Assembly: GCF_000026545.1 (NCBI RefSeq)
Contig: NC_011601.1
Reading direction: 5' to 3' (one strand)
Length of the DNA: 64,000 nt
Source of the DNA: Escherichia coli O127:H6 str. E2348/69
Lineage (GTDB): Bacteria > Pseudomonadota > Gammaproteobacteria > Enterobacterales > Enterobacteriaceae
Shown here: positions 1 through 64,000 of the stretch, piece after piece
How the letters are laid out: every line of letters begins with the position of its first letter
How positions within the stretch are numbered: the stretch's first letter is position 1
The notes under the pieces: generated by a model
Told to the model about the DNA's origin: nothing
The model's database searches: none
What the model saw: the letters and a program-made list of their open reading frames with translations, nothing else
Program-made: the position numbers and the translations under genes

Positions 1-2375
1 GTAATATTAAGGAGCAGATTGCCGTTCTGAAGGGCAGTCTGCTGTTGTCACGTATCCTGTACCAGCAACAACAAACACTCCCCTCGGCAGATGAACTGGA
101 AAACATGACCAACCGCATCGCGGATTTGCGTCTCGAACAGTTTGAAGTCAACCAGCAGCGTGACGCGCTGTTCCAGAGCGATGCGTTCGTCAGCAAACTG
201 GAAGAAGGTCACACCAACGAAGTCAACAGCGAAGTTCACGATGCATTATTGCAAGTAGTTGATATGCGTCGCGAATTGCTGGATCAGCTTAACAAACAGT
301 TGGGTAACCAGCTGATGATGGCCATTAACCTGCAAATCAACCAGCAGCAGTTAATGAGTGTGTCGAAAAACCTGAAATCCATCCTGACGCAGCAAATTTT
401 TTGGGTGAACAGTAACCGCCCGATGGACTGGGACTGGATTAAAGCGTTCCCGCAAACGCTGAAAGATGAATTTAAGTCGATGAAAATCACGGTGAACTGG
501 GAAAAAGCCTGGCCCGCCGTATTCATCGCCTTCCTCGCTGGTTTGCCGCTGCTGTTGATTGCCGGGCTGATCCACTGGCGTCTGGGCTGGCTGAAAGCGT
601 ATCAACAAAAACTGGCTTCCGCTGTGGGTTCCCTGCGTAACGACAGCCAGCTCAACACACCAAAAGCGATCCTTATCGACCTGATCCGCGCACTGCCGGT
701 GTGCCTGATTATTCTCGCTGTCGGCCTGATTCTGCTGACTATGCAGCTCAATATCAGCGAGTTATTGTGGTCGTTCAGCAAAAAACTGGCGATTTTCTGG
801 CTGGTATTTGGCCTGTGCTGGAAAGTGCTGGAGAAAAATGGTGTTGCCGTGCGTCACTTTGGTATGCCGGAACAGCAGACCAGCCACTGGCGTCGGCAAA
901 TTGTCCGCATCAGCCTCGCGTTGCTGCCGATCCATTTCTGGTCTGTGGTGGCAGAACTCTCCCCGCTGCATTTGATGGATGATGTGCTGGGGCAGGCGAT
1001 GATTTTCTTCAACCTGCTGCTGATTGCCTTCCTGGTGTGGCCGATGTGCCGCGAAAGCTGGCGTGATAAAGAGTCGCACACCATGCGACTGGTCACCATT
1101 ACCGTGCTGTCGATTATCCCGATTGCGTTGATGGTGCTGACCGCCACGGGTTACTTCTACACCACGCTGCGCCTCTCCGGGCGTTGGATTGAAACCGTTT
1201 ATTTGGTGATCATCTGGAACCTGCTGTACCAGACGGTATTGCGCGGCTTAAGCGTAGCGGCGCGGCGTATCGCCTGGCGTCGTGCACTGGCGCGTCGGCA
1301 GAATCTGGTGAAAGAGGGCGCAGAAGGTGCCGAACCGCCGGAAGAACCCACCATTGCGCTGGAGCAGGTTAACCAGCAGACGCTGCGTATTACCATGTTG
1401 CTGATGTTTGCGCTGTTCGGTGTCATGTTCTGGGCAATTTGGTCTGATTTGATCACCGTGTTCAGCTATCTCGACAGCATTACGCTCTGGCATTACAACG
1501 CTACTGAAGCTGGTGCTGCGGTGGTGAAAAACGTCACCATGGGCAGTCTGTTGTTTGCGATTATCGCCTCAATGGTGGCCTGGGCGTTGATTCGCAACCT
1601 GCCTGGTTTGCTGGAAGTGCTGGTGCTCTCGCGACTGAATATGCGCCAGGGCGCGTCGTATGCCATTACTACCATCCTTAACTACATCATTATTGCCGTT
1701 GGTGCGATGACGGTGTTCGGATCGCTGGGCGTCTCGTGGGATAAACTCCAGTGGCTGGCGGCAGCATTATCCGTAGGTCTTGGTTTTGGTTTACAAGAGA
1801 TCTTCGGTAACTTCGTTTCCGGTTTGATCATTCTGTTCGAACGTCCGGTGCGCATAGGCGACACGGTAACCATTGGTAGCTTCTCGGGTACGGTCAGCAA
1901 GATCCGTATTCGTGCGACAACGATTACCGATTTCGATCGCAAAGAAGTGATTATCCCGAACAAAGCGTTTGTTACCGAGCGTCTGATCAACTGGTCGTTG
2001 ACTGACACGACTACGCGTCTGGTGATCCGTCTCGGCGTAGCCTATGGCTCCGATCTGGAAAAAGTGCGTAAAGTGTTGCTGAAGGCGGCGACTGAGCACC
2101 CAAGGGTGATGCACGAACCAATGCCGGAAGTCTTCTTTACGGCATTTGGTGCCAGCACGTTGGATCATGAGCTGCGTCTGTATGTGCGTGAACTGCGTGA
2201 CCGTAGCCGTACTGTCGATGAGCTGAACCGTACTATCGATCAGCTGTGCCGTGAAAACGACATCAACATTGCCTTTAACCAGCTTGAAGTGCATCTGCAC
2301 AACGAGAAGGGCGATGAAGTGACGGAAGTGAAACGCGACTACAAAGGCGACGATCCGACGCCAGCGGTAGGGTAA
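1..2375 (+). CDS. mscK: Potassium-dependent mechanosensitive channel MscK (KefA/AefA), C-terminal ~790 aa; the 5' end lies outside the window
   Basis: The frame is open from nt 3 to the TAA at 2373-2375, so the ORF-track start at 45 is only the first in-window start. It has multiple TM segments followed by an MscS-type pore/beta domain (GLGFGLQEIFGNFVSGLIILFERPVRIGD). The C-terminus and the neighbours (ybaM, priC) match the K-12 order. Confidence 0.93.
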   Translation, partial: NIKEQIAVLKGSLLLSRILYQQQQTLPSADELENMTNRIADLRLEQFEVNQQRDALFQSDAFVSKLEEGHTNEVNSEVHDALLQVVDMRRELLDQLNKQLGNQLMMAINLQINQQQLMSVSKNLKSILTQQIFWVNSNRPMDWDWIKAFPQTLKDEFKSMKITVNWEKAWPAVFIAFLAGLPLLLIAGLIHWRLGWLKAYQQKLASAVGSLRNDSQLNTPKAILIDLIRALPVCLIILAVGLILLTMQLNISELLWSFSKKLAIFWLVFGLCWKVLEKNGVAVRHFGMPEQQTSHWRRQIVRISLALLPIHFWSVVAELSPLHLMDDVLGQAMIFFNLLLIAFLVWPMCRESWRDKESHTMRLVTITVLSIIPIALMVLTATGYFYTTLRLSGRWIETVYLVIIWNLLYQTVLRGLSVAARRIAWRRALARRQNLVKEGAEGAEPPEEPTIALEQVNQQTLRITMLLMFALFGVMFWAIWSDLITVFSYLDSITLWHYNATEAGAAVVKNVTMGSLLFAIIASMVAWALIRNLPGLLEVLVLSRLNMRQGASYAITTILNYIIIAVGAMTVFGSLGVSWDKLQWLAAALSVGLGFGLQEIFGNFVSGLIILFERPVRIGDTVTIGSFSGTVSKIRIRATTITDFDRKEVIIPNKAFVTERLINWSLTDTTTRLVIRLGVAYGSDLEKVRKVLLKAATEHPRVMHEPMPEVFFTAFGASTLDHELRLYVRELRDRSRTVDELNRTIDQLCRENDINIAFNQLEVHLHNEKGDEVTEVKRDYKGDDPTPAVG

Positions 2376-2435
2376 TAACCAAAGGGGGCGACATTTAGTT
2401 GCCCCGAGATTACTAACAAAGTGCGCGTTGTTCAT

Positions 2436-2533
2436 GCCGGATGCGGCGTGACCGCCTTATCCGGCCTACGAAACCGCAAGAATTCAATATATTGCAGGAG
2501 CGGTGTAGGCCTGATAAGCGTAGCGCATCAGGC
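2436..2533. repeat. BIME: two inverted REP elements (GCCGGATGCGGCG...CTTATCCGGCCTAC / GTAGGCCTGATAAGCG...GCATCAGGC)
   Basis: The REP consensus is read directly, in the intergenic position between the convergent genes mscK and ybaM. Confidence 0.9.
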
Positions 2534-2586
2534 AGTTTTGCGTTTGCCCACAATCTTAGGGGACATTTAGCGGCCCCATTTATTTC

Positions 2587-2748
2587 TCACTTTTCCGCCT
2601 CATCATCGCGCGTTAATTTCTTTTCATAATCGCGTTTTACAATATCCAGCGCGCGCAGTACGGTGCGGGCTGGGATCTGATTTTCTTCCAGCAGCACAAT
2701 CAAATCGACGGCCAGTTTGACATCGTCAGGGGCATTTTCCAGTGACAT
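2587..2748 (-). CDS. ybaM: Small protein YbaM (53 aa, DUF2496)
   Basis: Hand-translated minus-strand ORF from ATG 2748 to TGA 2587: [53 protein letters not shown]. It is below the 60-aa cutoff of the ORF track. Its position upstream of priC matches K-12. Confidence 0.85.
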
Positions 2749-2761
2749 ACTCTCTCCATTG

Positions 2762-3289
2762 CTAGCGGGTTAAACGCGCTAACCTGTTTTCGATTTTTTC
2801 CAGCGCATGGCGGCAGCGTGCCAGGCGCGCTTCATAGGCTTCCACTTCACGATGCAGTGTCTGCTGTTCCACGAGAGCGGTCGCTCGCGCCAGACGGGCT
2901 CTACGTTCGGCAACCATCTCACGTAGCCGCCGCTCAAAATCCTGATGCTGAATACGTTTACGCTGCCAGCGGGCAATTTTCGGTGGTGCGCTATCCCACT
3001 CGCGTAGCGACCAGGCTGTGGCTTCACGCGCTATAGCCTCCAGTTGCGCCGCCAGATGTTCTGCCAGCCAGGCGACTTGCGGCAGCTGTTGCTGCTCAAC
3101 CGCATGACGAAGCGCAGCCAGGTTATCGCCCGCCTCATCGAGACAAGCCTGTAGTGTTGTCGCACGGGTCTGAAAAAGGTGCCTGTCAAAACGGGCACTT
3201 AGCGTGGCAAATTGCGCTACCGGGGCACAACGCTGACGCAGCGTGGCGAGCTGTCCTTCCAGTTTTTCCAGTAGCAGGGTGGTTTTCAC
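2762..3289 (-). CDS. priC: Primosomal replication protein N'' (PriC)
   Basis: 175-aa ORF beginning [23 protein letters not shown]...; its length and synteny match E. coli PriC. Confidence 0.93.
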
Positions 3290-3358
3290 GATAAGACCTC
3301 AATGAAAATGATAATTGTTATGCTAAAGTAGCCACTCTGTAAGCTGACAACACTCAAT

Positions 3359-3736
3359 ATGCAACGAATCATTTTAATCATCATTGGCTGGCTGGCGGTA
3401 GTGCTGGGTACGCTAGGCGTGGTATTACCGGTATTACCGACGACGCCGTTTATCCTGCTGGCGGCCTGGTGCTTTGCCCGTTCTTCCCCGCGCTTTCACG
3501 CCTGGTTGCTGTACCGCTCATGGTTTGGCAGTTATCTACGTTTCTGGCAGAAACATCATGCGATGCCGCGCGGCGCAAAACCACGGGCGATTTTGCTTAT
3601 TTTGATTACGTTTACGATTTCGCTGTGGTTCGTCCAGATGCCGTGGGTGCGCATCATGTTGCTGGTAATTCTCGCCTGTTTGCTTTTTTATATGTGGCGA
3701 ATTCCGGTGATTGATGAAAAGCAAGAAAAGCACTGA
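3359..3736 (+). CDS. ybaN: Inner membrane protein YbaN (DUF454)
   Basis: 125-aa ORF with about 4 hydrophobic segments; syntenic with K-12 ybaN. Confidence 0.9.
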
Positions 3737-3888
3737 AGCACAACAATCGCAGTTGCAATTATTGCGTACAGCCAGTACATTCTGGCGTTTTCGAGCACAG
3801 GCGCAGGCGGTCAAAGGTTAAACAACTGTTACTTTTGATACGTTCAAAACGCGCCGTGAGTACCACCGTAACAAGCAGGCATACACTT

Positions 3889-4440
3889 ATGACCGCGACT
3901 GCACAGCAGCTTGAGTATCTCAAAAATAGCATCAAAAGCATTCAGGACTACCCAAAACCCGGCATTCTTTTCCGCGATGTCACCAGCTTACTGGAAGACC
4001 CGAAAGCTTACGCTCTCAGCATCGACTTGCTGGTTGAGCGTTACAAAAATGCGGGCATTACCAAAGTGGTCGGCACCGAAGCGCGTGGCTTCTTGTTTGG
4101 CGCTCCGGTAGCTCTGGGTCTGGGCGTTGGCTTTGTACCGGTCCGTAAACCGGGCAAACTGCCGCGTGAAACCATCAGTGAAACTTACGACCTGGAATAC
4201 GGCACCGATCAGCTGGAAATCCACGTTGATGCCATCAAACCGGGCGATAAAGTTCTGGTGGTGGACGATCTGCTGGCAACCGGCGGCACTATCGAAGCGA
4301 CCGTTAAACTGATCCGTCGTCTGGGTGGTGAAGTAGCTGACGCTGCGTTCATTATCAACCTGTTCGATCTCGGCGGTGAACAGCGTCTCGAAAAACAGGG
4401 CATTACCAGCTACAGCCTTGTCCCGTTCCCGGGCCATTAA
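3889..4440 (+). CDS. apt: Adenine phosphoribosyltransferase
   Basis: The internal ATG at 3889 gives the 183-aa protein [30 protein letters not shown]... It has the PRPP-binding motif [13 protein letters not shown]. The track ORF from 3835 is an N-terminal over-extension. Confidence 0.95.
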
Positions 4441-4568
4441 TTATCGTCAGTCTTGCGCTGCTCACGCTACGGGCAGCACAAGATGTGCATTCAGCCTCGC
4501 CGTTCTGACGGGGCTGTGTTAGCATTACCCCTTCGTGAATCCACCTTCCAGCGTTTCAGAGCCTGCCA

Positions 4569-6500
4569 ATGAGTTATCAGGTCTTAGCCCGAAAATGGCG
4601 CCCACAAACCTTTGCTGACGTCGTCGGCCAGGAACATGTGCTGACCGCACTGGCGAACGGCTTGTCGTTAGGGCGTATTCATCATGCTTATCTTTTTTCC
4701 GGCACCCGTGGCGTCGGAAAAACCTCTATCGCCCGACTGTTGGCGAAGGGGCTAAACTGCGAAACCGGCATTACCGCGACGCCGTGCGGCGTGTGCGATA
4801 ACTGTCGTGAAATCGAGCAGGGGCGCTTTGTCGATCTGATTGAAATCGACGCCGCCTCGCGCACTAAAGTCGAAGATACCCGCGACCTGCTGGATAACGT
4901 TCAGTACGCTCCGGCGCGTGGTCGTTTCAAAGTTTATCTCATCGACGAAGTGCATATGCTGTCGCGTCACAGCTTTAACGCACTGTTAAAAACCCTTGAA
5001 GAGCCGCCAGAGCACGTTAAGTTTTTGCTGGCGACGACCGATCCGCAGAAATTGCCGGTGACGATTTTGTCACGCTGTCTGCAATTTCATCTCAAGGCGC
5101 TGGATGTCGAGCAAATTCGCCATCAGCTTGAGCACATCCTCAACGAAGAACATATCGCTCACGAGCCGCGGGCGCTGCAATTGTTGGCACGCGCCGCTGA
5201 AGGCAGCCTGCGAGATGCCTTAAGTCTGACCGACCAGGCGATTGCCAGCGGTGACGGCCAGGTTTCAACCCAGGCGGTCAGTGCGATGCTGGGTACGCTT
5301 GACGACGATCAGGCGTTATCGCTGGTTGAAGCGATGGTCGAGGCCAACGGCGAGCGCGTAATGGCGCTAATTAATGAAGCTGCTGCCCGTGGTATCGAGT
5401 GGGAAGCGTTGCTGGTGGAAATGCTCGGTCTGTTGCATCGTATTGCGATGGTACAACTTTCGCCTGCTGCTCTTGGCAACGACATGGCCGCCATTGAGCT
5501 GCGGATGCGTGAACTGGCGCGCACCATACCGCCGACGGATATTCAGCTTTACTATCAGACGCTGTTGATTGGTCGCAAAGAATTACCGTATGCGCCAGAC
5601 CGCCGTATGGGTGTTGAGATGACGCTGCTGCGCGCGCTGGCGTTCCATCCGCGTATGCCTCTGCCTGAGCCAGAAGTGCCACGCCAGTCCTTTGCGCCCG
5701 TTGCGCCAACGGCAGTAATGACGCCAACACAGGTGCCGCCGCAACCGCAATCAGCGCTGCAGCAGGCACCGACTGTACCGCTCCCGGAAACCACCAGCCA
5801 GGTGCTGGCGGCGCGCCAGCAGTTGCAGCGCGTGCAGGGAGCAACCAAAGCAAAAAAGAGTGAACCGGCAGCCGCTACCCGCGCGCGGCCGGTGAATAAC
5901 GCTGCGCTGGAAAGACTGGCTTCGGTCACCGATCGCGTTCAGGCGCGCCCGGTGCCATCGGCGCTGGAAAAAGCGCCAGCCAAAAAAGAAGCGTATCGCT
6001 GGAAGGCGACCACTCCAGTGATGCAGCAAAAAGAAGTGGTCGCCACGCCGAAGGCGCTGAAAAAAGCGCTGGAACATGAAAAAACGCCGGAACTGGCGGC
6101 GAAGCTGGCGGCAGAAGCCATTGAGCGCGACCCGTGGGCGGCTCAGGTGAGTCAACTTTCGCTACCAAAACTGGTCGAACAGGTGGCGTTAAATGCCTGG
6201 AAAGAGGAGAGCGACAACGCAGTATGTCTGCATTTGCGCTCCTCTCAGCGGCATTTGAACAACCGCGGCGCACAGCAAAAACTGGCTGAAGCGTTGAGCA
6301 CGTTAAAAGGTTCAACGGTTGAACTGACTATCGTTGAAGATGATAATCCCGCGGTGCGTACGCCGCTGGAATGGCGTCAGGCGATATACGAAGAAAAACT
6401 TGCGCAGGCGCGCGAGTCCATTATTGCGGATAATAATATTCAGACCCTGCGTCGATTCTTCGATGCGGAGCTGGATGAAGAAAGTATCCGCCCCATTTGA
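4569..6500 (+). CDS. dnaX: DNA polymerase III tau subunit (full-length frame); the gamma subunit is made by a -1 frameshift
   Basis: 643-aa ORF with the AAA+ clamp-loader motifs GTRGVGKT and SRC, and a Pro/Gln-rich linker. Confidence 0.97.
   Translation: MSYQVLARKWRPQTFADVVGQEHVLTALANGLSLGRIHHAYLFSGTRGVGKTSIARLLAKGLNCETGITATPCGVCDNCREIEQGRFVDLIEIDAASRTKVEDTRDLLDNVQYAPARGRFKVYLIDEVHMLSRHSFNALLKTLEEPPEHVKFLLATTDPQKLPVTILSRCLQFHLKALDVEQIRHQLEHILNEEHIAHEPRALQLLARAAEGSLRDALSLTDQAIASGDGQVSTQAVSAMLGTLDDDQALSLVEAMVEANGERVMALINEAAARGIEWEALLVEMLGLLHRIAMVQLSPAALGNDMAAIELRMRELARTIPPTDIQLYYQTLLIGRKELPYAPDRRMGVEMTLLRALAFHPRMPLPEPEVPRQSFAPVAPTAVMTPTQVPPQPQSALQQAPTVPLPETTSQVLAARQQLQRVQGATKAKKSEPAAATRARPVNNAALERLASVTDRVQARPVPSALEKAPAKKEAYRWKATTPVMQQKEVVATPKALKKALEHEKTPELAAKLAAEAIERDPWAAQVSQLSLPKLVEQVALNAWKEESDNAVCLHLRSSQRHLNNRGAQQKLAEALSTLKGSTVELTIVEDDNPAVRTPLEWRQAIYEEKLAQARESIIADNNIQTLRRFFDAELDEESIRPI
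5836..5892 (+). promoter_or_regulatory. dnaX: dnaX programmed -1 ribosomal frameshift cassette: internal SD AGGGAG (5836-5841), slippery A AAA AAG (5852-5858), -1 frame stop TGA (5861-5863), stem-loop CCGGC...GCCGG (5865-5892)
   Basis: All four elements were read directly. After the slip, the -1 frame reads AAA AAA GAG TGA, which matches the known gamma-subunit terminus. Confidence 0.92.
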
Positions 6501-6537
6501 TCGTAAGCACAGCTTACGTTCGTCATCCTTAACGTGA

Positions 6538-6881
<344 letters not shown>

Positions 6882-6882
<1 letters not shown>

Positions 6883-7487
6883 TGCAAACCAGCCCGCTGT
6901 TAACACAGCTTATGGAAGCACTGCGCTGTCTGCCGGGCGTTGGCCCGAAGTCGGCGCAGCGTATGGCGTTCACGCTGCTTCAGCGCGATCGTAGCGGCGG
7001 GATGCGTCTGGCGCAGGCGCTCACCCGGGCGATGTCGGAAATCGGCCACTGCGCCGATTGCCGCACCTTCACCGAACAGGAAGTCTGTAACATCTGTTCG
7101 AATCCACGTCGTCAGGAAAACGGTCAAATCTGCGTGGTGGAGAGTCCGGCGGACATTTACGCCATTGAGCAGACGGGGCAGTTTTCAGGTCGTTATTTTG
7201 TGTTGATGGGGCATCTGTCACCGCTGGACGGCATCGGTCCTGATGATATCGGGCTTGATCGTCTGGAACAGCGTCTGGCAGAGGAAAAAATCACTGAAGT
7301 GATCCTCGCCACCAACCCCACGGTTGAAGGTGAAGCTACCGCTAACTACATTGCCGAGCTTTGTGCGCAATATGACGTGGAAGCCAGCCGAATCGCTCAT
7401 GGCGTACCGGTTGGCGGCGAACTGGAAATGGTCGATGGCACCACGCTGTCACACTCCCTTGCCGGGCGTCATAAGATTCGTTTTTAA
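6882..7487 (+). CDS. recR: Recombination protein RecR
   Basis: 201 aa, with the C4 zinc finger [16 protein letters not shown] and a Toprim region. Its start overlaps the ybaB stop (TGATG). Confidence 0.96.
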
Positions 7488-7596
7488 GCAAACGAGAGCA
7501 GGATCACCTGCTCTCGCTTGAAATTACTCTCCCTTGTCCCCATCTCTCCCTCATCCTGTTTTTAACCTTAAAATGGCATTATTGAGGTAGACCTAC

Positions 7597-9471
7597 ATGA
7601 AAGGACAAGAAACACGTGGTTTTCAGTCAGAAGTGAAACAGCTTCTGCACCTGATGATCCATTCTCTCTATTCCAATAAAGAAATCTTCCTGCGTGAGCT
7701 TATCTCTAACGCCTCCGATGCGGCGGACAAGCTGCGTTTCCGCGCGCTTTCTAACCCGGACCTGTACGAAGGTGATGGTGAACTACGCGTTCGTGTCTCT
7801 TTCGATAAAGACAAGCGCACGCTGACCATCTCCGATAACGGCGTGGGGATGACCCGCGACGAAGTGATTGACCATCTGGGGACTATCGCTAAATCCGGCA
7901 CCAAATCATTCCTCGAATCCCTGGGTTCTGACCAGGCGAAAGACAGCCAGCTGATCGGTCAGTTTGGTGTTGGTTTCTACTCTGCGTTTATCGTGGCTGA
8001 CAAAGTGACCGTGCGTACTCGCGCGGCAGGCGAAAAACCAGAAAACGGCGTCTTCTGGGAATCGGCTGGCGAAGGTGAATACACCGTTGCCGACATCACT
8101 AAAGAAGATCGTGGTACTGAAATCACCCTGCATCTGCGTGAAGGCGAAGACGAGTTCCTCGATGACTGGCGTGTGCGTTCCATCATCAGCAAATATTCCG
8201 ACCATATCGCGCTGCCGGTAGAGATCGAAAAACGCGAAGAGAAAGACGGCGAAACCATTATCTCCTGGGAGAAAATCAACAAAGCGCAGGCGCTGTGGAC
8301 TCGTAACAAGTCGGAAATCACCGATGAAGAGTACAAAGAGTTCTACAAACACATCGCCCACGACTTTAACGATCCGCTGACCTGGAGCCACAACCGCGTT
8401 GAAGGTAAGCAGGAGTACACCAGCCTGCTGTACATTCCGTCTCAGGCACCGTGGGATATGTGGAACCGCGATCATAAACACGGTCTGAAACTGTATGTTC
8501 AGCGTGTGTTCATCATGGACGACGCAGAACAGTTCATGCCGAACTATCTGCGCTTCGTGCGTGGTCTGATTGACTCCAGCGATCTGCCGCTGAACGTTTC
8601 CCGTGAAATCCTCCAGGACAGCACGGTAACGCGTAACCTGCGCAATGCGCTGACCAAGCGTGTGCTGCAAATGCTGGAAAAACTGGCGAAAGACGACGCG
8701 GAAAAATACCAGACCTTCTGGCAACAGTTTGGCCTGGTACTGAAAGAAGGTCCGGCGGAAGATTTCGCTAACCAGGAAGCGATCGCCAAACTGCTGCGTT
8801 TTGCTTCTACCCATACCGATTCTTCTGCGCAGACCGTGTCTCTGGAAGACTACGTTTCCCGCATGAAAGAAGGGCAGGAGAAAATCTACTATATCACCGC
8901 AGACAGCTACGCGGCAGCGAAGAGCAGCCCGCACCTGGAACTGCTGCGTAAGAAAGGCATCGAAGTTCTGCTGCTTTCCGACCGCATCGATGAGTGGATG
9001 ATGAACTATCTGACTGAGTTCGACGGTAAACCGTTCCAGTCTGTGTCTAAAGTTGACGAGTCGCTGGAAAAACTGGCTGACGAAGTTGATGAGAGCGCGA
9101 AAGAAGCGGAGAAAGCACTGACTCCGTTCATCGACCGTGTGAAAGCTCTGCTCGGCGAGCGCGTGAAAGATGTCCGTCTGACTCACCGTCTGACCGATAC
9201 GCCAGCGATCGTTTCGACCGACGCGGACGAAATGAGCACTCAGATGGCGAAACTGTTCGCTGCGGCGGGCCAGAAAGTGCCAGAAGTGAAATACATCTTC
9301 GAACTGAACCCGGATCACGTACTGGTGAAACGTGCGGCGGATACTGAAGATGAAGCGAAGTTCAGCGAGTGGGTAGAACTGCTGCTGGATCAGGCGCTGC
9401 TGGCAGAACGCGGCACGCTGGAAGATCCGAACCTGTTTATTCGTCGTATGAACCAGCTGCTGGTTTCTTGA
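7597..9471 (+). CDS. htpG: Hsp90-family chaperone HtpG
   Basis: 624 aa, with the N-terminal GHKL ATPase motifs ([20 protein letters not shown]). Confidence 0.97.
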
Positions 9472-9579
9472 TGCCATGCCGGATGACCTTCGTGTCATCC
9501 GGCATTTTTCTTTTCTTCATCTGCACTTTCCGCAAATTATCTCGCCATTAACCGTTTCAGCCTCAGGTGCCTTTCTTGA

Positions 9580-10296
<717 letters not shown>

Positions 10297-10427
10297 TCAA
10301 GCCGCAGCAGATCTGCTTTCGGGCAGGTCTGCTCATCCTCCTCAGGCAATACCTCTTACAGCAATTAGTTCTTCTTCTTCACTTTTCCGCTACAATTATC
10401 AACAAGTTGAATCGATAAGAGGCGGTA

Positions 10428-11390
10428 ATGCGTCAGACTAAAACCGGTATCCTGCTGGCAAACCTGGGTACGCCCGATGCCCCCACACCTGAAGCGGTAA
10501 AACGCTATCTGAAACAATTTTTAAGCGACAGACGCGTGGTTGATACCTCACGGTTGTTATGGTGGCCGTTGCTGCGCGGCGTGATTTTGCCGCTGCGTTC
10601 GCCGCGTGTGGCGAAGCTGTATGCCTCTGTCTGGATGGAAGGTGGCTCGCCGCTGATGGTTTACAGCCGCCAGCAACAGCAGGCGCTGGCGCAACGTTTA
10701 CCGGAGACGCCCGTGGCGCTGGGAATGAGCTACGGCTCGCCATCACTGGAAAGCGCCGTAGATGAACTTCTGGCAGAGCATGTAGATCATATTGTGGTGC
10801 TGCCGCTTTATCCGCAATACTCCTGTTCAACGGTCGGTGCGGTATGGGATGAACTGGCACGCATTCTGGCGCGCAAACGTAGCATTCCGGGGATATCGTT
10901 TATTCGTGATTACGCCGATAACCACGATTATATTAATGCACTGGCGAACAGCGTACGTGCTTCTTTTGCCAAACATGGCGAACCGGATCTGTTGTTGCTC
11001 TCTTATCATGGCATTCCCCAGCGTTATGCAGATGAAGGCGATGATTACCCGCAACGTTGCCGCACAACAACTCGCGAACTCGCTTCCGCACTGGAGATGG
11101 CACCGGAAAAAGTGATGATGACCTTTCAGTCGCGCTTTGGCCGGGAACCCTGGCTGATGCCTTATACCGACGAAACGCTGAAAATGCTCGGAGAAAAAGG
11201 CGTGGGTCATATTCAGGTGATGTGCCCGGGCTTTGCTGCGGATTGTCTGGAGACGCTGGAAGAGATTGCCGAGCAAAACCGTGAAGTCTTCCTCGGCGCT
11301 GGCGGGAAAAAATATGAATATATTCCGGCGCTTAATGCCACGTCGGAACATATCGAAATGATGGCTAATCTTGTTGCCGCGTATCGCTAA
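10428..11390 (+). CDS. hemH: Ferrochelatase
   Basis: 320 aa beginning [38 protein letters not shown]...; syntenic. Confidence 0.95.
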
Positions 11391-12346
11391 AGCTGAGCGG
11401 TAAAGAACTGAGCGCCGTCGAGAAGAGCCTCGTCGGCGGTTTTCATCATCCGTGAATAATGCAAAAAGGCGTGCAGCGTGCCTGGGTAGAGTTTGAACTC
11501 ACAGGGCTGCTGATGCGCCGCTAACGTCTGGTAAAGCAGACGGCTGTCATCCAGCAGTGGATCGAACTCCGCCCCGGCAATAAAACAGGGCGGAACTTCG
11601 CGAGTGAGATCATTATTAAACAGGCAGTAATATGGCGACTCGCGGTCCGCGTCGTTGCTTAAATACGCCTCTTCATACATCTGCAAATCCTGTTGCGTTA
11701 AGCCATCCCAGACACCACCCAACAGACGACGAGTCACGGAATCCCGTAATCCGTAAAGCCCATACCACAGCAAAACGCCCGCAACTTTACCGCAATCGAT
11801 CTGTTTATCGCGCAACCACAACGCACTGGCGAGCGCCAGCATGGCACCTGCGGAATCACCGGCAAAACCAATGCGGGACATATTGATTTGATAATCCTCC
11901 GCCTGCTGGTGGAAATAACAACAGGCAGCCACAATTTCCTCTATCGCTTGCGGAAAACGCGCTTCAGGTGAAAGGGTGTAATCAATGCCAATCACCGTAC
12001 ATTGGCTGTAGCTTGCCAGCAGGCGCATGATGCGATCGTGGGTATCGAGATTGCCGAGAATAAAACCGCCTCCATGCAAATAAAATAGCGTCGCCGGGCT
12101 ATCTGGCTGCGGATAAAAGATACGTGTTTTCACCTGCCCATATTTTGTTGGAACCCTGTAAGCTCTGGTTGCCATTTCTGGAGCGCCCACATTCCAGAAT
12201 CGGCGCTCAAGCGTGTAATACTGTCGTTGCTCAGCAATCGTTCCCGTTGCAGGCCAGGGCGGTAAATCCGGCTGAAGAGTATTCACAACGGTCTTCATTT
12301 CAGCAGAGATAAGGTCCAGAACGGGTAATTTGTTTTCCGGCTTCAT
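11387..12346 (-). CDS. aes: Acetyl esterase (HSL-family alpha/beta hydrolase)
   Basis: 319 aa, with the HGGG oxyanion motif (LHGGGF) and the GDSAG nucleophile elbow. It is convergent with hemH and overlaps it by 4 nt. Confidence 0.95.
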
Positions 12347-12497
12347 GCAAAAACTCCTTTCAAATTACGTCATTGTAAGGAACCACTGCCATGAAAATGC
12401 GATCCCGCCTGCTGATATTGAAACTGGCTGCGTCTCGCGCGCTCCCGTCAGATTGTGTTAACATTCGCCGCTCAGTTAACCACCCGTAAAAACAACC

Positions 12498-13802
12498 ATG
12501 AAATTTCCCGGTAAACGTAAATCCAAACATTACTTCCCCGTAAATGCACGCGATCCGCTGCTTCAGCAATTCCAGCCAGAAAACGAAACCAGCGCCGCCT
12601 GGGTAGTGGGTATCGATCAAACGCTGGTCGATATTGAAGCGAAAGTGGATGATGAATTCATTGAGCGTTATGGATTAAGCGCCGGGCATTCATTGGTGAT
12701 TGAGGATGACGTTGCCGAAGCGCTTTATCAGGAACTAAAACAGAAAAACCTGATTACCCATCAGTTTGCGGGTGGCACCATTGGTAACACCATGCACAAC
12801 TACTCGGTGCTCGCGGACGACCGTTCGGTGCTGCTGGGCGTCATGTGCAGCAATATTGAAATTGGCAGCTATGCCTATCGTTACCTGTGTAACACCTCCA
12901 GCCGTACCGATCTTAACTATCTACAAGGCGTGGATGGCCCAATTGGTCGTTGCTTTACGCTGATTGGCGAGTCCGGGGAACGTACCTTTGCTATCAGCCC
13001 CGGCCACATGAACCAGCTGCGGGCTGAAAGTATTCCGGAAGATGTGATTGCCGGAGCCTCGGCACTGGTTCTCACCTCTTATCTGGTGCGTTGCAAGCCG
13101 GGTGAACCCATGCCGGAAGCAACCATGAAAGCCATTGAGTACGCGAAGAAATATAACGTACCGGTGGTGCTGACGCTGGGCACCAAGTTTGTCATTGCCG
13201 AGAATCCGCAGTGGTGGCAGCAATTCCTCAAAGACCACGTCTCTATCCTTGCGATGAACGAAGATGAAGCCGAAGCGTTGACCGGAGAAAGCGATCCGTT
13301 GTTGGCATCTGACAAGGCGCTGGACTGGGTAGATCTGGTGCTGTGCACCGCCGGGCCAATCGGCTTGTATATGGCAGGCTTTACCGAAGACGAAGCGAAA
13401 CGTAAAACCCAGCATCCGCTGCTGCCGGGTGCTATAGCGGAATTTAACCAGTATGAGTTTAGCCGCGCCATGCGCCACAAGGATTGCCAGAATCCGCTGC
13501 GTGTCTATTCGCACATTGCGCCGTATATGGGCGGGCCGGAAAAAATCATGAACACTAACGGAGCAGGGGATGGCGCACTGGCAGCGTTGCTGCATGACAT
13601 TACCGCCAACAGCTACCACCGTAGCAACGTACCAAACTCCAGCAAACATAAATTCACCTGGTTAACTTATTCATCGTTAGCGCAGGTGTGTAAATATGCT
13701 AACCGTGTGAGCTATCAGGTACTGAACCAGCATTCACCTCGTTTAACGCGCGGCTTGCCGGAGCGTGAAGACAGCCTGGAAGAGTCTTACTGGGATCGTT
13801 AA
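12498..13802 (+). CDS. gsk: Inosine-guanosine kinase
   Basis: 434 aa of the PfkB/ribokinase family (NTNGAGDGALAALL); syntenic. Confidence 0.95.
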   Translation: MKFPGKRKSKHYFPVNARDPLLQQFQPENETSAAWVVGIDQTLVDIEAKVDDEFIERYGLSAGHSLVIEDDVAEALYQELKQKNLITHQFAGGTIGNTMHNYSVLADDRSVLLGVMCSNIEIGSYAYRYLCNTSSRTDLNYLQGVDGPIGRCFTLIGESGERTFAISPGHMNQLRAESIPEDVIAGASALVLTSYLVRCKPGEPMPEATMKAIEYAKKYNVPVVLTLGTKFVIAENPQWWQQFLKDHVSILAMNEDEAEALTGESDPLLASDKALDWVDLVLCTAGPIGLYMAGFTEDEAKRKTQHPLLPGAIAEFNQYEFSRAMRHKDCQNPLRVYSHIAPYMGGPEKIMNTNGAGDGALAALLHDITANSYHRSNVPNSSKHKFTWLTYSSLAQVCKYANRVSYQVLNQHSPRLTRGLPEREDSLEESYWDR

Positions 13803-13816
13803 GTTATCGTCGGTTC

Positions 13817-13900
13817 GTAGGCCAGATAAGGCGTTCACGCCGCATCTGGCATTTTGCTTTCAATGCCTGATGCGACGCTGGCGCGTCTTATCAGGCCTAC
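13817..13900. repeat. BIME (two inverted REP elements)
   Basis: GTAGGCCAGATAAGGCGTTCACGCCGCATCTGGC and GCCTGATGCGACGCTGGCGCGTCTTATCAGGCCTAC were read directly between the convergent genes gsk and ybaL. Confidence 0.9.
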
Positions 13901-13931
13901 ATATCCGCGCCTATTATCCGGCAACCACCGT

Positions 13932-15608
13932 TTACCCCGTCACCACCTCACCCGCCGGTGGCGTTTCCAGCAGTTCCAGCATAGTACGGGCAATTTCACG
14001 CTCACCCATCACTACCTGATTCGCACCACGTTCGGTGATATACGCCACTTCATCGTCATAATGGGCGCGGGCAATAATCTCAATATCCGGATTTTTCGCG
14101 CGGGCAGATGCCACAATCTCGCCCGCTTCATAGCCGTTGGGAATCGTCAGGATCAGCCATTTTGCACATTCCAGATGCGCCAGTTGCATAATTTCTTCGT
14201 TCGCCGCATTGCCCAATACTGCGCGGACCCCGCGCTCGCGCAGCTCATCAACACGGGTTCGTGACGTCTCAATCACCACCAGCGGAATATCAGAGGCGAG
14301 CAATTTCTCCCCCAGCAGGCTGCCTACACGACCGTAACCCACCAGTAGCGCATGGTTGCAAATATCCACTGGGATCTGCTTCTCTTCTTCGATTGCCTCT
14401 TCCAGCGTCTGCTCTTCCAGCGTTTCGGTCTTCGCCAGATATTTCTCCAGTAGTGCGAACAGTACCGGGTTGAGCATAATCGACAGGATCGCCCCTGCCA
14501 GTACCAGGTTTTGTCCGGCCTGCGGCAGTAAATTCAATGCCATTCCTAGTCCCGCCAGGATAAACGCGAACTCACCAATCTGCGCCAGGCTGGCGGCGAT
14601 GGTTAACGCCGTGCGCTGGGAGTGACCAAACAAACGCACAAGGAACAGGGCCGCGACCGATTTACCAAACAGAATAATTGCCAGCGTCGCCAGTACTGCC
14701 AGCGGTTGCTGAATCAGAATTAACGGATCAAACAACATCCCGACGGAGACAAAAAACAGCACCGCAAACGCGTCGCGCAATGGCAGTGTATCGTGGGCGG
14801 CACGGTGACTCAGTTCAGACTCGTTCAGTACCATCCCGGCAAAGAACGCACCGAGTGCAAAGGAGACATCAAACAGCTCTACCGCACCAAAGGCAATCCC
14901 TAACGCCAGCGCCAGCACCGACAGGGTAAACAGCTCGCGGGAACCGGTTGCTGCGCTGCGTGCCATAATCCACGGCACCAGACGGCGACCTACCAGCATC
15001 ATAATGGCGATAAATGCGATCACCTTGCCGATGGTGATCCCCATATCGACTGCAAGAGTGGCAAAGCCCACATCGCCCTGTTCCATCATTCCTGCTACCG
15101 CGGGTAGCAATACCAGCGTCAGGACCATCACCAGGTCTTCCACAATCAACCAACCGATGGCGATTTGCCCACGCTGACTGTCAATTAATTGCCGTTCTTC
15201 AAGTGCGCGCAGTAACACCACGGTACTGGCGGTGGAAAGACATAAGCCGAACACGATACCGGTCATTAACGACCAGCCCAGCACGGCGGAGAGCGCCATA
15301 CCCAGCAGCGTCGCCACGGCTATCTGGGCGATCGCGCCGGGAATGGCGATGGACTTTACCGCCATCAAATCCTTGAGCGAAAAATGCAAACCGACGCCGA
15401 ACATCAGCAAAATAACGCCCAGTTCAGCCAGTTCCGGCGCAAGCTTGGTATCGGCAACAAAGCCCGGAGTGAATGGTCCTGCCAGCACACCCGCTAACAG
15501 ATATCCCACCAGAGGAGAAATACGTAGTTTATTGGCCAGCATGCCGAGGATAAAGGCGAGCACAAGGCCGCCAACAATGGTGGTGATAAGCGGGGTGGTG
15601 TGATGCAT
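13932..15608 (-). CDS. ybaL: CPA2-family cation:proton antiporter with a C-terminal TrkA-N (RCK) domain
   Basis: 558 aa. The N-terminal part is polytopic membrane; the C-terminal part has a Rossmann motif (LLVGYGRVGS). Confidence 0.93.
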   Translation of the reverse strand: MHHTTPLITTIVGGLVLAFILGMLANKLRISPLVGYLLAGVLAGPFTPGFVADTKLAPELAELGVILLMFGVGLHFSLKDLMAVKSIAIPGAIAQIAVATLLGMALSAVLGWSLMTGIVFGLCLSTASTVVLLRALEERQLIDSQRGQIAIGWLIVEDLVMVLTLVLLPAVAGMMEQGDVGFATLAVDMGITIGKVIAFIAIMMLVGRRLVPWIMARSAATGSRELFTLSVLALALGIAFGAVELFDVSFALGAFFAGMVLNESELSHRAAHDTLPLRDAFAVLFFVSVGMLFDPLILIQQPLAVLATLAIILFGKSVAALFLVRLFGHSQRTALTIAASLAQIGEFAFILAGLGMALNLLPQAGQNLVLAGAILSIMLNPVLFALLEKYLAKTETLEEQTLEEAIEEEKQIPVDICNHALLVGYGRVGSLLGEKLLASDIPLVVIETSRTRVDELRERGVRAVLGNAANEEIMQLAHLECAKWLILTIPNGYEAGEIVASARAKNPDIEIIARAHYDDEVAYITERGANQVVMGEREIARTMLELLETPPAGEVVTG

Positions 15609-15814
15609 TCCGTCTCCTTTTCCTGGTGGTTATTGTCCATTTTTGGCCGGGAAAACCAAAATTACAGGTAATAGTTTATGACAATTTCATTGATGATGTT
15701 TATGAATAATTGTTGAATTTTGCAGAAAAATGGAATTAGCTGCAAAAAAAAGCACGGATCGGAAAACAGAAGGCGGTTTAACAGAGGAAAGGCTTATGGC
15801 GACTGTAAAACGAT

Positions 15815-15839
15815 GCAGCCAAAGTTTGCCTTTGGCTGC
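15815..15839 (-). terminator. Hairpin downstream of fsr (GCAGCCAAAG-TTTGC-CTTTGGCTGC)
   Basis: Perfect 10-bp stem with a 5-nt loop, 8 nt after the fsr stop. A short T run follows on the minus strand. Confidence 0.55.
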
Positions 15840-15846
15840 AATGAAA

Positions 15847-17067
15847 TCAGTCTTTATGCCGGTTATCAGGCAGGAATATGGTCAACATCCCCAATAGTGG
15901 CAGGAAAGCACAGATTTTATAGACTAACTCTATGCTGGTGTGGTCGGCGATAAGCCCCAGAACTGCCGCCCCCAGACCTCCCATGCCGAAAGCAAAACCG
16001 AAAAATAGTCCAGAAACCATACCGATACGTCCCGGAAGCAGCTCCTGGGCATAGACCAGAATGGCAGAGAATGCCGAAGCGAGGATAAATCCAATAATCA
16101 CCGTTAAAACCCCCGTCCAGTGCAGGCTGGCGTAGGGTAAAATCAGCGTAAACGGCGCAACGCCGAGGATAGAGCCCCAAATCACATATTTCCGTCCAAT
16201 TTTATCCCCTACAGGCCCGCCAATCACCGTACCTGCCGCAACGGCAAACAGGAAGGCAAACAAATGAAGCTGAGCATTCTGGATAGATAATCCGAATTTT
16301 TGCATCAGATAAAAGGTGTAATAGCTGCTGATGCTCGCCATATAGAAATATTTCGAGAAAATGAGGATTAACAGAATGCTGACCGCCAGAACAACTTTAT
16401 TGCGCGGCAGTGGATTGATAATCGTCGCTTTGGGTTTTCCTTTATTCATTCGGTGCTGTGCCGAGTACCAACGGCTGATTTGCGCCAACACCACGATCGC
16501 CAGCAGTGCCGCAAGCACAAACCAGGCAACGTTGCCTTTGCCATAAGGCGCGATAATCACCGCCGCCAGCAAGGGGCCCAGGGAACTGCCAAAGTTGCCG
16601 CCGACCTGAAATATAGATTGCGCCAGGCCATGACGCCCGCCGGAAGCCATACGGGCCACGCGAGAAGATTCCGGATGAAAGACCGATGAACCGGTACCGA
16701 CCAGCGCCGCTGCCAGCAGAACTGCGCCAAAACTGCCCGCCAGCGCCAGCAGCACCAGACCACTTAAGGTAAAACACATGCCAATCGGCAACGACCACGG
16801 CATCGGATATTTATCGGTCCAGTAGCCGACCACCGGTTGCAGTAGCGAAGAGGCGAGCTGGAAGGTGAGGGTTATCATGCCAATCTGCATAAATGTCAGA
16901 GAAAATTCTGACTGAAGCAGTGGATAAATCGCCAGAATCAGCGATTGGATCATGTCGTTCAGCAGATGTGAGAGGCTGATAGCACCTAAAATACCAAACG
17001 ATGTTCGGGCCTTAGTCGTTGACGCAGCCGCGCCCGCCACAGGCTGGGTTTGTTCACTCATTGCCAT
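15847..17067 (-). CDS. fsr: MFS transporter Fsr (fosmidomycin resistance)
   Basis: 406 aa with a 12-TM MFS profile; the sequence and synteny match Fsr. Confidence 0.93.
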   Translation of the reverse strand: MAMSEQTQPVAGAAASTTKARTSFGILGAISLSHLLNDMIQSLILAIYPLLQSEFSLTFMQIGMITLTFQLASSLLQPVVGYWTDKYPMPWSLPIGMCFTLSGLVLLALAGSFGAVLLAAALVGTGSSVFHPESSRVARMASGGRHGLAQSIFQVGGNFGSSLGPLLAAVIIAPYGKGNVAWFVLAALLAIVVLAQISRWYSAQHRMNKGKPKATIINPLPRNKVVLAVSILLILIFSKYFYMASISSYYTFYLMQKFGLSIQNAQLHLFAFLFAVAAGTVIGGPVGDKIGRKYVIWGSILGVAPFTLILPYASLHWTGVLTVIIGFILASAFSAILVYAQELLPGRIGMVSGLFFGFAFGMGGLGAAVLGLIADHTSIELVYKICAFLPLLGMLTIFLPDNRHKD

Positions 17068-17284
17068 AGGAAAGTCACTTTTTCAGGGTTGCGATGTAAA
17101 GAATGATCTTATTTGTGATTATTACCCGACTAACATACCTGTATGCGCCGCCTGAAGGAAGTCTCAACGCGGAATACAGAATTTCTAATCTGGATGCAGA
17201 TTTATCTTCACCGGACGCAGACTTGTTTATGATGTCGCGTCATACTATTTTTCAACACGTTGAAATCAGGTCAGGGAGAGAAGT

Positions 17285-18937
17285 ATGAAATTATTGCAGC
17301 GGGGCGTGGCGTTAGCACTGTTAACCACATTTACACTGGCGAGTGAAACTGCTCTGGCGTACGAGCAGGATAAAACCTACAAAATTACAGTTCTGCACAC
17401 CAATGATCATCATGGGCATTTTTGGCGCAATGAATATGGTGAATATGGTCTGGCGGCGCAAAAAACGCTGGTGGATGGTATCCGCAAAGAGGTTGCGGCT
17501 GAAGGCGGTAGCGTGCTGCTACTTTCCGGTGGCGACATTAACACTGGCGTGCCCGAGTCCGACTTACAGGATGCCGAACCTGATTTTCGCGGTATGAATC
17601 TGGTGGGCTATGACGCGATGGCGATCGGTAATCATGAATTTGATAACCCGCTCACCGTATTACGCCAGCAGGAAAAGTGGGCTAAGTTCCCGTTGCTTTC
17701 CGCCAATATCTACCAGAAAAGTACCGGCGAGCGCCTGTTTAAACCATGGGCGCTGTTTAAGCGTCAGGATCTGAAAATTGCCGTTATTGGCCTGACGACG
17801 GATGACACAGCCAAAATTGGTAATCCGGAATATTTCACTGATATCGAATTTCGTAAGCCCGCTGATGAAGCGAAGCTGGTGATTCAGGAGCTGCAACAGA
17901 CAGAAAAGCCAGACATTATTATCGCGGCGACCCATATGGGGCATTACGACAATGGTGAGCACGGCTCTAACGCACCGGGCGATGTGGAGATGGCACGCGC
18001 GCTGCCTGCCGGATCGCTGGCGATGATCGTCGGTGGTCACTCGCAAGATCCGGTCTGTATGGCGGCAGAAAACAAAAAACAGGTCGATTACGTGCCGGGT
18101 ACGCCATGCAAACCGGATCAACAAAACGGCATCTGGATTGTGCAGGCGCATGAGTGGGGCAAATACGTGGGACGGGCTGATTTTGAGTTTCGTAATGGCG
18201 AAATGAAAATGGTTAACTACCAGCTGATTCCGGTGAACCTGAAGAAGAAAGTGACCTGGGAAGACGGGAAAAGCGAGCGCGTGCTGTACACCCCTGAAAT
18301 CGCTGAAAACCAGCAAATGATCTCGCTGTTATCACCGTTCCAGAACAAAGGCAAAGCGCAGCTGGAAGTGAAAATAGGCGAAACCAATGGTCGTCTGGAA
18401 GGCGATCGTGACAAAGTGCGTTTTGTACAGACCAATATGGGGCGGTTGATTCTGGCAGCACAAATGGATCGCACTGGTGCCGACTTTGCGGTGATGAGCG
18501 GAGGCGGAATTCGTGATTCTATCGAAGCAGGTGATATCAGCTATAAAAACGTACTGAAAGTGCAGCCATTCGGCAATGTGGTGGTGTATGCCGACATGAC
18601 CGGTAAAGAGGTGATTGATTACCTGACCGCCGTCGCACAAATGAAGCCAGATTCAGGTGCCTACCCGCAATTTGCCAACGTTAGCTTTGTGGCGAAAGAC
18701 GGCAAACTGGACGACCTTAAAATCAAAGGCGAACCGGTCGATCCGGCGAAAACTTATCGTATGGCGACATTAAACTTCAATGCCACCGGCGGTGATGGCT
18801 ATCCGCGCCTTGATAACAAACCGGGCTATGTGAATACCGGCTTTATTGATGCCGAAGTGCTGAAAGCGTATATCCAGAAAAGCTCGCCGCTGGATGTGAG
18901 TGTTTATGAACCGAAAGGTGAGGTGAGCTGGCAGTAA
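17285..18937 (+). CDS. ushA: Periplasmic UDP-sugar hydrolase / 5'-nucleotidase
   Basis: 550 aa, with a signal peptide (…ASETALA/YE) and the calcineurin-like metallophosphatase motifs (TNDHHGH, GNHEFD). Confidence 0.96.
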   Translation: MKLLQRGVALALLTTFTLASETALAYEQDKTYKITVLHTNDHHGHFWRNEYGEYGLAAQKTLVDGIRKEVAAEGGSVLLLSGGDINTGVPESDLQDAEPDFRGMNLVGYDAMAIGNHEFDNPLTVLRQQEKWAKFPLLSANIYQKSTGERLFKPWALFKRQDLKIAVIGLTTDDTAKIGNPEYFTDIEFRKPADEAKLVIQELQQTEKPDIIIAATHMGHYDNGEHGSNAPGDVEMARALPAGSLAMIVGGHSQDPVCMAAENKKQVDYVPGTPCKPDQQNGIWIVQAHEWGKYVGRADFEFRNGEMKMVNYQLIPVNLKKKVTWEDGKSERVLYTPEIAENQQMISLLSPFQNKGKAQLEVKIGETNGRLEGDRDKVRFVQTNMGRLILAAQMDRTGADFAVMSGGGIRDSIEAGDISYKNVLKVQPFGNVVVYADMTGKEVIDYLTAVAQMKPDSGAYPQFANVSFVAKDGKLDDLKIKGEPVDPAKTYRMATLNFNATGGDGYPRLDNKPGYVNTGFIDAEVLKAYIQKSSPLDVSVYEPKGEVSWQ

Positions 18938-18973
18938 TCCGAAAGTGCCGGATATTTGCATCCGGCACAATGC

Positions 18974-19468
<495 letters not shown>

Positions 19469-19573
19469 TTAAACAAAAAACGAAGCAAGCATACGCCTGA
19501 TGGCGGTCCCAAAAAAAGAGTCATCTTGCCTAAGAGTATTGGCAGGATGGTGAGATTGAGCGACAATCGACTT

Positions 19574-19657
19574 ACACCGTCGCTTAAAGTGACGGCATAA
19601 TAATAAAAATATGAAATTCCTCTTTGACGGGCCAATAGCGATATTGGCCATTTTTTT
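19574..19657 (+). ncRNA. chiX: ChiX (MicM/SroB/RybC) Hfq-dependent sRNA
   Basis: I recognise the sequence ACACCGTCGCTTAAAGTGACGGCATAATAATAAAAATATGAAATTCCTCTTTGACGGGCCAATAGCGATATTGGCCATTTTTTT. It has a 5' hairpin and a terminal GGCCAATAGCGATATTGGCC hairpin plus T7. Its location in the ybaK-ybaP intergenic region matches K-12. Confidence 0.9.
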
Positions 19658-20450
19658 AGCGCAACATCTGCGGCAAATTCCCTTCTCCATACAGATGTAA
19701 AGCACCGACCGCGACCACATAGCGCCCCGGCGGCATGTCGCGTAATTTGTCCCGCCAGGCGAGATTTCGCTGATGCATCAGCACATCGTACAGCGACTGA
19801 CTGAATGTATTGGGCAGCGTTATTTCATTATTTTGCGGCGGCGCATTCAGCCACCAGCCCATCATTTGTTGCAGCAACCGTGCATTGGTGTGCCAGTGGG
19901 TCAGCGTATCGTCCAGCAGCGCCAGTCCTTTGTCAGGGAGCTGGAGCAACATGGCAATCTGTTTTTCTGCGCCTTCCAGTTCAATTACAGGTTTATGTTG
20001 TTGCTTCGCCGCCTGCAATAGCTGGTAATCGATACCATATTCTGCCCGCAGCCCCAGTTTTTGCGCCTGCGTCGCCTGAAGAACCATCGCGATTTGCCAC
20101 AACGGTTGAGTAGAAAAGAGTGACGGAGAAATGCCCATCTCCTGGCTAATGTGCTGCAGGTTTTGGAGTTGCTCCTCGCTAATGCGCTCTTCCAGTGCCT
20201 CGCAGGCAGGCAAATTGGCAAAAGGCGTATCGCTGGTGGAAACATCCGCCTCGACGATCAGCGCATCGGCGTTTTTGAGCTTTTTGAGCAAACGGGTGGG
20301 CAGGGGAGCCATATCGTGGCTACCCATATGAATACTGCCGATCAGATGAAAATGGCGATTGCCGGGAAGAGAGATATCGATAGCAGGCCAGGTGTAATGA
20401 TTACCGCGCAGCGCGGCCCAAAGCGTTTTTACCCGGTACAACAGATCCAT
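19656..20450 (-). CDS. ybaP: TraB/PrgY-family protein YbaP
   Basis: 264 aa; syntenic; contains the GSIHMG motif. Confidence 0.9.
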   Translation of the reverse strand: MDLLYRVKTLWAALRGNHYTWPAIDISLPGNRHFHLIGSIHMGSHDMAPLPTRLLKKLKNADALIVEADVSTSDTPFANLPACEALEERISEEQLQNLQHISQEMGISPSLFSTQPLWQIAMVLQATQAQKLGLRAEYGIDYQLLQAAKQQHKPVIELEGAEKQIAMLLQLPDKGLALLDDTLTHWHTNARLLQQMMGWWLNAPPQNNEITLPNTFSQSLYDVLMHQRNLAWRDKLRDMPPGRYVVAVGALHLYGEGNLPQMLR

Positions 20451-20595
20451 ACGACCTCCCTTTGTGAAATATCATGCTAGCGCGCGGGGAGGGATGGCGC
20501 AAATCGCAAATGGAGTTGGGGACTTGTTTGATGTGTTTGTATGCTTCAGTATGTTCCTGTATCGCTATTTCACAAGGAAGCAACAGTTAAAAACC

Positions 20596-20937
20596 ATGAA
20601 ACAGGCAACAAGAAAACCGACGACACCTGGAGATATTCTTCTCTATGAATATCTGGAACCGCTCGATTTGAAAATCAATGAGTTAGCAGAGTTGCTGCAT
20701 GTTCATCGTAATAGCGTCAGTGCACTGATCAATAATAATCGTAAACTCACCACTGAAATGGCATTCCGTCTGGCGAAAGTTTTTGATACCACAGTCGATT
20801 TTTGGCTAAACCTCCAGGCGGCAGTTGATCTTTGGGAAGTTGAAAACAACATGCGTACCCAGGAAGAATTGGGACGGATTGAAACAGTGGCTGAATATTT
20901 GGCACGCCGTGAAGAGCGTGCAAAAAAGGTCGCGTAG
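20596..20937 (+). CDS. ybaQ: HigA-like XRE-family HTH protein (orphan antitoxin-like)
   Basis: The ATG at 20596 gives the 113-aa protein MKQATRKPTTPGDILLYEYLEPLDLKINELAELLHVHRNSVSALINNNRKLT...; the track ORF from 20464 is over-extended. Confidence 0.9.
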   Translation: MKQATRKPTTPGDILLYEYLEPLDLKINELAELLHVHRNSVSALINNNRKLTTEMAFRLAKVFDTTVDFWLNLQAAVDLWEVENNMRTQEELGRIETVAEYLARREERAKKVA

Positions 20938-20994
20938 AATAATTTCCCTATAACGGATGCGCCACCCTAAAGCAGTGCATCCGTAATGATGTAA

Positions 20995-23499
20995 TTATTC
21001 CTTTGGTTTAAACCGCAGCAACCGGTTGGCGTTACTCACTACGGTAATCGACGAGAGCGCCATTGCCGCTCCGGCAACCACCGGGTTAAGCAGTGTTCCA
21101 GTGAACGGCCACAAAATACCGGCGGCGACCGGAATACCAATGCTGTTGTAGATAAACGCGCCGAGCAGGTTCTGCTTCATATTGCGCAGCGTTGCGCGGG
21201 AAATCGCGAGCGCATCTGCAACACCCATCAGGCTATGGCGCATCAGGGTAATCGCCGCGGTTTCAATGGCAACATCACTGCCGCCACCCATTGCAATGCC
21301 GACATCCGCCTGAGCCAGCGCTGGCGCGTCGTTAATGCCATCGCCCACCATTGCCACCTGACGTCCTTCACTTTGCAGACGTTTGATCGCTTCGGCTTTA
21401 CCGTCCGGCAGCACCCCGGCTATCACCTCATCAATCCCTGCTTCTTTGGCGATCGCATTGGCGGTGGTCGGGTTATCCCCGGTTAGCATCACCAGGCGAT
21501 ATCCCGCTTTATGCAGGCGTTGCAGCGCCGCCACGCTATCACTACGCAACGGATCGCGTACAGCCAGCAGGGCTACCGCTTTCCCGTCAACCGCCAGCAG
21601 CACAGGCGTTGCCCCTTGCGATGCCTGAGCTGAAATATCTGCTTCAATTGCTTTGGTATTGACCTGTTGGTCATTTAACAACGCCTGATTGCCCAGCAAT
21701 AACGCATGACCTTCAGCTTCACCGCTCACGCCCAGCCCGCGCAATGTGCGGAAACCGTTGACCTGCGGTAGCTGCATATCGCTTGCTTTATCGAGGATAG
21801 CCCGTGCCAGCGGGTGGCTGGAACCTTGCTCCAGCGCTGCCGCCAGACGCAATGCTTGCGCTTCATCAATATCAGCAAATGTTTTTACTGCGACAACCTG
21901 CGGCTTCCCTTCGGTCAGCGTCCCGGTTTTATCGAACACTACGGTGTCGAGCGTACTGGCGCGTTGCAGCGCGTCGGCGTCCCGTACCAGCACGCCAAAC
22001 TCAGCCGCCCGCCCGACGCCCGAAATAATCGACATCGGCGTCGCCAGCCCCAGCGCACACGGACAGGCAATAATCAGCACCGTGGTGGCAATCACCAGGG
22101 TATAGACAATCTGCGGTGCCGGACCAAAGAAATACCAGATTGCCGCACTGATCAGCGCAATCACCACCACTACCGGCACAAATACGGCTGAGATTTTATC
22201 CGCCAGCTGACCGATTTCTGGCTTACTGCTCTGGGCCTGGCGCACCATACGAATAATCCGCGACAGCGTAGTATGGCTGCCAACCGCACTGGCGCGAAAC
22301 AACACGCTACCGTCCTGCACCACTGTCCCGGCATGGACGCTATCGCCTTCGCCTTTTTGCTGCGGTATAGGTTCGCCCGTCAGCATCGCTTCATCCAGCC
22401 ACGCTTCGCCCTGGGTGATCTCACCATCTACCGGTACGCGATCGCCGGTCGTCAGGCGCAGCAACATACCTGGCTGCACTTCCGCCAGCGGCACGCTTTT
22501 TTCACCTTCGTCAGTAACCAGGCGCGCCGTCGGCGGAGTTAAATCGAGTAATTTCTCCAGCGCCTTTGAAGAACGCTGACGTGCGCGCGCTTCCAGCATA
22601 TGACCGAGATTAATCAGACCGATAATCATCGCACTGGCTTCATAGTAAAGATGCCGCGCTTCCATCGGGAACCACTGCGGCCACAGGTTAACGCTCATCG
22701 AATAGAGCCACGCCACACCAGTACCCAGCGCCACCAGCGTATCCATCGTCGCTGCACCGTTCAGCAGGCTTTTCCATGCACTACGGTAAAAATGGCCGCC
22801 GGCGAAAACCATCACTGCCAGGGTTATCAGGCCGATAACCAACCACAGGCTGCGGTTGTCAGCGGTGACCATCATGTTATCGCCGATCATCCCCCAGACC
22901 ATCACCGGGATACCCACCGCCAGTGCGACAATCGCCTGCCAGCGGAAGCGCTTCATCGTAGCGACGGCGGTTTCTTGCTGGCGCTCGCGGCGTTTAGCGT
23001 CATCTTCAATCGCTTCCGCGCCGTAGCCCGCTTTTTCCACCGCCTGCACTAAATCTTGTGGGGAGGCACTGCCCATCACCAGCGCAGTACGCTCCGCCAG
23101 GTTTACCCGTGCCTGAGTGACGCCCGGTACGCTTTGCAGCGCATTTTGTACGCGGGTGACACAGCTGGCGCAGCTCATGCCGCTCAGCAGCAACTGCTGG
23201 CTGTCATCATCATCGGCGGTCGCTGCCGGAAGCGCCTCAGAAACCGCTGTCAGTGCTTCCGACGGGATTGATGACTCCGCCAGCGGTTTAGCCTTTGGGT
23301 GGCTTACAGATGCGTCATAACCCGCTTGTTTGATGGTTTCGATCAGCTGTTCTGCACTGGCAGTCCCGGTAACGTGCGCTTCAGTGACAGACACATCCGC
23401 CTGCTCAACATCCGGGCGCTGTTCGAGACTTTCTTTCACGCGTTTAACGCAGTGACCGCAGGACAGGCCGTCCAGGGTCAGGTCGATAGTTTGTGACAT
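20995..23499 (-). CDS. copA: Cu(I)-exporting P1B-type ATPase
   Basis: 834 aa, with two N-terminal GLSCGHC/GMSCASC metal-binding domains, the CPC motif, DKTGT and GDGINDAP. Confidence 0.97.
23288..23299 (-). promoter_or_regulatory. copA: copA -1 frameshift site C CCA AAG (codons 67-69), with a -1 frame stop two codons later (CCC AAA GGC TAA)
   Basis: The heptamer and the -1 frame TAA were read directly on the minus strand. They correspond to the published CopA(Z) frameshift product, which ends just after metal-binding domain 1. Confidence 0.8.
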
Positions 23500-23547
23500 A
23501 AAACACTCCTTTTAAGACAGTTTTGACTGGCTGTGATAAAGGTTAAA

Positions 23548-23566
23548 CCTTCCAGCAAGGGGAAGG
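23548..23566. promoter_or_regulatory. CueR operator inside the copA promoter (CCTTCC-N7-GGAAGG between TTGACC and the -10)
   Basis: Perfect inverted repeat read directly. On the minus strand it sits between TTGACC and TTTATCACAG, giving the long spacer typical of MerR-type promoters. Confidence 0.85.
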
Positions 23567-23761
23567 TCAAGAAATTAATAAACCAGGCGGGTAAAAGTCC
23601 GTAAAGATTAAAAAATCGGCTCGATTTGCATCAGGATTAGACATTTATCTCTTTGTTTTCCTGTGGTTAAGTTGCGGGTGCTAAGTTAAATCAGGATGCC
23701 TGAAAATCGGCACCGGGGTGAGGAATTACCTCCCGCATCTATAAAAAGGAGTTAACAAAAG

Positions 23762-24694
23762 ATGTTAGATGCAAACAAATTACAGCAGGCAGTGGATCAG
23801 GCTTACACCCAATTTCACTCACTTAACGGCGGACAAAATGCCGACTACATTCCCTTTCTGGCGAATGTACCTGGTCAACTGGCAGCAGTGGCTATTGTGA
23901 CCTGCGATGGCAACATCTATCGCGCGGGTGATAGTGATTACCGCTTTGCGCTGGAATCCATCTCGAAAGTCTGTACGTTAGCCCTTGCGTTAGAAGATGT
24001 CGGCCCGCAGGCGGTACAGGACAAAGTTGGCGCTGACCCGACCGGATTGCCCTTTAACTCAGTTATCGCCTTAGAGTTGCATGGCGGCAAACCGCTTTCG
24101 CCACTGGTAAATGCTGGCGCTATTGCCACCACCAGCCTGATTAACGCTGAAAATACTGAACAACGCTGGCAGCGAATTTTACATATCCAACAACAACTGG
24201 CTGGTGAGCAGGTAGCGCTCTCTGATGAAGTCAACCAGTCGGAACAAACAACCAACTTCCATAACCGGGCCATTGCCTGGCTGCTGTACTCCGCCGGATA
24301 TCTCTATTGTGATGCAATGGAAGCCTGTGACGTGTACACCCGTCAGTGCTCCACGCTCATCAATACTATTGAACTGGCAACGCTTGGCGCGACGCTGGCG
24401 GCGGGTGGTGTGAATCCGCTGACGCATAAACGCGTTCTTCAGGCCGACAACGTGCCGTACATTCTGGCTGAAATGATGATGGAAGGGCTGTATGGTCGCT
24501 CTGGTGACTGGGCGTATCGCGTTGGTTTACCGGGCAAAAGCGGTGTAGGTGGCGGTATTCTGGCGGTCGTCCCTGGCGTGATGGGAATTGCCGCGTTCTC
24601 ACCACCGCTGGACGAAGAAGGCAACAGTGTTCGCGGTCAAAAAATGGTGGCATCGGTCGCTAAGCAACTCGGCTATAACGTGTTTAAGGGCTGA
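23762..24694 (+). CDS. glsA: Glutaminase 1
   Basis: 310 aa of the serine-dependent glutaminase family (SISKV motif); syntenic (ybaS). Confidence 0.95.
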   Translation: MLDANKLQQAVDQAYTQFHSLNGGQNADYIPFLANVPGQLAAVAIVTCDGNIYRAGDSDYRFALESISKVCTLALALEDVGPQAVQDKVGADPTGLPFNSVIALELHGGKPLSPLVNAGAIATTSLINAENTEQRWQRILHIQQQLAGEQVALSDEVNQSEQTTNFHNRAIAWLLYSAGYLYCDAMEACDVYTRQCSTLINTIELATLGATLAAGGVNPLTHKRVLQADNVPYILAEMMMEGLYGRSGDWAYRVGLPGKSGVGGGILAVVPGVMGIAAFSPPLDEEGNSVRGQKMVASVAKQLGYNVFKG

Positions 24695-24696
24695 TC

Positions 24697-25989
24697 ATGA
24701 TGAACACGGAAGGTAATAACGGTAACAAACCCCTCGGTCTATGGAACGTCGTTTCCATCGGTATTGGGGCAATGGTGGGGGCGGGGATCTTCGCGCTGCT
24801 GGGTCAGGCTGCGTTGCTAATGGAAGCCTCGACCTGGGTCGCCTTTGCTTTTGGCGGTATTGTGGCGATGTTTTCCGGTTATGCCTATGCGCGTCTGGGG
24901 GCGAGCTATCCCAGCAATGGCGGTATTATCGACTTCTTTCGTCGCGGATTAGGCAACGGCGTCTTTTCGCTGGCGCTCTCGTTATTGTACCTGTTGACGC
25001 TGGCGGTGAGCATCGCCATGGTCGCCCGTGCTTTTGGCGCTTATGCCGTGCAGTTTTTGCATGAAGGCAGTCAGGAGGAGCACCTTATATTGCTCTACGC
25101 GTTGGGGAGCATTGCGGTGATGACGCTTTTCAACTCCTTAAGCAACCATGCAGTAGGGCGGCTGGAAGTGATCCTCGTCGGCATTAAAATGATGATTCTG
25201 TTATTGCTGATTATTGCCGGTGTCTGGTCGCTGCAACCGGCGCATATTTCCGTCTCTGCGCCCCCCAGCTCCGGTGCGTTCTTCTCCTGTATCGGGATAA
25301 CCTTCCTTGCCTATGCGGGCTTTGGCATGATGGCGAACGCGGCGGATAAAGTGAAAGATCCGCAGGTCATTATGCCACGGGCGTTTCTGGTGGCGATTGG
25401 CGTTACCACGTTGCTTTATATCTCGCTGGCGCTGGTTTTGCTTAGCGATGTATCGGCATTAGAGTTAGAAAAATATGCCGATACCGCCGTAGCGCAGGCT
25501 GCTTCTCCGCTGCTCGGGCATGTGGGTTATGTGATCGTCGTCATCGGCGCTTTACTGGCGACGGCTTCAGCCATCAACGCGAACCTGTTCGCCGTGTTTA
25601 ACATCATGGACAACATGGGCAGCGAACGCGAACTGCCGAAGCTAATGAATAAATCCCTGTGGCGGCAGAGTACCTGGGGCAACATCATTGTCGTGGTGTT
25701 GATTATGCTGATGACGGCGGCGCTGAATTTAGGCTCACTCGCCAGCGTTGCCAGCGCCACCTTTTTGATTTGCTATCTGGCGGTGTTTGTGGTGGCGATC
25801 CGCCTGCGTCATGATATTCACGCCTCGTTGCCGATTCTTATCGTAGGTACGTTGGTGATGTTGTTGGTGATCGTTGGCTTTATCTACAGTCTCTGGTCCC
25901 AGGGCAGCCGTGCGCTGATATGGATTATTGGCGCACTCTTACTCAGCCTTATTGTGGCAATGGTCATGAAGCGCAATAAAACCGTATAA
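24697..25989 (+). CDS. ybaT: APC-family amino acid permease YbaT
   Basis: 430 aa, polytopic; starts 3 nt after the glsA stop. Confidence 0.92.
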   Translation: MMNTEGNNGNKPLGLWNVVSIGIGAMVGAGIFALLGQAALLMEASTWVAFAFGGIVAMFSGYAYARLGASYPSNGGIIDFFRRGLGNGVFSLALSLLYLLTLAVSIAMVARAFGAYAVQFLHEGSQEEHLILLYALGSIAVMTLFNSLSNHAVGRLEVILVGIKMMILLLLIIAGVWSLQPAHISVSAPPSSGAFFSCIGITFLAYAGFGMMANAADKVKDPQVIMPRAFLVAIGVTTLLYISLALVLLSDVSALELEKYADTAVAQAASPLLGHVGYVIVVIGALLATASAINANLFAVFNIMDNMGSERELPKLMNKSLWRQSTWGNIIVVVLIMLMTAALNLGSLASVASATFLICYLAVFVVAIRLRHDIHASLPILIVGTLVMLLVIVGFIYSLWSQGSRALIWIIGALLLSLIVAMVMKRNKTV

Positions 25990-26113
25990 CATCTCTCTGT
26001 GCGCAGTACTTCCTGTATTATTGTGGTGGCGGTCGATATTCGCACTGGCAAAAAAACGTGCTTGAATATTTGTTGAAACCCTTTAACAAAGCACAGGAGG
26101 CGTTGCGCGAACG

Positions 26114-26521
26114 ATGAACATTAGCGATGTAGCAAAAATTACCGGCCTGACCAGCAAAGCCATTCGCTTCTATGAAGAGAAGGGGCTGGTGACGCCGCCG
26201 ATGCGCAGCGAAAACGGTTATCGCACCTACACGCAGCAGCATCTCAACGAACTGACCTTACTGCGCCAGGCACGCCAGGTGGGCTTTAACCTGGAGGAGA
26301 GCGGCGAACTGGTGAATCTGTTTAACGATCCGCAGCGTCACAGCGCCGACGTCAAACGTCGTACGCTGGAGAAAGTAGCGGAGATCGAACAGCATATCGA
26401 AGAACTGCAATCCATGCGTAACCAGCTGCTGGCGCTGGCGAATGCCTGTCCCGGTGATGACAGCGCCGACTGCCCGATTATCGAAAATCTCTCCGGCTGC
26501 TGTCATCATCGGGCGGGGTGA
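26114..26521 (+). CDS. cueR: MerR-family Cu(I)-responsive regulator CueR
   Basis: 135 aa, with an N-terminal MerR HTH and the C-terminal Cu-binding cysteines ([12 protein letters not shown]). Confidence 0.97.
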
Positions 26522-27282
26522 TTAAGGCTTGCGAAAATAGTCGTCCATTATTTTCGTCAGCTCCGGACGTTCCCCGTCATCATTGATGGCAAAATCCAGA
26601 AAAAAAGCATCTGCTTGCGGCGTTCGGTTTTGCGCCATCAACCGGAAGGTGAGGGGGCCTGACCAGGTTTCGGATGGGCTGATGTGCTTATCAGGGCCGA
26701 AACTCTCCCATGCGTTGGGCGGTAATGTTTTGCACGCGGTGAGTTTTGGTATGTGGTATTGCAGCTCTGTTTTGTGCAGACATTCCCCGCCAGGAAATAC
26801 CAGGGTTTGTTGCTCATCATTAAAATGGGTTGCCGTGCTGAGCACCAGTGTTTTGAGCGGTCGCCCTTCCAGCGCGGCGGCAGTAGCCTTATGGTGTCCG
26901 TCGAGCAGAACGCAGAGATAGGAATCAGGGAGATACCAGGCCAGAGCGCGGGCGATTCCAGTTTTCGAGAGCAGACAAAAACCGGGCGGCTCCCTGTTCA
27001 TCCTCCGCAAAACCGCTGTAGACAAATTCCGCACAGGTAGGGCAATCAGCCTCGGACCAGAAACGTATTAACGGGACATCCTTGCCAGCAGAGCGAATGG
27101 ATAAGACCGTGCGAGTGCGGATCGTAAATCACACATTGACGCAGAAATCCTTTCCCGGACTTCACCGAAAAAATGACGCCCGCAGCGGTATTTTTCAGCA
27201 GACGTACTTCAGGTTTTCGAAAGGGGAAAAAGCATGGCCACTCCTTAGCCAAAATTTCAGTTCCCTGAACTGTGCCAGAAAA
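26522..27282 (-). pseudogene. Degraded gene of unknown family: a 170-codon GTG-initiated ORF (26522-27034) plus an upstream 68-codon fragment (27046-27252) in another frame
   Basis: Neither piece has an ATG start with a well-placed SD. The upstream frame is open from 27282 and ends at a TGA (27046-27048). Reading through that stop gives LPYLCGICLQRFCGG before a second stop, and the downstream ORF continues in a different frame. This suggests at least two lesions. The product contains YLCVLLDGHHKATAAALEGRPLKTLVL. Confidence 0.45.
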
Positions 27283-27323
27283 TTACGCTGGTGACTATTG
27301 CTCTGGAAATGGAAACGGTGTCC

Positions 27324-27530
27324 TTACCCATTAATCCCCGTTTGCACCGAAAGAATATGCTGCAAACTTTCTACCATTATGCGCCCCGACTGAAATAAGC
27401 CTTCCTGGATTTCGTTGTTAACATTCACAGCGTGAACCAGGGAGGCTAATAACACCACTTGCAAGAAGGCAAAAATAAACGCACCGATAATCATAATATG
27501 CGTCAGGGGGATTTTCCTTTGCTCCTTCAT
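27324..27530 (-). CDS. Small single-pass membrane protein (68 aa), translationally coupled to the upstream lipoprotein gene
   Basis: Its ATG overlaps the lipoprotein stop (AAATGAAG). It has one hydrophobic helix, IMIIGAFIFAFLQVVLLASLV, preceded by basic residues. Confidence 0.6.
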   Translation of the reverse strand: MKEQRKIPLTHIMIIGAFIFAFLQVVLLASLVHAVNVNNEIQEGLFQSGRIMVESLQHILSVQTGING

Positions 27531-27949
27531 TTTAAATAACCCACAAACTGGCCTTCTTTCATTAAGGCGACTTTTCCTGTGTGATGATAAACAATGACAT
27601 TATACAGACCCGACTGATAAACAGTAGCATCTTTATTGTCTTCATCAATTACACATAATGAATCATTGAGATAAGCAAAGTTCTTACTGCTCATTCTAAA
27701 GGTCATGCCAAATCCTTTATAAATGGCTTTCTTTGCCGCCTGGGCATGTTGTGCGGCTTCTGCATTTTTAAATGCCTGCGCCTCGGATGCACTTAAAATA
27801 GCCGTCTGACGCTGTTGTTCTGCGAGGTAACAGGTGTCATGGCTGACGCCCTGCGCCTGGCAATCTGCGATGCGGGAAGTGGGTGAACTACAGCCAGCCA
27901 GTAATATAACCGCCAGCAGGGAAAACGATTTAATGGAGCTATTCATCAT
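27527..27949 (-). CDS. Lipoprotein (140 aa), unknown function
   Basis: Signal peptide with the lipobox LLAG-C (Cys20, +2 Ser). A TAAGGT SD-like sequence lies upstream. The gene starts 53 nt downstream of the autotransporter gene on the same strand. Confidence 0.75.
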   Translation of the reverse strand: MMNSSIKSFSLLAVILLAGCSSPTSRIADCQAQGVSHDTCYLAEQQRQTAILSASEAQAFKNAEAAQHAQAAKKAIYKGFGMTFRMSSKNFAYLNDSLCVIDEDNKDATVYQSGLYNVIVYHHTGKVALMKEGQFVGYLK

Positions 27950-28002
27950 TGTTAACCTTAAATAATGTGCGGAAAATTGCGAATAAGAAATTGCTGTTAA
28001 AA

Positions 28003-29019
28003 TTAGAACGAATATCCCACGCCGACACCCGCACCGAAATCAGATTGTGTATCCGCAGAAATACCTGCTTTAAGTACCGTATGCGTTCCGGCATTAAAAG
28101 ATGTTCCGACAGACACCGCAGATTCACCGTTAAAGGTTCCCGCTCCCGCTGAGACCATCATCAAGTCACCGGTTTTCACCTGTGGTTGTGAGGCGATAGC
28201 GATGGCAGATGCAGTTCCCGCATTGGCTTCTTTACGATTGTCCTCAACTTCGTTTTTTAGCGAACTGAAATGGTTATTGAGCGTGTTAATTTGCTGGCTG
28301 TTATCTGCAACCCGTTTTTGGGTGTTGGTTAACTGTTGCTGCGTTTGTGCGGAATCTTGTCTCAGACTTTCAATTTGCTCATGTGCCTGGACAGACTTCT
28401 GCGCCAGACTTTGCATTTGTTTATCGTATTGAGCCCTTTCTTTTTGCTGTTGTGCTGCCACATCGGTTGTCAGTGCATTCATTTTCTGCCCTTGTTCCGT
28501 GGTAGTGCGCTGATTAGCCTCATTTTGAGCCGCCAGCCTGGCATTAATCATCTCCTGATAATGCGCGGTATTTTGCGTATCTCCAGTCGCGGCGAGCGTT
28601 TTTTGTGTGGCTACGATCTGCGCCTGTTGCTCTGTAATTTGCGTTTGCTGGGCATCAGTTACCGTAGACTGTCGGGCGTTGATCATGCTCTGATAACGGG
28701 CGGTTGTCTGTACATCACCTGTAGCGGCAACGGTTTTTTGTCCTGCGTCAGGATCTGTCTGGACAGGGGGAGTCTGAGTGGTATCAGGTGTTTCAGAAGG
28801 GATGTAGTGATGTTCAGTCAAATAGGTATATGCAGCGGGGCTGTTGTCGGTGCGTTCTAAAAAGCGGGTAATCTTCTGCTCAATCTCCGATTGCGACATG
28901 CCCGAGTTAATGGCTGAAAGCTCTGTTGCCGCCGCTTCAATGGTATCACCAGCTAAAACAAAAGGGCTGGATGTTGCTGAAATTATGAGTGCCAGTAAAG
29001 CTACGTTTACAGTTTTCAT
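28003..29019 (-). CDS. Short, head-less trimeric autotransporter adhesin (YadA-like C-terminal membrane anchor, Gln-rich coiled-coil stalk)
   Basis: 338 aa, with the signal peptide MKTVNVALLALIISATSSPFVLA/GD. The C-terminus, ...NRKEANAGTASAIAIASQPQ...GDLMMVSAGAGTFNGESAVSVGTSFN...VLKAGISADTQSDFGAGVGVGYSF, is the canonical 4-strand YadA anchor ending in an aromatic residue. No YadA head repeats are present. Confidence 0.88.
   Translation of the reverse strand: MKTVNVALLALIISATSSPFVLAGDTIEAAATELSAINSGMSQSEIEQKITRFLERTDNSPAAYTYLTEHHYIPSETPDTTQTPPVQTDPDAGQKTVAATGDVQTTARYQSMINARQSTVTDAQQTQITEQQAQIVATQKTLAATGDTQNTAHYQEMINARLAAQNEANQRTTTEQGQKMNALTTDVAAQQQKERAQYDKQMQSLAQKSVQAHEQIESLRQDSAQTQQQLTNTQKRVADNSQQINTLNNHFSSLKNEVEDNRKEANAGTASAIAIASQPQVKTGDLMMVSAGAGTFNGESAVSVGTSFNAGTHTVLKAGISADTQSDFGAGVGVGYSF
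28537..28740 (-). repeat. Intragenic tandem repeat in the adhesin stalk (period 45 aa / 135 nt)
   Basis: QKTVAATGDVQTTARYQSMINAR (aa 94-116) is repeated as QKTLAATGDTQNTAHYQEMINAR (aa 139-161). The similarity is also visible at the DNA level. Confidence 0.8.
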
Positions 29020-29052
29020 TCATTTTCTCTCGATCAAAATAAGTTGCATTAA

Positions 29053-29069
29053 TGTTTCTATAAGAAACA
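29053..29069. promoter_or_regulatory. Inverted repeat TGTTTC-TATAA-GAAACA upstream of the adhesin gene (candidate operator)
   Basis: Read directly, 34-50 nt upstream of the adhesin ATG in an extremely AT-rich stretch. Confidence 0.4.
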
Positions 29070-29181
29070 AATAATATTGTTATTAAGAAATAAAATACGT
29101 TGCAATATGATCGAAATCTACGCCGCCATTTGTGTGATGTAAAGCGCATTTTTGTCTGTTGTAAGCGTAAATATCACCAAT

Positions 29182-29202
29182 AAGAAACAAAAAATGTTTC
29201 TT
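29182..29202. promoter_or_regulatory. Inverted repeat AAGAAACA-AAAAA-TGTTTCTT (candidate operator)
   Basis: Perfect 8-bp arms read directly. The same hexamer recurs at 29053-29069, around 29285 (CTGTTTCTGG) and around 29332 (CGTTTCTTTG). Confidence 0.4.
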
Positions 29203-29386
29203 TTATAAATTAAAAAGGAAAACATTTCGTGCTCTTTCAATGTAAAAAAGAGTAAAGACTTGTTTTGATAAGCGAAATAAATTCTGTTTCTGGACTAAAC
29301 GTGAACCGGTTCCTGATGTGTGCTAAAATGCGTTTCTTTGATAAATCTCAATTTTTAAGAGGTTTACGCCAGGCAGGAACATTTAA

Positions 29387-29749
29387 ATGAATGAATTTGA
29401 GAAGATTTTTAATGAAATGAATCTGGACCGGGCATTGCTACCGATCCTTTTTCGTTCGAACCGGTCAACAGTGTGGAAGTATTTAAGCGGCGATAGTACG
29501 GCTCCTGCCTCAGCTATGTCACTGATTATGCTGTTGCAGTTAATCCAGAAACGAAACCCCGATCTATTAGCCGAATGGTTAACGCTTTCTGATTTCACCA
29601 TTCCGCCAGAAGTTTACCTGGACCAGCCTGATTACTGGAAAGGGTGGGTGTATACCCAACACAAGGTCAATAAAAACGTCCTGGAATATCTAAAAAAACA
29701 TTATCCGGATGAAGACCAAAAAAGTATGGGTAAAGGCCGGGAAGAGTAA
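29387..29749 (+). CDS. Small putative DNA-binding protein (XRE/Cro-like HTH at the N-terminus), divergent from the adhesin operon
   Basis: 120 aa. The segment LDRALLPILFRSNRSTVWKYLSGDSTAP resembles the helix-turn-helix 'xxSxSTVxxWLSGxxxP' pattern. AGGAA lies about 9 nt upstream of the ATG. The C-terminal half is of unknown family. Confidence 0.6.
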   Translation: MNEFEKIFNEMNLDRALLPILFRSNRSTVWKYLSGDSTAPASAMSLIMLLQLIQKRNPDLLAEWLTLSDFTIPPEVYLDQPDYWKGWVYTQHKVNKNVLEYLKKHYPDEDQKSMGKGREE

Positions 29750-29771
29750 TTTTGCCTCTACTCGGCTATAT

Positions 29772-29857
29772 GCCGGATGCGGCGCAAGCGCCTTATCTGG
29801 CCTACGATTCGGGCATATTTTGTAGGCATGATAAGACGCGCCAGCGTCGCATCAGGC
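29772..29857. repeat. BIME (two inverted REP elements) at the right edge of the cueR-ybbJ island
   Basis: GCCGGATGCGGCGCAAGCGCCTTATCTGGCCTAC and GTAGGCATGATAAGACGCGCCAGCGTCGCATCAGGC. The second copy overlaps the last 6 nt of ybbJ. Confidence 0.88.
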
Positions 29858-30310
29858 GATGACCGCACGGATAATCAGCGTTATTCCTTCTATCGCAATC
29901 ACCTCAACATGCGTACCAGCGCCGAGATCCTCGCTGGCGCTGACAGGCCATGAACTGTCACCGACGCGCATATGACCGCGCCCGTTGACCAGCGGAGATT
30001 CCAGAACAAAACGTTGGCCAATCAACTGCTGCCCGCGCTGGTTTAAATGACTGTCGCTGTGCTTTTGTTCGCGCACCCGCCGCGACAACCATTTCCACCA
30101 CAGCCAGGCGGCGAGCAGCGTCAGGACGGCAAACATTACCCCTTGCCACTCCCAACCCAGCGGCAGCAACCAGACCACCAGACCGGTAATCACCGCTGCC
30201 ACGCCGCTCCACAACAGATAACCATTGCCGCCCAACATCTCGGCTGCCAGCAGCAAACCGCCGAGACTTAGCCAGAAAATATGTTGATGGACGACCATTA
30301 ACTCCATCAT
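29852..30310 (-). CDS. ybbJ: NfeD-like membrane protein YbbJ
   Basis: 152 aa; N-terminal TM helices and a C-terminal OB-like NfeD domain. It overlaps the qmcA stop by 4 nt. Confidence 0.92.
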
Positions 30311-31224
30311 GGCTGAGTCCGTTTGTTGGCGCTGTCTTTCACCAGCTCAGCAATCCCGGCAATCGACCCCATCAGGCTGCTGGCCTCTAATGGCATCATC
30401 ACCACTTTGCTGTTACTGGACGAACCGATCTGCTGTAACGCTTCGGTGTATTTCTGTGCGACGAAGTAGTTCACCGCCTGAATATCGCCGGAGGCGATGG
30501 CTTCAGACACCATTTTGGTGGCGCGGGCTTCTGCTTCAGCGGAACGTTCACGCGCTTCAGCCTGTAAAAACGCCGACTGACGTTCGCCTTCCGCTTTCAG
30601 GATTTGTGACTGTTTTTCACCTTCGGCTTTGAGGATTTCCGCCTGACGGATCCCTTCCGCTTCAAGGATGTAAGCGCGTTTGGTACGTTCCGCTTTCATC
30701 TGCGCGTTCATTGAAGAGATAAGCTCTGCGGGCGGGCGCACATCACGAATTTCAATACGGGTGACTTTAATCCCCCACGGGTTGGTGGCCTCATCGACAA
30801 TATGCAGCAGACGCGAGTTAATGCTGTCGCGCTGAGAGAGCATTTCATCAAGTTCCATTGAACCCAGCACGGTACGGATGTTAGTCATAGTCAGATTGAT
30901 GATTGCCAGCTCCAGATTGCTGACTTCATAAGCCGCGCGCGGCGCGTCAATTACCTGAATAAAGCACACGGCGTCGATGGTAACGTTGGCGTTATCTTTC
31001 GAGATAACTTCCTGGGAAGGGATGTCGAGCACTTGCTCCATCATATTGATCTTGCGACCAATGCGATCCATAAAGGGCACCACCAGGCTTAGACCTGGCT
31101 GTAACGTTTTGGTATAGCGACCAAAGCGTTCTACCGTCCATTGATAGCCCTGCGGCACGATTTTGACGCCCGCGCCGACAATGACCAGCGCGACAAAAAT
31201 GAGAATCGGGATAAAGATAATCAT
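30307..31224 (-). CDS. qmcA: SPFH/stomatin-prohibitin-family membrane protein QmcA
   Basis: 305 aa; N-terminal TM segment, an SPFH domain and an Ala/Glu-rich coiled coil. Confidence 0.94.
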
Positions 31225-31369
31225 CGGAAAAACCTCCTGTTGTACCGTCCATAATCAGCAAAATTGCTGCTTGATTAAACAAATTATACCTGATTACTGA
31301 AAGAGAGTTCCCCCTTATTCCTGCGAAGGATAAACTGTTTTTAGTAAAAATCAGAAAAAGGGAACAGCG

Positions 31370-32047
31370 ATGCAGGAAAATAGTCCTTTGCTTCAGCTAC
31401 AAAACGTAGGATATCTGGCGGGTGATACGAAGATTCTTAATAACATCAATTTTTCGCTGCGTGCTGGCGAATTTAAGTTAATTACCGGTCCTTCTGGTTG
31501 TGGCAAAAGTACACTGCTAAAAATAGTTGCTTCATTGATCAGCCCAACCAGCGGAACGTTACTGTTTGAAGGTGAGGATGTCAGCACACTAAAGCCAGAA
31601 ATCTACCGCCAGCAAGTCTCTTACTGCGCCCAGACGCCGACGCTGTTTGGCGATACGGTATACGATAACCTGATTTTTCCCTGGCAGATCCGTAACCAGC
31701 AGCCTGACCCGGCCATTTTTCTCGATTTTCTTGAACGCTTCGCTTTACCGGACAGCATTTTGACGAAGAATATCGCCGAGCTATCTGGTGGTGAAAAACA
31801 ACGCATCTCATTGATTCGTAACCTGCAATTTATGCCGAAGGTTTTATTGCTCGACGAAATCACCAGTGCGCTGGATGAAAGTAATAAACATAACGTTAAT
31901 GAGATGATCCACCGTTATGTGCGCGAGCAAAATATTGCCGTGCTGTGGGTGACACACGATAAAGACGAAATTAATCATGCGGATAAGGTGATTACACTGC
32001 AACCGCATGCCGGAGAAATGCAGGAAGCACGCTATGAACTCGCATAA
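31370..32047 (+). CDS. fetA: ABC-type iron exporter, ATPase subunit FetA (YbbL)
   Basis: 225 aa, with Walker A GPSGCGKST, the signature LSGGEKQR and Walker B LLLDE. Confidence 0.93.
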   Translation: MQENSPLLQLQNVGYLAGDTKILNNINFSLRAGEFKLITGPSGCGKSTLLKIVASLISPTSGTLLFEGEDVSTLKPEIYRQQVSYCAQTPTLFGDTVYDNLIFPWQIRNQQPDPAIFLDFLERFALPDSILTKNIAELSGGEKQRISLIRNLQFMPKVLLLDEITSALDESNKHNVNEMIHRYVREQNIAVLWVTHDKDEINHADKVITLQPHAGEMQEARYELA

Positions 32048-32813
32048 TATTACTAACGAATCATTAGCACTGGCATTAATGCTGGTGGTGGTGGCAATCT
32101 TAATTAGCCATAAAGAAAAACTAGCGCTGGAGAAAGATATTCTCTGGAGTGTCGGGCGCGCGATAATCCAGCTGATTATTGTCGGCTATGTGCTGAAGTA
32201 TATTTTCAGCGTGGATGATGCCTGTCTGACATTATTGATGGTGTTATTTATCTGCTTTAATGCGGCGTGGAACGCGCAAAAACGCAGTAAATATATTGCT
32301 AAAGCTTTTATCTCATCGTTTATTGCCATTACGGTCGGAGCGGGAATTACCCTGGCGGTACTGATCCTCTCTGGGTCGATTGAATTTATCCCGATGCAGG
32401 TGATCCCTATCGCCGGGATGATAGCCGGTAACGCCATGGTAGCGGTGGGGGTGTGTTACAACAATTTAGGGCAACGGGTCATTAGCGAACAGCAACAGAT
32501 TCAGGAGAAACTGAGTCTTGGCGCGACACCAAAACAGGCTTCAGCGATATTGATTCGCGACAGTATTCGCGCGGCTTTAATTCCGACGGTCGATTCAGCA
32601 AAAACGGTTGGCTTAGTGAGTTTACCAGGAATGATGTCCGGGCTGATATTTGCCGGGATTGATCCGGTGAAGGCGATTAAATATCAGATTATGGTGACCT
32701 TTATGCTGCTCTCAACTGCCAGCCTGTCTACCATTATTGCCTGCTATTTAACCTATCGTAAATTTTATAATTCGCGCCACCAGTTGGTGGTGACGCAATT
32801 GAAGAAGAAATGA
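32034..32813 (+). CDS. fetB: Iron exporter permease FetB (YbbM)
   Basis: The ATG at 32034 gives the 259-aa polytopic protein MNSHNITNESLALALMLVVV...; it overlaps fetA by 14 nt. Confidence 0.92.
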   Translation: MNSHNITNESLALALMLVVVAILISHKEKLALEKDILWSVGRAIIQLIIVGYVLKYIFSVDDACLTLLMVLFICFNAAWNAQKRSKYIAKAFISSFIAITVGAGITLAVLILSGSIEFIPMQVIPIAGMIAGNAMVAVGVCYNNLGQRVISEQQQIQEKLSLGATPKQASAILIRDSIRAALIPTVDSAKTVGLVSLPGMMSGLIFAGIDPVKAIKYQIMVTFMLLSTASLSTIIACYLTYRKFYNSRHQLVVTQLKKK

Positions 32814-32875
32814 TGCGATGCCGGATGCGCAGCATCGCATCCGGCGTTGTGGTTCATGTGCCGATCAACAAAACA

Positions 32876-33772
<897 letters not shown>

Positions 33773-33790
33773 TTAAGCGCGCGCTTCAAC

Positions 33791-34600
33791 TCACCCCTGC
33801 AATATTTTGTCCATCACGCGCCCCGGCAGCAGGCGCTTAAGCACCATTACCGCCCAGGTCACCAGCGTCACCGGATAGCGCATCTTCGGCTTCTCGCTAA
33901 TAAAAGCATGGCGCACTTTGTCGACCACCGCTTCCGGTCCCAACGTAAAGCGGGCGGCGATGCCAGGATTTTCGACTGGTTTATCACTTTGCGTCTGATT
34001 GACGTTGTCGGTGAAGCGAGTACGAATGGGACCAGGTTCGATCAGGCTGACTTTAATTCCGCTGTGGCGCAGCTCCATGCGCAGTGCGTCTGACCACGCC
34101 TCCAGCGCATATTTACTGGCCGCGTAAGCGCCACGACCCGGTGTGGAGATTAATCCCATCACCGATGAGGTCATCACAATACGCCCTTCACCGTGCGGCA
34201 ACATCGCGGGTAACAGGCGCATGGTGAGCTGGTGTGCGCCGAAAAAGTTGGCGGAAAACTGCTGTTCCATCTGCGCACGGCTGATGGTGGAAAGGGGGCC
34301 ATACATGCCGAATCCGGCATTGTTATAGATCCCATACAGACAATTATCGGTCAGGGCGATCACTTCGTCGGCTGCGCGATCAACACTTTCTGGTGAATCC
34401 AGATCGATCAACACGCCGGTAAATCCCATGCTGTTCATGCGCTCAACATCATCCGGTTTCCGGCAACCTGCCAGCACATGAAAACCCTGGCGTTTTAATT
34501 CGAGCGCGCTTTCCAGGCCAATACCACTGGAACATCCGGTAATTAAGACCGATTTTTGCATAACTTTACCTGTCAGGATCTCCGTTGCTTTATGAGTCAT
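33791..34600 (-). CDS. ybbO: Short-chain dehydrogenase/reductase YbbO
   Basis: 269 aa, with TGCSSGIG for cofactor binding and the YAASK catalytic motif. Confidence 0.93.
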   Translation of the reverse strand: MTHKATEILTGKVMQKSVLITGCSSGIGLESALELKRQGFHVLAGCRKPDDVERMNSMGFTGVLIDLDSPESVDRAADEVIALTDNCLYGIYNNAGFGMYGPLSTISRAQMEQQFSANFFGAHQLTMRLLPAMLPHGEGRIVMTSSVMGLISTPGRGAYAASKYALEAWSDALRMELRHSGIKVSLIEPGPIRTRFTDNVNQTQSDKPVENPGIAARFTLGPEAVVDKVRHAFISEKPKMRYPVTLVTWAVMVLKRLLPGRVMDKILQG

Positions 34601-35216
34601 GATTTACTAAAGGCTGCAACTGCTTCGCCATCCAGTCGGCAATAAACGGCTGGGCGTCGCGGTTGGGATGAATACCGTCATCCTGCATCCATTGTGGCTT
34701 GAGGTAGACCTCTTCCATAAAAAAGGGCAGCAGCGGAACATCAAACTCTTTGGCGAGTTTGGGGTAAATGGCGCTAAAGGCTTCATTATAACGGCGACCA
34801 TAGTTTGCAGGCAGACGTATTTGCATTAACAATGGTTCAGCGTTGGCGGCTTTGACATCCTGCAAAATCTGGCGCAGCGTTTGCTCGGTTTGCTGTGGCT
34901 GAAAACCACGCAAACCGTCATTGCCGCCCAGTTCAACCAGCACCCAGCGCGGCTGATGCTGTTTCAGCAGAGCCGGAAGGCGCGCCAGCCCTTGTTGCGA
35001 GGTGTCGCCGCTGATGCTGGCATTGATTACCGACGTTTTACTCTGCCACTTATCATTCAACAAGGCAGGCCAGGCCGCGCTGGCAGACATTCGATACCCG
35101 GCGCTCAGGCTATCACCCAGAATCAATAACGTGTCCGCTGCGGCGGCACGGAAGGTTAACAGGACCAGGAACAGGAAGGGCAAATGCCAGCGGAAAACAT
35201 TGTTGAAGTTCATCAT
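34590..35216 (-). CDS. tesA: Periplasmic thioesterase I / protease I / lysophospholipase L1
   Basis: The ATG at 35216 gives the 208-aa protein MMNFNNVFRWHLPFLFLVLLTFRAAAA/DTLLILGDSLSAGY (SGNH GDS motif). Confidence 0.95.
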   Translation of the reverse strand: MMNFNNVFRWHLPFLFLVLLTFRAAAADTLLILGDSLSAGYRMSASAAWPALLNDKWQSKTSVINASISGDTSQQGLARLPALLKQHQPRWVLVELGGNDGLRGFQPQQTEQTLRQILQDVKAANAEPLLMQIRLPANYGRRYNEAFSAIYPKLAKEFDVPLLPFFMEEVYLKPQWMQDDGIHPNRDAQPFIADWMAKQLQPLVNHDS

Positions 35217-35870
35217 CTTAAGAAGTCCGTCGGTCAGGGGGAGCATGAACTCTCCATCCTCACCGGAGTTGAGCTGGTTGTCAAACGTGGTGAGACCATT
35301 GCACTGGTGGGCGAGTCGGGATCGGGTAAGTCAACCTTGCTGGCGATCCTCGCAGGGCTGGATGACGGCAGCAGTGGCGAAGTGAGTCTGGTGGGACAAC
35401 CGCTACATAATATGGACGAAGAAGCGCGGGCAAAGTTGCGCGCGAAGCACGTAGGCTTTGTTTTTCAGTCATTTATGTTAATTCCTACCCTTAACGCGCT
35501 GGAAAACGTCGAGCTTCCGGCGCTGCTGCGCGGTGAGAGTAGCGCAGAAAGTCGTAACGGGGCGAAAGCGTTGCTCGAACAGTTAGGGCTGGGTAAACGT
35601 CTTGATCATCTTCCGGCACAGCTTTCTGGCGGCGAACAGCAACGAGTGGCGCTGGCGCGAGCCTTTAATGGTCGACCTGATGTGCTGTTTGCCGACGAGC
35701 CCACCGGCAACCTTGACCGCCAGACCGGCGATAAAATTGCCGACCTGCTGTTTTCCCTCAACCGTGAGCATGGCACCACGTTGATTATGGTGACCCACGA
35801 CCTGCAACTGGCGGCACGCTGCGACCGCTGCTTACGGCTGGTGAACGGGCAGTTGCAGGAGGAAGTATGA
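35184..35870 (+). CDS. ybbA: ABC transporter ATPase YbbA (LolD/MacB-type)
   Basis: 228 aa, with GESGSGKST, LSGGEQQRVALARA and LFADEPTGNLD. It is divergent from tesA and overlaps its 5' end. Confidence 0.93.
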   Translation: MPAENIVEVHHLKKSVGQGEHELSILTGVELVVKRGETIALVGESGSGKSTLLAILAGLDDGSSGEVSLVGQPLHNMDEEARAKLRAKHVGFVFQSFMLIPTLNALENVELPALLRGESSAESRNGAKALLEQLGLGKRLDHLPAQLSGGEQQRVALARAFNGRPDVLFADEPTGNLDRQTGDKIADLLFSLNREHGTTLIMVTHDLQLAARCDRCLRLVNGQLQEEV

Positions 35871-38281
35871 TTGCACGTTGGTTCTGGCGCGAATGGCGTT
35901 CGCCGTCGCTATTAATTGTCTGGCTGGCGCTAAGCCTGGCGGTGGCCTGCGTGCTGGCGCTGGGCAATATCAGCGATCGCATGGAGAAGGGCTTAAGCCA
36001 GCAAAGCCGGGAGTTTATGGCGGGCGATCGGGCGTTGCGCAGTTCGCGCGAAGTGCCGCAAGCATGGCTGGAGGAAGCGCAAAAGCGCGGCCTGAAAGTC
36101 GGCAAGCAGCTGACTTTCGCCACCATGACCTTTGCAGGCGACACGCCGCAACTGGCGAACGTCAAAGCGGTGGATGATATCTACCCGATGTATGGCGAGC
36201 TACAAACCAATCCCCCTGGCCTGAAACCGCAGGCGGGCAGCGTATTGCTGGCCCCACGCCTGATGGCACTGCTTAACCTGAAAACGGGCGACACCATTGA
36301 CGTGGGCGATGCCACCTTGCGGATTGCCGGAGAAGTGATTCAGGAACCGGATTCCGGTTTTAACCCCTTCCAGATGGCTCCGCGTCTGATGATGAATCTG
36401 GCGGATGTCGATAAAACCGGAGCCGTGCAGCCGGGGAGTCGGGTCACCTGGCGCTATAAATTCGGCGGCAGCGAGAACCAGCTCGACGGCTATGAGAAAT
36501 GGTTGTTACCCCAGCTTAAACCTGAACAACGCTGGTACGGTCTGGAACAGGACGAAGGCGCGCTGGGGCGATCGATAGAACGTTCGCAACAGTTCCTGCT
36601 GCTTTCGGCGCTTCTGACCTTGCTGCTGGCGGTGGCGGCGGTTGCGGTGGCGATGAATCATTACTGTCGCAGTCGCTACGACTTGGTGGCGATCCTCAAG
36701 ACGCTGGGGGCAGGGCGAGCGCAACTGCGTAAGTTAATCGTCGGTCAGTGGTTGATGGTGCTGGCGCTTTCAGCCGTTACCGGTGGGGCGATAGGCCTGT
36801 TGTTCGAAAACGTGTTGATGGTGCTGCTCAAGCCCGTGCTACCTGCCGCTTTACCTCCTGCCAGCCTCTGGCCGTGGCTGTGGGCGCTCGGCACCATGAC
36901 GGTTATTTCGCTGCTGGTGGGGCTACGACCATACCGCCTGTTGTTGGCAACGCAGCCTTTACGCGTATTACGTAATGATGTGGTAGCGAACGTCTGGCCG
37001 CTGAAGTTTTATCTGCCGATTGTCACCGTGGTGGTTGTGCTGCTGCTCGCCGGATTAATGGGTGGCAGTATGCTGCTCTGGGCGGTGCTGGCGGGCGCGG
37101 TAGTACTGGCTTTGCTGTGCGGTGTGCTGGGCTGGATGCTGCTGAATGTACTTCGCCGCATGACGCTGAAATCGCTACCTCTGCGCCTGGCGGTTAGCCG
37201 CCTGTTACGTCAGCCGTGGTCAACGTTAAGCCAGCTTTCGGCATTTTCGCTCTCCTTTATGCTGCTGGCACTGTTGCTGGTGTTGCGTGGCGATCTGCTC
37301 GACCGTTGGCAACAACAACTGCCGCCAGAAAGCCCGAACTACTTTTTAATCAACATCGCTACGGAACAGGTTACGCCGCTGAAAGCGTTTCTCGCGGAAC
37401 ATCAAATAGTCCCGGAATCGTTTTATCCGGTGGTGCGGGCGCGGTTGACGGCGATTAACGACAAGCCGACAGAAGGCAATGGAGATGAGGCGCTCAACCG
37501 CGAGCTGAATCTCACCTGGCAAAATACGCGGCCTGATCATAACCCGATCGTCGCCGGTAACTGGCCGCCAAAAGCGGATGAAGTGTCGATGGAAGAGGGG
37601 CTGGCGAAACGCTTAAACGTTGCCCTCGGCGATACCGTGACTTTTATGGGCGATACCCAGGAGTTCCGCGCTAAAGTGACCAGCCTGCGCAAAGTGGACT
37701 GGGAAAGTCTGCGGCCTAATTTCTATTTTATTTTCCCGGAAGGGGCATTAGACGGGCAACCGCAGAGCTGGCTTACCAGTTTCCGCTGGGAGAATGGCAA
37801 CGGCATGTTGACGCAACTCAACCGCCAGTTCCCGACCATTAGCCTGTTAGACATTGGCGCGATTTTAAAACAGGTCGGTCAGGTGCTGGAGCAGGTAAGT
37901 CGGGCGCTGGAAGTGATGGTGGTGCTGGTCACCGCCTGCGGCATGTTGCTGTTGCTGGCGCAGGTGCAGGTGGGAATGCGTCAGCGTCATCAGGAGCTGG
38001 TGGTGTGGCGCACACTTGGTGCGGGGAAAAAACTGCTGCGCACGACATTGTGGTGTGAGTTCGCCATGCTCGGGTTTGTATCCGGCCTGGTGGCCGCAAT
38101 TGGTGCGGAAACGGCACTGGCGGTACTGCAATCGAAAGTGTTTGATTTCCCGTGGGAGCCAGACTGGCGATTGTGGATTGTTCTGCCGTGCAGCGGTGCG
38201 CTACTGCTGTCGCTTTGCGGCGGCTGGCTGGGTGCGCGACTGCTTAAGGGTAAGGCGCTGTTCAGGCAGTTTGCGGGGTGA
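35867..38281 (+). CDS. ybbP: FtsX-like ABC permease YbbP
   Basis: 804 aa with two FtsX-type TM bundles; it overlaps the ybbA stop by 4 nt. Confidence 0.93.
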   Translation: MIARWFWREWRSPSLLIVWLALSLAVACVLALGNISDRMEKGLSQQSREFMAGDRALRSSREVPQAWLEEAQKRGLKVGKQLTFATMTFAGDTPQLANVKAVDDIYPMYGELQTNPPGLKPQAGSVLLAPRLMALLNLKTGDTIDVGDATLRIAGEVIQEPDSGFNPFQMAPRLMMNLADVDKTGAVQPGSRVTWRYKFGGSENQLDGYEKWLLPQLKPEQRWYGLEQDEGALGRSIERSQQFLLLSALLTLLLAVAAVAVAMNHYCRSRYDLVAILKTLGAGRAQLRKLIVGQWLMVLALSAVTGGAIGLLFENVLMVLLKPVLPAALPPASLWPWLWALGTMTVISLLVGLRPYRLLLATQPLRVLRNDVVANVWPLKFYLPIVTVVVVLLLAGLMGGSMLLWAVLAGAVVLALLCGVLGWMLLNVLRRMTLKSLPLRLAVSRLLRQPWSTLSQLSAFSLSFMLLALLLVLRGDLLDRWQQQLPPESPNYFLINIATEQVTPLKAFLAEHQIVPESFYPVVRARLTAINDKPTEGNGDEALNRELNLTWQNTRPDHNPIVAGNWPPKADEVSMEEGLAKRLNVALGDTVTFMGDTQEFRAKVTSLRKVDWESLRPNFYFIFPEGALDGQPQSWLTSFRWENGNGMLTQLNRQFPTISLLDIGAILKQVGQVLEQVSRALEVMVVLVTACGMLLLLAQVQVGMRQRHQELVVWRTLGAGKKLLRTTLWCEFAMLGFVSGLVAAIGAETALAVLQSKVFDFPWEPDWRLWIVLPCSGALLLSLCGGWLGARLLKGKALFRQFAG

Positions 38282-38297
38282 TGACAGGTGTTAGATT

Positions 38298-38395
<98 letters not shown>

Positions 38396-38426
38396 ATGAA
38401 CAGTGTGCATTTTGGCAATAAATATG

Positions 38427-38453
38427 AAACCAACTGTCATGTCGGTTTTTTTA
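38427..38453. repeat. Left copy of a 27-bp direct repeat AAACC(A/G)ACTGTCATGTCGGTTTTTTTA; it also forms a hairpin followed by T7 on the + strand
   Basis: 26 of 27 positions are identical to 40006-40032. The last 21 nt (38433-38453) are identical to 40012-40032. It could act as the ybbP terminator. Confidence 0.8.
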
Positions 38454-38455
38454 AA

Positions 38456-38480
38456 GGCCGAAGGTGGTAAACCTTCGGCC
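38456..38480 (-). terminator. Perfect GC-rich hairpin GGCCGAAGG-N7-CCTTCGGCC just 3' of the candidate toxin ORF
   Basis: 9-bp perfect stem (10 bp if the flanking A-T pair is included), 18 nt after the TAA of the 27-codon ORF on the minus strand. Only 3 U follow before the second hairpin (38427-38453). Confidence 0.5.
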
Positions 38481-38498
38481 TTAGCTACGTTTCCTCAG

Positions 38499-38582
38499 TT
38501 ATTCAATAAATTGACGGATCAGTTCTAGCAGCGCGATTAGCGCCTTAAGAACGATGAGAACTTTATCGAGAAAAGTTTTCAT
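38499..38582 (-). CDS. Candidate type I toxin: 27-aa hydrophobic peptide MKTFLDKVLIVLKALIALLELIRQFIE (DinQ/TisB-like)
   Basis: Hand-translated from ATG 38582 to TAA 38499. GGGAG SD lies 6 nt upstream. The peptide is predicted to be a single amphipathic helix. I recall DinQ as MIDKAIIVLGALIALLELIRFLLQLLN, which shares the ALIALLELIR core. The ORF is shorter than the ORF-track cutoff. Confidence 0.55.
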   Translation of the reverse strand: MKTFLDKVLIVLKALIALLELIRQFIE

Positions 38583-38654
38583 CCGTTGCTCCCTTAAGGG
38601 AGAAAGACAATCACAGCTTACCCTTACGTTGCCTGTAACTATGATTTTCTTCAT

Positions 38655-38670
38655 GTGCTAGATGAGGACT
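38655..38670. repeat. Left copy of a perfect 16-bp direct repeat TGCTAGATGAGGACTG (predicted sRNA target site in the peptide mRNA 5' UTR)
   Basis: Identical to 39943-39958. It lies 73-88 nt upstream of the peptide ATG on the opposite strand. Confidence 0.75.
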
Positions 38671-38865
38671 GCCTCTCTCCAAATTAGAGCACCAGAATCA
38701 GCACCACCTGTATCCTGACCAGGACTTAAAAGTACTTTTCCGCACTGCGGTAATCCCTTGAGGCAGTATCACTACTAGCGTCGGGATTGTATCGCCAACA
38801 TAGCTGTTGTGTAAGTTCACAGAGATATTGCAATTGCCTCCGGATAAGTAAGGGGAGATTGCACT

Positions 38866-39912
38866 ATGCAAATGCAGCATCTGATGGTTGGCTATCCTAA
38901 GTACTACCAAACGGCCGATTATGCGTTGAGGCTTTCAGTGATGGCTGATATAGCAACAATGAGAATGAAGGCTCTGCACTTCTGGGATAAACACGGTATT
39001 TCTGCAGCTTCTGAAGCCTTTGGCGTGTCCTGCCGCACGCTTTACTGGTGGCGTCAGTTACTGAACAAGGAAGGACCTGAGGGGCTAATCCCGCACAGTA
39101 AGGCACCTCTGGTGCGACGAAAAAAACACTGGCATCCCGATGTGCTGAAAGAGATTCGACGCCTCAGGACAGAGCTGCCGAACCTCGGTAAAGAGCAGAT
39201 TTTTGTTCGCCTGAAGCCCTGGTGCGAACAGCGCTATCTGGCCTGTCCGAGTGTTTCCACCATCGGCAGAATGATCGCTGCCGCACATGATAAAATGCGG
39301 ATGATACCTGTGCGTCTGGGATCGCGGGGGAAGGCACTGCTTGTCAAAAAGCGGTCTGCCAAACCCCGCAGGCCAAAGCACTACCGCCCGGTAAAGACAG
39401 GTGAGCTCATTGGGATGGACGCCATTGAGCTCAGAATGGGCGAACTGCGTCGCTATGTCATCACCATGATCGACGAATGCAGCAATTACGCGCTGGCGCT
39501 GGCTGTGCCGTCACTCAACAGTGATATCGTCAATCACTTCTTCAGCCGCGCAGCCCGGTTGTTCCCGGTCGGTATCAGCCAGATAATCACAGATAACGGA
39601 AAAGAGTTCCTGGGAAACTTCGACAAAACGCTGCAGGAAGCCGCTATCAAACACCTCTGGACCTATCCCTACACGCCAAAAATGAACGCTATCTGTGAAC
39701 GTTTTAACCGGACGTTAAGAGAGCAGTTTATTGAATTTAATGAGATTTTACTCTTTGAAGATCTGGCGCTATTTAACCAGAAGCTGGCGGAATATCTGGT
39801 GCTGTATAACAGCAAAAGACCCCACAAGGCGCTCGCACTAATGACGCCCGTGGAATATATTTTAAAAGAGAATAAAAATTGCAATATGTGGTGGACCCAT
39901 ACAGCTGTTTGA
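38866..39912 (+). CDS. DDE transposase/integrase-core (rve) protein with an N-terminal HTH; IS481-family-like single ORF
   Basis: 348 aa, with AGGGGAG SD 8 nt upstream. The N-terminal HTH is AFGVSCRTLYWWRQ. The catalytic-core pattern is GMDAIEL...ITDNGKEF...PKMNAICERFNRTLREQF (D, D, E with the typical spacing). Confidence 0.85.
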   Translation: MQMQHLMVGYPKYYQTADYALRLSVMADIATMRMKALHFWDKHGISAASEAFGVSCRTLYWWRQLLNKEGPEGLIPHSKAPLVRRKKHWHPDVLKEIRRLRTELPNLGKEQIFVRLKPWCEQRYLACPSVSTIGRMIAAAHDKMRMIPVRLGSRGKALLVKKRSAKPRRPKHYRPVKTGELIGMDAIELRMGELRRYVITMIDECSNYALALAVPSLNSDIVNHFFSRAARLFPVGISQIITDNGKEFLGNFDKTLQEAAIKHLWTYPYTPKMNAICERFNRTLREQFIEFNEILLFEDLALFNQKLAEYLVLYNSKRPHKALALMTPVEYILKENKNCNMWWTHTAV

Positions 39913-39937
39913 ATATGTAGGCATCCTGACTTATAAT
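39909..39937 (+). promoter_or_regulatory. Near-consensus sigma70 promoter TTGAAT-17 nt-TATAAT
   Basis: -35 at 39909-39914 (overlapping the transposase TGA stop), a 17-nt spacer, and a perfect -10 at 39932-39937. The predicted TSS is around 39944, at the start of the 16-nt repeat. Confidence 0.55.
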
Positions 39938-39943
39938 TCACTT

Positions 39944-40031
39944 GCTAGATGAGGACTGTTTCATTTCTGCCCGGAACCACCAAGTCTTGGGCGGAAAAAA
40001 TAAAAAAACCGACTGTCATGTCGGTTTTTTT
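39944..40031 (+). ncRNA. Candidate ~88-nt antitoxin sRNA whose 5' end (UGCUAGAUGAGGACUG) is complementary to the 5' UTR of the 27-codon ORF mRNA
   Basis: It is defined only by the upstream promoter, the 16-nt complementarity to 38655-38670, and the hairpin (AAAAAAACCGAC-TGTCAT-GTCGGTTTTTTT) with a T7 run at 40002-40031. I have no expression data. Confidence 0.4.
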
Positions 40032-40032
40032 A
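40006..40032. repeat. Right copy of the 27-bp direct repeat; a bidirectional hairpin terminator between the candidate sRNA and selU
   Basis: See 38427-38453. The A7/T7 arms flanking CCGAC/GTCGG give a U-run in both orientations. Confidence 0.8.
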
Positions 40033-40094
40033 TATCTGTATTCTGGTGCAACCATTCTGTTCTCACGACAATCGCCGTTTCAGAATACCGCCCA

Positions 40095-41204
<1,110 letters not shown>

Positions 41205-41257
41205 TCAAATCAGCTTGCGCGCTATTTTACGCGCCAACGCGCAAGGAAACTTGATTT

Positions 41258-42184
41258 TTAACTGCGTGGGTTGCCGAAAATTTCTAAAAATCCGCTGATT
41301 TCTGGCCTGCGCTGGGTAAACAAGGTCACAATATCTTCTACCGCTTTGCCGCTGCCAAATTTGCGCCATGCCAGACTCAATGGCGAAGGAGGGCGCATCG
41401 TTGGGATTACCCGGCTGACCAGTTGTTGATTATCGAGCATTGACTGGCAAAGTGATTTTGGCAAAAAACCAATGCCAACGCCCGCCAGATGGGCGGCGAT
41501 TTTCGTTTCCATATCGGGAACAATAATCTCTTTTTGCCCCGGCAATCGCCAGGCGACGCGTTTGGTTAAGGTGCGGGCGCTGTCTTCAATATTGACCGCC
41601 GGAAAGCGCCGCAACTGTGCTTCTGTTAGCGGCTCTTCAACGTTCGCCAGCGGATGATCCGCCGCCATGACAAAGCGCCATTGCACCGATCCTAAGGGAT
41701 CAAGACTAAAGGTATTTGCCAGCGCCTCGGTTCCCGTGACGCCGATAGCCAGTGAAAAACCTTCGTACAATAGCGAGTCCCAGACGCCCATATAGATTTG
41801 TCGGGAGATGTGAAATTGGGTAAACGGGTAACGTTCATTTAGCCACGCCAGCAGCCTGGCAACGGCCTGGGGGTTGTAGAGCAGGTTGTTGATGACAATA
41901 TTCACCTGGCGTTCCACGCCATCATTCACCTGTTGCAGCTCGCTGGGCATACTTTCCAGCCAGCTCAGCCAGTCTCTGGCCTGACAAAGTAGATGCTCGC
42001 CAGCCGCTGTCAACGTCACGCTGCGAGTCGTGCGGAAAAAGAGCGCCACTCCGGTATTCTCTTCCAGAAGTTTAATGCGATAACTAATCGTCGCCGTGGT
42101 TTTACATAATCGTTCTGCCGCTTTTGAAAAACTTCCTGTTTCAGCAACCGCAATGAAAGTCCGCAAGGTTTCTGGATCGAACAT
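41258..42184 (-). CDS. allS: LysR-type activator of the allantoin regulon, AllS
   Basis: 308 aa, with a LysR HTH at the N-terminus; divergent from allA. Confidence 0.93.
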
Positions 42185-42291
42185 CTTCAGGTATCCCCTT
42201 TTAAATCCGCAAGTTGCGTGATTTTCTTATCCTCTGATTTATCAGTATTTTTACATGATAACCCTGTTCAATTTGTGGACTAAATCTAGTT

Positions 42292-42308
42292 TTGGAAAAA
42301 TATTCCAA
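42292..42308. promoter_or_regulatory. AllR operator-like palindrome TTGGAAAAATATTCCAA in the allS-allA intergenic region
   Basis: Inverted repeat TTGGAA...TTCCAA read directly. The same half-sites occur upstream of gcl. Confidence 0.7.
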
Positions 42309-42413
42309 CTTTTGTGTTGATGTTGTTCTCTTAAGGTTTTAGATTGCCTGTTATTGAAACCAAGCTGACCGGTCGGTGGTGGTTGAACGGAATTATGTTA
42401 CAAGGACAAAAAG

Positions 42414-42896
42414 ATGAAACTTCAGGTATTACCGTTAAGTCAGGAAGCCTTTAGTGCTTATGGCGACGTAATCGAAACGCAGAAACGGGATTTTTTCCAT
42501 ATTAACAATGGACTGGTGGAGCGTTACCACGATTTGGCGCTGGTTGAGATTCTTGAGCAAGACCGTACGCTTATCAGCATTAACCGCGCGCAACCGGCGA
42601 ATCTGCCGCTGACCATTCACGAACTCGAACGTCATCCGCTGGGCACTCAGGCCTTTATCCCGATGAAAGGTGAAGTGTTTGTGGTAGTCGTGGCGTTAGG
42701 TGACGACAAACCAGACCTGTCAACCCTGCGGGCGTTTATTACCAATGGCGAACAGGGAGTGAATTACCATCGTAACGTCTGGCATCACCCACTTTTCGCC
42801 TGGCAGCGCGTCACCGATTTTCTGACCATCGATCGCGGCGGCAGTGACAACTGTGATGTTGAAAGTATTCCTGAACAGGAACTCTGTTTTGCGTGA
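42414..42896 (+). CDS. allA: Ureidoglycolate lyase
   Basis: 160 aa; syntenic, cupin-like. Confidence 0.94.
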
Positions 42897-42973
42897 CGCC
42901 TGCAACCGACTTGCATAAGATAAACGAATTGTTCATTGTTTATGCTCATTTGTAGGTCGGAGTTAACGTAGGT

Positions 42974-43789
42974 ATGACGGAAGTTAGACGGCGCGGCAGG
43001 CCAGGACAGGCGGAGCCTGTGGCACAGAAGGGTGCACAGGCGTTAGAGCGGGGAATTGCGATTCTGCAATATCTGGAAAAAAGTGGGGGAAGTTCGTCGG
43101 TTAGCGATATCTCTCTCAATCTGGATTTGCCGCTCTCCACGACCTTTCGCTTGCTGAAGGTTTTACAGGCAGCGGATTTTGTCTATCAGGACAGTCAGTT
43201 AGGCTGGTGGCATATAGGATTAGGTGTCTTTAACGTCGGTGCAGCGTACATCCATAACCGCGATGTCCTCTCCGTCGCCGGGCCGTTTATGCGCCGCCTG
43301 ATGTTACTTTCCGGCGAAACGGTCAATGTCGCGATCCGTAACGGCAATGAAGCGGTATTAATTGGTCAGTTAGAGTGTAAATCGATGGTCAGAATGTGTG
43401 CGCCGCTGGGCAGTCGTCTGCCGCTGCATGCTTCCGGTGCGGGCAAGGCGCTGCTTTATCCGCTGGCGGAAGAAGAGTTGATGAGCATCATTCTGCAAAC
43501 CGGTTTGCAGCAGTTTACGCCAACGACGCTTGTGGATATGCCCACCTTGCTGAAGGACCTGGAACAAGCGCGTGAACTGGGCTATACCGTAGATAAAGAA
43601 GAGCATGTTGTCGGCCTGAATTGCATAGCTTCAGCAATTTACGATGATGTAGGTAGTGTTGTTGCCGCTATCTCCATCTCCGGCCCTTCATCAAGACTGA
43701 CAGAAGATCGTTTTGTCAGTCAGGGTGAGCTGGTCAGAGACACCGCCCGTGATATCAGCACGGCGTTGGGACTGAAAGCACATCCATAG
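42974..43789 (+). CDS. allR: IclR-family repressor AllR
   Basis: 271 aa with an IclR HTH and effector domain; syntenic. Confidence 0.94.
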
Positions 43790-43801
43790 TGTCTGTCGTA
43801 T

Positions 43802-43826
43802 CCCGCTCTGCGGAGCGGGTTTTTTT
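43802..43826 (+). terminator. Rho-independent terminator after allR (CCCGCTC-TGCG-GAGCGGG + T7)
   Basis: 7-bp GC stem, a tetraloop and a run of 7 T, read directly. Confidence 0.8.
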
Positions 43827-43841
43827 GACAAAATTTGAGAG

Positions 43842-43858
43842 TTGGAAAATTTTTCCAA
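43842..43858. promoter_or_regulatory. AllR operator palindrome TTGGAAAATTTTTCCAA in the gcl promoter
   Basis: Near-perfect palindrome, 21 nt upstream of the gcl ATG region. Confidence 0.75.
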
Positions 43859-43878
43859 TTAATAGAGGTAGGAATAAA

Positions 43879-45660
43879 ATGGCAAAAATGAGAGCCGTTG
43901 ACGCGGCAATGTATGTGCTGGAGAAAGAAGGTATCACCACCGCCTTCGGCGTTCCGGGAGCTGCAATCAATCCGTTCTACTCAGCGATGCGTAAGCACGG
44001 CGGTATTCGTCACATTCTGGCGCGTCATGTGGAAGGCGCTTCGCACATGGCGGAAGGTTATACCCGCGCAACGGCAGGGAATATCGGCGTATGTCTGGGG
44101 ACTTCCGGTCCTGCGGGCACGGACATGATCACCGCGCTCTATTCCGCTTCTGCTGATTCCATTCCTATTCTGTGTATTACCGGCCAGGCCCCGCGCGCCC
44201 GTTTGCATAAAGAAGATTTCCAGGCCGTTGATATTGAAGCAATTGCTAAACCGGTCAGCAAAATGGCGGTTACAGTTCGTGAAGCGGCGCTGGTGCCTCG
44301 TGTGCTGCAACAGGCGTTTCACCTGATGCGTTCTGGTCGCCCGGGTCCGGTACTGGTGGATTTACCGTTCGACGTACAGGTTGCGGAAATCGAGTTTGAT
44401 CCTGATATGTACGAACCGCTGCCGGTCTACAAACCTGCTGCCAGCCGTATGCAGATCGAAAAAGCTGTAAAAATGTTAATCCAGGCCGAACGTCCGGTGA
44501 TTGTTGCCGGAGGCGGGGTAATCAATGCTGACGCAGCTGCACTGTTACAACAGTTTGCTGAACTGACCAGCGTTCCGGTGATCCCAACGCTGATGGGCTG
44601 GGGCTGTATCCCGGACGATCATGAACTGATGGCCGGGATGGTGGGTCTGCAAACCGCGCATCGTTACGGTAACGCAACGTTGCTGGCGTCCGATATGGTG
44701 TTTGGTATCGGTAACCGTTTCGCCAACCGTCATACCGGTTCGGTAGAGAAATACACCGAAGGGCGCAAAATCGTTCATATCGATATTGAGCCGACGCAAA
44801 TTGGCCGCGTGCTGTGTCCGGATCTCGGCATTGTCTCTGATGCTAAAGCGGCGCTGACACTGCTGGTTGAAGTGGCGCAGGAGATGCAAAAAGCGGGTCG
44901 TCTGCCGTGTCGTAAAGAGTGGGTCGCCGACTGCCAGCAGCGCAAACGCACTTTGCTGCGCAAAACCCACTTCGACAACGTGCCGGTGAAACCGCAGCGC
45001 GTGTATGAAGAGATGAACAAAGCTTTTGGCCGCGATGTTTGTTATGTCACCACCATTGGCCTGTCACAAATCGCTGCGGCACAAATGCTGCATGTCTTTA
45101 AAGACCGCCACTGGATCAACTGTGGGCAGGCAGGCCCGCTGGGCTGGACGATTCCGGCGGCGCTGGGGGTTTGTGCCGCTGATCCAGAGCGCAATGTGGT
45201 GGCGATTTCCGGTGACTTCGACTTCCAGTTCCTGATTGAAGAATTAGCCGTTGGCGCACAGTTCAACATTCCGTACATCCATGTACTGGTCAATAACGCC
45301 TATCTGGGTCTGATTCGCCAGTCGCAACGTGCCTTTGATATGGATTACTGCGTACAGCTCGCGTTCGAAAATATTAACTCCAGCGAAGTGAACGGTTATG
45401 GCGTCGACCACGTAAAAGTAGCGGAAGGTTTAGGTTGTAAAGCAATTCGCGTTTTCAAACCGGAAGATATTGCACCAGCCTTTGAACAGGCGAAAATCTT
45501 AATGGCGCAATATCGGGTACCGGTAGTCGTGGAAGTTATTCTCGAGCGTGTGACCAATATTTCGATGGGCAGTGAACTGGATAACGTCATGGAATTTGAA
45601 GATATCGCCGATAACGCCGCGGACGCACCGACTGAAACCTGTTTCATGCACTATGAATAA
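43879..45660 (+). CDS. gcl: Glyoxylate carboligase (tartronate-semialdehyde synthase)
   Basis: The ATG at 43879 gives the 593-aa ThDP enzyme [34 protein letters not shown]...; the track ORF from 43789 is over-extended. Confidence 0.96.
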
Positions 45661-45672
45661 GGGAGATAAATA

Positions 45673-46449
45673 ATGTTACGTTTCTCTGCTAATTTATCGA
45701 TGTTATTTGGTGAATATGATTTTCTCGCCCGTTTTGAGAAAGCTGCGCAGTGTGGTTTTCGCGGCGTTGAATTTATGTTCCCTTATGACTACGACATTGA
45801 AGAATTAAAACAGGTGCTGGCGAGTAATAAACTCGAACATACGCTGCACAATTTACCGGCAGGTGACTGGGCGGCGGGCGAGCGGGGTATTGCCTGTATT
45901 CCTGGCCGTGAAGAAGAGTTTCGGGATGGCGTAGCAGCAGCGATTCGTTATGCTCGTGCTCTGGGTAATAAAAAAATTAACTGTCTGGTCGGTAAAACGC
46001 CGACTGGTTTCAGCAGTGAACAGATTCACACAACGCTTGTAGAAAACCTGCGTTATGCCGCAAATATGCTGATGAAAGAAGATATTTTATTACTGATTGA
46101 ACCTATTAACCATTTTGATATTCCTGGTTTCCATCTCACCGGAACCCGGCAGGCACTGAAACTGATTGACGATGTTGGTTGCTGCAATTTGAAAATTCAG
46201 TATGACATTTATCACATGCAGCGGATGGAAGGTGAATTAACTAATACCATGACTCAGTGGGCCGATAAAATTGGTCACCTGCAAATTGCTGATAATCCGC
46301 ATCGCGGCGAACCGGGAACCGGAGAAATTAATTACGAATATCTCTTTACGGTAATTGAAAATTCTGACTACAACGGTTGGGTTGGCTGTGAATATAAACC
46401 CCAAACCACCACGGAAGCTGGTTTAGGCTGGATGGATCCGTACCGTTAA
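45673..46449 (+). CDS. hyi: Hydroxypyruvate isomerase
   Basis: 258 aa of the xylose-isomerase-like TIM barrel family; syntenic. Confidence 0.95.
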   Translation: MLRFSANLSMLFGEYDFLARFEKAAQCGFRGVEFMFPYDYDIEELKQVLASNKLEHTLHNLPAGDWAAGERGIACIPGREEEFRDGVAAAIRYARALGNKKINCLVGKTPTGFSSEQIHTTLVENLRYAANMLMKEDILLLIEPINHFDIPGFHLTGTRQALKLIDDVGCCNLKIQYDIYHMQRMEGELTNTMTQWADKIGHLQIADNPHRGEPGTGEINYEYLFTVIENSDYNGWVGCEYKPQTTTEAGLGWMDPYR

Positions 46450-46548
46450 AACGTAACGCTATTCAGACAATGCTTTTTTAGGCCGCTAAGTTGGCAGGGG
46501 ATCGTGTTGTCTGAATTCAGGAAAAGCGAAATTTAAAAGAGGTTAATT

Positions 46549-47427
46549 ATGAAACTGGGATTTATTGGCTTAGGCATTATGGGTACACCGATGGCCATTA
46601 ATCTGGCACGTGCCGGTCATCAACTGCATGTCACAACCATTGGTCCGGTTGCTGATGAATTACTGTCACTGGGCGCCGTTAGTGTTGAAACTGCGCGCCA
46701 GGTAACGGAAGCATCGGACATCATTTTTATTATGGTGCCGGATACGCCACAGGTTGAAGACGTTCTGTTTGGTGAAAATGGTTGTACCAAAGCCTCGCTG
46801 AAGGGCAAAACCATTGTTGATATGAGCTCCATTTCCCCGATTGAAACTAAACGTTTCGCTCGTCAGGTGAATGAACTGGGCGGCGATTATCTCGATGCGC
46901 CAGTCTCCGGCGGTGAAATCGGCGCGCGTGAAGGGACGTTATCGATTATGGTTGGCGGTGATGAAGCAGTATTTGAACGTGTAAAACCGCTGTTTGAACT
47001 GCTCGGTAAAAATATCACTCTCGTGGGCGGTAACGGCGACGGTCAAACCTGCAAAGTGGCAAATCAGATTATCGTGGCGCTCAATATTGAAGCGGTTTCT
47101 GAAGCCTTGTTGTTTGCTTCAAAAGCCGGTGCGGACCCGGTACGTGTGCGCCAGGCGCTGATGGGCGGCTTTGCTTCCTCACGTATTCTGGAAGTTCACG
47201 GTGAGCGCATGATTAAACGCACCTTTAATCCAGGTTTCAAAATTGCGCTGCACCAGAAAGATCTCAACCTGGCACTGCAAAGTGCGAAAGCACTGGCGCT
47301 GAACCTGCCAAACACCGCGACCTGCCAGGAATTGTTTAATACATGTGCGGCAAACGGTGGCAGCCAGTTGGATCACTCTGCGTTAGTGCAGGCGCTGGAA
47401 TTAATGGCTAACCATAAACTGGCCTGA
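46549..47427 (+). CDS. glxR: Tartronate semialdehyde reductase
   Basis: 292 aa of the 3-hydroxyisobutyrate dehydrogenase family (GFIGLGIMG). Confidence 0.95.
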   Translation: MKLGFIGLGIMGTPMAINLARAGHQLHVTTIGPVADELLSLGAVSVETARQVTEASDIIFIMVPDTPQVEDVLFGENGCTKASLKGKTIVDMSSISPIETKRFARQVNELGGDYLDAPVSGGEIGAREGTLSIMVGGDEAVFERVKPLFELLGKNITLVGGNGDGQTCKVANQIIVALNIEAVSEALLFASKAGADPVRVRQALMGGFASSRILEVHGERMIKRTFNPGFKIALHQKDLNLALQSAKALALNLPNTATCQELFNTCAANGGSQLDHSALVQALELMANHKLA

Positions 47428-47596
47428 TACCCGCAATAAAAATGGCCGATATCAGAAAATGAATCGGCCAGCAATATTAAAAAAAGAAAGCAGCCAAAGA
47501 TGTTGCTTCAGTATTAAAAATAATATTTTTATTTTATTTGTTCCTCATAGCTAGATTAAAACAACGTTATTCGATACGTGAAATTAAGAGGGATTT

Positions 47597-49051
47597 ATGG
47601 AACATCAGAGAAAATTATTCCAGCAACGCGGCTATAGCGAAGATCTACTGCCGAAAACGCAAAGTCAGCGGACCTGGAAAACATTTAACTATTTTACCTT
47701 ATGGATGGGTTCGGTTCATAACGTTCCCAATTATGTGATGGTTGGCGGCTTTTTTATTCTCGGCTTGTCTACCTTTAGTATTATGCTGGCAATTATCCTC
47801 AGCGCCTTTTTCATTGCCGCGGTAATGGTATTAAACGGTGCTGCGGGCAGTAAATACGGCGTACCGTTTGCCATGATCCTGCGTGCTTCTTACGGCGTAC
47901 GTGGTGCACTGTTTCCCGGATTATTAAGAGGCGGTATTGCTGCCATTATGTGGTTTGGCCTGCAATGTTACGCGGGGTCACTGGCCTGCTTGATTCTGAT
48001 TGGCAAAATCTGGCCGGGATTTTTGACTCTCGGTGGCGATTTCACACTGTTAGGCCTTTCTCTACCGGGCTTAATTACTTTTTTACTCTTCTGGCTGGTT
48101 AACGTTGGTATTGGTTTTGGCGGCGGAAAAGTTTTAAATAAATTCACTGCCATTCTTAACCCGTGCATCTATATCGTTTTCGGCGGTATGGCGATTTGGG
48201 CGATTTCGCTGGTCGGGATCGGTCCAATCTTTGACTACATTCCGGGCGGTATTCAGAAAGCAGAAAACAGTGGCTTCCTGTTTCTGGTGGTGATAAACGC
48301 GGTGGTTGCGGTCTGGGCGGCACCGGCGGTGAGCGCATCCGACTTTACGCAAAACGCCCACTCGTTTCGTGAGCAGGCGTTGGGGCAAACGCTGGGTTTA
48401 GTTGTGGCCTATATTCTGTTTGCGGTCGCCGGGGTATGTATTATTGCCGGAGCCAGTATTCATTACGGCGCTGACACCTGGAACGTGCTGGATATTGTTC
48501 AGCGTTGGGACAGCCTGTTCGCCTCGTTCTTTGCGGTACTGGTTATTCTGATGACGACTATCTCTACTAACGCCACCGGTAATATTATTCCGGCTGGTTA
48601 TCAGATTGCCGCCATTGCACCGACGAAACTGACCTATAAAAACGGCGTACTGATTGCCAGTATTATCAGCCTGCTGATCTGCCCGTGGAAATTAATGGAA
48701 AATCAGGACAGTATTTATCTGTTCCTCGATATTATCGGCGGAATGCTTGGTCCGGTAATTGGTGTGATGATGGCGCATTATTTTGTGGTGATGCGTGGGC
48801 AAATTAATCTTGATGAACTGTACACCGCACCTGGCGATTATAAATATTACGATAACGGTTTTAACCTCACCGCGTTTTCAGTAACTCTGGTGGCCGTTAT
48901 TTTATCTCTTGGCGGTAAGTTTATTCCCTTTATGGAACCGTTATCACGTGTTTCATGGTTTGTCGGCGTCATCGTCGCCTTTGCGGCCTACGCCTTATTA
49001 AAGAAACGTACAACAGCAGAAAAAACAGGAGAACAAAAAACCATAGGTTAA
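47597..49051 (+). CDS. ybbW: NCS1-family allantoin permease
   Basis: 484 aa, polytopic; syntenic between glxR and allB. Confidence 0.92.
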   Translation: MEHQRKLFQQRGYSEDLLPKTQSQRTWKTFNYFTLWMGSVHNVPNYVMVGGFFILGLSTFSIMLAIILSAFFIAAVMVLNGAAGSKYGVPFAMILRASYGVRGALFPGLLRGGIAAIMWFGLQCYAGSLACLILIGKIWPGFLTLGGDFTLLGLSLPGLITFLLFWLVNVGIGFGGGKVLNKFTAILNPCIYIVFGGMAIWAISLVGIGPIFDYIPGGIQKAENSGFLFLVVINAVVAVWAAPAVSASDFTQNAHSFREQALGQTLGLVVAYILFAVAGVCIIAGASIHYGADTWNVLDIVQRWDSLFASFFAVLVILMTTISTNATGNIIPAGYQIAAIAPTKLTYKNGVLIASIISLLICPWKLMENQDSIYLFLDIIGGMLGPVIGVMMAHYFVVMRGQINLDELYTAPGDYKYYDNGFNLTAFSVTLVAVILSLGGKFIPFMEPLSRVSWFVGVIVAFAAYALLKKRTTAEKTGEQKTIG

Positions 49052-49110
49052 TTAATCACGATATTGAACATTGAGTTAAAAACCAATCTGTATTTTACAA
49101 GGAGTTTGTT

Positions 49111-50472
49111 ATGTCTTTTGATTTAATCATTAAAAACGGCACCGTTATTTTAGAAAACGAAGCTCGCGTTGTAGATATCGCCGTTAAAGACGGAAAAATT
49201 GCTGCTATCGGTCAGGATCTGGGCGATGCAAAAGACGTTATGGATGCGTCTGGTCTGGTGGTTTCGCCGGGCATGGTTGATGCGCACACCCATATTTCTG
49301 AACCGGGTCGCAGCCACTGGGAAGGTTATGAAACCGGTACTCGCGCAGCAGCAAAAGGTGGTATCACCACCATGATCGAAATGCCGCTCAACCAGCTGCC
49401 TGCAACGGTTGACCGCGCCTCAATTGAACTGAAGTTCGATGCCGCTAAAGGAAAGCTGACTATCGATGCGGCACAACTCGGTGGCCTGGTGTCTTACAAC
49501 ATTGACCGTCTGCATGAGTTGGATGAAGTGGGTGTTGTCGGTTTCAAATGCTTCGTTGCGACCTGTGGCGATCGCGGTATCGACAACGACTTCCGTGACG
49601 TCAATGACTGGCAATTCTTCAAAGGCGCGCAGAAGCTGGGTGAACTAGGCCAGCCGGTGCTGGTGCACTGCGAAAACGCGCTGATCTGTGACGCACTGGG
49701 CGAAGAAGCGAAGCGTGAAGGTCGCGTAACTGCCCATGACTATGTGGCTTCGCGTCCGGTATTTACCGAAGTGGAAGCGATTCGCCGCGTACTGTACCTG
49801 GCGAAAGTCGCTGGTTGCCGTCTGCACGTTTGCCACGTCAGCAGCCCGGAAGGTGTTGAGGAAGTGACTCGTGCACGTCAGGAAGGTCAGGATGTTACTT
49901 GTGAATCCTGCCCGCATTACTTTGTGCTGGATACCGATCAGTTCGAAGAAATCGGTACTCTGGCGAAGTGTTCACCGCCGATCCGCGATCTGGAAAACCA
50001 GAAAGGCATGTGGGAAAAACTGTTTAACGGTGAAATAGACTGCCTGGTTTCCGACCACTCTCCATGCCCGCCGGAAATGAAAGCCGGTAACATCATGAAA
50101 GCGTGGGGCGGTATCGCTGGTCTGCAAAGCTGCATGGACGTGATGTTCGATGAAGCGGTACAGAAACGCGGAATGTCTCTGCCAATGTTCGGCAAATTAA
50201 TGGCGACTAACGCAGCAGATATTTTCGGTCTGCAGCAAAAAGGCCGTATCGCCCCAGGAAAAGATGCCGACTTCGTCTTCATTCAGCCGAATAGCAGCTA
50301 TGTTCTTACCAATGACGATCTGGAATATCGCCACAAAGTCAGCCCGTATGTTGGCCGTACTATTGGCGCGCGTATCACGAAAACCATCTTACGTGGTGAT
50401 GTGATTTACGATATCGAACAGGGCTTCCCTGTTGCGCCGAAAGGTCAATTTATCCTTAAACATCAGCAGTAA
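49111..50472 (+). CDS. allB: Allantoinase
   Basis: 453 aa of the cyclic amidohydrolase family (DAHTH metal motif). Confidence 0.96.
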
Positions 50473-50527
50473 TCTGGCCCTGCAATGCCCGTCCTTGTGG
50501 CGGGCATTCTCCGGTTAAGGTGTGTTT

Positions 50528-51829
50528 ATGTTCAATTTTGCAGTGGGCCGCGAAAGCCTGTTATCAGGATTTCAGTGGTTTTTCTTTATTTTTTGCAACA
50601 CGGTTGTGGTTCCTCCTACGCTACTTTCTGCTTTTCAGTTGCCTCAAAGTAGCCTGCTTACGCTCACGCAATATGCTTTTCTTGCTACCGCACTGGCCTG
50701 CTTCGCTCAGGCGTTCTGCGGTCATCGTCGCGCTATTATGGAGGGGCCGGGCGGCCTGTGGTGGGGAACCATCCTGACTATCACCCTTGGCGAAGCATCG
50801 CGCGGGACACCGATCAACGATATCGCTACCAGTCTGGCGGTGGGGATTGCGCTCTCCGGCGTGCTGACGATGTTGATTGGTTTTAGCGGATTAGGCCATC
50901 GCCTGGCACGGTTATTTACGCCGTCTGTGATGGTCTTGTTTATGTTGATGCTGGGTGCGCAACTGACCACTATCTTTTTCAAAGGTATGCTCGGGCTGCC
51001 GTTTGGCATAGCCGACCCGAATTTTAAAATTCAATTACCGCCGTTCGCGCTCTCGGTGGCGGTGATGTGCCTGGTACTGGCGATGATTATTTTCCTGCCA
51101 CAACGTTTTGCCCGTTACGGCCTGCTGGTCGGTACGATAACCGGCTGGTTGTTGTGGTACTTTTGCTTTCCTTCTTCGCATTCGCTCTCCGGTGAGTTGC
51201 ACTGGCAGTGGTTCCCGCTCGGCAGTGGCGGTGCTTTGTCGCCGGGGATTATTCTGACGGCGGTGATTACAGGTCTGGTAAATATCAGCAATACCTACGG
51301 TGCGATTCGGGGCACGGATGTTTTTTATCCGCAGCAGGGCGCGGGGAATACGCGTTATCGTCGCAGCTTTGTGGCGACCGGATTTATGACACTGATAACC
51401 GTGCCGCTGGCAGTAATTCCATTTTCACCGTTTGTTTCATCCATTGGTTTATTAACCCAGACTGGCGATTACACGCGGCGTTCGTTTATTTATGGCAGCG
51501 TTATTTGCCTGCTGGTGGCACTGGTTCCGGCACTCACGCGACTGTTTTGCAGTATCCCTTTACCCGTGAGTAGCGCGGTCATGCTGGTTTCTTATCTGCC
51601 TTTACTCTTTTCCGCGCTGGTGTTTAGCCAGCAAATAACGTTTACCGCTCGCAATATTTATCGACTCGCATTGCCGTTATTTGTCGGCATATTTTTAATG
51701 GCATTACCGCCTGTGTATCTGCAAGACCTTCCATTAACGCTTCGTCCTCTGCTCAGTAACGGCTTACTGGTCGGAATTTTACTGGCTGTTCTTATGGATA
51801 ATCTTATTCCGTGGGAACGCATCGAATAA
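50528..51829 (+). CDS. ybbY: NCS2-family putative purine/uracil permease YbbY
   Basis: The ATG at 50528 gives a 433-aa polytopic protein beginning MFNFAVGRESLLSGFQWFFF... Confidence 0.9.
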   Translation: MFNFAVGRESLLSGFQWFFFIFCNTVVVPPTLLSAFQLPQSSLLTLTQYAFLATALACFAQAFCGHRRAIMEGPGGLWWGTILTITLGEASRGTPINDIATSLAVGIALSGVLTMLIGFSGLGHRLARLFTPSVMVLFMLMLGAQLTTIFFKGMLGLPFGIADPNFKIQLPPFALSVAVMCLVLAMIIFLPQRFARYGLLVGTITGWLLWYFCFPSSHSLSGELHWQWFPLGSGGALSPGIILTAVITGLVNISNTYGAIRGTDVFYPQQGAGNTRYRRSFVATGFMTLITVPLAVIPFSPFVSSIGLLTQTGDYTRRSFIYGSVICLLVALVPALTRLFCSIPLPVSSAVMLVSYLPLLFSALVFSQQITFTARNIYRLALPLFVGIFLMALPPVYLQDLPLTLRPLLSNGLLVGILLAVLMDNLIPWERIE

Positions 51830-51850
51830 TTTGTTGAAAAAGGATTGATA

Positions 51851-52996
51851 ATGAAGATTGTCATTGCGCCAGACTCTTTTAAAGAGAGCTTAAGTGCAGA
51901 AAAATGTTGTCAGGCAATTAAAGCCGGGTTTTCGACCCTCTTTCCCGATGCGCACTATATCTGTTTGCCGATAGCGGATGGCGGCGAAGGGACGGTGGAG
52001 GCGATGGTTGCCGCGACGGACGGTAACATCGTGAAGCTTGAAGTCTGTGGACCGATGGGCGAAACAGTGAATGCTTTTTATGGCCTTACCGGCGACGGGA
52101 AAACGGCAGTGATTGAGATGGCGGCAGCAAGTGGCCTGATGCTGGTCGCGCCTGAAAAGCGTAATCCGTTGCTGGCCTCCAGTTTTGGTACGGGGGAGTT
52201 AATTCGCCATGCGCTGGATAACGGCATTCGCCATATTATTCTCGGCATTGGCGGCAGTGCGACGGTCGACGGCGGTATGGGCATGGCGCAGGCGCTCGGT
52301 GTGCGTTTCCTTGATGCCGACGGTCAGCCGCTGGCGGCTAACGGCGGCAATTTAGCGCGCGTGGCAAGTATTGAGATGAATGAATGCGATCCGCGTCTGG
52401 CGAACTGTCATATTGAAGTCGCATGTGATGTTGATAACCCGCTGGTAGGGGCACGCGGCGCGGCGGCGGTGTTTGGCCCGCAAAAAGGGGCAACGCCGGA
52501 GATGGTCGAAGAGCTGGAACAGGGGCTGCAAAATTACGCCCGTGTTTTACAACAGCTAACTGAAATCAACGTCTGCCAGATGGCGGGTGGTGGCGCGGCG
52601 GGCGGTATGGGCATTGCGGCGGCGGTATTCCTCAATGCGGATATTAAACCGGGTATTGAGATTGTGTTGAATGCGGTCAATCTTGCGCAGGCAGTGCAGG
52701 GTGCAGCACTGGTGATCACCGGGGAAGGGCGCATCGACTCGCAAACGGCAGGCGGTAAAGCGCCGCTGGGTGTGGCATCGGTGGCGAAGCAGTTTAATGT
52801 CCCGGTGATTGGGATTGCTGGCGTATTGGGTGATGGCGTGGAAGTGGTGCACCAGTACGGCATTGACGCGGTATTCAGCATTTTGCCTCGTCTGGCACCT
52901 TTAGCCGAAGTGCTCGCCAGCGGTGAAACCAATCTCTTCAACAGCGCGCGTAATATTGCCTGCGCCATTAAAATAGGTCAGGGAATTAAAAACTGA
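51851..52996 (+). CDS. glxK: Glycerate 3-kinase (glycerate kinase II)
   Basis: The ATG at 51851 gives the 381-aa protein [20 protein letters not shown]... Confidence 0.94.
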
Positions 52997-53124
52997 CTAT
53001 TACCTTTAAAGCGGATGCGATTTATATCGCATCTTTTTTTACCTGAATTGACTACAAAAAAAGCCACGGAATAAACCGTGGCAAAATCCAACATAGCTAA
53101 AAATAATCAGGCGAGTGGTATGAC

Positions 53125-53910
53125 TTAAATCTCTACGTCGCGGTTGCAATCTTTCGAGTAAATATAGCTGAACGCTTCACCACGCCCCACGCCATAACCG
53201 GCCTGTAAGGAATAAGCGCCCATAAAGATGTAATCGCCTTTTTTCACCGGGATCCAGTTATTGTCGAGGTTATAAACCCCCTGACCGGAAAGAATATAGG
53301 CACCGTGTTCCTGAACGTGTGTTTCGATATAACCATGGCTGGCACCTGGCGCAAAAGAGAGGATATGCATGTTCATATCAAAACCTAACTCTTTGGGCAG
53401 AAAATCCAGCAGAATAACATCGTCCATGCCTTCATAATGAATGCGTTCCAGTTCGCTGGCATTGCCAGAAACCAGCCACGGCGCATGACCTTCTACCGGA
53501 ATATAGCGACGCTTATATAAAAAGATTTGGCTGTCTTCGGCCTGGGCGTTAACAAACGTCATTAAGGAGCCTGGCGGGCAATAAAGATAGCCACCTTCAC
53601 TTAAGGTAAATGTTTTCCCTTCGGCTTTGGCAGTGATATTTCCAGAGATCACATACAGGAACGTTTCAATGCCTTCGCCACCGAAGCCCTGTTGGTTGCC
53701 GCCGTTTTGATGCAGTGTGACCAGATAATCAACAAAAGAGGCACCCAGCTTTGGCGTGGAGAGGATTGTCGCGTCACAATTTTCAAAGCCCGGAATAATA
53801 TTTTTTACCAGACCGTCTGGTGTTAACAGTGCGAAATTACCGTGTTTCACAATCGCACGGTTAGCCAGTAAATCATCGCGGTAACCGGTGACGTTATTTA
53901 AATATCCCAT
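53125..53910 (-). CDS. allE: (S)-ureidoglycine aminohydrolase (bicupin)
   Basis: 261 aa; syntenic (ylbA), downstream of allC. Confidence 0.92.
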   Translation of the reverse strand: MGYLNNVTGYRDDLLANRAIVKHGNFALLTPDGLVKNIIPGFENCDATILSTPKLGASFVDYLVTLHQNGGNQQGFGGEGIETFLYVISGNITAKAEGKTFTLSEGGYLYCPPGSLMTFVNAQAEDSQIFLYKRRYIPVEGHAPWLVSGNASELERIHYEGMDDVILLDFLPKELGFDMNMHILSFAPGASHGYIETHVQEHGAYILSGQGVYNLDNNWIPVKKGDYIFMGAYSLQAGYGVGRGEAFSYIYSKDCNRDVEI

Positions 53911-53920
53911 TTATAACTCC

Positions 53921-55156
53921 TTATTTCTGCCAGGCAAGTTGATAAAGCATGAGTGCCAACGTTTTGACCCCTTCGGCAAGGTCGGTAATATTGGTGCGTT
54001 CCGCCGGGTTATGGCTGATCCCGTTGATGCTGGGAATGAAAATCATGCAGGTCGGCACGCGAGGCGCGAAAATTTGCGCGTCGTGCCCGGCACCACTGTG
54101 CATCACCCGGTAATTCAGTTTTTCGCTTTCACACAATTCTGTCAGGGTGGCGACCAACTCCTTATTCATCGGCACGGGTTCTTCGTCCATCCATAAATCG
54201 ATATCAATACCAATATCCATTTCATCGCAAATCGCCCGCATGTCGTTTTCTAACTGTTGGGTGAAATCGCGCAGCACGGTAGCGTCGGTATGACGACAAT
54301 CAATGGTGAACGTGGTTTTACCCGGCACTACATTCACCGTATTCGGGCGCGGCTCTACTTTGCCAAAGGTCAGAACCAGCGGGTCGCCCATCTTTTTCGC
54401 TTTTTCGACAGACTGATGGCAAATGCGACTGAAAGCGTAAACCGTATCACGACGATAACCCATCGGCGTGGTGCCTGCATGGTTTGATTCGCCATTCAGC
54501 GTCACCGTATAACGACGCTGCCCGACAATTGCATTCACCACGCCAATTGATTGCCCATTACTTTCCAGCACACAGCCCTGTTCGATATGCAGTTCGACAA
54601 AGGCTTTAATATCCTGACGCGGAGTTAGTGGGGCGTTCGGCAGAGTAAATCCGCAAGCCTTCATCGCATCGACAAAACTATTTCCTTTGGCATCACAGAT
54701 ATTCCGCACGTCGTCAGGATTCGACAGCCCAAAAATATTTTTACTGCCCCAGAAAACATACGGGAAGCGGCTGCCTTCTTCTTCTGCCATCGCCACCACT
54801 TCGACCGTACGTAACGGCGCGCCGTATTGCGTTTTCAGCCAGTCAATAGCCAGCCACGCCGCCAGCGCACCGAATTGCCCGTCGAGGTTACCGCCGTTAA
54901 CCACGGTATCGATATGCGAACCGCTCAGAACCACTTCCTGTGGATATTCGGTGCCACTCAGGCGACCGTATAAATTCCCCACTTCATCGAAACGTGTTTC
55001 CAGCCCGCTTGCTGCCATTCTTTTTTTAAACTGCTGCTGGGTTTCCAGCCATTCCGGCGAATAAAGTAAACGGGTCATCCCACCCGCTGGGTCAGCGCCA
55101 AAAGAGGAAAGCCAGGGCAGCGTTTCTTCTATAGCTTGACGGAAATGTGTAATCAT
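53921..55156 (-). CDS. allC: Allantoate amidohydrolase (M20 family)
   Basis: The ATG at 55156 gives the 411-aa protein MITHFRQAIEETLPWLSSFGADPAGGMTRLLYS... Confidence 0.94.
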   Translation of the reverse strand: MITHFRQAIEETLPWLSSFGADPAGGMTRLLYSPEWLETQQQFKKRMAASGLETRFDEVGNLYGRLSGTEYPQEVVLSGSHIDTVVNGGNLDGQFGALAAWLAIDWLKTQYGAPLRTVEVVAMAEEEGSRFPYVFWGSKNIFGLSNPDDVRNICDAKGNSFVDAMKACGFTLPNAPLTPRQDIKAFVELHIEQGCVLESNGQSIGVVNAIVGQRRYTVTLNGESNHAGTTPMGYRRDTVYAFSRICHQSVEKAKKMGDPLVLTFGKVEPRPNTVNVVPGKTTFTIDCRHTDATVLRDFTQQLENDMRAICDEMDIGIDIDLWMDEEPVPMNKELVATLTELCESEKLNYRVMHSGAGHDAQIFAPRVPTCMIFIPSINGISHNPAERTNITDLAEGVKTLALMLYQLAWQK

Positions 55157-55177
55157 AAGAAAGTCCTGTCTCAATAA

Positions 55178-56227
55178 TTATTGCGCAAAGGGATTTTTCG
55201 TTTCGTATGACGTGTTATAAAGCGCGTCGGAAATTAAATACTGGTAAATATCATCAACAATTTCGATGCCTTCGACGGCGGCTTTGCGTTGTTTAATATC
55301 CTGATCCTGTCCGGGATAATAAACCTGATTAAAACCGGGCGCGGGGGTAATGGTATTTAATTCGCGCATGGTCTGGCTAAGATGTTGACGGAATAATTCG
55401 CTGGAGGAGAAAAAGTTCGGGTTAATAACTATATGTAATTGCCCCAAATTACGCCCGGCGTGTAAATCGTCATACATCGAACTAACCTGTCGCCCGAACG
55501 GTAAGCCGAGTAAGACGCCTGAGAGGACGTCAATCATCATCATCAGGCCATACCCTTTCGGCCCAGCGGCGGGGAGCAGAGCATGTACCGCGAACGGATC
55601 GGTTGTTGGTGCACCGTTTTTATCGACTGCCCAGGTATCCGGGATAGACATATTGCGCGAGCGGGCGTCGAGCACTTTTCCCCATGCCTGTACGGTAGTC
55701 GCCATATCGAAGGTAAGGATCTCATCGCCTTCTCCCGGCGCGGCAAAGGCCAGTGGGTTAGTGCCGTAGTAAATTTCCGCGCCGCCAAACGGCACCACCA
55801 TTGGATCGGACTGGCACAGCGAAATGCCAATCAATCCGGCGCGGGCAGCCTGCTGCACAAAATAAGAGATTGCGCCGCTGTGACCCATCCGGCTGATACC
55901 GACCACCGCAACGCCTTTTTGCTGGGCGGTTTTGATGGCATGTTCCATACCCATTTTCGCCGCGACCTGTCCGGCGGCATTGTCGGCATGTAAAATTGCC
56001 GAGCACGGTCCGGTTTCCTCAAGACGAAACTCCGGTTCGCGGTTGGTGCCGCCTTTTGAAATGCGTTCGGCGTAGTATTCAACGCGCACCGCGCCATGAG
56101 AGTGGATCCCTCTGGCATCGGCGTAAACCAATACTTCAGCCACGGTTGCAGCGTGCTCACGTTTTAACCCAGCCTGGCAGAGTTTATTCTCGATTAGCTG
56201 GTGGAGTGTTTCCCGACTGATTTTCAT
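55178..56227 (-). CDS. allD: Ureidoglycolate dehydrogenase
   Basis: 349 aa of the Ldh_2 family; first gene of the allDCE operon. Confidence 0.94.
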   Translation of the reverse strand: MKISRETLHQLIENKLCQAGLKREHAATVAEVLVYADARGIHSHGAVRVEYYAERISKGGTNREPEFRLEETGPCSAILHADNAAGQVAAKMGMEHAIKTAQQKGVAVVGISRMGHSGAISYFVQQAARAGLIGISLCQSDPMVVPFGGAEIYYGTNPLAFAAPGEGDEILTFDMATTVQAWGKVLDARSRNMSIPDTWAVDKNGAPTTDPFAVHALLPAAGPKGYGLMMMIDVLSGVLLGLPFGRQVSSMYDDLHAGRNLGQLHIVINPNFFSSSELFRQHLSQTMRELNTITPAPGFNQVYYPGQDQDIKQRKAAVEGIEIVDDIYQYLISDALYNTSYETKNPFAQ

Positions 56228-56441
56228 CTGTCTTCCTTTTTAACGACGGTGTGAAGCATGACTGCAATTAACATACAGGGAAAATATCTGGATTATGTGA
56301 TCCAGACAGGCAAAAAAATATAGTTAGAATTTATTTGATAATCTTCGTGCTTTTAACCTGGTTTTTAAAACAACCATGCTTATTAAAAAATAACGCGTAA
56401 TAGTCTGGCGGTTATTTGAATTCTTTTGTTAATAATCCACG

Positions 56442-56457
56442 TGTGATATTCATCACC
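56442..56457. promoter_or_regulatory. CRP-like site TGTGA-TATTCA-TCACC upstream of fdrA
   Basis: 9 of 10 positions match the TGTGA-N6-TCACA half-sites, read directly, about 90-100 nt upstream of the fdrA ATG in a 316-bp AT-rich divergent intergenic region. No experimental support is known to me. Confidence 0.35.
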
Positions 56458-56543
56458 TTATTTACTCGTTGTCATCGATACCGTAATCGCCACATTAACA
56501 CTGCTCGTGCAATTGCCATGGGTGCAATTTTTAAGGAGTTGTT

Positions 56544-58211
56544 ATGATCCACGCCTTTATTAAAAAAGGGTGTTTTCAGGATTCGGTCAGTTTAATGATT
56601 ATTTCACGAAAACTCAGCGAATCAGAAAATGTTGATGATGTTTCCGTAATGATGGGTACGCCCGCCAATAAAGCGTTATTAGATACTACAGGTTTCTGGC
56701 ATGACGATTTTAATAACGCCACGCCGAACGATATTTGCGTGGCAATTCGTAGCGAAGCGGCGGATGCGGGGATCGCGCAGGCGGTTATGCAGCAGCTTGA
56801 AGAGGCGCTAAAACAACTGGCGCAGGGTTCAGGCAGCAGCCAGGCGTTGACGCAGGTGCGTCGCTGGGACAGTGCCAGTCAGAAATTACCCGATGCCAAT
56901 CTGGCGCTGATTTCAGTGGCTGGTGAGTATGCGGCGGAGCTGGCGAACCAGGCGCTGGATCGCAACCTCAACGTGATGATGTTCTCCGATAACGTCACGC
57001 TGGAAGATGAAATCCAACTTAAAACCCGCGCGCGGGAAAAAGGCTTGCTGGTGATGGGGCCAGACTGCGGTACGTCGATGATTGCCGCCACGCCGCTGGC
57101 TTTTGCTAACGTGATGCCGGAAGGCAACATTGGCGTCATAGGCGCTTCCGGTACCGGGATTCAGGAGCTGTGCTCACAGATTGCGCTGGCAGGGGAGGGA
57201 ATTACTCACGCGATTGGTCTTGGCGGGCGCGATCTCAGCCGTGAAGTGGGCGGCATCAGTGCGCTAACGGCGCTGGAAATGCTCAGTGCAGACGAGAAAA
57301 GCGAAGTGCTGGCATTTGTTTCAAAACCACCTGCCGAAACTGTGCGTCTGAAAATTGTTAATGCCATGAAAGCAACTGGCAAAACGACGGTGGCGCTGTT
57401 TTTAGGTTATACCCCGGCGGTGGCCCGCGACGAGAATGTCTGGTTTGCCTCCTCGCTGGATGAGGCCGCTCGTCTGGCTTGTCTGCTTTCACGCGTCACT
57501 GCGCGACGTAACGCGATAGCGCCTGCCAGCAGCGGATTTATTTGCGGTTTGTATACCGGCGGTACGCTGGCTGCTGAAGCGGCGGGATTACTTGCCGGAC
57601 ACCTTGGCGTGGAAGCCGACGATACCCATCAACATGGCATGATGCTGGACGCCGACGGACATCAGATCCTCGACCTGGGCGATGATTTTTACACCGTCGG
57701 GCGTCCCCATCCGATGATCGACCCGACCTTACGCAACCTGTTAATTGCCGATCTCGGCGCTAAACCGCAAGTGCGCGTGTTGCTGCTTGATGTCGTGATT
57801 GGCTTCGGTGCGACCGCCGATCCTGCCGCCTCGCTGGTGAGCGCCTGGCAAAAAGCCTGTGCCGCGCGTTCAGACAATCAACCACTGTATGCCATTGCCA
57901 CGGTGACAGGCACTGAACGTGACCCGCAATGCCGCGCGCAGCAAATCGCCACGCTGGAAGATGCGGGGATCGCGGTAGTGAGTTCGCTACCGGAAGCCAC
58001 CTTGCTGGCGGCGGCGTTAATTCATCCGCTCTCGCCTGCCACACAGCAACACACACCGTCATTACTGGAAAACGTCGCCGTGATTAACATCGGATTACGC
58101 AGCTTTGCGCTGGAGCTACAAAGCGCCAGCAAACCGGTTGTGCATTACCAATGGTCGCCAGTCGCCGGCGGCAATAAAAAACTGGCTCGTTTATTAGAAC
58201 GTTTGCAATAA
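56544..58211 (+). CDS. fdrA: FdrA (succinyl-CoA-synthetase-alpha-like protein; reported component of oxamate carbamoyltransferase)
   Basis: 555 aa, with CoA-ligase-like domains; syntenic. Confidence 0.9.
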   Translation: MIHAFIKKGCFQDSVSLMIISRKLSESENVDDVSVMMGTPANKALLDTTGFWHDDFNNATPNDICVAIRSEAADAGIAQAVMQQLEEALKQLAQGSGSSQALTQVRRWDSASQKLPDANLALISVAGEYAAELANQALDRNLNVMMFSDNVTLEDEIQLKTRAREKGLLVMGPDCGTSMIAATPLAFANVMPEGNIGVIGASGTGIQELCSQIALAGEGITHAIGLGGRDLSREVGGISALTALEMLSADEKSEVLAFVSKPPAETVRLKIVNAMKATGKTTVALFLGYTPAVARDENVWFASSLDEAARLACLLSRVTARRNAIAPASSGFICGLYTGGTLAAEAAGLLAGHLGVEADDTHQHGMMLDADGHQILDLGDDFYTVGRPHPMIDPTLRNLLIADLGAKPQVRVLLLDVVIGFGATADPAASLVSAWQKACAARSDNQPLYAIATVTGTERDPQCRAQQIATLEDAGIAVVSSLPEATLLAAALIHPLSPATQQHTPSLLENVAVINIGLRSFALELQSASKPVVHYQWSPVAGGNKKLARLLERLQ

Positions 58212-58220
58212 GGGGTTCCC

Positions 58221-59480
58221 ATGTTTACATCAGTGGCGCAAGCCAATGCTGCGGTTATCGAACAAATTCGTCGGGCTCGTCCACACTGGCTGGATGTGCA
58301 ACCGTCTTCTTCACTTATCAGCGAACTAAACAAGGGCAAAACACTGCTTCACGCCGGGCCGCCAATGCGCTGGCAGGAGATGACCGGACCCATGAAAGGT
58401 GCATGTGTGGGCGCATGTCTGTTCGAAGGCTGGGCGAAAGATGAAGCGCAGGCGCTGGCAATACTGGAGCAGGGGGAAGTGAACTTCATTCCTTGTCACC
58501 ATGTGAATGCTGTCGGGCCAATGGGCGGTATTACTTCTGCCAGTATGCCGATGCTGGTGGTCGAGAACGTGACCGACGGCAACCGGGCGTACTGCAACCT
58601 CAACGAAGGTATCGGCAAAGTGATGCGTTTTGGCGCTTACGGCGAAGATGTCCTGACTCGCCATCGCTGGATGCGCGATGTGTTAATGCCAGTATTAAGC
58701 GCGGCGCTGGGGCGCATGGAGCGCGGTATCGATCTCACGGCAATGATGGCGCAGGGCATTACCATGGGCGATGAGTTCCATCAACGCAATATTGCTTCCT
58801 CAGCACTGTTAATGCGTACGCTGGCCCCACAAATTGCTCGCCTCGATCATGATAAACAGCACATTGCGGAAGTGATGGATTTCCTCAGCGTGACCGATCA
58901 GTTCTTCCTCAACCTCGCGATGGCCTACTGCAAGGCGGCGATGGATGCTGGCGCGATGATCCGCGCAGGCAGCATCATTACGGCTATGACCCGCAACGGC
59001 AATATGTTCGGGATTCGGGTAAGCGGGCTGGGTGAACGCTGGTTTACTGCGCCTGTAAACACTCCGCAAGGTCTGTTTTTCACCGGCTTCTCGCAGGAGC
59101 AGGCGAACCCGGATATGGGCGATAGCGCGATTACCGAAACCTTTGGTATCGGAGGTGCGGCAATGATCGCAGCGCCTGGCGTAACGCGCTTTGTCGGTGC
59201 GGGTGGCATGGAAGCGGCCAGAGCGGTATCTGAAGAGATGGCGGAAATTTACCTTGAACGCAATATGCAGTTGCAGATCCCCGGCTGGGATTTCCAGGGT
59301 GCGTGCCTGGGGCTGGACATTCGTCGCGTGGTAGAAACCGGCATTACGCCACTCATCAATACCGGTATCGCCCATAAAGAGGCGGGGATCGGGCAGATTG
59401 GCGCAGGCACCGTGCGGGCACCGCTGGCGTGCTTTGAGCAGGCGCTGGAAGCACTGGCTGAAAGCATGGGGATTGGTTGA
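58221..59480 (+). CDS. ylbE: YlbE (DUF1116 protein), an uninterrupted 419-codon frame
   Basis: Single open frame from ATG to stop, 9 nt after the fdrA stop. Confidence 0.88.
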
Positions 59481-59490
59481 GGAACGCACA

Positions 59491-60306
59491 ATGACGATCA
59501 TCCATCCTCTACTTGCCAGCCGTAGCGCACCGAATTATCGCCAGTCCTGGCGGTTAGCGGGAGTGTGGCGGCGGGCGATTAACCTGATGACGGAAAGCGG
59601 CGAACTGTTAACGCTGCATCGTCAGGGGAGTGGTTTCGGCCCCGGCGGATGGGTGCTTCGCCGCGCGCAATTCGATGCGTTATGCGGTGGATTATGCGGC
59701 AATGAACGACCACAGGTTGTGGCACAAGGGATTCGCCTCGGGCGTTTCACGGTTAAACAGCCACAGCGTTATTGTTTGCTACGTATTACGCCGCCTGCGC
59801 ATCCTCAAGCGCTTGCCGTTGCATGGATGCAACGCGCGGAGGAAACCGGGCTTTTCGGGCCACTGGCATTGGCGGCAAGCGATCCGCTGCCTGCTGAATT
59901 ACGCCAGTTTCGTCACTGTTTTCAGGCCGCGCTCAATGGCGTTAAGACCGACTGGCGGCACTGGCTGGGTAAAGGCCCCGGATTAACGCCAAGTCATGAT
60001 GACACGCTGAGCGGAATGCTGCTGGCGGCCTGGTATTATGGCGCTTTAGATGCGCGCTCCGGTCGCCCGTTTTTTGCCTGTTCCGACAATCTTCAACTCG
60101 TTACCACTGCGGTGAGCGTCAGTTATTTACGTTATGCCGCGCAAGGATATTTCGCCTCGCCACTCCTGCACTTTGTTCATGCTCTGAGTTGCCCGAAACG
60201 TACCGCAGCGGCGATCGATTCGCTGCTGGCGCTGGGGCATACGTCAGGGGCCGATACGCTGCTGGGGTTCTGGCTTGGCCAACAATTATTACAAGGAAAA
60301 CCATGA
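59491..60306 (+). CDS. ylbF: YlbF (DUF2877 protein)
   Basis: The ATG at 59491 gives the 271-aa protein [18 protein letters not shown]...; the track ORF from 59398 is over-extended. Confidence 0.88.
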
Positions 60307-61196
60307 AAACACTGGTTGTGGCTCTTGGGGGCAACGCCTTACTCCAGCGCGGTGAGGCGCTGACGGCAGAAAATCAATATCGCAATATTGCCAGTGCTGT
60401 ACCCGCGCTGGCGCGCCTGGCCCGTTCTTATCGGCTGGCGATTGTTCACGGCAACGGACCGCAGGTGGGGCTGCTGGCGTTACAGAATCTGGCGTGGAAA
60501 GAGGTAGAACCGTATCCGCTGGATGTACTGGTGGCGGAAAGCCAGGGGATGATTGGCTATATGCTGGCGCAGAGCTTGAGCGCACAGCCGCAGATGCCGC
60601 CTGTCACGACGGTGCTGACGCGCATTGAGGTTTCGCCTGATGATCCGGCGTTTTTACAGCCAGAGAAGTTTATCGGTCCGGTTTATCAGCCAGAAGAACA
60701 AGAGGCACTGGAAGCGGCTTACGGCTGGCAGATGAAACGTGATGGTAAATATTTACGCCGGGTGGTGGCGTCTCCGCAACCGCGTAAAATTCTCGACAGC
60801 GAAGCCATCGAGTTGTTGCTCAAAGAGGGGCATGTGGTGATTTGCAGTGGCGGCGGCGGTGTGCCTGTGGCGGAAGACGGGGCAGGGAGTGAAGCGGTGA
60901 TTGATAAAGATCTCGCCGCTGCGTTGCTCGCCGAGCAGATTAATGCCGATGGACTGGTGATCCTCACCGATGCTGATGCGGTATATGAAAACTGGGGAAC
61001 GCCGCAGCAACGTGCCATTCGCCATGCCACACCGGATGAGTTAGCGCCATTTGCCAAAGCCGATGGTTCGATGGGGCCGAAGGTAACGGCGGTGAGTGGC
61101 TATGTCAGAAGCCGTGGTAAACCCGCGTGGATTGGGGCGTTATCGCGGATTGAAGAGACGCTGGCGGGCGAAGCGGGGACTTGTATTTCGCTGTAG
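60303..61196 (+). CDS. ybcF: Carbamate kinase-like protein YbcF (ArcC family)
   Basis: The ATG at 60303 (ATGA overlap with ylbF) gives the 297-aa protein [18 protein letters not shown]..., the carbamate kinase N-terminal signature. Confidence 0.92.
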
Positions 61197-61225
61197 TGAT
61201 GGGCACCAGGCAATTGGCACATCTA

Positions 61226-61411
61226 GCCTGATGCGATGCTGGCGCGTCTTATCAGGTCTACAGGCGGTGTCGGAACGGTAGGCCGGATAAGGCGTTCACG
61301 CCGCATCCGGCAATCGGCACACCATGCCTGATGCGATGCTGGCGCATCTTATCAGGCCTACAGTCGGTGTTGGAACGGTAGGCCTGATAAGGCGTTCACG
61401 CCGCATGCGGC
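61226..61411. repeat. Tandemly duplicated BIME (four REP elements, unit of about 100 bp)
   Basis: The unit GCCTGATGCGATGCTGGCGC(G/A)TCTTATCAGG(T/C)CTACAG(G/T)CGGTGT(C/T)GGAACGGTAGGCC(G/T)GATAAGGCGTTCACGCCGCAT(C/G)CGGCA occurs twice. Confidence 0.9.
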
Positions 61412-61428
61412 AAGAAAATGAGCATCAA

Positions 61429-62496
61429 TTAACTGAACTTACTCTGCGCCCACATCACGCCGCTGGCATACTCCGGCGGCAGCAGTGGGATTAAGGCTTC
61501 CAGCGTCGCGGTCAGACGCGATGTGTCGCTGTCGGTCAAATTCAAATGCCCCACTTTACGGCCCGGACGGACTTCTTTGTCGTACCAGTGCAGATGCACA
61601 AGCGGCAGTTTCAGCCAGTCATAATTCAGATCGCTACCAATCAGATTGATCATCACCGACGGATTATTCACTACTGGTTGCGGTAACGGCAGATCGGTAA
61701 TTGCCCGCAGATGTAGCTCAAACTGGCTGATGCTGGCACCGTTTTGTGTCCAGTGCCCACTGTTATGCACACGCGGAGCCAGTTCGTTGATCAGCAGACC
61801 TTGTGGGGTGACAAAACACTCCATTGCCATCACGCCTACATAGCTCAGCTCCTGCATAATCGCCGACAACATCTCTTCAGCTTGCGCCTGTTGCTGTGCG
61901 TTGGCCTGCGGGAAAGCGACGCTGGTGCGCAAAATGCCGTCCTGATGCAGGTTATGCGTCAGCGGATAAAACACGGTGCTGCCATCAAAACCGCGCGCGC
62001 CAACCAGCGACACTTCACCAGAGAAGTTTATGCCCTGCTCGACAATACATTCGCCGTAGCATTCAGCCGGTAACTGTTCGGTTTCAGCGGCGCGTAAACG
62101 CCATTGACCGCGTCCGTCATAGCCACCAGTGCGGCGCTTAACAATCGCCAGCTCACCTAAACGATCAAACACCGCAGGCCACTCGCTGCGTTCGGCAAGT
62201 AACTGCCACGGTGCGGTCGGCAGGTGGAGTTTATCGAAAAGCTGCTTCTGAGTCAGACGGTCGGCAATAATCGGGAACACATCGCGGTTCACAAAGGCCG
62301 GATGGCGTGCCAGCTCGCGGGTTAATGCGGTTTCCGGCCAGCGTTCGATCTCAGCGGTAATCACGCTTTGTTGAAAAGGCACCGCCGCCGGTTCAGCGTC
62401 CAGCCCGACCGGCCAGACAGCAATGCCTAACGGTTCGCCTGCCTGACGTAGCATACGGCCTAACTGCCCGTTCCCGAGGACGCAAACCTGTTTCAT
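61429..62496 (-). CDS. purK: N5-carboxyaminoimidazole ribonucleotide synthase
   Basis: 355 aa with the ATP-grasp fold; overlaps the purE stop by 4 nt. Confidence 0.96.
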
Positions 62497-63002
62497 GCCG
62501 CACCTCGCGGGTCCGGGTTTTCCAGCACTTCATCAGTTTGTGCTTTGCGCCATTCATTCAGACGCTGGTGCAGTTCTTTATCATGAGTCGCAAGAATTTG
62601 TGCTGCCAGTAACGCCGCGTTTGCCGCGCCAGCTTTACCAATCGCCAGCGTACCCACCGGAATGCCGCGCGGCATTTGTACGATGGAGTAGAGGCTATCG
62701 ACACCGCTCAGTGCGGCGCTCTGTACTGGCACGCCCAGCACCGGCACCAGCGTTTTGGCGGCAATCATGCCAGGCAGGTGCGCTGCGCCGCCTGCGCCCG
62801 CAATAATCACCTGATAACCGTTCTCTTCGGCGCTTTCGGCGAAGCTGAACAGTTTATCGGGGGTGCGGTGAGCAGAAACCACTTCAACGTGGTGCGGGAC
62901 ATTCAGGATTTCGAAGATTTCGGCGGCGAACTGCATGGTAGCCCAGTCGCTTTTGGACCCCATCACGATGGCGACACGCGCCGGATTATTGCGGGAAGAC
63001 AT
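62493..63002 (-). CDS. purE: N5-CAIR mutase
   Basis: The ATG at 63002 gives the 169-aa protein [24 protein letters not shown]... Confidence 0.96.
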
Positions 63003-63073
63003 GCGTCTTAAAACTCCTGTGGTGCACAACTCTCGGCTTTAGAGGGCACAGAGAATAGCACGGAAAGAGAGCA

Positions 63074-63089
63074 AGGAAAACGGTTGCGT
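63074..63089. promoter_or_regulatory. PurR operator (minus strand ACGCAACCGTTTTCCT) upstream of purEK
   Basis: Matches the PurR box consensus ACGCAAACGTTTTCNT with one or two deviations; lies 72-87 nt upstream of the purE ATG. Confidence 0.8.
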
Positions 63090-63119
63090 GGCTGTGAAAT
63101 CAGCAAAGTTGCGGGTTTT

Positions 63120-63842
63120 TTAAAACGGGAAATGAATCAGCTCAACGTCATCCGCCGTGACTTTCACCATTGAACCTTCCGTATGCCAGGCACCCAGCAC
63201 GACGCGGAAAGCAGGTTGCTGATTGGCGATAAGTTCATGTACTGCCGGGCGATGGGTATGCCCGTGAATCAGCCATTGCACCTGATGTTTTTCCATCGCA
63301 TTGACCACCGCGTTTTGGTTAACGTCCATGATCGCCAGCGATTTACTGCTGTTGGCTTCTTTGCTGTTCGCTCGCATTCGCGCGGCAATGCGTTTGCGCA
63401 CAAACAACGGCAGGGCGAGAAATAGCGTTTGCAGCCAGGGTTTGTGGACTTTGGCGCGAAAAGCCTGATAACCCGCGTCATCGGTGCACAGCGTGTCGCC
63501 ATGCATAATCAACACCCGACGACCATAAAGTTCGAGCACCTTCTCTTCCGGCAATAACGTCATGCCGCTTTCACGGGCAAAGCGTTTGCCGAGCAGAAAA
63601 TCACGGTTGCCATGAATGAAATAACAGGGAACGCCGGAATCGGACACCGCTTTGATCGCTGCCGCCATCTGGTGATGAAGTGGGTTGGGATCGTCGTCGC
63701 CGATCCAGGCTTCAAACAGATCGCCAAGAATATACAGCGCATCGGCCTTGCGGGCCTCCCCCGCTAAAAAACGCAGAAAACCGGCGGTGATCGCCGGTTC
63801 TTCCACGCAGAGATGAAGATCTGCAATAAAGAGTGTCGCCAC
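63120..63842 (-). CDS. lpxH: UDP-2,3-diacylglucosamine pyrophosphatase
   Basis: 240 aa with a GTG start, [11 protein letters not shown]..., and the calcineurin-like motifs GDLFE and GNRD. Confidence 0.95.
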
Positions 63843-63844
63843 GA

Positions 63845-64000
63845 TTACTCGCTAACGGTCACGCTTTCAATGATAACGTCTTCTTTTGGCACGTCCTGGT
63901 GCATACCGCTACGACCGGTTGCCACACCTTTGATTTTGTCTACCACGTCCATGCCTTCAACCACTTCAGCAAATACGCAGTAGCCCCAACCTTGCAGGCT
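63845..64000 (-). CDS. ppiB: Peptidyl-prolyl isomerase B, C-terminal part (the 5' end lies outside the window)
   Basis: The minus-strand frame ends ...[11 protein letters not shown] at 63845-63847. The cyclophilin C-terminus is recognisable (…[51 protein letters not shown]), and the frame is open to the window edge. Confidence 0.9.

What the first reader, a model, noticed from the sequence alone, without database searches (positions are those of the whole stretch)
27324..29019. Head-less, Gln-rich mini trimeric autotransporter co-transcribed with a lipoprotein and a tiny membrane protein
The 338-aa protein has a Sec signal peptide, no YadA-type head or neck repeats, a roughly 200-aa Gln/Thr-rich predicted coiled coil with a 45-aa tandem repeat, and a textbook YadA membrane anchor ending GVGVGYSF.

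A lipoprotein gene (lipobox LLAGC, +2 Ser) starts 53 nt downstream. It is followed by an ATGA-coupled 68-aa single-pass membrane protein.

Pairing of a trimeric autotransporter with a dedicated lipoprotein recalls SadA/SadB of Salmonella, where the lipoprotein assists surface display. Here, though, the order is reversed, the lipoprotein looks unrelated in size and sequence, and there is a third small partner. The function of such a short stalk-only adhesin is not obvious; serum resistance, autoaggregation or acting as a phage receptor decoy are possibilities.
Basis: partly seen in the sequence, partly recalled or inferred. Interest (0 to 1): 0.6.

Follow-up and report, generated by a model that had tools for sequence, protein, structure and literature searches.

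The report
Short surface fibre published as regulator

Summary
Window 28003-29019 (-) encodes a 338-aa protein with a Sec-type signal peptide and a YadA_anchor domain (Pfam E 7e-12). No head, neck or stalk family matches. A lipoprotein gene (LLAGC, Ser+2) lies 53 nt downstream, and an ATGA-coupled 68-aa single-pass membrane protein follows.

I found no significant DNA-binding domain. I consider an exported type Vc outer-membrane protein far more likely, and the motility phenotype indirect or unexplained.

"Head-less" needs qualifying: a conserved three-helix N-terminal domain precedes a Pro/Thr linker. The 338-aa form is a short allele of a 456-586-aa family.

The parts
28003..29019 (-). [not shown]
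   Evidence: Pfam YadA_anchor E 7e-12. Matches to the AtaA and Hia anchors in the PDB. AlphaFold monomer. Heptad periodicity over 200-276. The published gmrA-03 deletion primers map to 27965-28002 and 29020-29058 with no mismatch. 95% identical to the O157:H7 protein.
27527..27949 (-). [not shown]
   Evidence: ORF and lipobox. The published z0638 primer maps at 27489-27526. Family alignment with invariant Cys20 and nearly invariant Cys30 and Cys40. AlphaFold model with pLDDT 83-90 in the beta domain. No Pfam family. dN/dS 0.06.
27324..27530 (-). 68-aa single-pass membrane protein, translationally coupled to the lipoprotein by an ATGA overlap. It has a basic N-terminus, a transmembrane stretch at about 12-32, a conserved HA(V/I)N motif and a C-terminal tail of about 35 aa.
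   Evidence: ORF and overlap. Hydrophobicity. Homologues with the same coupling stand behind the lipoprotein in other Enterobacteriaceae contigs, at 42% and 33% identity. dN/dS 0.05 against O157.
29020..29386 (.). [not shown]
   Evidence: Composition profile. One sigma-70-like site on the minus strand at 29143-29115, no better than chance. The published complementing gmrA fragment appears, by my reading of the primer, to start near 29340 inside this region.
29387..29749 (+). [not shown]
   Evidence: The published z0640 primer maps at 29349-29386. Homologues of 72%, 83% and 46% identity sit in the same divergent position next to the TAA in three other contexts. Only a sub-threshold Pfam hit to the MqsA antitoxin HTH region, E 0.08. 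dN/dS 0.03.

Best explanation
The 338-aa protein is an exported type Vc (trimeric autotransporter) outer-membrane protein, not a cytoplasmic DNA-binding factor.

Inferred pathway, from what is established for the family:
- Sec export and signal-peptide cleavage after residue 23.
- Three copies each contribute four C-terminal beta strands (279-338, ending in Phe) to a 12-stranded barrel assembled by BAM.
- The preceding helix (a canonical heptad coiled coil with Asn/Gln core layers over 196-276) passes through the barrel.
- This would display a helical stalk of about 175 residues (about 25 nm if fully helical), a flexible Pro/Thr linker and a small three-helix tip domain.

Shown here: the gene belongs to a conserved module of four genes.
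- The TAA.
- A lipoprotein predicted to be sorted to the outer membrane (Ser at +2 or another non-Asp residue throughout the family).
- A translationally coupled small membrane protein. I infer N-in, C-out topology in the inner membrane.

My committed reading, which is inference: the lipoprotein and small protein act in the periplasm as an accessory pair for the fibre. They would work either during assembly, as SadB does for SadA, or as a stable partner of the barrel, as TpgA does for AtaA. I put this helper role at about 0.4.

The passenger evolves and recombines much faster than its partner genes. Alleles range from 338 to 586 aa through gain or loss of coiled-coil cassettes and of the QKTVAATGD...NAR motif. 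That is the pattern expected of an exposed surface antigen.

I take the published motility defect of gmrA mutants to be an indirect envelope-to-flagella effect, or unexplained, rather than promoter binding by this protein.
For: TAA identity:
- YadA_anchor is above Pfam's threshold and is the only significant domain in both the E2348/69 and the O157 proteins.
- The anchor matches solved TAA anchors.
- A signal peptide is present and conserved in all alleles.
- Heptad periodicity next to the anchor and a long helix in the AlphaFold model.
- RefSeq and Sakai annotate it as a YadA family adhesin, an adhesin or a Saa-like protein.

No DNA-binding domain:
- All other Pfam, NCBIfam and PADLOC hits are sub-threshold coiled-coil matches such as SMC, ATG16 and JetC.
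- One of them is TMF_DNA_bd, at E 0.21 (E2348/69) or 1.1 (O157) and 10-12 bits against a cutoff of 35.

Identity with gmrA:
- Primer mapping.
- The constructs used for EMSA and ChIP carried an N-terminal His tag on the full precursor, or a 3xFLAG tag fused straight after the terminal Phe. Both would be expected to interfere with normal export or barrel assembly.

The module:
- The same four genes occur in E. ruysiae, E. whittamii and an Escherichia clade.
- They also occur in two metagenomic Enterobacteriaceae contexts between fetA and qmcA, and in Pseudocitrobacter next to a recombinase.
- Enterobacter asburiae has the TAA plus the lipoprotein.
- dN/dS is 0.03-0.24 for all four genes. The TAA has dN about four times that of its partners, and much deeper divergence between species.

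Precedents:
- SadB is a lipoprotein with a polar coiled coil and a beta domain, and it has a solo paralogue, YajI.
- TpgA is encoded downstream of the TAA gene and binds its barrel in a 3:3 complex.
Against: - Yang et al. 2018 report that gmrA deletion lowers motility, flagellation and fliA/fliC/motA transcripts in eight strains, including E2348/69. They also report complementation, a gain of motility in K-12, an EMSA shift of the fliA promoter and ChIP-qPCR enrichment. I cannot refute those data.
- Deleting z0638 or z0640 gave no motility phenotype, and deleting the island did not change HeLa or Caco-2 adherence. No adhesin function has been shown.
- The lipoprotein family occurs without a neighbouring TAA in Pantoea, in Enterobacter and in three other contigs.
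- Its beta domain is also found fused to TolA_C-like and DUF4156 modules. That argues for a more general periplasmic role.
- Export, trimerisation, surface exposure, co-transcription and any protein-protein contact are untested.
- Residues 101-200 show no heptad signal.
Confidence: 0.72

Rival explanations
1. The published view: the protein (GmrA) is a laterally acquired transcriptional activator. It binds the fliA promoter in the cytoplasm and so switches on class III flagellar genes. On this view the YadA-type features are irrelevant, or only a fraction of the protein is exported.
For: Yang et al. 2018 report reduced motility and flagella in gmrA and OI-29 deletion mutants, complementation by gmrA but not by z0638 or z0640, an EMSA shift of PfliA but not of rpoS DNA, ChIP-qPCR enrichment, the same phenotype in eight strains and increased motility of K-12 carrying gmrA. 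Later reviews repeat this.
Against: - The protein has a conserved Sec signal peptide and an above-threshold YadA anchor. No DNA-binding family comes near significance.
- The "putative DNA-binding domain" came from a CDD hit. In my scans the only DNA-related name is a sub-threshold coiled-coil match, TMF_DNA_bd. Linking the two is my guess.
- The EMSA protein was the His-tagged full precursor. The ChIP protein carried 3xFLAG directly on the C-terminal Phe that barrel assembly needs. Both are likely to be mislocalised forms.
Confidence: 0.1
2. The TAA is real, but the lipoprotein and the 68-aa protein are an independent periplasmic module that merely travels in the same island. It could, for example, be an inhibitor or binding protein built on a small beta barrel, like the PliC/MliC lysozyme inhibitors. 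On this view it has no role in the biogenesis or anchoring of the fibre.
For: - Solo lipoprotein genes stand in at least five contexts without a TAA.
- The beta domain is combined with other periplasmic modules elsewhere.
- Deleting z0638 had no reported phenotype.
Against: - Closer homologues of the lipoprotein (63-73% identity) and two more distant ones (Pseudocitrobacter about 56-63%, Enterobacter asburiae about 39-44%) sit directly behind a homologous TAA, at three different chromosomal positions.
- SadB likewise has a solo paralogue, YajI.
- The lysozyme-inhibitor resemblance is weak. hhalign against MliC aligns only the signal peptide. Foldseek finds nothing at E below 0.001. The MliC Pfam model does not match.
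Confidence: 0.35
3. The 338-aa form is a decayed remnant of the longer 456-586-aa adhesin. It lost its functional cassette of about 125 residues by internal deletion and no longer has a surface function.
For: The commoner alleles in E. marmotae, the cryptic clades and many E. coli carry an extra coiled-coil cassette between the N-terminal domain and the QKTVAATGD motif. The short form aligns to them at 73-76% identity over its C-terminal 73%.
Against: - At least 80% of the operon is covered at 95-99% identity in 1028 complete genomes, including the O157:H7 lineage, and the sampled records annotate an intact TAA gene.
- dN/dS between the E2348/69 and O157 copies is 0.24.
- It keeps its signal peptide, N-terminal domain and anchor.
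- It is transcribed in O157, at RPKM 96 in DMEM.
- A mutant phenotype is reported.
Confidence: 0.08

Closest known systems
[not shown]
   Different: The published function, a cytoplasmic transcriptional activator, does not fit the sequence features found here: a signal peptide, a YadA anchor and no DNA-binding domain. E2348/69 also has about 0.8 kb carrying a frameshifted gene between cueR and the operon, and a shorter spacer between the TAA and lipoprotein genes (53 nt against about 85 nt).
SadA/SadB of Salmonella: a TAA with a dedicated lipoprotein export factor (Grin et al. 2014, PMC3953254).
   Same: An enterobacterial TAA gene is tightly linked to a small lipoprotein gene (44 bp spacer there, 53 bp here). 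In both cases the lipoprotein is built from a lipid anchor, a polar helix and a C-terminal beta domain. In both, the lipoprotein family also has members not linked to a TAA (YajI there; the solo copies here).
   Different: - SadB is encoded upstream. It has Asp at +2 and is an inner-membrane protein. It is a trimer with a MATH-like beta sandwich.
- Here the gene is downstream, has Ser at +2 (outer membrane predicted) and comes with a coupled 68-aa membrane protein.
- There is no sequence or fold match to SadB or YajI.
- SadA is a long multi-domain fibre with heads and necks.
AtaA/TpgA of Acinetobacter sp. Tol 5: a TAA with a periplasmic partner that binds its barrel (PMC12523085).
   Same: [quoted passage not shown] The partner acts from the periplasmic side of the outer membrane.
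   Different: TpgA has a BamE-like (SmpA/OmlA) N-terminal domain and an OmpA_C peptidoglycan-binding domain. Neither is detected in the lipoprotein here. 91% of TpgA-like genes follow a TAA gene, a much tighter linkage than I found here.
Short coiled-coil-rich TAAs of E. coli (Saa, the Eib proteins) and short YadA-anchor proteins encoded by phages.
   Same: All have a C-terminal YadA anchor preceded by a coiled coil. Phage proteins match residues of about 150-338 at 33-42% identity.
   Different: No YadA head or neck family is detected here. The N-terminal three-helix domain and the QKTVAATGD...NAR motif were seen only in this family. I did not compare directly with Saa or Eib sequences.

Membership tests
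Trimeric autotransporter adhesins (type Vc secretion) | C-terminal YadA-like membrane anchor: four beta strands per chain, ending in an aromatic residue. | tested here: met
   Pfam PF03895 matches residues 279-338 at E 7.2e-12, 45.6 bits against a cutoff of 22.7. phmmer matches the AtaA and Hia anchor structures. The terminal residues are GYSF.
Trimeric autotransporter adhesins (type Vc secretion) | N-terminal Sec signal peptide. | tested here: met
   Read from the sequence: MKTVNVALLALIISATSSPFVLA|GD. It is conserved as ...SPSAFA|GD in all alleles. No dedicated predictor was available.
Trimeric autotransporter adhesins (type Vc secretion) | Coiled-coil stalk leading directly into the anchor. 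| tested here: met
   Heptad periodicity over residues 200-276; 0 of 2000 shuffles reach the observed power. Continuous helix 148-276 with pLDDT up to 96.
Trimeric autotransporter adhesins (type Vc secretion) | Obligate homotrimer that forms a 12-stranded barrel, with the passenger exposed on the surface. | not testable with these tools
   Only a monomer model could be made, and in it the anchor is unstructured (pLDDT below 50), as expected without the trimer. Fractionation, heat-modifiability and surface-labelling experiments are needed.
Trimeric autotransporter adhesins (type Vc secretion) | YadA-type head, neck or other catalogued passenger domains, and adhesive function. | tested here: not met
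   No head, neck or stalk Pfam family matches. Deleting OI-29 did not change adherence to HeLa or Caco-2 cells. These features are common in the family but are not required for membership of the secretion type.
Bacterial DNA-binding transcription factors (the published assignment for GmrA) | A recognisable DNA-binding domain and cytoplasmic location. | tested here: not met
   No DNA-binding family reaches significance in Pfam or NCBIfam. The only such name, TMF_DNA_bd, scores 10-12 bits against a cutoff of 35 inside the coiled coil. The signal peptide and the outer-membrane anchor argue against a cytoplasmic location.
SadB/YajI lipoproteins (TAA export factor) | Sequence or fold homology to SadB; Asp at +2 (inner-membrane retention); gene upstream of the TAA gene. 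| tested here: not met
   [not shown]
TpgA-like TAA partners | SmpA/OmlA (BamE-like) N-terminal domain plus an OmpA_C peptidoglycan-binding domain; gene downstream of the TAA gene. | tested here: not met
   No SmpA_OmlA or OmpA family hit in any of 20 family members. Only the gene order is shared.
MliC/PliC lysozyme inhibitors | Eight-stranded beta barrel of the MliC family (Pfam PF09864) with the conserved lysozyme-binding loops. | tested here: inconclusive
   [not shown]

The most novel reading that the evidence does not exclude
The four-gene module would be a new kind of type Vc system. A minimal, antigenically variable fibre would be assembled or tethered by a dedicated pair, an outer-membrane lipoprotein plus a single-pass inner-membrane protein, that is unrelated to SadB or TpgA. 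The state of this envelope complex, rather than DNA binding by the fibre protein, would feed into fliA expression. That would explain the published GmrA motility phenotype as surface-to-flagella signalling and would overturn its classification as a transcription factor.
Probability: 0.15. Interest if true: 0.7.

Novelty: new member of a known kind. Interest (0 to 1): 0.55.

Why it matters
**A possible wrong entry in the regulator catalogue.** GmrA is listed in reviews of EHEC regulation, and in a survey of E. coli transcription factors, as a laterally acquired activator of flagellar genes. If it is an exported outer-membrane fibre, as its sequence indicates, that entry is wrong. The motility phenotype would then need a different mechanism.

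**Prevalence.** The operon is present in about a quarter of complete E. coli genomes (1416 of 5426). These include O157:H7, O55:H7, O145:H28, and, on the published strain list, EPEC E2348/69, EAEC 042 and ExPEC/NMEC/APEC strains such as UTI89, RS218, S88 and APEC O1. A variable surface protein in these lineages is relevant to antigen and vaccine-target lists.

**A third kind of TAA partner.** Only two TAA helper proteins are known, SadB and TpgA. The latest global survey required a YadA head domain, so it could not have seen this family. A third, unrelated partner pair would broaden the picture of type Vc biogenesis. The evidence for that role is still only partial synteny.

Tried and rejected
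- **DNA-level tandem repeat in the stalk.** Tandem Repeats Finder found nothing. The repeat is a diverged protein motif.
- **Phage origin of the lipoprotein.** tblastn against 50,697 phage records found no match. Foldseek against viral structure models found nothing significant.
- **TraV or Lpp-like identity of the lipoprotein.** The NCBIfam hits are far below their cutoffs and cover only the signal peptide, Cys and helix region. One JGI record carries the TraV name for that reason.
- **SadB or TpgA homology.** None found.
- **Anti-phage defence system.** PADLOC gave only coiled-coil noise for the TAA and nothing for the other proteins.
- **A known RNA in the island that could explain the motility phenotype.** Rfam gave only sub-threshold REP-like hits outside the operon.
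- **Promoter and terminator scan.** Counts were at chance level, so it says nothing either way about the operon structure.
- **AlphaFold database fold search.** The library was not available.
- **Large proteins hit weakly by the lipoprotein profile** (LRR and zinc-finger proteins). Judged spurious.
Full report
**What is at the coordinates**

The window is 100% identical to E. coli O127:H6 E2348/69. Between cueR (26114-26521, +) and ybbJ (29852-30310, -) lies an island of about 3.3 kb that K-12 lacks. Its G+C content falls to 30-47%.

On the minus strand it carries three ORFs:
- a 338-aa ORF at 28003-29019;
- a 140-aa ORF at 27527-27949, 53 nt further on;
- a 68-aa ORF at 27324-27530, overlapping the previous one by ATGA.

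On the plus strand, transcribed divergently from the 338-aa gene, is a 120-aa ORF (29387-29749). RefSeq also marks a frameshifted gene at 26522-27201.

**The 338-aa protein**

It begins with a typical Sec signal peptide. It matches Pfam YadA_anchor over residues 279-338 (E 7e-12, above the curated cutoff). It matches no other family significantly. The anchor aligns to the solved AtaA and Hia anchors.

An AlphaFold monomer model built on 15 family members gives this layout:
- a small three-helix domain at 27-69, pLDDT about 75;
- a disordered Pro/Thr-rich linker at 75-100;
- helices at 101-145 and 148-276;
- an unmodelled anchor, as expected for a barrel that exists only in the trimer.

Hydrophobic periodicity of 3.5 residues is very strong over 200-276 (0 of 2000 shuffles reach it). 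Leu, Ile, Val and Asn occupy the core positions. There is no such periodicity over 101-200.

The "45-aa repeat" is a 23-residue motif (QKTVAATGD..T.A.YQ.MINAR) present twice, 18/23 identical. It is not a repeat at the DNA level.

There is a small conserved N-terminal domain. A canonical coiled coil is demonstrable for only about 80 residues.

**A short allele of a variable family**

Protein search found 314 relatives. Besides near-identical 338-aa proteins, most are 456-586 aa. They come from E. coli, E. marmotae, E. ruysiae and the cryptic Escherichia clades.

They share the signal peptide, the N-terminal domain, the QKTVAATGD motif (two or three copies) and the anchor. They carry one or two extra coiled-coil cassettes of about 125 residues.

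**Distribution in E. coli**

The three-gene stretch is found in 1416 of 5426 complete E. coli genomes. In 1028 of them at least 80% of it is covered. It is always chromosomal. The carriers sampled in that search include O157:H7, the species type strain (DSM 30083 = ATCC 11775) and an APEC O78:H4 strain.

**This is O-island 29, and the gene is gmrA**

I mapped their lambda-Red primers onto the window:

| Primer | Window position | Mismatches | Consequence |
|---|---|---|---|
| gmrA-03 F (E2348/69 orthologue) | 27965-28002 | 0 | the pair brackets the 338-aa ORF exactly |
| gmrA-03 R | 29020-29058 | 0 | as above |

In O157 Sakai the same genes are ECs_0546 ("putative lipoprotein"), ECs_0548 ("adhesin", 338 aa) and ECs_0549. 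Ogura et al. 2007 list ECs0548 as a "Saa-like protein". The O157 protein is 95% identical to the one in the window.

**What the paper reports**

- Deleting OI-29 or gmrA lowers motility, the number of flagella, and fliA, fliC and motA expression.
- gmrA alone complements. Deleting z0638 or z0640 has no effect on motility.
- His-tagged GmrA shifts a fliA promoter fragment, and ChIP-qPCR shows enrichment.
- Deleting OI-29 does not change adherence to HeLa or Caco-2 cells.
- The same motility phenotype was seen in eight strains, including E2348/69.
- All three annotated genes are transcribed in DMEM and are strongly down-regulated on HeLa contact.

**Why I do not accept the transcription-factor reading as it stands**

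The "putative DNA-binding domain" came from a CDD search. In my Pfam, NCBIfam and PADLOC scans of both the E2348/69 and the O157 proteins, the only significant family is YadA_anchor. Everything else is sub-threshold coiled-coil noise such as SMC, ATG16, AAA_13 and JetC. That noise includes "TMF_DNA_bd" at 10-12 bits against a cutoff of 35. This match may be the origin of the claim, but that is my guess.

A protein with a conserved signal peptide and a barrel anchor is expected to leave the cytoplasm.

The constructs matter here:
- The EMSA protein was the full precursor with an N-terminal His tag. The cloning primer starts at the initiator ATG.
- The ChIP protein had 3xFLAG fused directly after the C-terminal Phe. 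That residue is part of the signal recognised during barrel assembly (established knowledge of outer-membrane protein biogenesis).

Both forms are likely to be mislocalised.

[quoted passage not shown] I cannot explain the motility phenotype. I regard it as real but probably indirect. In the searchable literature I found no paper that notes the conflict.

**The neighbouring genes**

- It has no Pfam family.
- Its family is small: 55 close proteins and 150 clusters at E up to 0.001 among 1.84 billion representatives.
- The lipobox Cys is invariant. The residue at +2 is Ser, Thr or Val and never Asp. By the +2 sorting rule this predicts outer-membrane localisation.
- Two further Cys residues (30 and 40) are nearly invariant.
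- The model shows a helical hairpin, a long Ala/Gln-rich helix (37-68) and an eight-stranded beta domain with pLDDT 83-90.
- SadB, YajI and TpgA do not appear in any search.
- The beta domain also occurs fused to a TolA_C-like module or to DUF4156 in other proteins.

*68-aa protein.* It has a basic N-terminus, one transmembrane stretch and a conserved HA(V/I)N motif. Homologues of 42% and 33% identity stand behind the lipoprotein in other genera, with the same kind of start/stop overlap (coordinates; alignment).

**Is the module conserved?**

Contexts of lipoprotein homologues:

| Context | Genes present |
|---|---|
| Escherichia (E. coli, E. ruysiae, E. whittamii, a clade strain), between cueR and ybbJ | all four |
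| Two distinct metagenomic Enterobacteriaceae, between fetA and qmcA | all four |
| Pseudocitrobacter faecalis, beside a serine recombinase | all four, plus an extra 588-aa gene |
| Enterobacter asburiae | TAA plus lipoprotein only |
| One short contig | lipoprotein plus small protein, at the contig end |
| Pantoea (two loci) | lipoprotein alone |
| An Enterobacter-assigned protein (metagenomic contig) | lipoprotein alone |
| Three other contigs | lipoprotein alone |

The TAAs in the linked contexts are homologous beyond the anchor. The Pseudocitrobacter protein shares the N-terminal domain. One metagenomic protein shares the QKT..GD...YQ.MVNAR motif.

Linkage is therefore real and repeated, but not exclusive. 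This resembles SadB, which has the unlinked paralogue YajI. It is looser than TpgA, where 91% of the genes follow a TAA gene. The most recent global search for TAA helpers required a YadA head domain in the adhesin, so it would not have sampled this family.

**Verdict**

- The interpretation as a short TAA is well supported. The idea of dedicated partners is plausible (about 0.4) but unproven.
- The functional guesses are untested, and the one relevant experiment (cell adherence) was negative.
That contradiction is the most useful result here. It is cheap to test by fractionation and by complementation with export-defective variants, and it affects how a gene carried by about a quarter of complete E. 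coli genomes, O157:H7 among them, is catalogued.
- As a biological entity it is a new, uncharacterised member of the TAA class with a possibly new accessory pair. It is not a new kind of system.

Noticed in passing
[not shown]
   Followed up: partly
window 26522-27201 (-), including ORFs 26522-27034 and 27046-27252: A frameshifted "hypothetical protein" gene of higher G+C (52-56%) sits between cueR and the operon. It is present in E2348/69 and strain A25, and only 135 complete genomes cover at least 80% of window 26400-29900. In O157:H7 it is absent, and cueR abuts the 68-aa gene. It has no Pfam, NCBIfam or PADLOC match.
   Followed up: partly
[not shown]
   Followed up: partly
window 26020-26117 (+), just upstream of cueR: RefSeq marks a 98-bp frameshifted, N-terminally truncated gene fragment here. 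In O157:H7 the corresponding position holds the large OI-28 locus (a gene of about 15.9 kb plus type I secretion genes, ECs_0540-0544) that ends in a HlyD-family gene overlapping cueR. The fragment may be a remnant of that locus.
   Followed up: no
phage records H21-H35, e.g. Escherichia phage ECML-606-1 69743-70402 and Erwinia phage RF1 18137-18559: Forty-five phage genomes (hosts Escherichia, Salmonella, Pantoea, Yersinia, Erwinia and others) encode proteins whose matched stretches (about 110-190 residues, 33-42% identical) align to the C-terminal coiled coil and YadA anchor. They are variously annotated as adhesin, tail protein or receptor-binding protein. What an outer-membrane anchor does in a phage is unclear.
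   Followed up: no
proteins P0252, P0245, P0316: The C-terminal beta domain of the lipoprotein (consensus ...KGYG.xV....DGKPAA.DE...A..Y..GLY.....YK.GKVALMK.G.F.GYLK) is a mobile, unnamed periplasmic domain. In other proteins it is fused to a TolA C-terminal-like domain, to DUF4156 or to other lipoprotein N-termini.
   Followed up: partly
window 27950-28002 against L014 4118-4201 and L002 3051-3135: The spacer between the TAA and lipoprotein genes is 53 nt in E2348/69 but about 85 nt in O157:H7 and most other carriers. This is why most genome matches came as two pieces. Its effect on coupling or expression is unknown.
   Followed up: no
L007 3766-5532 (Pseudocitrobacter faecalis): In this genome a 588-aa protein with no Pfam match is inserted between the 633-aa TAA gene and the lipoprotein gene. 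The whole module lies beside a serine recombinase, which suggests that it moves as an island.
   Followed up: no

Follow-up and report, generated by a model that had tools for sequence, protein, structure and literature searches.

27-bp direct repeats between ybbP and selU of Escherichia coli: probable terminator copies within a DinQ/AgrB-family toxin-antitoxin cassette

The DinQ/AgrB family and the ybbP-selU locus

The DinQ/AgrB family of type I toxin-antitoxin systems has been described (Weel-Sneve et al. 2013, PMC3567139; Kristiansen et al. 2016, PMC5066626) and is catalogued in T1TAdb (PMC8594479). In E. coli K-12 the pairing between the dinQ and agrB RNAs keeps the ribosome-binding site of the toxin mRNA closed and triggers cleavage by RNase III (PMC3567139, PMC5066626). 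The K-12 dinQ start codon lies at +195 (PMC5066626). Related genes, called dql (dinQ-like), are found on the chromosomes and plasmids of Enterobacteriaceae, and 14 sequences have been published (Kristiansen et al. 2016, PMC5066626).

Here we describe how a locus between ybbP and selU (mnmH) compares with these systems. It lies in a 64-kb stretch of DNA from E. coli E2348/69, which we call the window. An earlier note on this DNA had drawn attention to a pair of 27-bp direct repeats, and took these to be the bounds of a toxin-transposase-sRNA module, either as att-type junctions or as a terminator that was duplicated during insertion. We find instead that the repeats are very probably two copies of one Rho-independent terminator, both lying within a DinQ/AgrB-family (dql-type) type I toxin-antitoxin cassette, and that an IS481-family element was inserted into this cassette later.

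The repeats themselves are real. The pattern AAACCRACTGTCATGTCGGTTTTTTTA has exactly two matches in the window, copy 1 at 38427-38453 and copy 2 at 40006-40032, both on the + strand and with a start-to-start spacing of 1579 bp, while none of 100 dinucleotide-preserving shuffles of the window gave a match. The copies are identical at 26 of 27 positions, the sole difference being position 6 (A in one, G in the other). Since the TGTCAT loop that they share is not palindromic, these are true direct repeats.

The earlier note was also right about the size of the gap between the two flanking genes, which is 1813 bp from the ybbP stop (38281) to the selU/mnmH stop (40095), and about K-12, where the rhsD-ybbC-ylbH-ybbD-ylbI-ylbG block occupies this highly polymorphic intergenic region. 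At least four unrelated kinds of allele occur at this hot spot: an empty site, an empty site with extra REPs, the DinQ/AgrB cassette (in intact, 108-bp-deleted and IS-bearing forms) and the rhsD cluster. The first stretch after ybbP, 38282-38409, is core intergenic DNA that is common to the empty-site alleles L007 and L006 and lies outside the accessory cassette. It holds a REP pair (BIME) ending in ...catgaacagtgtgca, with matches to the REP-derived Rfam families ES036 and naRNA4. The REP copies gave about 180,000 matches across E. coli genomes.

Empty sites read ...gtgca/cagaat..., which places the breakpoints at 38409/38410 and 40080/40081; the right breakpoint class begins at query position 169, that is, window position 40081. 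The strain-variable segment is thus 38410-40080, made up of a 570-bp cassette and 1101 bp of insertion sequence with its target duplication, and therefore both hairpins fall inside variable DNA. The claim that everything non-core lies between the repeats was in consequence slightly off: the variable segment includes both of them and extends 17 bp past copy 1 on one side and 48 bp past copy 2 on the other. The earlier note had expected that an empty site would carry one 27-mer. Empty strains do exist (e.g. ChlosBP-23-1 and MS20677), and they carry zero copies; the 27-mer is absent from both L007 and L006, where ybbP and selU are intact. Neither hairpin is present in the K-12 rhsD allele.

The cassette is found between ybbP and selU in about 1320 of 5426 complete E. 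coli genomes (~24%), in a census that drew on sampled rows of BLAST tables and may miss a rare single-hairpin allele. Without the insertion sequence, as in FY10 and others, the intergenic allele is 714 bp long. Both repeats are kept in all 8 of the IS-free cassettes that were read. The suggestion that the module might recur at other loci, flanked by the same repeat, was not borne out, as the cassette was seen at one chromosomal site only. Near-complete matches in the plasmid collection were confined to records of 1.2-4.9 Mb, which we take to be mislabelled chromosomes, and the 27-mer had no match in viral contigs.

Anatomy of the cassette

Judged by its sequence, the cassette is a member of the known DinQ/AgrB family and an ordinary locus. 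The putative toxin is a 27-aa ORF, MKTFLDKVLIVLKALIALLELIRQFIE, on the - strand at 38499-38582, where a longer in-frame ORF of 51 aa reaches 38654. It scores 40.9 bits (E = 1.8e-10) against the NCBIfam model NF041472 (toxin_DinQ), above the cut-off of 30, and 24.5 bits against the DqlB model, under the cut-off of 35. PGAP annotates this gene as 'damage-inducible type I toxin DinQ', a name that has a basis in homology only. SOS (LexA) control is a feature of dinQ itself and not of all dql genes, and a LexA box (CTG-N10-CAG) is absent from the cassette on either strand, whereas the K-12 locus has CTGGATAATCATACAG. The 'damage-inducible' label is therefore unsupported for the ybbP-selU paralogue.

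The features expected of a dinQ-like mRNA surround this ORF. A candidate promoter -10 element (TACAAT) lies at 38786-38792 on the - strand, ~198 nt upstream of the ATG; a consensus scan of the IS-less allele found no -35/-10 pair for the toxin. Between this element and the start codon, a palindrome CUCCC-UUAA-GGGAG (38586-38605, - strand), which aligns with CUCCAUCGCAUGGAG of K-12, would be able to sequester the Shine-Dalgarno sequence, and the closed Shine-Dalgarno stem-loop of dinQ serves as the model for it (PMC5066626). The palindrome, CTCCCTTAAGGGAG, covers the Shine-Dalgarno sequence. Judged as a whole, by its length (about 190-200 nt), its stem-loop and its collinearity with dinQ, whose UTR forms a four-element switch (Kristiansen 2016), the 5' UTR is of the dinQ type. 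At the other end, a G+C-rich hairpin AAGGCCGAAGG-N5-CCTTCGGCCTT (38454-38482, - strand) is the predicted terminator of the toxin mRNA. A 12-bp stem forms in the RNA of either strand, and the hairpin is conserved in the family, aligning with the K-12 dinQ terminator and with the Serratia and Pantoea homologues. It is followed by UUUAAAAAAA, which makes a poor U-tail.

The predicted antitoxin is an AgrB-like sRNA of ~89 nt on the + strand (39944-40032), identified by Rfam and by collinearity with K-12 agrA/agrB. The Rfam model RF02891 (AgrB) matches at 39945-40033 on the + strand over model positions 1-84 of 84, with 53.6 bits against a gathering score of 40. A predicted promoter, TTGAAT-17-TATAAT, agrees with the consensus at 10 of 12 positions (39909-39937, + strand). 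The right end of the cassette follows the sRNA, at 40033-40080, where the initial ~16 nt (TATATCTGTATTCTGG) share homology with the DNA that comes after the K-12 AgrA terminator. Here, as in K-12, the 5' end of the sRNA is a direct repeat of the toxin UTR and is for this reason complementary to the UTR of the toxin mRNA. The repeat consists of 22 bp, at 38650-38671 and 39937-39958, with the 15-mer GCTAGATGAGGACTG identical in both. Its extent and the energy of the duplex point to an sRNA target at 38650-38680 (- strand) in the toxin 5' UTR: the first 40 nt of the sRNA and the UTR pair with -55.5 kcal/mol, compared with -26.3 +/- 3.5 for shuffles. The locus thus shows the organisation set out in T1TAdb, namely a divergent sRNA gene that lies 5' of the toxin gene without overlapping it and whose RNA is complementary to the UTR over 15 nt or more.

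Copy 2, AAACCGACTGTCATGTCGGTTTTTTTA, is the predicted Rho-independent terminator of this sRNA and lies inside the Rfam match. It has a perfect stem that extends to 14 bp when the A/T extension is included, and it folds with about -13 kcal/mol whichever strand is read. The tails of both strands are T-rich, and one of them is a T7 tail. A terminator scan is positive on both strands, where the G+C-containing stem-loop and U-run of an intrinsic terminator are seen. The stem is that of the K-12 AgrA/AgrB terminators, AAAAAACCGAC...GTCGGTTTTTTT. Because copy 2 is flanked by A and T runs, it is predicted to be able to terminate selU/mnmH transcription as well.

Copy 1, AAACCAACTGTCATGTCGGTTTTTTTA, is an extra hairpin of the AgrB terminator type that abuts the terminator of the toxin mRNA. 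The earlier statement that each copy is a hairpin with a T-run terminator holds fully for copy 2 and in part for copy 1. An A.C mismatch makes the + strand RNA of copy 1 a poor hairpin (-6.3 kcal/mol, with a T7 tail). In the - strand RNA the same position is a G.U wobble within an 8-bp stem (-8.5 kcal/mol, tail CATATTTATT), and the terminator scan is positive on this strand only. Copy 1 is very probably a duplicate of the sRNA terminator that is lodged in the U-tail of the toxin mRNA terminator.

The remaining DNA is an insertion sequence of the IS481 family, 1096 bp long (38808-39903, + strand). Its ends are TGT...ACA, and its terminal inverted repeats, which contain ATATTGCAATT, are imperfect. 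When the locus is set against the FY10 allele, which lacks the IS, the element is seen to have its own 5-bp target-site duplication, GCTGT, at 38803-38807 and 39904-39908. Matches to the element in other genomes end exactly at 38808 and 39903, and many copies are 100% identical, on chromosomes and plasmids, including four places in E2348/69. The transposase ORF (38866-39912, + strand; PGAP 'IS481 family transposase') scores 221.6 bits (E = 1.5e-65) against the NCBIfam IS481 model, just under the cut-off of 224, and has rve, rve_3 and HTH domains in Pfam. Its stop codon lies 7-9 bp past the end of the element, in flanking DNA. The length of ~1.1 kb, the ends, the inverted repeats, the short duplication and the DDE (rve) transposase with an N-terminal HTH are all those of the IS481 family, and there is otherwise nothing unusual about the element. 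It adjoins the -35 box of the sRNA promoter and is present at the ybbP-selU cassette in only five genomes. The three parts of the proposed toxin-transposase-sRNA module are all there, then, but they are not one unit: the transposase belongs to an independent element and is unrelated to the 27-bp repeats.

By analogy with the K-12 system, the cassette may work as follows. A toxin mRNA of ~330 nt would be transcribed from the - strand, ending at the G+C hairpin and copy 1, and would encode the 27-aa membrane peptide downstream of a long 5' UTR with a hairpin that sequesters the Shine-Dalgarno sequence. The ~89-nt sRNA would be made divergently on the + strand from its near-consensus promoter, pair through its 5' ~24 nt with the toxin 5' UTR (38656-38680), and end at copy 2, its own terminator, which may also stop selU transcripts on the opposite strand. 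The insertion sequence entered between the candidate toxin -10 and the sRNA -35 in the E2348/69 lineage only, producing the 5-bp duplication. It jumped into an existing cassette that contained both repeats, so the repeats are not integration-site scars.

Origin of the repeats

Could the repeats be attL and attR junctions, left by site-specific integration of a 1.6-kb mobile module? Long direct repeats do lie near both ends of strain-variable DNA, at a hot spot with several alternative alleles. This likeness to the att sites of phages and islands is superficial, as it extends only to direct repeats near the ends of accessory DNA: here the empty site is without a copy, the repeats are off the boundaries, and no site-specific recombinase is found. 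The element has no tyrosine or serine recombinase, and its sole ORF with domain matches is the DDE transposase, an enzyme of an insertion sequence with its own ends and duplication, while IS-free 570-bp cassettes keep the repeats. Furthermore, the restriction to one chromosomal site and the viral contigs speak against att junctions, and copy 2 is part of the sRNA gene. We consider this origin to be scarcely credible. A target-site duplication, or a terminator duplicated by insertion of the IS or of the whole cassette, is in our view highly improbable too. Insertions commonly duplicate their targets and a terminator between convergent genes is a plausible target, but the IS has its own GCTGT and the IS-less genomes that were read keep both 27-mers, and if insertion of the whole cassette had made the duplication, the empty site would retain a single copy and the repeats would mark the precise ends of the insert, which is not the case on either count. 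Because the stem is also the AgrA/AgrB terminator stem at an unrelated locus, the sequence came with the cassette and not from the ybbP-selU target. The earlier idea of a terminator duplicated at insertion was therefore correct in substance as to duplication and wrong as to timing, since both copies are internal and both occur in a lineage that is ~5% diverged. Nor is there much to be said for the view that each hairpin is the native terminator of its neighbouring gene, ybbP or selU, and that the intervening DNA is unrelated; we rate it as very unlikely. Copy 1 does follow ybbP, copy 2 does read as a terminator on the selU strand, and in strains with the cassette the hairpins probably stop the ybbP and selU transcripts. 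However, on the native-terminator view both would be expected in all strains, and both are absent from the rhsD allele and from empty-site alleles with intact ybbP and selU. Copy 2 lies within an AgrB match, and copy 1, a poor + strand hairpin, has its T-run also broken in the divergent lineage.

If the repeats are, as we believe, terminator copies within the cassette, what is copy 1? We compared the cassette with its counterpart in the ~5% diverged lineage, which carries the cassette at this site too, again with both repeat copies. Copy 1 has 3-4 differences in 27 nt and copy 2 has none; the G+C hairpin and the sRNA target also have 0 differences. Copy 1 with 17 nt on its left has 8 differences in 44 nt, compared with 16 differences over the 479 nt of the core (Fisher p = 3.5e-4), so that divergence is 11-24% in copy 1 and its left flank, 3% in the cassette core and 0% in copy 2. 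By this measure copy 1 is evolving almost freely, as expected under little or no constraint. No counterpart of copy 1 was found in the aligned stretch of K-12 dinQ or of the other family loci that were read. The case for a local insertion that a 'split motif' (AAATAT...TAAAGG) would make breaks down in the divergent lineage.

Two further readings of copy 1 deserve more weight than those above. It is possible, while still on the unlikely side, that copy 1 is a selected second 3' hairpin of the toxin mRNA. It would have been recruited from the terminator of the antitoxin, either to back up termination or to block the advance of 3' exonucleases. Both of its stem substitutions (G to A at 38432 in E. 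coli; GTCGG to GCCGG in the divergent lineage) have the same outcome, a G.U pair when the - strand is transcribed and an A.C mismatch when the + strand is, the terminator scan finds copy 1 on the - strand only, and the G+C hairpin alone has a poor U-tail (UUUAAAAAAA). Nevertheless, two concordant transitions are weak evidence, with a chance of about 1 in 4, and both the high divergence of copy 1 and the lack of such a copy in the aligned stretch of the other family members read argue against selection. A little more doubtful is the reading in which cassettes once stood here head to tail and copy 1 is all that remains of an upstream Agr-like sRNA gene. Duplicated sRNA/terminator units are common in this family, and tandem units and cassettes occur, the examples being K-12 agrA/agrB and a Salmonella IncFII plasmid that carries three tandem Agr-like units and two dqlB genes, and a head-to-tail array would place a terminator beside the G+C hairpin of the next cassette, just as copy 1 is placed. 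Against this, the DNA upstream of copy 1 is not significantly similar to the body of the sRNA (a score as high was reached in 401 of 1000 shuffles), and the TGTCAT loop is the same in both copies and unlike the loops of the other family terminators read, which points to a recent copy made within the cassette.

At most, copy 1 would act as an accessory hairpin at the 3' end of the toxin mRNA and as a weak stop to transcripts that read through from ybbP. It seems to us rather improbable that copy 1 was co-opted, whether to give the toxin mRNA a second 3' hairpin or to insulate against convergent transcription from ybbP. If this did happen, one terminator sequence would serve both partners of a type I toxin-antitoxin pair, and the two independent stem substitutions that keep pairing on the toxin strand only would be a trace of selection.

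Significance and comparison with known systems

These results remove a false lead, a supposed att-bounded mobile "toxin-transposase-sRNA module", which matters little beyond correct annotation. They also describe a second, non-SOS DinQ/AgrB locus in about a quarter of E. coli strains, beside the near-universal dinQ-agrAB at gor-arsR. The natural knock-out and IS-disrupted alleles of the ybbP-selU cassette could be ready-made material for work on type I toxin-antitoxin systems.

The closest described system is dinQ-agrA-agrB, located between gor and arsR in K-12. Both loci encode a 27-aa hydrophobic (putative) toxin with an ALIALLELIR core, both have the G+C hairpin terminator followed by TACGTTTCC, and both have a long 5' UTR with a hairpin that sequesters the Shine-Dalgarno sequence. 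They also share a divergent, non-overlapping sRNA with the terminator stem AAAAAACCGAC/GTCGGTTTTTTT. Collinearity of the IS-less cassette with K-12 dinQ-agrA runs from the G+C hairpin through the terminator and for ~16 nt beyond it, with ~70% identity over the aligned columns. The K-12-type locus is present in 5422 of 5426 genomes, compared with ~24% for the ybbP-selU cassette. K-12 has two sRNA genes and a GTG start, the cassette one sRNA gene and an ATG start, and the terminator loop is GCAAA in K-12 and TGTCAT in the cassette. The cassette is without a LexA box and has an extra terminator copy on the toxin side; K-12 dinQ is the opposite on both counts.

The locus also fits what has been published on the dql genes: homologues with signature residues and similar 5' UTRs, which have a sigma-70 promoter, end in a Rho-independent terminator and can be found together with dinQ in one strain. 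Related cassettes are found in Serratia, on a Pantoea plasmid and in 1669 plasmid records, and the nearest plasmid relatives are only ~70-73% identical, over the half that holds the toxin and its UTR.

The extra terminator copy 3' of the toxin gene is one small undescribed detail of a known family. As with the direct repeat formed by agrA and agrB, the repeats include the same terminator hairpin, duplicated inside the cassette. The tandem repetition in K-12 and on the Salmonella plasmid involves entire sRNA units, on the sRNA side, whereas in the ybbP-selU cassette the terminator alone is repeated (27 to ~40 nt), and the toxin gene separates the extra copy from the sRNA gene.

The direct repeat and the cassette that hosts it

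The 27-bp direct repeat described in the earlier note is real. The pattern AAACC(A/G)ACTGTCATGTCGGTTTTTTTA matches exactly twice in the window, at 38427-38453 (copy 1) and 40006-40032 (copy 2), both on the + strand, and in none of 100 dinucleotide-preserving shuffles of the window. The copies differ only at position 6 and lie 1579 bp apart, start to start. As the loop TGTCAT differs from its own reverse complement, these are true direct repeats. They sit in the 1813-bp gap between the end of ybbP (38281) and the end of selU, now mnmH (40095). The window matches E. coli E2348/69 at 100% identity, and the RefSeq annotation of the interval lists ybbP, a 27-aa toxin, an "IS481 family transposase" and then mnmH. 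We are highly confident that the repeat consists of two copies of an AgrB-type terminator within a DinQ/AgrB toxin-antitoxin cassette, separated by an unrelated IS481-family insertion, and that this is known biology.

The candidate sRNA proposed earlier is borne out by a full-length match to the Rfam AgrB family (RF02891, 39945-40033, model positions 1-84 of 84), which scores 53.6 bits (gathering score 40). Within this match, copy 2 forms the terminator stem-loop. A promoter scan finds a near-consensus promoter, TTGAAT-17-TATAAT, at 39909-39937 on the + strand, and from its position transcription is predicted to start at about 39944. A second direct repeat (38650-38671 and 39937-39958) matches at 20 of 22 positions with a perfect core of 15 nt, and thus the 5′ end of the sRNA is complementary to the 5′ UTR of the toxin mRNA. 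The predicted duplex between the first 40 nt of the sRNA and the toxin UTR has an energy of -55.5 kcal/mol, versus -26.3 +/- 3.5 for shuffles; this value is taken from the first 40 nt, and running RNAduplex on the full-length sRNA and mRNA gives an artefactual long-range structure.

The toxin gene is annotated in RefSeq as "damage-inducible type I toxin DinQ" (27 aa), and the ORF list places it at 38499-38582 on the - strand. Its peptide, MKTFLDKVLIVLKALIALLELIRQFIE, scores 40.9 bits with the NCBIfam DinQ equivalog model, above the cut-off of 30. The inverted-repeat listing includes a palindrome, CTCCCTTAAGGGAG, that covers the Shine-Dalgarno sequence of the toxin mRNA, and the promoter scan returns a candidate -10 box, TACAAT, at 38787-38792 (- strand). 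Judged from sequence, the toxin, the sRNA, the UTR pairing and the Shine-Dalgarno palindrome make up the architecture of the K-12 dinQ-agrAB system (PMC3567139, PMC5066626).

A recurrent allele, found in e.g. EC31 and HR12-1, has lost 108 bp at cassette positions equivalent to 38560-38667, between the imperfect repeats GATGAGAAC and GATGAGGAC. With the deletion, the toxin gene loses its start codon and Shine-Dalgarno sequence along with the sRNA target, but both hairpins and the sRNA gene are retained. No dinQ is annotated by PGAP in this allele, which looks like a natural toxin knock-out.

Alleles of the ybbP-selU interval

Breakpoints on both sides of the interval were classed across 5426 complete genomes, of which about 1320 carry the cassette. 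In K-12, O157 and most others, homology is lost right at the ybbP and selU stop codons. Reading the K-12 allele confirmed that the rhsD cluster occupies this site, as the earlier note had stated; neither hairpin is present there and there are no REPs. A third class of allele has a short interval. In ChlosBP-23-1 this is 140 bp, and runs from ybbP through two REPs and ...catgaacagcgtgca|cagaatccccc... to the selU stop; MS20677 has the same arrangement, with extra REPs. These two empty sites host no copy of the 27-mer, and comparison with them delimits the variable segment to 38410-40080. Copy 1 begins 17 bp inside the left end of this segment and copy 2 ends 48 bp inside the right end, and the same comparison reveals no duplication at the true boundaries.

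These alleles bear directly on how the repeat arose. It had been suggested that the 27-mers are att-type junctions or a target duplication, a model that predicts that the empty site keeps a single copy and that the repeats bound the segment. Empty sites do exist, as anticipated, but they hold zero copies rather than the expected one, and the repeats do not lie at the ends; both predictions fail and the att interpretation is refuted. The other suggestion, that the hairpins are simply the native ybbP and selU terminators, fails since neither hairpin is present where the cassette is absent. A query made of the two flanks with one 27-mer between them found no one-piece match among the best 30 of 1320 matches (at least 80% coverage), a count that includes cassette genomes with half-matches joined; the top 30 are all two-piece, about 630 bp apart. 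Nor does the cassette recur at other loci flanked by the same repeat: among the genomes searched it is found at this single chromosomal site only. A plasmid collection contains a few near-complete cassette matches, all in records of 1.2-4.9 Mb that we take to be mislabelled chromosomes, and viral contigs contain no match to the 27-mer.

Across the 5426 genomes the right-hand breakpoint classes fall at window positions 40081, 40093 and 40102, and the left-hand classes at approximately 38283-38287, 38396 and 38409. Given these several classes, there are further alleles beyond rhsD and DinQ/AgrB, e.g. a class starting at query position 190 that accounts for about 10% of the sampled rows. On the ybbP side, positions 38282-38409 of the gap form a REP pair (BIME). 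It matches Rfam ES036 with 40.3 bits (gathering score 37.6) and naRNA4 in part, these being REP-derived 'sRNA' families. Extra REP copies have been gained in the MS20677 empty site (locus L006, 340-560).

The transposase is a separate, later event. In FY10 and many other strains the ybbP-mnmH interval is 714 bp, which is that of the window minus 1101 bp. Comparison with FY10 delimits an IS481-family element of 1096 bp at 38808-39903, with TGT...ACA ends and imperfect terminal inverted repeats, flanked by a 5-bp duplication, GCTGT. Where BLAST aligns the element to its other copies, the matches end exactly at 38808 and 39903. Many chromosomes and plasmids of E. coli carry identical copies, and E2348/69 itself has the element in four places; at the ybbP-selU site BLAST finds it in only 5 genomes. 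The element is thus unconnected with the 27-bp repeats.

The element is inserted between the candidate toxin -10 box and the -35 box of the sRNA, and has moved the native DNA upstream of the toxin gene 1.1 kb away. In the stretch 38786-38815 (- strand), its left end provides -35-like hexamers before TACAAT, either TACACA-16 or CTTACA-18, and the promoter scan finds no scorable toxin -35 in the IS-less allele. The insertion may have provided the toxin gene with a hybrid promoter. No stop codon closes the transposase ORF (38866-39912) within the element; its TGA comes from the flanking DNA (39904-39914), within the -35 box TTGAAT of the sRNA promoter. The C-terminus of the transposase therefore varies with the insertion site, which may explain why PGAP labels copies of the element either 'IS481 family transposase' or 'integrase core domain-containing protein'.

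Origin and constraint of the displaced terminator copy

Copy 1 was compared with family loci from K-12, E. ruysiae, Escherichia sp. E1V33, several Serratia and a Pantoea plasmid. A scan of genome contigs with the toxin-coding 19-mer GGATCAGTTCYAGCAGCGC gave at least 120 loci, mostly chance matches in unrelated phyla, with about ten useful Enterobacterales loci. In all the family loci compared, homology begins with ...AATRTTAAAGG, just ahead of the G+C hairpin that is predicted to terminate the toxin mRNA (38454-38482, - strand), and no copy of the terminator occurs in any of them within the aligned part. A short, unrelated hairpin, CCGAC...GTCGG, lies a few bases upstream in one Serratia locus (L104). 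In the ybbP cassette, copy 1 stands directly against the G+C hairpin (...GTCGGTTTTTTT-AAAGGCC...), and on the - strand it falls within the stretch where the other loci have the U-rich tail of their toxin terminator. The loop TGTCAT, common to copies 1 and 2 and found in none of the other family terminators compared, indicates that copy 1 is a duplicate of the cassette's own sRNA terminator.

This duplicate could be a local copy of copy 2 or, less probably, the remnant of a former tandem array. Duplication of the sRNA/terminator unit is a habit of the family, e.g. agrA and agrB in K-12, and a Salmonella IncFII plasmid on which two dqlB genes enclose three Agr-like units in tandem. The sequence upstream of copy 1 aligns with the sRNA body no better than shuffles do. 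The plasmid (Salmonella Saintpaul, NZ_CP022492.1; locus L165, 900-1250) illustrates strikingly how the sRNA unit can be amplified in this family. Its dqlB genes lie about 925 bp apart, start to start, and the second and third units have divergent 5′ ends.

The E. coli alleles (n=8) are nearly identical, and in all of them copy 1 has A and copy 2 has G. In a metagenome contig that begins too late to include copy 1 (OBCQ01005340.1; locus L139, 157-179), copy 2 has the A variant otherwise typical of copy 1; either the G-to-A change arose in parallel, or the two copies have undergone gene conversion.

A hairpin scan of metagenomes returned 32 contigs. Those with two matches have spacings of either about 478 bp (476-478), the intact cassette, or about 370 bp (370-373), which matches the 108-bp deletion allele; the contigs put in the latter class (e.g. 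L152, L155-L157, L160 and L164) are assigned from hairpin spacing alone. Three contigs (L140, L148 and L149) are about 95% identical to the window and carry the cassette at the same site. In this divergent Escherichia lineage most of the REP pair is lost. An idea that copy 1 had been inserted into a conserved left-end motif, AAATATTAAAGG, and split it is weakened by the lineage, which reads CAATCTG there.

Copy 1 of the divergent lineage reads AAACCGACTGTCATGCCGGTTT(T)GTT. The ancestral copy 1 stem-loop thus probably matched that of copy 2 exactly, and a different transition was then fixed in each lineage. With either transition, the stem contains a G.U pair in the RNA of the - strand and an A.C mismatch in that of the + strand. 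The E. coli copy 1 folds with -8.5 kcal/mol as - strand RNA and -6.3 as + strand RNA, copy 2 with about -13. The concordant transitions hint at a use in the toxin mRNA, although two transitions are weak evidence. Between the lineages, the 27 nt of copy 1 have 3-4 differences; copy 1 with the 17 nt to its left (44 nt) has 8, the rest of the cassette (479 nt) has 16, and copy 2, the G+C hairpin and the sRNA target (38650-38680) have 0. The raised divergence of copy 1 and its flank (8 in 44 versus 16 in 479, Fisher p = 3.5e-4) counts against a strong function. We take copy 1 to be a duplicate under weak constraint, which would serve at most as an accessory 3′ hairpin or as an insulator. It is the only new detail here, and looks nearly neutral.

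The cassette core differs by 3.3% between the lineages, versus about 5% for the surrounding genes, which points to either strong constraint across the whole non-coding cassette or its recent exchange between lineages. 'Shigella flexneri SFBU1023' (CP182556.1, a species-representative assembly) has both the dinQ locus and the ybbP cassette, with many small indels relative to all other copies, e.g. in copy 1 and the sRNA. This looks like an error-rich assembly, not real divergence, and it was left out of inference.

Relation to known dinQ-agrAB systems

We found no published literature mentioning the ybbP-selU cassette site. The toxin and sRNA genes are both recognised automatically, by PGAP and Rfam. 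"dql" (dinQ-like) genes are described from Enterobacteriaceae chromosomes and plasmids, sometimes beside dinQ (Kristiansen et al. 2016, PMC5066626), and the DinQ/AgrB family is catalogued in T1TAdb (PMC8594479). The K-12-type dinQ-agrAB locus is found in 5422/5426 genomes, and therefore the ybbP cassette is an additional paralogue.

Without the IS, the cassette is collinear with K-12 dinQ-agrA through the G+C-rich toxin terminator, the ORF, the UTR, the target and the sRNA, to about 16 nt beyond the sRNA terminator. The K-12 AgrA/AgrB terminators read AAAAAACCGAC-gcaaa-GTCGGTTTTTTT, with the same stem as the 27-mer and a different loop. K-12 dinQ has a LexA box, CTGGATAATCATACAG, whereas the ybbP cassette does not: neither strand of the IS-less cassette (38410-38807 plus 39909-40080) contains a CTG-N10-CAG box. 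The label "damage-inducible" was thus inherited by homology and is probably wrong for the regulation of this paralogue. The ybbP cassette further differs from the K-12 locus in having one sRNA gene instead of two, an ATG start codon for the toxin and an extra copy of the terminator.

Follow-up and report, generated by a model that had tools for sequence, protein, structure and literature searches.

The chromosome of Escherichia coli O127:H6 str. E2348/69 (contig NC_011601.1) carries a transposase gene that sits between a candidate toxin and its candidate small RNA (sRNA) and is bracketed by a perfect direct repeat, which raises the question of what is mobile at this locus, where it ends and why it lies there. 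A preliminary description of the window, the 64,000-nucleotide stretch of DNA analysed here, had offered three readings: an insertion sequence (IS) between the divergent promoters of an older type I toxin-antitoxin (TA) pair, three genes travelling together, or an immobile relic. The best explanation of the whole, and in our view a very probable one, is that an IS entered an older TA pair by promoter-directed insertion and that the two RNAs of this pair base-pair through the 16-bp repeat. The features on which the argument draws are as follows.

38499-38582, minus strand: DinQ-family type I toxin ORF, 27 aa (MKTFLDKVLIVLKALIALLELIRQFIE; NCBIfam and RefSeq)
38583-38779, minus strand: predicted 5' UTR of the toxin mRNA, its start at G38779 placed by homology to K-12 dinQ
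38656-38671, minus strand: repeat copy 1, read in the toxin mRNA as CAGUCCUCAUCUAGCA, predicted target of the sRNA
38786-38791, minus strand: predicted -10 of the toxin promoter, TACAAT, its native -35 displaced by the IS
38803-38808: target-site duplication, left copy, GCTGTT (GCTGT if T38808 belongs to the IS)
38808-38835, plus strand: left inverted repeat (IRL), TGTGTAAGTTCACAGAGATATTGCAATT, containing the ISKpn28 inverted-repeat core ATATTGCAATT
38809-39903, plus strand: IS481-family insertion sequence, ISKpn28-like, 1095 bp, with boundaries common to copies elsewhere
38866-39912, plus strand: transposase ORF, 348 aa, its last two codons in the duplication and its stop in the host -35
39877-39903, minus strand: right inverted repeat (IRR), reverse complement TGTATGGGTCCACCACATATTGCAATT, also encoding the C-terminal ...NMWWTHT
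39904-39909: target-site duplication, right copy, GCTGTT, from empty versus filled sites
39909-39937, plus strand: sRNA promoter, TTGAAT (39909-39914), 17-bp spacer, TATAAT (39932-39937)
39944-40033, plus strand: predicted AgrB-like antitoxin sRNA, beginning with 15 nt of repeat copy 2 (39943-39958) and closed by a terminator at 40000-40033

The preliminary description had read the 348-aa protein as an HTH region and a D-D-E core in a single ORF, and Pfam bore this out (HTH_28, HTH_32, rve, rve_3), with a catalytic triad of D185, D243 and E278 in which 35 residues separate the second D from the E. The NCBIfam model for IS481 transposases (NF033577; cut-off 224 bits) scored 221.6 bits, with 283 of its 284 positions covered, while the second-best NCBIfam model, IS3, reached 98 bits; RefSeq names the protein an IS481 family transposase. 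Terminal inverted repeats, which had been reported as missing, are present at both ends, the IRR lying within the 3' end of the ORF, a region left out of the earlier search. They are imperfect, and the IRR is conserved in distant homologs. Elements of the IS481 family begin with TGT, end with ACA and duplicate a short target (bioRxiv 10.1101/2022.12.17.520857). With T38808 counted, the IRL opens with TGTGTAAGTTCAC... and the reverse complement of the IRR with TGTATGGGTCCAC..., both starting with TGT and sharing the core ATATTGCAATT; from this start the IS is 1096 bp long and has TGT...ACA ends.

Comparison of the empty site, ...catAGCTGTTtgaat..., with the filled site, ...AGCTGTT[GTGTAAG...CATAC AGCTGTT]tgaat, gave an inserted segment of 1101 bp, made up of 38809-39903 and a 6-bp duplication. 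The duplication can be counted as 5 or 6 bp because the disputed base is a T in both IS and target. Short duplications were also found at other sites (CTGTGT, CACTCT, GCATAT, TCTCCT, GAGTAT and CACGCT), and the same IS boundaries recur in copies from other genomes, plasmids and metagenomes. IS481 itself duplicates NCTAGN, a property of its own that is not family-wide. Such a target had been proposed here from the CTAG in the 16-bp repeat, but the actual duplication is GCTGT(T), CTAG occurred in none of the duplications, and their positions 1-5 held no sequence information across sites. The repeat itself, TGCTAGATGAGGACTG, is perfect as described and has only two copies in the 64 kb (38656-38671 and 39943-39958; 22 nt at 91% identity, 20/22, when extended), but it does not mark the ends of the element. 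Both copies stand unchanged in the empty site, and the 16-mer is therefore neither an IS end nor, as had been argued from its length, a target duplication.

On either side of the IS lies what is predicted, from sequence, to be a chromosomal type I toxin-antitoxin pair of the DinQ/AgrB type, located between ybbP and mnmH, in which the peptide would be toxic and the sRNA would repress it. The toxin matched the NCBIfam model toxin_DinQ (NF041472) at 38.4 bits (cut-off 30), and RefSeq calls it dinQ, with one protein accession in both filled and empty sites. The sRNA matched Rfam AgrB (RF02891) over the full model at 53.6 bits (gathering score 40, E = 1e-7), and its start at G39944 was placed by alignment with K-12 agrB. 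Transcription of K-12 dinQ starts 194 nt before the start codon, with the agrB site at +88-119 (PMC5066626). The earlier candidate for the toxin promoter, some 175 nt upstream of the transposase start codon, is probably misplaced; homology to dinQ puts the promoter at about 38786-38815, touching the IS. In addition, the predicted 5' end of the toxin mRNA, GCUAGUAGUGAUACUG, resembles that of the sRNA, as in dinQ.

[quoted passage not shown] Three of the differences between K-12 (GTTAGATAAGAACT...) and the present locus (GCTAGATGAGGACT...) occur in both members of each pair. Pairing between sRNA and UTR was judged by contiguous complementarity only; duplex prediction gave an unrealistic end-to-end duplex. 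A search of 38601-38830 and of the empty site for a LexA operator returned no site that combines a CTG with a CAG half-site, whereas the control recovered the K-12 site at 15/20 positions, and SOS control of this dinQ paralog was ruled out for lack of a LexA box. We also withdrew the idea that K-12 dinQ and agrA share a palindromic TTGCAA as their -35 after mapping the published +1: K-12 dinQ has TATGAT as its -10, and the -35 elements of dinQ and agrA are about 22 bp apart. The K-12 ybbP-selU interval holds rhsD and other genes, without this TA locus.

The arrangement suggests that, before insertion, the native toxin and sRNA promoters stood back to back with overlapping -35 hexamers, and that an IS481-family IS whose nearest named relative is ISKpn28 transposed into this pre-existing DinQ/AgrB-type pair. 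Such an insertion would have left the antitoxin promoter whole, moving the toxin -35 1.1 kb off and replacing it by the left end of the IS (CTTACA/TACACA). The 16-bp repeat would serve as an RNA pairing module, joining the first 15 nt of the sRNA to the copy in the toxin 5' UTR. At its right end the IS abuts the -35 hexamer of the near-consensus sRNA promoter, and the TGA stop (39910-39912) falls within this hexamer, TTGAAT (39909-39914), an overlap that the preliminary description had noticed without seeing that it is systematic. No stop codon is encoded by the element itself, and its frame runs through ...CAT ACA and two target codons into TGA. This accounts for the range of homologous ORFs (347-573 aa, some fused to host domains) and for the many copies elsewhere that RefSeq labels partial, with hundreds of annotations reading 'partial, missing C-terminus' or fused to the host.

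Complete E. coli genomes decide between the three readings of the locus. Of 5426 such genomes, 1125 carry toxin and sRNA side by side with the 16-bp repeat unbroken, and 5 have the site filled by the IS; the reading of an IS between the divergent promoters of an older type I pair is correct because IS-free genomes keep the same locus, with the repeat as its pairing module. The IS was found in 1222 genomes at 1693 places, both chromosomal and plasmid-borne (2377 plasmid records carry it), with as many as 38 in one genome, and E2348/69 has it at 4 places. That the three genes make up a single mobile unit, with the TA pair as an addiction cassette, would fit their adjacency and the 16-bp repeats around the transposase gene. 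These counts refute it: the TA locus occupies one chromosomal site, mostly without the IS, and has no copies on plasmids, whereas the IS occurs without the toxin at other sites and on plasmids, with inverted repeats and duplications of its own that exclude the toxin. A transposase domesticated or decayed into a relic akin to K-12 ylbG would fit the single copy at the locus and the many 'partial' copies elsewhere, but those labels stem from the missing stop codon, the ORF here is intact with its DDE triad, and the match to ylbG is a 43-aa HTH stretch at 33% identity. Copies of 1094 bp that are 100% identical occur in unrelated strains with fresh target duplications of their own, and the relic reading is refuted. 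The E. coli element is a real, active IS481-family insertion sequence, for which RefSeq and PLSDB annotation hold no specific IS name.

Its choice of target was surveyed in 176 copies with 61 distinct right flanks, sites that are partly non-independent since several are paralogous sok-type promoters. TTG stood at the exact junction register in 28 of the 61 flanks, against 1.3 expected (P about 1e-30), and TTG-17 bp-TAnnnT in 14, against 0.03 expected (other registers, 0-2; opposite strand, 1). The promoter matrix score exceeded the 99th percentile of the background in 34/61 flanks (0.6 expected) and the 99.9th in 24/61; the matrix frequencies are our own approximations, and the plain motif counts are independent of them. 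Left flanks gave no promoter signal at registers 0-8 (0/21) and 0-2 further out, and the orientation of insertion relative to the promoter was absolute. A logo of the 34 promoter-like flanks showed TTGA, a 17-bp spacer (25/34) and G at -14 (23/34), of which only the G-14, together with the uninformative duplication, is independent of the matrix that picked the set. Nine sites had both ends together with an unbroken duplication, and eight of these were promoter-like, L075 being the exception; many of the 27 flanks that were not promoter-like had no matching duplication and resembled rearrangements or assembly joins.

The sRNA promoter at the present locus scored best of the 61 target promoters (14.6 bits), and the empty site has it unchanged. 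The commonest site, with 41/176 copies, is at a promoter next to hokD and to the Rfam sok match there; Rfam sok and STnc100 matches abut the IS, and an rdlD match begins 7 nt past the -10 adjoining it. ISKpn28-type copies showed the same promoter register. In addition, homologs at 43-46% protein identity (Acidithiobacillus caldus and MAGs) had the same ends and the same promoter pattern, with TTGAAC-17-TAATCT, TTGACG-16-TATAAT, TTGACG-17-TACCCT and TTGCCA-18-TATAAT at their junctions. A published account of promoter targeting was not found in the IS481/ISKpn28 literature; ISfinder or TnPedia may record it.

These patterns point to an IS lineage that would insert one way only, its right end at, or 5-6 bp upstream of, the first T of the -35, so that the sigma70-type target promoter would stay intact and fire away from the element, which would take its stop TGA from the TTGA of the target -35 hexamer. 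Most likely, we infer, the transposase is tethered to a holoenzyme-occupied promoter via sigma70 region 4, the alpha-CTD or a bend at -35 to -40. That the whole clade, from ISKpn28 to the Acidithiobacillus and marine MAG homologs at about 43% identity, shares holoenzyme-guided, oriented insertion at -36/-35 with the TGA of TTGA as stop is a proposal that we make tentatively, at somewhat less than even confidence.

Natural copies are survivors, and the association with promoters might have arisen by selection after insertion, the transposase reading at most T or TG and those insertions persisting that spare genes and promoters. In Adams et al., 59% of the distinct ISKpn28 sites and 81% of the total sites were intergenic (PMC5343135), and insertions in mgrB at +91 are on record (PMC6101004). 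Selection, however, cannot set a register to the single base or account for an absolute orientation, and it predicts mostly neutral intergenic TTG sites outside -35 hexamers, whereas 34/61 flanks held full promoters in one register with G-14 enriched; we judge it improbable. More weight, though still well short of likely, goes to the reading that targeting is real but that the HTH domains of the transposase read promoter DNA directly, without RNA polymerase. The inverted repeats contain an internal -35-like motif (TTGCAA in this IS, TTGGCA in distant homologs), and TTG is the strongest target signal. Yet target and inverted repeat resemble each other in TTG only, the target stays constant across hosts while the repeat core shifts from TTGCAAT to TTGGCAC, and the conserved target positions (TTGA, 17-bp spacer, G-14, T-12 A-11 T-7) are the very ones that sigma70 reads.

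The locus itself is ordinary, an IS in a known kind of TA pair with the 16-bp repeat as pairing module. In contrast, insertion in one orientation and with single-base precision at generic sigma70 promoters would be a new target mode for a bacterial transposon. If the holoenzyme is indeed the guide, these would be the first bacterial transposons known to be tethered to the machinery of transcription initiation, a bacterial parallel to yeast Ty3/Ty1, and such guidance would account for the recurrence of the IS at strong constitutive antitoxin-sRNA promoters (AgrB-like, RdlD and Sok). IS copies would naturally mark active promoters, each pointing to a -35/-10, and promoters would be cut off from upstream regulatory DNA without being destroyed, which bears on resistance plasmids that carry ISKpn28.

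Among known elements, the closest is ISKpn28 of Klebsiella pneumoniae, which matches it at about 80% protein and 75% DNA identity and shares its length (about 1095 bp), its termini (GTGTAAGTTCAC...GGACCCATACA) and its inverted-repeat core, ATATTGCAATT (PMC6101004); the E. coli element, unnamed in RefSeq, is nevertheless an isoform or species in its own right. The ISKpn28 papers give its size, inverted repeats, mgrB insertion and intergenic bias, and promoter targeting was not found there. With IS481 and IS1002 of Bordetella the element shares a single-ORF HTH and DDE transposase, TGT...ACA ends and a short duplication. It differs from IS481 in that its specificity resides in the adjacent promoter, with no preference at duplication positions 1-5.

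K-12 dinQ-agrAB likewise has a 27-aa hydrophobic toxin, a divergent sRNA of about 85-90 nt and a long 5' UTR, a segment of which is repeated at the sRNA 5' end, and its mRNA 5' end mimics the sRNA (PMC3567139, PMC5066626). It lies at gor-arsR rather than ybbP-mnmH, has two sRNA copies rather than one and pairs over 30-31 nt (30/31) rather than 15-16 nt, whereas the E2348/69 locus has no LexA box and has back-to-back promoters with overlapping -35 hexamers. Type I toxin loci are hit repeatedly by insertion sequences, as the K-12 hok/sok loci illustrate; here, in contrast, recurrence would come from the choice of antitoxin promoters and not only from selection against toxins. Pedersen and Gerdes are said to have described, in 1999, K-12 hok/sok loci inactivated by IS, with IS150/IS186 near hokA, hokC and hokE.

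Insertion beside a functional site is known from Tn7 at attTn7 and from yeast Ty3/Ty1 at Pol III genes. The ISAba32 subgroup inserts at XerCD sites, oriented and base-precise, and leaves the functional site intact as a 'safe haven' (bioRxiv 10.1101/2022.12.17.520857). The E. coli element resembles all of these in oriented, base-precise insertion beside a site that is kept intact, but differs in borrowing a stop codon from its target and in targeting a generic sigma70 promoter, which therefore offers thousands of potential sites per genome.

At this locus the gene order is ybbA, ybbP, REP sequences, a small toxin ORF, a 348-aa transposase ORF, an sRNA gene, mnmH/selU and allS, with the following main features.

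35867-38281, + strand: ybbP, downstream of ybbA
38499-38582, - strand: small toxin ORF, between the REP sequences and the 348-aa ORF
38808-38835: left inverted repeat (IRL), left end of the insertion sequence (IS)
38866-39912, + strand: transposase ORF, 348 aa, between the toxin ORF and the sRNA gene
39877-39903: right inverted repeat (IRR), inside the 3' end of the transposase ORF
40095-41189, - strand: mnmH/selU, after the sRNA gene (+ strand) and followed by allS

The toxin ORF product, MKTFLDKVLIVLKALIALLELIRQFIE, scored 38.4 against a curated DinQ toxin model (cut-off 30), and positions 39945-40033 matched the full length of the Rfam AgrB model (53.6, gathering score 40). In K-12, the sRNAs of dinQ-agrAB are divergent from dinQ, and a stretch of the dinQ 5' UTR (the 'agrAB repeat') recurs as the first 31 nt of the sRNAs, which makes the RNAs complementary (PMC3567139; PMC5066626). 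The window locus is arranged alike, with a divergent sRNA whose 5' end repeats a toxin-UTR segment. This segment is the perfect 16-bp direct repeat TGCTAGATGAGGACTG that the preliminary description had correctly seen bracketing the transposase gene; the 64 kb contain two same-strand copies and no others, 38656-38671 and 39943-39958, and the similarity can be followed over 22 nt at 91% identity. Alignment with K-12 agrB (TAGTAT-tgagct-G) placed the sRNA start at G39944 (TATAAT-tcactt-G), so that the repeat makes up the first 15 nt of the sRNA. Between the K-12 pair (GTTAGATAAGAACT...) and the window pair (GCTAGATGAGGACT...) there are three substitutions, each found in both partners, which is the pattern expected of a putative pairing module. 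Unlike K-12 dinQ, where the same search detected the LexA box as a control, the window paralog showed no LexA box.

The toxin-antitoxin (TA) locus was found in 1326 of 5426 complete genomes, always on the chromosome, and was uninterrupted in 1125 and filled by the IS in five (E2348/69 and relatives). A variant in about 200 genomes aligns with 78% of the 441-bp query as two pieces (333 bp in the record), which implies that about 108 bp have been deleted within the locus. The K-12 ybbP-selU interval (within 519000-533000) lacks the DinQ-like/AgrB-like pair and instead carries rhsD-ybbC-ylbH-ybbD-ylbI-ylbG, in which ylbH, ybbD and ylbI are pseudogenes and ylbG is an HTH fragment; this difference in content identifies the interval as a variable region across E. 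coli. REP/BIME-type palindromes at 38290-38402 separate ybbP from the toxin locus (Rfam ES036, 40.3 bits, above its gathering score; naRNA4 below its own), and a BLAST query that spans them matches 180,000 places because they are included. Right past the 3' end of the toxin gene, 38414-38453 (+) is a second copy of the sRNA 3' end and terminator (39993-40032), 83% identical (…AACCAACTGTCATGTCGGTTTTTTTA), which may be the relic of a second agr-like gene, as K-12 has agrA and agrB, or the ybbP terminator.

The 348-aa ORF is intact, with Pfam matches to HTH_28/HTH_32 and rve/rve_3. Its best NCBIfam model was the IS481 transposase (221.6 bits, cut-off 224; next IS3, 98 bits), and its catalytic triad is D185, D243 and E278, in agreement with the IS481-like character proposed at the outset. 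The inverted repeats, which share TGT.T..GT.CAC...ATATTGCAATT, had wrongly been reported as missing; the ORF end, which contains IRR, had been excluded from that search. In strain AW1.7 the same toxin and sRNA have nothing between them, and the toxin protein accession is identical between filled and empty sites. By alignment, the empty site reads ...catAGCTGTTtgaatatg... and the filled site ...catAGCTGTT|GTGTAAG...CCCATACA|GCTGTT|tgaatatg..., giving an inserted segment of 1101 bp. This could be an element of 1095 bp (38809-39903) flanked by a 6-bp duplication, GCTGTT, or equally a 1096-bp element from T38808 (TGT...ACA) with a 5-bp duplication; since 22 of 23 distinct left junctions have T as the base in question, the two readings are inseparable, and the IS481 family rule of TGT ends (bioRxiv 10.1101/2022.12.17.520857) favours the latter. 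Both copies of the 16-bp repeat are already present in the empty site, and we therefore rejected the repeat as a product of transposition.

The element is a live IS. Its 1094-bp core occurred at 1693 places in 1222 genomes (911 chromosomal, 782 plasmid; up to 38 per genome), including four in E2348/69, and other copies have 6-bp duplications of their own (CTGTGT, CACTCT, GCATAT, TCTCCT). In 146 records the match was at least 99% identical, and most remaining E. coli copies (1118 records, 90-95% identity) are a 93-94% variant at fixed positions, galF-yegH on the chromosome and ColV-type plasmids. This variant is older; at galF-yegH its duplication is degenerate (TTGCCT/TTGCAT) and its right end adjoins no promoter. 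PLSDB gave 2377 plasmid records, mostly from Klebsiella, where a 75%-identical relative is annotated ISKpn28. K-12 ylbG, with 33% identity over 43 aa, was rejected as the same element. The preliminary description had weighed three histories, and the empty sites, with toxin and sRNA adjacent in AW1.7 and other uninterrupted genomes, together with the separately duplicated copies elsewhere, bear out insertion into a pre-existing TA pair. A single mobile unit of all three genes is refuted by the 1125 genomes that have the TA locus without the IS and by IS copies at other places, and a domesticated relic akin to ylbG is refuted by the many copies with duplications of their own and by ylbG being a different element.

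The insertion abuts the near-consensus sRNA promoter (TTGAAT 39909-39914, 17 bp, TATAAT 39932-39937). Among the first five other copies examined, all five duplications end in T and are followed by TG, and three adjoin type I toxins (the ldr/rdl array, hokD and the window locus). Using the 23-nt right end of the IS, we gathered 176 copies from IMG/VR, GTDB genomes and metagenomes, with 61 distinct right flanks that include paralogous sok-type promoters and metagenome contigs; all evidence is computational. Exact right-end matches include some from MAGs (Candidatus Spongiihabitans, an Oxydemutatoraceae bacterium and a gammaproteobacterium), several with promoter-like flanks, and one in a 566-bp 'Streptomyces malaysiensis' contig with a sok-type-like flank (…aagaggcTA…), which looks like contamination. 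TTG stood at the exact register of last duplicated base + 2 in 28/61 right flanks (1.3 expected, P about 1e-30). TTG-17 bp-TAnnnT occurred at this register in 14/61 (0.03 expected), and in 19/61 with a spacer of 16-18 bp; the remaining registers gave 0-2 each and the opposite strand one in total. With a simple sigma70 weight matrix of approximate frequencies, 34/61 exceeded the 99th percentile of background at this register (0.6 expected) and 24/61 the 99.9th, the window site ranking top of the 61 at 14.6 bits. No junction-register signal was present in the left flanks (0/21 at registers 0-8; 0-2 further out).

The logo of these 34 matrix-selected sites reads TTGA-- and TAnanT, with a 17-bp spacer in 25/34, and the first five positions of the duplication are uninformative. 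Outside the matrix positions, G was found at -14 in 23/34; sigma70 reads this base as the extended -10. Where both ends were available and the duplication was intact, eight of nine sites are promoter-like. The other 27 of the 61 flanks are not promoter-like, and in many of them the two flanks do not match, which suggests that copies have recombined or that assemblies were misjoined; one copy (L075), with an intact duplication yet no promoter-like flank, is a true exception. A common left flank (…CACGCT) combined with differing right flanks in several ISKpn28-type copies likewise indicates that copies recombined or that the assembly was joined across the repeat. The target promoters are genuine wherever checkable. 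In one record (L004) an Rfam rdlD match begins at 2642, 7 nt past the -10 next to the IS; sok matches abut the IS in two others, STnc100 is the match at the IS in a further two, and in another the IS adjoins the cvi promoter, in which a putative Fur box is present.

As read from its sequence, the element is without a stop codon of its own: the transposase frame ends ...TGG TGG ACC CAT ACA and runs through two duplication codons into host sequence. Where the -35 is TTGA (21/34 sites) the ORF stops immediately, at 348 aa, and otherwise it continues. This accounts for the overlap, rightly noted before, of the stop codon (TGA, 39910-39912) with the sRNA -35, for homolog lengths of 347-573 aa, the longer ones including chimeric proteins with host Pfam domains, and for the RefSeq label 'integrase core domain-containing protein, incomplete, missing C-terminus'. 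Gene callers either class the transposase among pseudogenes, 'missing C-terminus', or run it into host genes.

The same register is common to the window element and ISKpn28-type copies of 75% DNA identity (GAGTAT|TTGAAA-17-TAAATT; CACGCT|TTGAAG-17-TATTCT). The ends G(T/C)ATAAGTTCA...TGGAC(G/C)CATACA are retained in six chromosomal homologs, found in Acidithiobacillus caldus and several MAGs, that share 43-46% protein identity. The left-flank 6-mer ends in T in all five with a left junction read and matches the right copy in four. Four of the six lie on clear promoters, as follows, and two on weak ones.

TTGAAC-17-TAATCT, upstream of trxA-rho
TTGACG-16-TATAAT, upstream of xseB
TTGACG-17-TACCCT
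TTGCCA-18-TATAAT

Downstream of all six promoters, the next gene on that strand is co-oriented, with a small opposite-strand ORF call intervening in one case. Occurrence in both ISKpn28-type copies and distant homologs makes this a property of the clade rather than an E. coli peculiarity.

The informative target positions are precisely those read by sigma70 (-35 TTGA, spacer length, G-14, T-12 A-11 T-7), and they stay constant while the IR core of the element changes between hosts. The simplest explanation, which we advance tentatively, is that holoenzyme is already bound to the promoter DNA that the transposase captures. Contact might be made via sigma region 4 or the alpha-CTD, or the bend just upstream of the -35 might be used, with cuts falling at about -41/-40 and -36/-35. 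Direct reading of promoter DNA by the transposase, for which the -35-like IR core (TTGCAA/TTGGCA) speaks, is rather unlikely, as no part of the IR matches a -10. That the association is purely an artefact of selection is very improbable, because the one-base register and absolute orientation go beyond what selection can set.

Consequences of the insertion for the TA locus can also be proposed. In dinQ mRNA, GUG lies at +195 and the agrB site at +88-119, and the dinQ 5' end is similar to agrB, with which it competes for the same segment (PMC5066626). Mapping the published dinQ +1 to K-12 (position 683 of record L008) and then to the window paralog predicts a toxin mRNA start near G38779, in agreement with the best minus-strand -10 (TACAAT, 38791-38786). 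As in dinQ, the predicted 5' end, GCUAGUAGUGAUACUG, resembles that of the sRNA, GCUAGAUGAGGACUG. This stretch, 38764-38779 (-), is an imperfect third copy of the 16-bp repeat in inverted orientation, and by analogy with dinQ 'sequence 1' may base-pair with the segment that the sRNA targets. In the empty site, the predicted toxin -35 (TATTCA/TTCAAA) would overlap the sRNA -35 (TTGAAT) on the opposite strand, placing the promoters back to back. The IS appears to have parted them with the sRNA promoter intact, and the IS end would now supply the toxin -35 (CTTACA at 18 bp or TACACA at 16 bp); the predicted toxin promoter scores are similar, 9.4 against 8.5. Because the stretch from the transposase stop to the sRNA contains no terminator, transcription of the transposase gene is expected to continue as far as the sRNA terminator. 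In ldr/rdl and hok/sok, where the antitoxin is cis-antisense, the same rule would put the IS 14-15 bp ahead of the toxin start codon, severing the toxin ORF from its leader and sparing the antitoxin promoter. Such insertions would be harmless or favourable, which probably adds to their frequency; the promoter beside hokD (Rfam sok locus) accounts for 41 of the 176 copies.

Neither promoter targeting nor the missing stop codon is described in the published full texts searched, including ISKpn28 papers; ISfinder and TnPedia lay outside that search and may hold a prior record of the targeting. Taken together, both partners are of kinds already known, an IS481-family element of the ISKpn28 group and a TA locus of the DinQ/AgrB family, and the outcome of their meeting is akin to a 'safe haven', in which the host promoter is left whole and fires away from the element, in the same direction as the transposase gene.

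Follow-up and report, generated by a model that had tools for sequence, protein, structure and literature searches.

Evidence for an AgrB-type antitoxin sRNA gene beside a second chromosomal DinQ-like toxin gene in the ybbP-mnmH interval of Escherichia coli

The window analysed here, a stretch of 64,000 nt, holds the segment of the E. coli E2348/69 chromosome between ybbP and mnmH (selU), in which a short toxin gene on the minus strand and a predicted sRNA gene on the plus strand are separated by an insertion sequence. The toxin gene (38499–38582) encodes a 27-aa peptide, MKTFLDKVLIVLKALIALLELIRQFIE, annotated in RefSeq as 'damage-inducible type I toxin DinQ' (WP_349808740.1); the translation was checked. 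The peptide scored 40.9 bits against the NCBIfam model toxin_DinQ (NF041472; cutoff 30) and 24.5 bits against DqlB (NF041473), under the cutoff of 35, and the coding sequence together with its leader shows about 70% DNA identity to canonical dinQ. The insertion sequence, on the plus strand, is an IS481-family element with a body of 1096 bp (38808–39903) and a transposase ORF at 38866–39912. It is flanked by 5-bp target duplications, GCTGT, at 38803–38807 and 39904–39908 (38803–39908 in all), and it interrupts the toxin–antitoxin locus, of which it is not a component.

The sRNA gene lies at 39944–40033 on the plus strand (about 88–90 nt, predicted start), a position without an annotated feature in RefSeq. 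Its promoter (39909–39937) consists of a −35 hexamer TTGAAT (39909–39914), a 17-nt spacer and a −10 hexamer TATAAT (39932–39937), as a preliminary description of this DNA had proposed. It matches the consensus at 10 of 12 positions, is identical in the allele free of the insertion and was the sole plus-strand promoter-like site returned by the promoter scan within 38200–40300. The other family loci listed also have a −10-like hexamer a few nt upstream of the seed. The Rfam AgrB model (RF02891) covers 39945–40033 over its entire length (model positions 1–84 of 84) with 53.6 bits against a gathering score of 40 (E = 1.4e-07); the same model gives 106–108 bits for K-12 agrA and agrB and 61.6 bits for a plasmid homologue.

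The 90-nt RNA (39944–40033) folds with −33.9 kcal/mol (z = −5.4 against shuffles) into the AgrB architecture: a 5' tail left largely unpaired, then a stem-loop, then an intrinsic terminator at the 3' end. A weak hairpin is predicted in the tail, and opening nt 1–16 costs only 2.1 kcal/mol. Antisense sequence occupies 39944–39968, with nt 1–15 perfectly complementary and nt 16–25 continuing the duplex with G-U wobbles and a single bulged A. Stem-loop 1 (39966–39995, CUGCCCGG...UUGGGCGG) is recognised by the Rfam model, the alignment and the fold, and carries the family-conserved CCACCAA loop on a stem CUGCC/GGCGG whose K-12 counterpart is CCAGC/GCUGG. In an alignment of 26 family sequences, 9 of 16 predicted pairs still pair after changes on both sides, and compensatory changes are seen in stem-loop 1 and terminator alike. 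The terminator scan called 40000–40033, terminator-like in both directions, which encloses the hairpin A7-CCGAC-TGTCAT-GTCGG-T7 (40002–40031) already noted in the preliminary description. Promoter and terminator are consensus matches, and a discrete RNA that represses the toxin is the predicted product.

The leader of the toxin gene could be read by comparison with the family. A Shine-Dalgarno (SD) sequence AAGGGAG (38589–38595) adjoins an anti-SD 'element 3', GUCUUUCUCCC (38598–38608), the two together spanning 38589–38608 on the minus strand. Here CUCCC/GGGAG forms the hairpin that closes over the SD, and in the fold of the 5'-truncated RNA GGAGAGAGGCAGUC takes its place as partner of element 3. 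Further upstream is the family-conserved 5' UTR motif, AAGUCCUGG...ACAGGUGGUGC in the mRNA (38701–38727, minus strand). Downstream of the gene a hairpin at 38454–38482 (GGCCGAAGG...CCUUCGGCC, minus strand) would terminate the toxin mRNA.

The toxin is most likely transcribed from a minus-strand promoter with a −10 hexamer TACAAT at 38786–38791 and a start near 38779, which would give a leader of about 197 nt. This assignment follows family spacing: a strong −10 was found 42–71 nt upstream of AAGUCCUGG in 30 of 32 family loci, and the distance is 58 nt here against 54 nt in K-12 dinQ, whose start was mapped. The native −35 is poor, and in E2348/69 it is replaced by the insertion. The 5' end of the predicted transcript, GCUAGUAGUGAUACUGCCUC, pairs with the sRNA target as a self-lock; −10 hexamer, start and this 5' end together occupy 38760–38791. 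The extended −10 candidate TGCTCTAAT (38683–38691, minus strand), earlier suggested as the toxin promoter, is present, but the promoter scan passed over its hexamer TCTAAT because position 2 (the −11 A) is not an A. It was rejected; it lies within the leader that is transcribed in K-12 dinQ, and the family −10 is about 100 nt upstream. With a start near 38779 the sRNA target would thus be internal, at +109 to +124 of the leader of about 197 nt, and not, as had been supposed, right at the beginning of one of about 95 nt.

LexA control of the toxin was also considered. A scan for the simple pattern alone found no CTG-N10-CAG box in the insertion-free locus or in the window outside the insertion, whereas K-12 dinQ has one at its promoter. 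The missing box speaks against LexA control and makes SOS control of this toxin unlikely, even though the RefSeq label of the gene reads 'damage-inducible'.

The link between the two genes is a repeated 16-mer. The window contains exactly two copies of TGCTAGATGAGGACTG, at 39943–39958 and at 38656–38671, and both are on the plus strand. The two exact same-strand copies had been recognised before; the upstream one had been placed at 38655–38670, one position off, and so lies 74–89 nt, not 73–88 nt, upstream of the minus-strand ATG at 38582. Matches to the 16-mer with up to two mismatches averaged 0.03 by chance, and two were reached in none of 100 dinucleotide-preserving shuffles. If two mismatches are allowed, the repeat extends to 22 nt (38650–38671 and 39937–39958). 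The sRNA target in the toxin 5' UTR spans 38657–38680 on the minus strand (about +100 to +123 of the mRNA), with the perfect part at 38657–38671 and the equivalent of 'element 2', GGAGAGAGG, at 38672–38680. In position it is the homologue of G88-A119, the segment of K-12 dinQ that AgrB targets (cf. PMC5066626).

Pairing was computed from the energy of the hybrid and the cost of opening each partner. An RNAduplex calculation on the two full-length RNAs was discarded as meaningless because it ignores intramolecular structure. Nucleotides 1–16 of the sRNA form a hybrid with the target of −31.1 kcal/mol, net −16.7 after opening costs (−39.7 for 25 nt). The first 16 nt of AgrB with dinQ give −22.7, net −13.4, and cross pairs with K-12 AgrA, AgrB and dinQ reach a net −8 at best. 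Perfect complementarity is limited to 15–16 nt here, compared with 30/31 for AgrB. Four of the differences beyond the seed replace C by T in the sRNA and leave G-U pairs in place, so that a 24-bp duplex with one bulge remains.

Co-variation of seed and target, suggested earlier as a check across strains, was examined in the family. The conserved 5' UTR motif was used as a genome search pattern, and about 50 enterobacterial dinQ-like loci were recovered; about 60 of the 112 genome-scan matches were high-GC, mostly actinobacterial, apparent chance coding matches and were removed by GC content. Across 32 family loci whose seeds differ from one another, seed and target of the same locus scored 16.2 out of 18 on average, against 6.0 for non-cognate combinations. 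The cognate pair was strictly best in 29 loci, which none of 10,000 permutations equalled. Seed and target thus co-vary across the dinQ/agrB family. The locus itself is at least 99% identical within E. coli, so this co-variation comes from paralogous loci and not from the ybbP-mnmH lineage.

A kissing contact between the CCACCAA loop of the sRNA and a conserved GGUGGUG of the mRNA was considered and left unsupported. The loop motif is missing from several family sRNAs (e.g. L012, L048, L050, L063 and L110), the dinQ literature examined makes no mention of such a contact, and the mRNA motif, being fixed by the search pattern, is constant in the loci compared.

Together these results indicate that 39909–40033 is very probably a real sRNA gene, an ordinary relative of AgrB beside a second copy of the DinQ toxin. 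We are accordingly confident, if short of certain, that the segment comprises the promoter, body and terminator of an AgrB-family antitoxin sRNA serving a second chromosomal DinQ-like type I toxin–antitoxin locus. Both genes are homologous to their dinQ-agrB counterparts and their RNAs are complementary, and the ybbP-mnmH locus is, on its sequence, a second chromosomal dinQ/agrB-type locus of E. coli. From this kinship we infer the toxicity of the peptide.

The sRNA gene could instead be a decaying, AgrA-like relic, an AgrB homologue that is no longer an effective antitoxin because its complementarity has shrunk from an ancestral length of about 33 nt to about 16 nt. The repeat is indeed shorter, 16 nt against 22–37 nt in most family loci, and K-12 AgrA, with 25/31 matches, neither binds nor represses (PMC3567139; PMC5066626). 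In about 190 E. coli genomes, moreover, the toxin start and the target are lost and the sRNA gene is kept, so that the pair is not under absolute joint constraint. The mismatches of AgrA, however, disrupt its 5' seed, whereas the 5' 15–16 nt of this sRNA are perfect and accessible, the duplex persists past the seed through G-U pairs, and the net energy for the first 16 nt surpasses that of AgrB with dinQ. The seed is also conserved in three Escherichia species: E. ruysiae and Escherichia sp. E1V33 carry it without change at this chromosomal site, with differences elsewhere in the sRNA. The sRNA promoter, too, is near consensus. We consider decay to a relic quite unlikely.

If the sRNA is a working antitoxin, its action is best explained by the DinQ structural switch. 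In dinQ a hairpin opens and closes over the Shine-Dalgarno sequence and RNase III cleavage contributes; the switch is backed by SHAPE, in vitro translation and mutagenesis, and the authors explicitly contrast it with the standby mechanism of tisB (Kristiansen et al. 2016, PMC5066626). In a leader of this type, elements pair in mutually exclusive combinations (1:2, 2:3, 3:4) that govern access to the SD. By homology, the primary toxin transcript would be translationally inert, with its 5' end paired to the region around +97 to +123 and the SD held in the CUCCC/GGGAG hairpin. After a putative 5' processing step, GGAGAGAGGCAGUC (+100 to +113) would pair with the anti-SD element and free the SD. 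The accessible 5' tail of the sRNA would then bind +109 to +123 perfectly, with G-U pairs extending over +100 to +108. Such binding would capture the activating element and let the SD hairpin re-form, and the duplex of sRNA and leader would probably be a substrate of RNase III.

Folding in silico moved in the expected direction. Removal of at least 20 nt from the 5' end of the complete transcript raised accessibility of the target from 0.16 to 0.47 and of the SD from 0.01 to 0.14, and blocking the target and element 2 returned the SD to 0.01. The change is slight, however, and varies with the 3' boundary that is chosen: when the transcript was cut at AUG+45, the full-length RNA gave the opposite result, with an SD accessibility of 0.38. 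This small opening and its reversal lend the switch weak computational support.

The preliminary description had taken ribosome standby as its model, which is not the published mechanism of dinQ/AgrB (PMC5066626). Blocking of a standby site by the sRNA, the mode of action of IstR-1 on tisB and of OrzO on zorO, in place of an effect on an SD hairpin, would fit a target whose distance upstream of the start codon is too great for the sRNA to cover the ribosome-binding site itself. It would also fit the weak computed switch, and a BLASTn study reported that zor genes and plasmid dinQ genes resemble each other over a leader segment (PMC11264685). Against standby, the locus is homologous to dinQ, where the structural switch is supported, and counterparts of elements 2, 3 and 4 can be made out in its leader. 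No Rfam IstR match was listed, and the only OrzO-P match (24.1 bits against 60) was on the minus strand over the terminator. Standby blocking is in our judgement decidedly improbable, and the DinQ-type switch is preferred.

That the 16-mers are a by-product of the insertion (terminal repeats or target-site duplications), as their arrangement as direct repeats on either side of it might suggest, or a chance repeat without RNA–RNA function can be dismissed with near certainty: they lie 137 bp and 40 bp outside the mapped ends, chance predicts next to none, and both are present in insertion-free genomes, the element occupying the site in only 5 genomes against 1135 to 1326 carriers of the locus. 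The insertion-free allele reads ...CAACATAGCTGTTTGAATATG... and keeps the two 16-mers about 180 bp apart, which answers the question, raised at the outset, of whether they are IS termini. The pair is thus independent of the insertion.

Three natural alleles can be compared: intact, split by the insertion, and toxin-deleted with an orphan sRNA. In a further reading, the lineage has been remodelled for orthogonality to canonical dinQ-agrAB, the orphan sRNA has a second role, and the insertion rewires the toxin:antitoxin ratio in a pathogen. Orthogonality is hinted at by the new seed, by pairing cut to 16 nt plus the G-U extension and by the absence of a LexA-type box. Toxin-deleted genomes that keep the sRNA could mean a second, toxin-independent target or role. 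In E2348/69 the insertion, by taking the place of the toxin −35 and driving transposase read-through into the sRNA promoter, might shift the ratio. We regard this remodelling as unlikely.

The sRNA gene was present in 1326 of 5426 complete E. coli genomes (about 24%), and the locus gave no match on plasmids, being chromosomal only; match counts place canonical dinQ-agrAB in almost all E. coli genomes. The main practical value of this work is annotation: an sRNA gene carried by about one complete E. coli genome in four lies where RefSeq has no feature. The locus also lends itself to asking what minimum AgrB-type seed length still controls a toxin, and it lets insulation between co-resident DinQ-type modules be probed. 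Within the literature library searched, no paper names E2348 alongside dinQ or agrB, and none gives the seed sequence. The dinQ family, including chromosomal dinQ-like genes co-resident with dinQ, was nevertheless already published (Kristiansen et al. 2016, PMC5066626); the novelty implied by the preliminary description is not justified, and no new mechanism is revealed.

With tisB/istR-1 and zorO/orzO the locus shares a divergent, non-overlapping layout, a short seed at the 5' end of the sRNA and a target far upstream of the start. Their primary transcripts are inert and activated by 5' processing, as proposed here. It has no sequence or Rfam membership in common with them, and their published mechanism is a standby block (PMC5066626). 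Closer are the dql genes (dqlA/dqlB) of Enterobacteriaceae, DinQ homologues that, as here, lie outside arsR-gor (PMC5066626; PMC12365149; T1TAdb, PMC8594479). Fourteen were published, with sigma-70 promoters and no SOS requirement, some sharing a strain with dinQ (PMC5066626), and sRNA partners are predicted for them in T1TAdb (PMC8594479). Validation of DqlB/agrB of pOXA-48 rested on toxicity, on rescue in trans and on mutations of the seed with compensatory changes (PMC12365149). That system is a plasmid-borne addiction module with 35-nt complementarity, whereas the ybbP-mnmH locus is confined to the chromosome and its peptide falls to the DinQ model and not to the DqlB model.

The preliminary description had likened the layout to AgrB/dinQ, a comparison borne out by the Rfam and NCBIfam scores. 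K-12 dinQ-agrAB (arsR-gor; Weel-Sneve et al. 2013, PMC3567139; Kristiansen et al. 2016, PMC5066626; RF02891) differs from the present locus in its chromosomal site, in having two sRNA genes instead of one and in its seed, for which the predicted cross-pairing is weak. It also differs in the GTG start codon of dinQ, where the present gene has ATG, in its LexA-type box and longer perfect pairing, and in the distance from the leader motif to the sRNA gene, 385 nt to agrB in K-12 and about 140 nt in the insertion-free form here. Both loci encode a hydrophobic 27-aa toxin, the two peptides being about 61% identical over 23 residues by hand alignment with the ALIALLELIR core in common, behind a leader of about 190–200 nt with shared conserved motifs. 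In both, a divergent, non-overlapping sRNA of about 85–90 nt is built of a 5' tail antisense to the corresponding leader segment, a stem-loop with a CCACCAA loop and a terminator.

The predicted sRNA gene (39944-40033, + strand) and the DinQ-like toxin gene (38499-38582, − strand) are located between ybbP (35867-38281, +) and mnmH/selU (40095-41189, −), and over 38250-40150 the sequence matches the E. coli E2348/69 chromosome NZ_CP059840.2 at 100% identity. The promoter scan called a single + strand promoter-like site in 38200-40300, TTGAAT (39909-39914) and TATAAT (39932-39937) with a 17-nt spacer, and the terminator scan called the hairpin with A7 and T7 runs at 40000-40033 (+); both elements had been proposed in the preliminary description and were confirmed. 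The 90-nt sRNA folded far more stably than shuffled controls (z = −5.4). Rfam AgrB RF02891 matched 39945-40033 (+) over its full length with 53.6 bits (gathering score 40), compared with 108 bits for K-12 agrB, 106 for agrA and 61.6 for a plasmid homologue. The minus-strand ORF 38499-38582 encodes MKTFLDKVLIVLKALIALLELIRQFIE, which scored 40.9 bits against NCBIfam toxin_DinQ (cutoff 30) and is named 'damage-inducible type I toxin DinQ' in RefSeq. Canonical dinQ shares about 70% DNA identity with the toxin CDS and part of the leader. No LexA-type CTG-N10-CAG box was found at the toxin locus by pattern scan, and the 'damage-inducible' label probably stems from the family model and not from a property of this copy. 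The AgrB match, the DinQ match and the homologous position of the sRNA target together indicate that the locus is a second predicted type I toxin-antitoxin module of the dinQ/agrB type, paralogous to canonical dinQ.

Of 32 family loci, 30 have a strong −10 (TATAAT in most cases) that precedes AAGUCCUGG by 42-71 nt. This distance amounts to 54 nt in K-12, whose start has been mapped, and to 58 nt at the E2348/69 locus, where TACAAT (38786-38791, −) is the predicted toxin −10 and transcription would begin near 38779; the starts of both transcripts are predictions from consensus and homology. Given this family-wide position, the leader would be about 197 nt long with the sRNA target internal, and not, as first suggested, about 95 nt long with the target at its extreme 5' end. 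The toxin promoter originally put forward, TGCTCTAAT (38683-38691), was rejected, as it has no −11 A, was not called by the scan and lies inside the dinQ-homologous transcribed leader. On the predicted − strand mRNA, the equivalent of element 2 (UUUGGAGAGAGG, +97 to +108) is followed by the sRNA target (+109 to +123), the equivalent of element 3 (GUCUUUCUCCC, +172 to +182), the Shine-Dalgarno (SD) AAGGGAG (+185 to +191) and the start codon AUG (+198); in the DinQ-type model, elements 1-4 would form mutually exclusive pairings that control access to the SD. The predicted mRNA 5' end, GCUAGUAGUGAUACUGCCUC (38760-38779, −), is similar to the sRNA seed GCUAGAUGAGGACUG and, like it, pairs with the target region. 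By analogy with DinQ element 1, it may serve as a built-in competitor or lock.

The 16-mer TGCTAGATGAGGACTG occurs exactly twice in the window, both times on the + strand, at 39943-39958 and, within the toxin leader, at 38656-38671; shuffles gave a chance expectation of 0.03 for 16-mer matches. The pair had been recognised before with the first position correct and the upstream copy placed one base too low. It had also been asked whether the 16-mers are the termini of an insertion sequence. An IS481-family element is present at 38808-39903 (+; transposase ORF 38866-39912, +), with a 5-bp flanking duplication GCTGT. IS-free genomes, which read ...CAACATAGCTGTTTGAATATG..., retain both 16-mers about 180 bp apart, with the same sRNA promoter and terminator, so the 16-mers are not IS ends. 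Only 5 genomes carry the element at this site. It is inserted exactly between the divergent promoters (38803-39912) and upstream of both: 16 nt separate it from the predicted toxin −10, and the sRNA −35 follows directly. At that position it removes the native toxin −35; CTTACA or TACACA from the IS end is a candidate replacement with usable spacing. The transposase ORF overruns the IS end and its TGA stop (39910-39912) falls inside TTGAAT, the sRNA −35, so transcription of the transposase could continue into the sRNA gene.

In model energies, sRNA nt 1-16 formed a hybrid of −31.1 kcal/mol with its own target (net −16.7 after opening costs), compared with −22.7 kcal/mol (net −13.4) for AgrB nt 1-16 with dinQ. 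The pairing extends across element 2 with four G-U pairs and a single bulged A, to a total of 24 bp and −39.7 kcal/mol. Cross-pairs with K-12 AgrA, AgrB or dinQ were far weaker; none was more stable than −8 net.

Because E. coli carriers hardly differ at this locus, co-variation was tested across the family. One genome per species was scanned with a conserved leader motif, which yielded about 50 enterobacterial loci, paralogous and orthologous, with part of the leader fixed by the search motif. At 40 of them a + strand downstream gene repeats the leader segment of its own locus, and in each of these genes a −10-like hexamer precedes a GTTAG-like start by a few nt, with a variable tail, then a stem-loop and a terminator after it. 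Among the 32 loci with distinct seeds, the mean seed/target score was 6.0 for non-cognate and 16.2 of 18 for cognate pairs. In 29 loci the cognate sRNA was strictly the best partner, and 0 of 10,000 permutations reached the observed cognate mean; seed and target change together, a co-variation that the preliminary description had proposed to check across strains. Compensatory changes were found in 9 of 16 pairs of the sRNA stem-loop and terminator. The signature, read from sequence comparison, is that of a conserved sRNA scaffold with a rapidly co-evolving antisense seed.

Loci of the canonical arsR-gor type (L003, L051, L069, L074, L086, L099) were found in E. coli, Shigella flexneri, E. ruysiae and E. 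whittamii. Seeds at apparently orthologous dinQ-agrAB loci vary between species and strains (e.g. GTTAGATAAGAACTCTC, GTTAGATGACGACTATC, GTTAGATGTGGGCAATC) and the sRNAs change in step, which indicates fast seed turnover. The repeat search found no sRNA partner at L026, L034, L064, L072, L088 (Photorhabdus) and L112 (E. whittamii), where the leader motif is present. Tandem toxin-leader repeats lie 879 nt apart at L088 and 548 nt apart at L112, which suggests arrays of toxin copies. The sRNA loop CCACCAA (39975-39983) is complementary to GGUGGUG (38701-38708) in a predicted hairpin loop of the leader. Both are conserved, and a loop-loop contact is conceivable; several family sRNAs lack the CCACCAA motif.

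In K-12 the primary dinQ transcript is inert, and translation occurs from a form processed at +44, in which pairing of element 2 with the anti-SD element 3 opens the SD hairpin. AgrB spans element 2, whereupon the hairpin re-closes and RNase III cleaves (PMC3567139; PMC5066626). By homology, the E2348/69 pair would most likely act like this switch. In folds of the complete toxin transcript, accessibility was 0.16 for the target and 0.01 for the SD at full length, 0.47 and 0.14 after removal of at least 20 nt from the 5' end, and 0.01 for the SD with target and element 2 blocked. When the transcript was cut at AUG+45, the full-length RNA gave an SD accessibility of 0.38, opposite to the switch model. 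The folding agrees with a switch in direction only and the effect is small; the switch at this locus is inferred by homology with dinQ. Transcription, processing, toxicity and repression at this locus would likewise be expected from its relatives.

The sRNA region was found in single copy, always chromosomal, in 1326 of 5426 complete E. coli genomes, and RefSeq annotates nothing at the sRNA position in these carriers. The toxin start and target region were found in 1135 genomes, which by difference leaves about 190 genomes with an orphan sRNA. Identity across the locus was at least 99% in almost all E. coli carriers. E. ruysiae and Escherichia sp. E1V33 have the module at the same site, and K-12-derived strains among the listed matches matched only repeat sequence beside ybbP. 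Comparison with the empty-site allele of the ybbP-mnmH location (L005) delimited the inserted module to about 38410-40081. Two alleles, L118 (E. coli JBEHAAB-19-0176) and L119 (E. coli 3347558), have lost 108 bp between GATGAGAAC and GATGAGGAC (window ~38564-38671). The loss takes the toxin N-terminus, start codon, Shine-Dalgarno and most of the sRNA target and leaves the sRNA gene intact; in one of the two alleles RefSeq nevertheless has a chimeric ORF of 78 nt under the name 'dinQ'. REP-type repeats downstream of ybbP (38319-38401) matched Rfam ES036 on the minus strand (40.3 bits vs 37.6) and naRNA4 below threshold, and these are ordinary repeat-derived hits. The empty site has additional REP copies in place of the module. 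In a 40-nt direct repeat (38414-38453 and 39993-40032, 83% identical), the left copy is a degenerate version of the sRNA terminator; it lies past the terminator of the toxin, at the leftmost edge of the module. The empty site lacks both copies, and the repeat may have been left behind by a second sRNA gene or by a tandem module.

The dinQ-like (dql) genes, of which 14 are listed in the literature, have been known since 2016 from chromosomes and plasmids, in some cases alongside dinQ (PMC5066626), and their sRNAs are predicted in T1TAdb (PMC8594479); curated models recognise both sRNA and toxin here. Among the papers covered by the literature search, none names the E2348/69 locus or prints its seed. 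Judged by its sequence, the locus is an experimentally uncharacterised, sRNA-unannotated further dinQ/agrB member. Its 16-mer target lies at a position homologous to the AgrB site G88-A119 of dinQ. The ribosome standby analogy drawn earlier is unlikely to apply: standby is the mechanism of tisB and zorO, and the dinQ authors describe theirs as different (PMC5066626). For plasmid DqlB/agrB, toxicity, rescue, and seed and compensatory mutations were all confirmed (PMC12365149), so this design is functional beyond K-12. K-12 dinQ has a LexA-type CTG-N10-CAG box, whereas the pattern scan found none at the E2348/69 copy. Mildly unusual here are the perfect pairing, which is short and extended by wobbles, the missing SOS box, the single sRNA gene, and the natural IS-split and toxin-deleted alleles.
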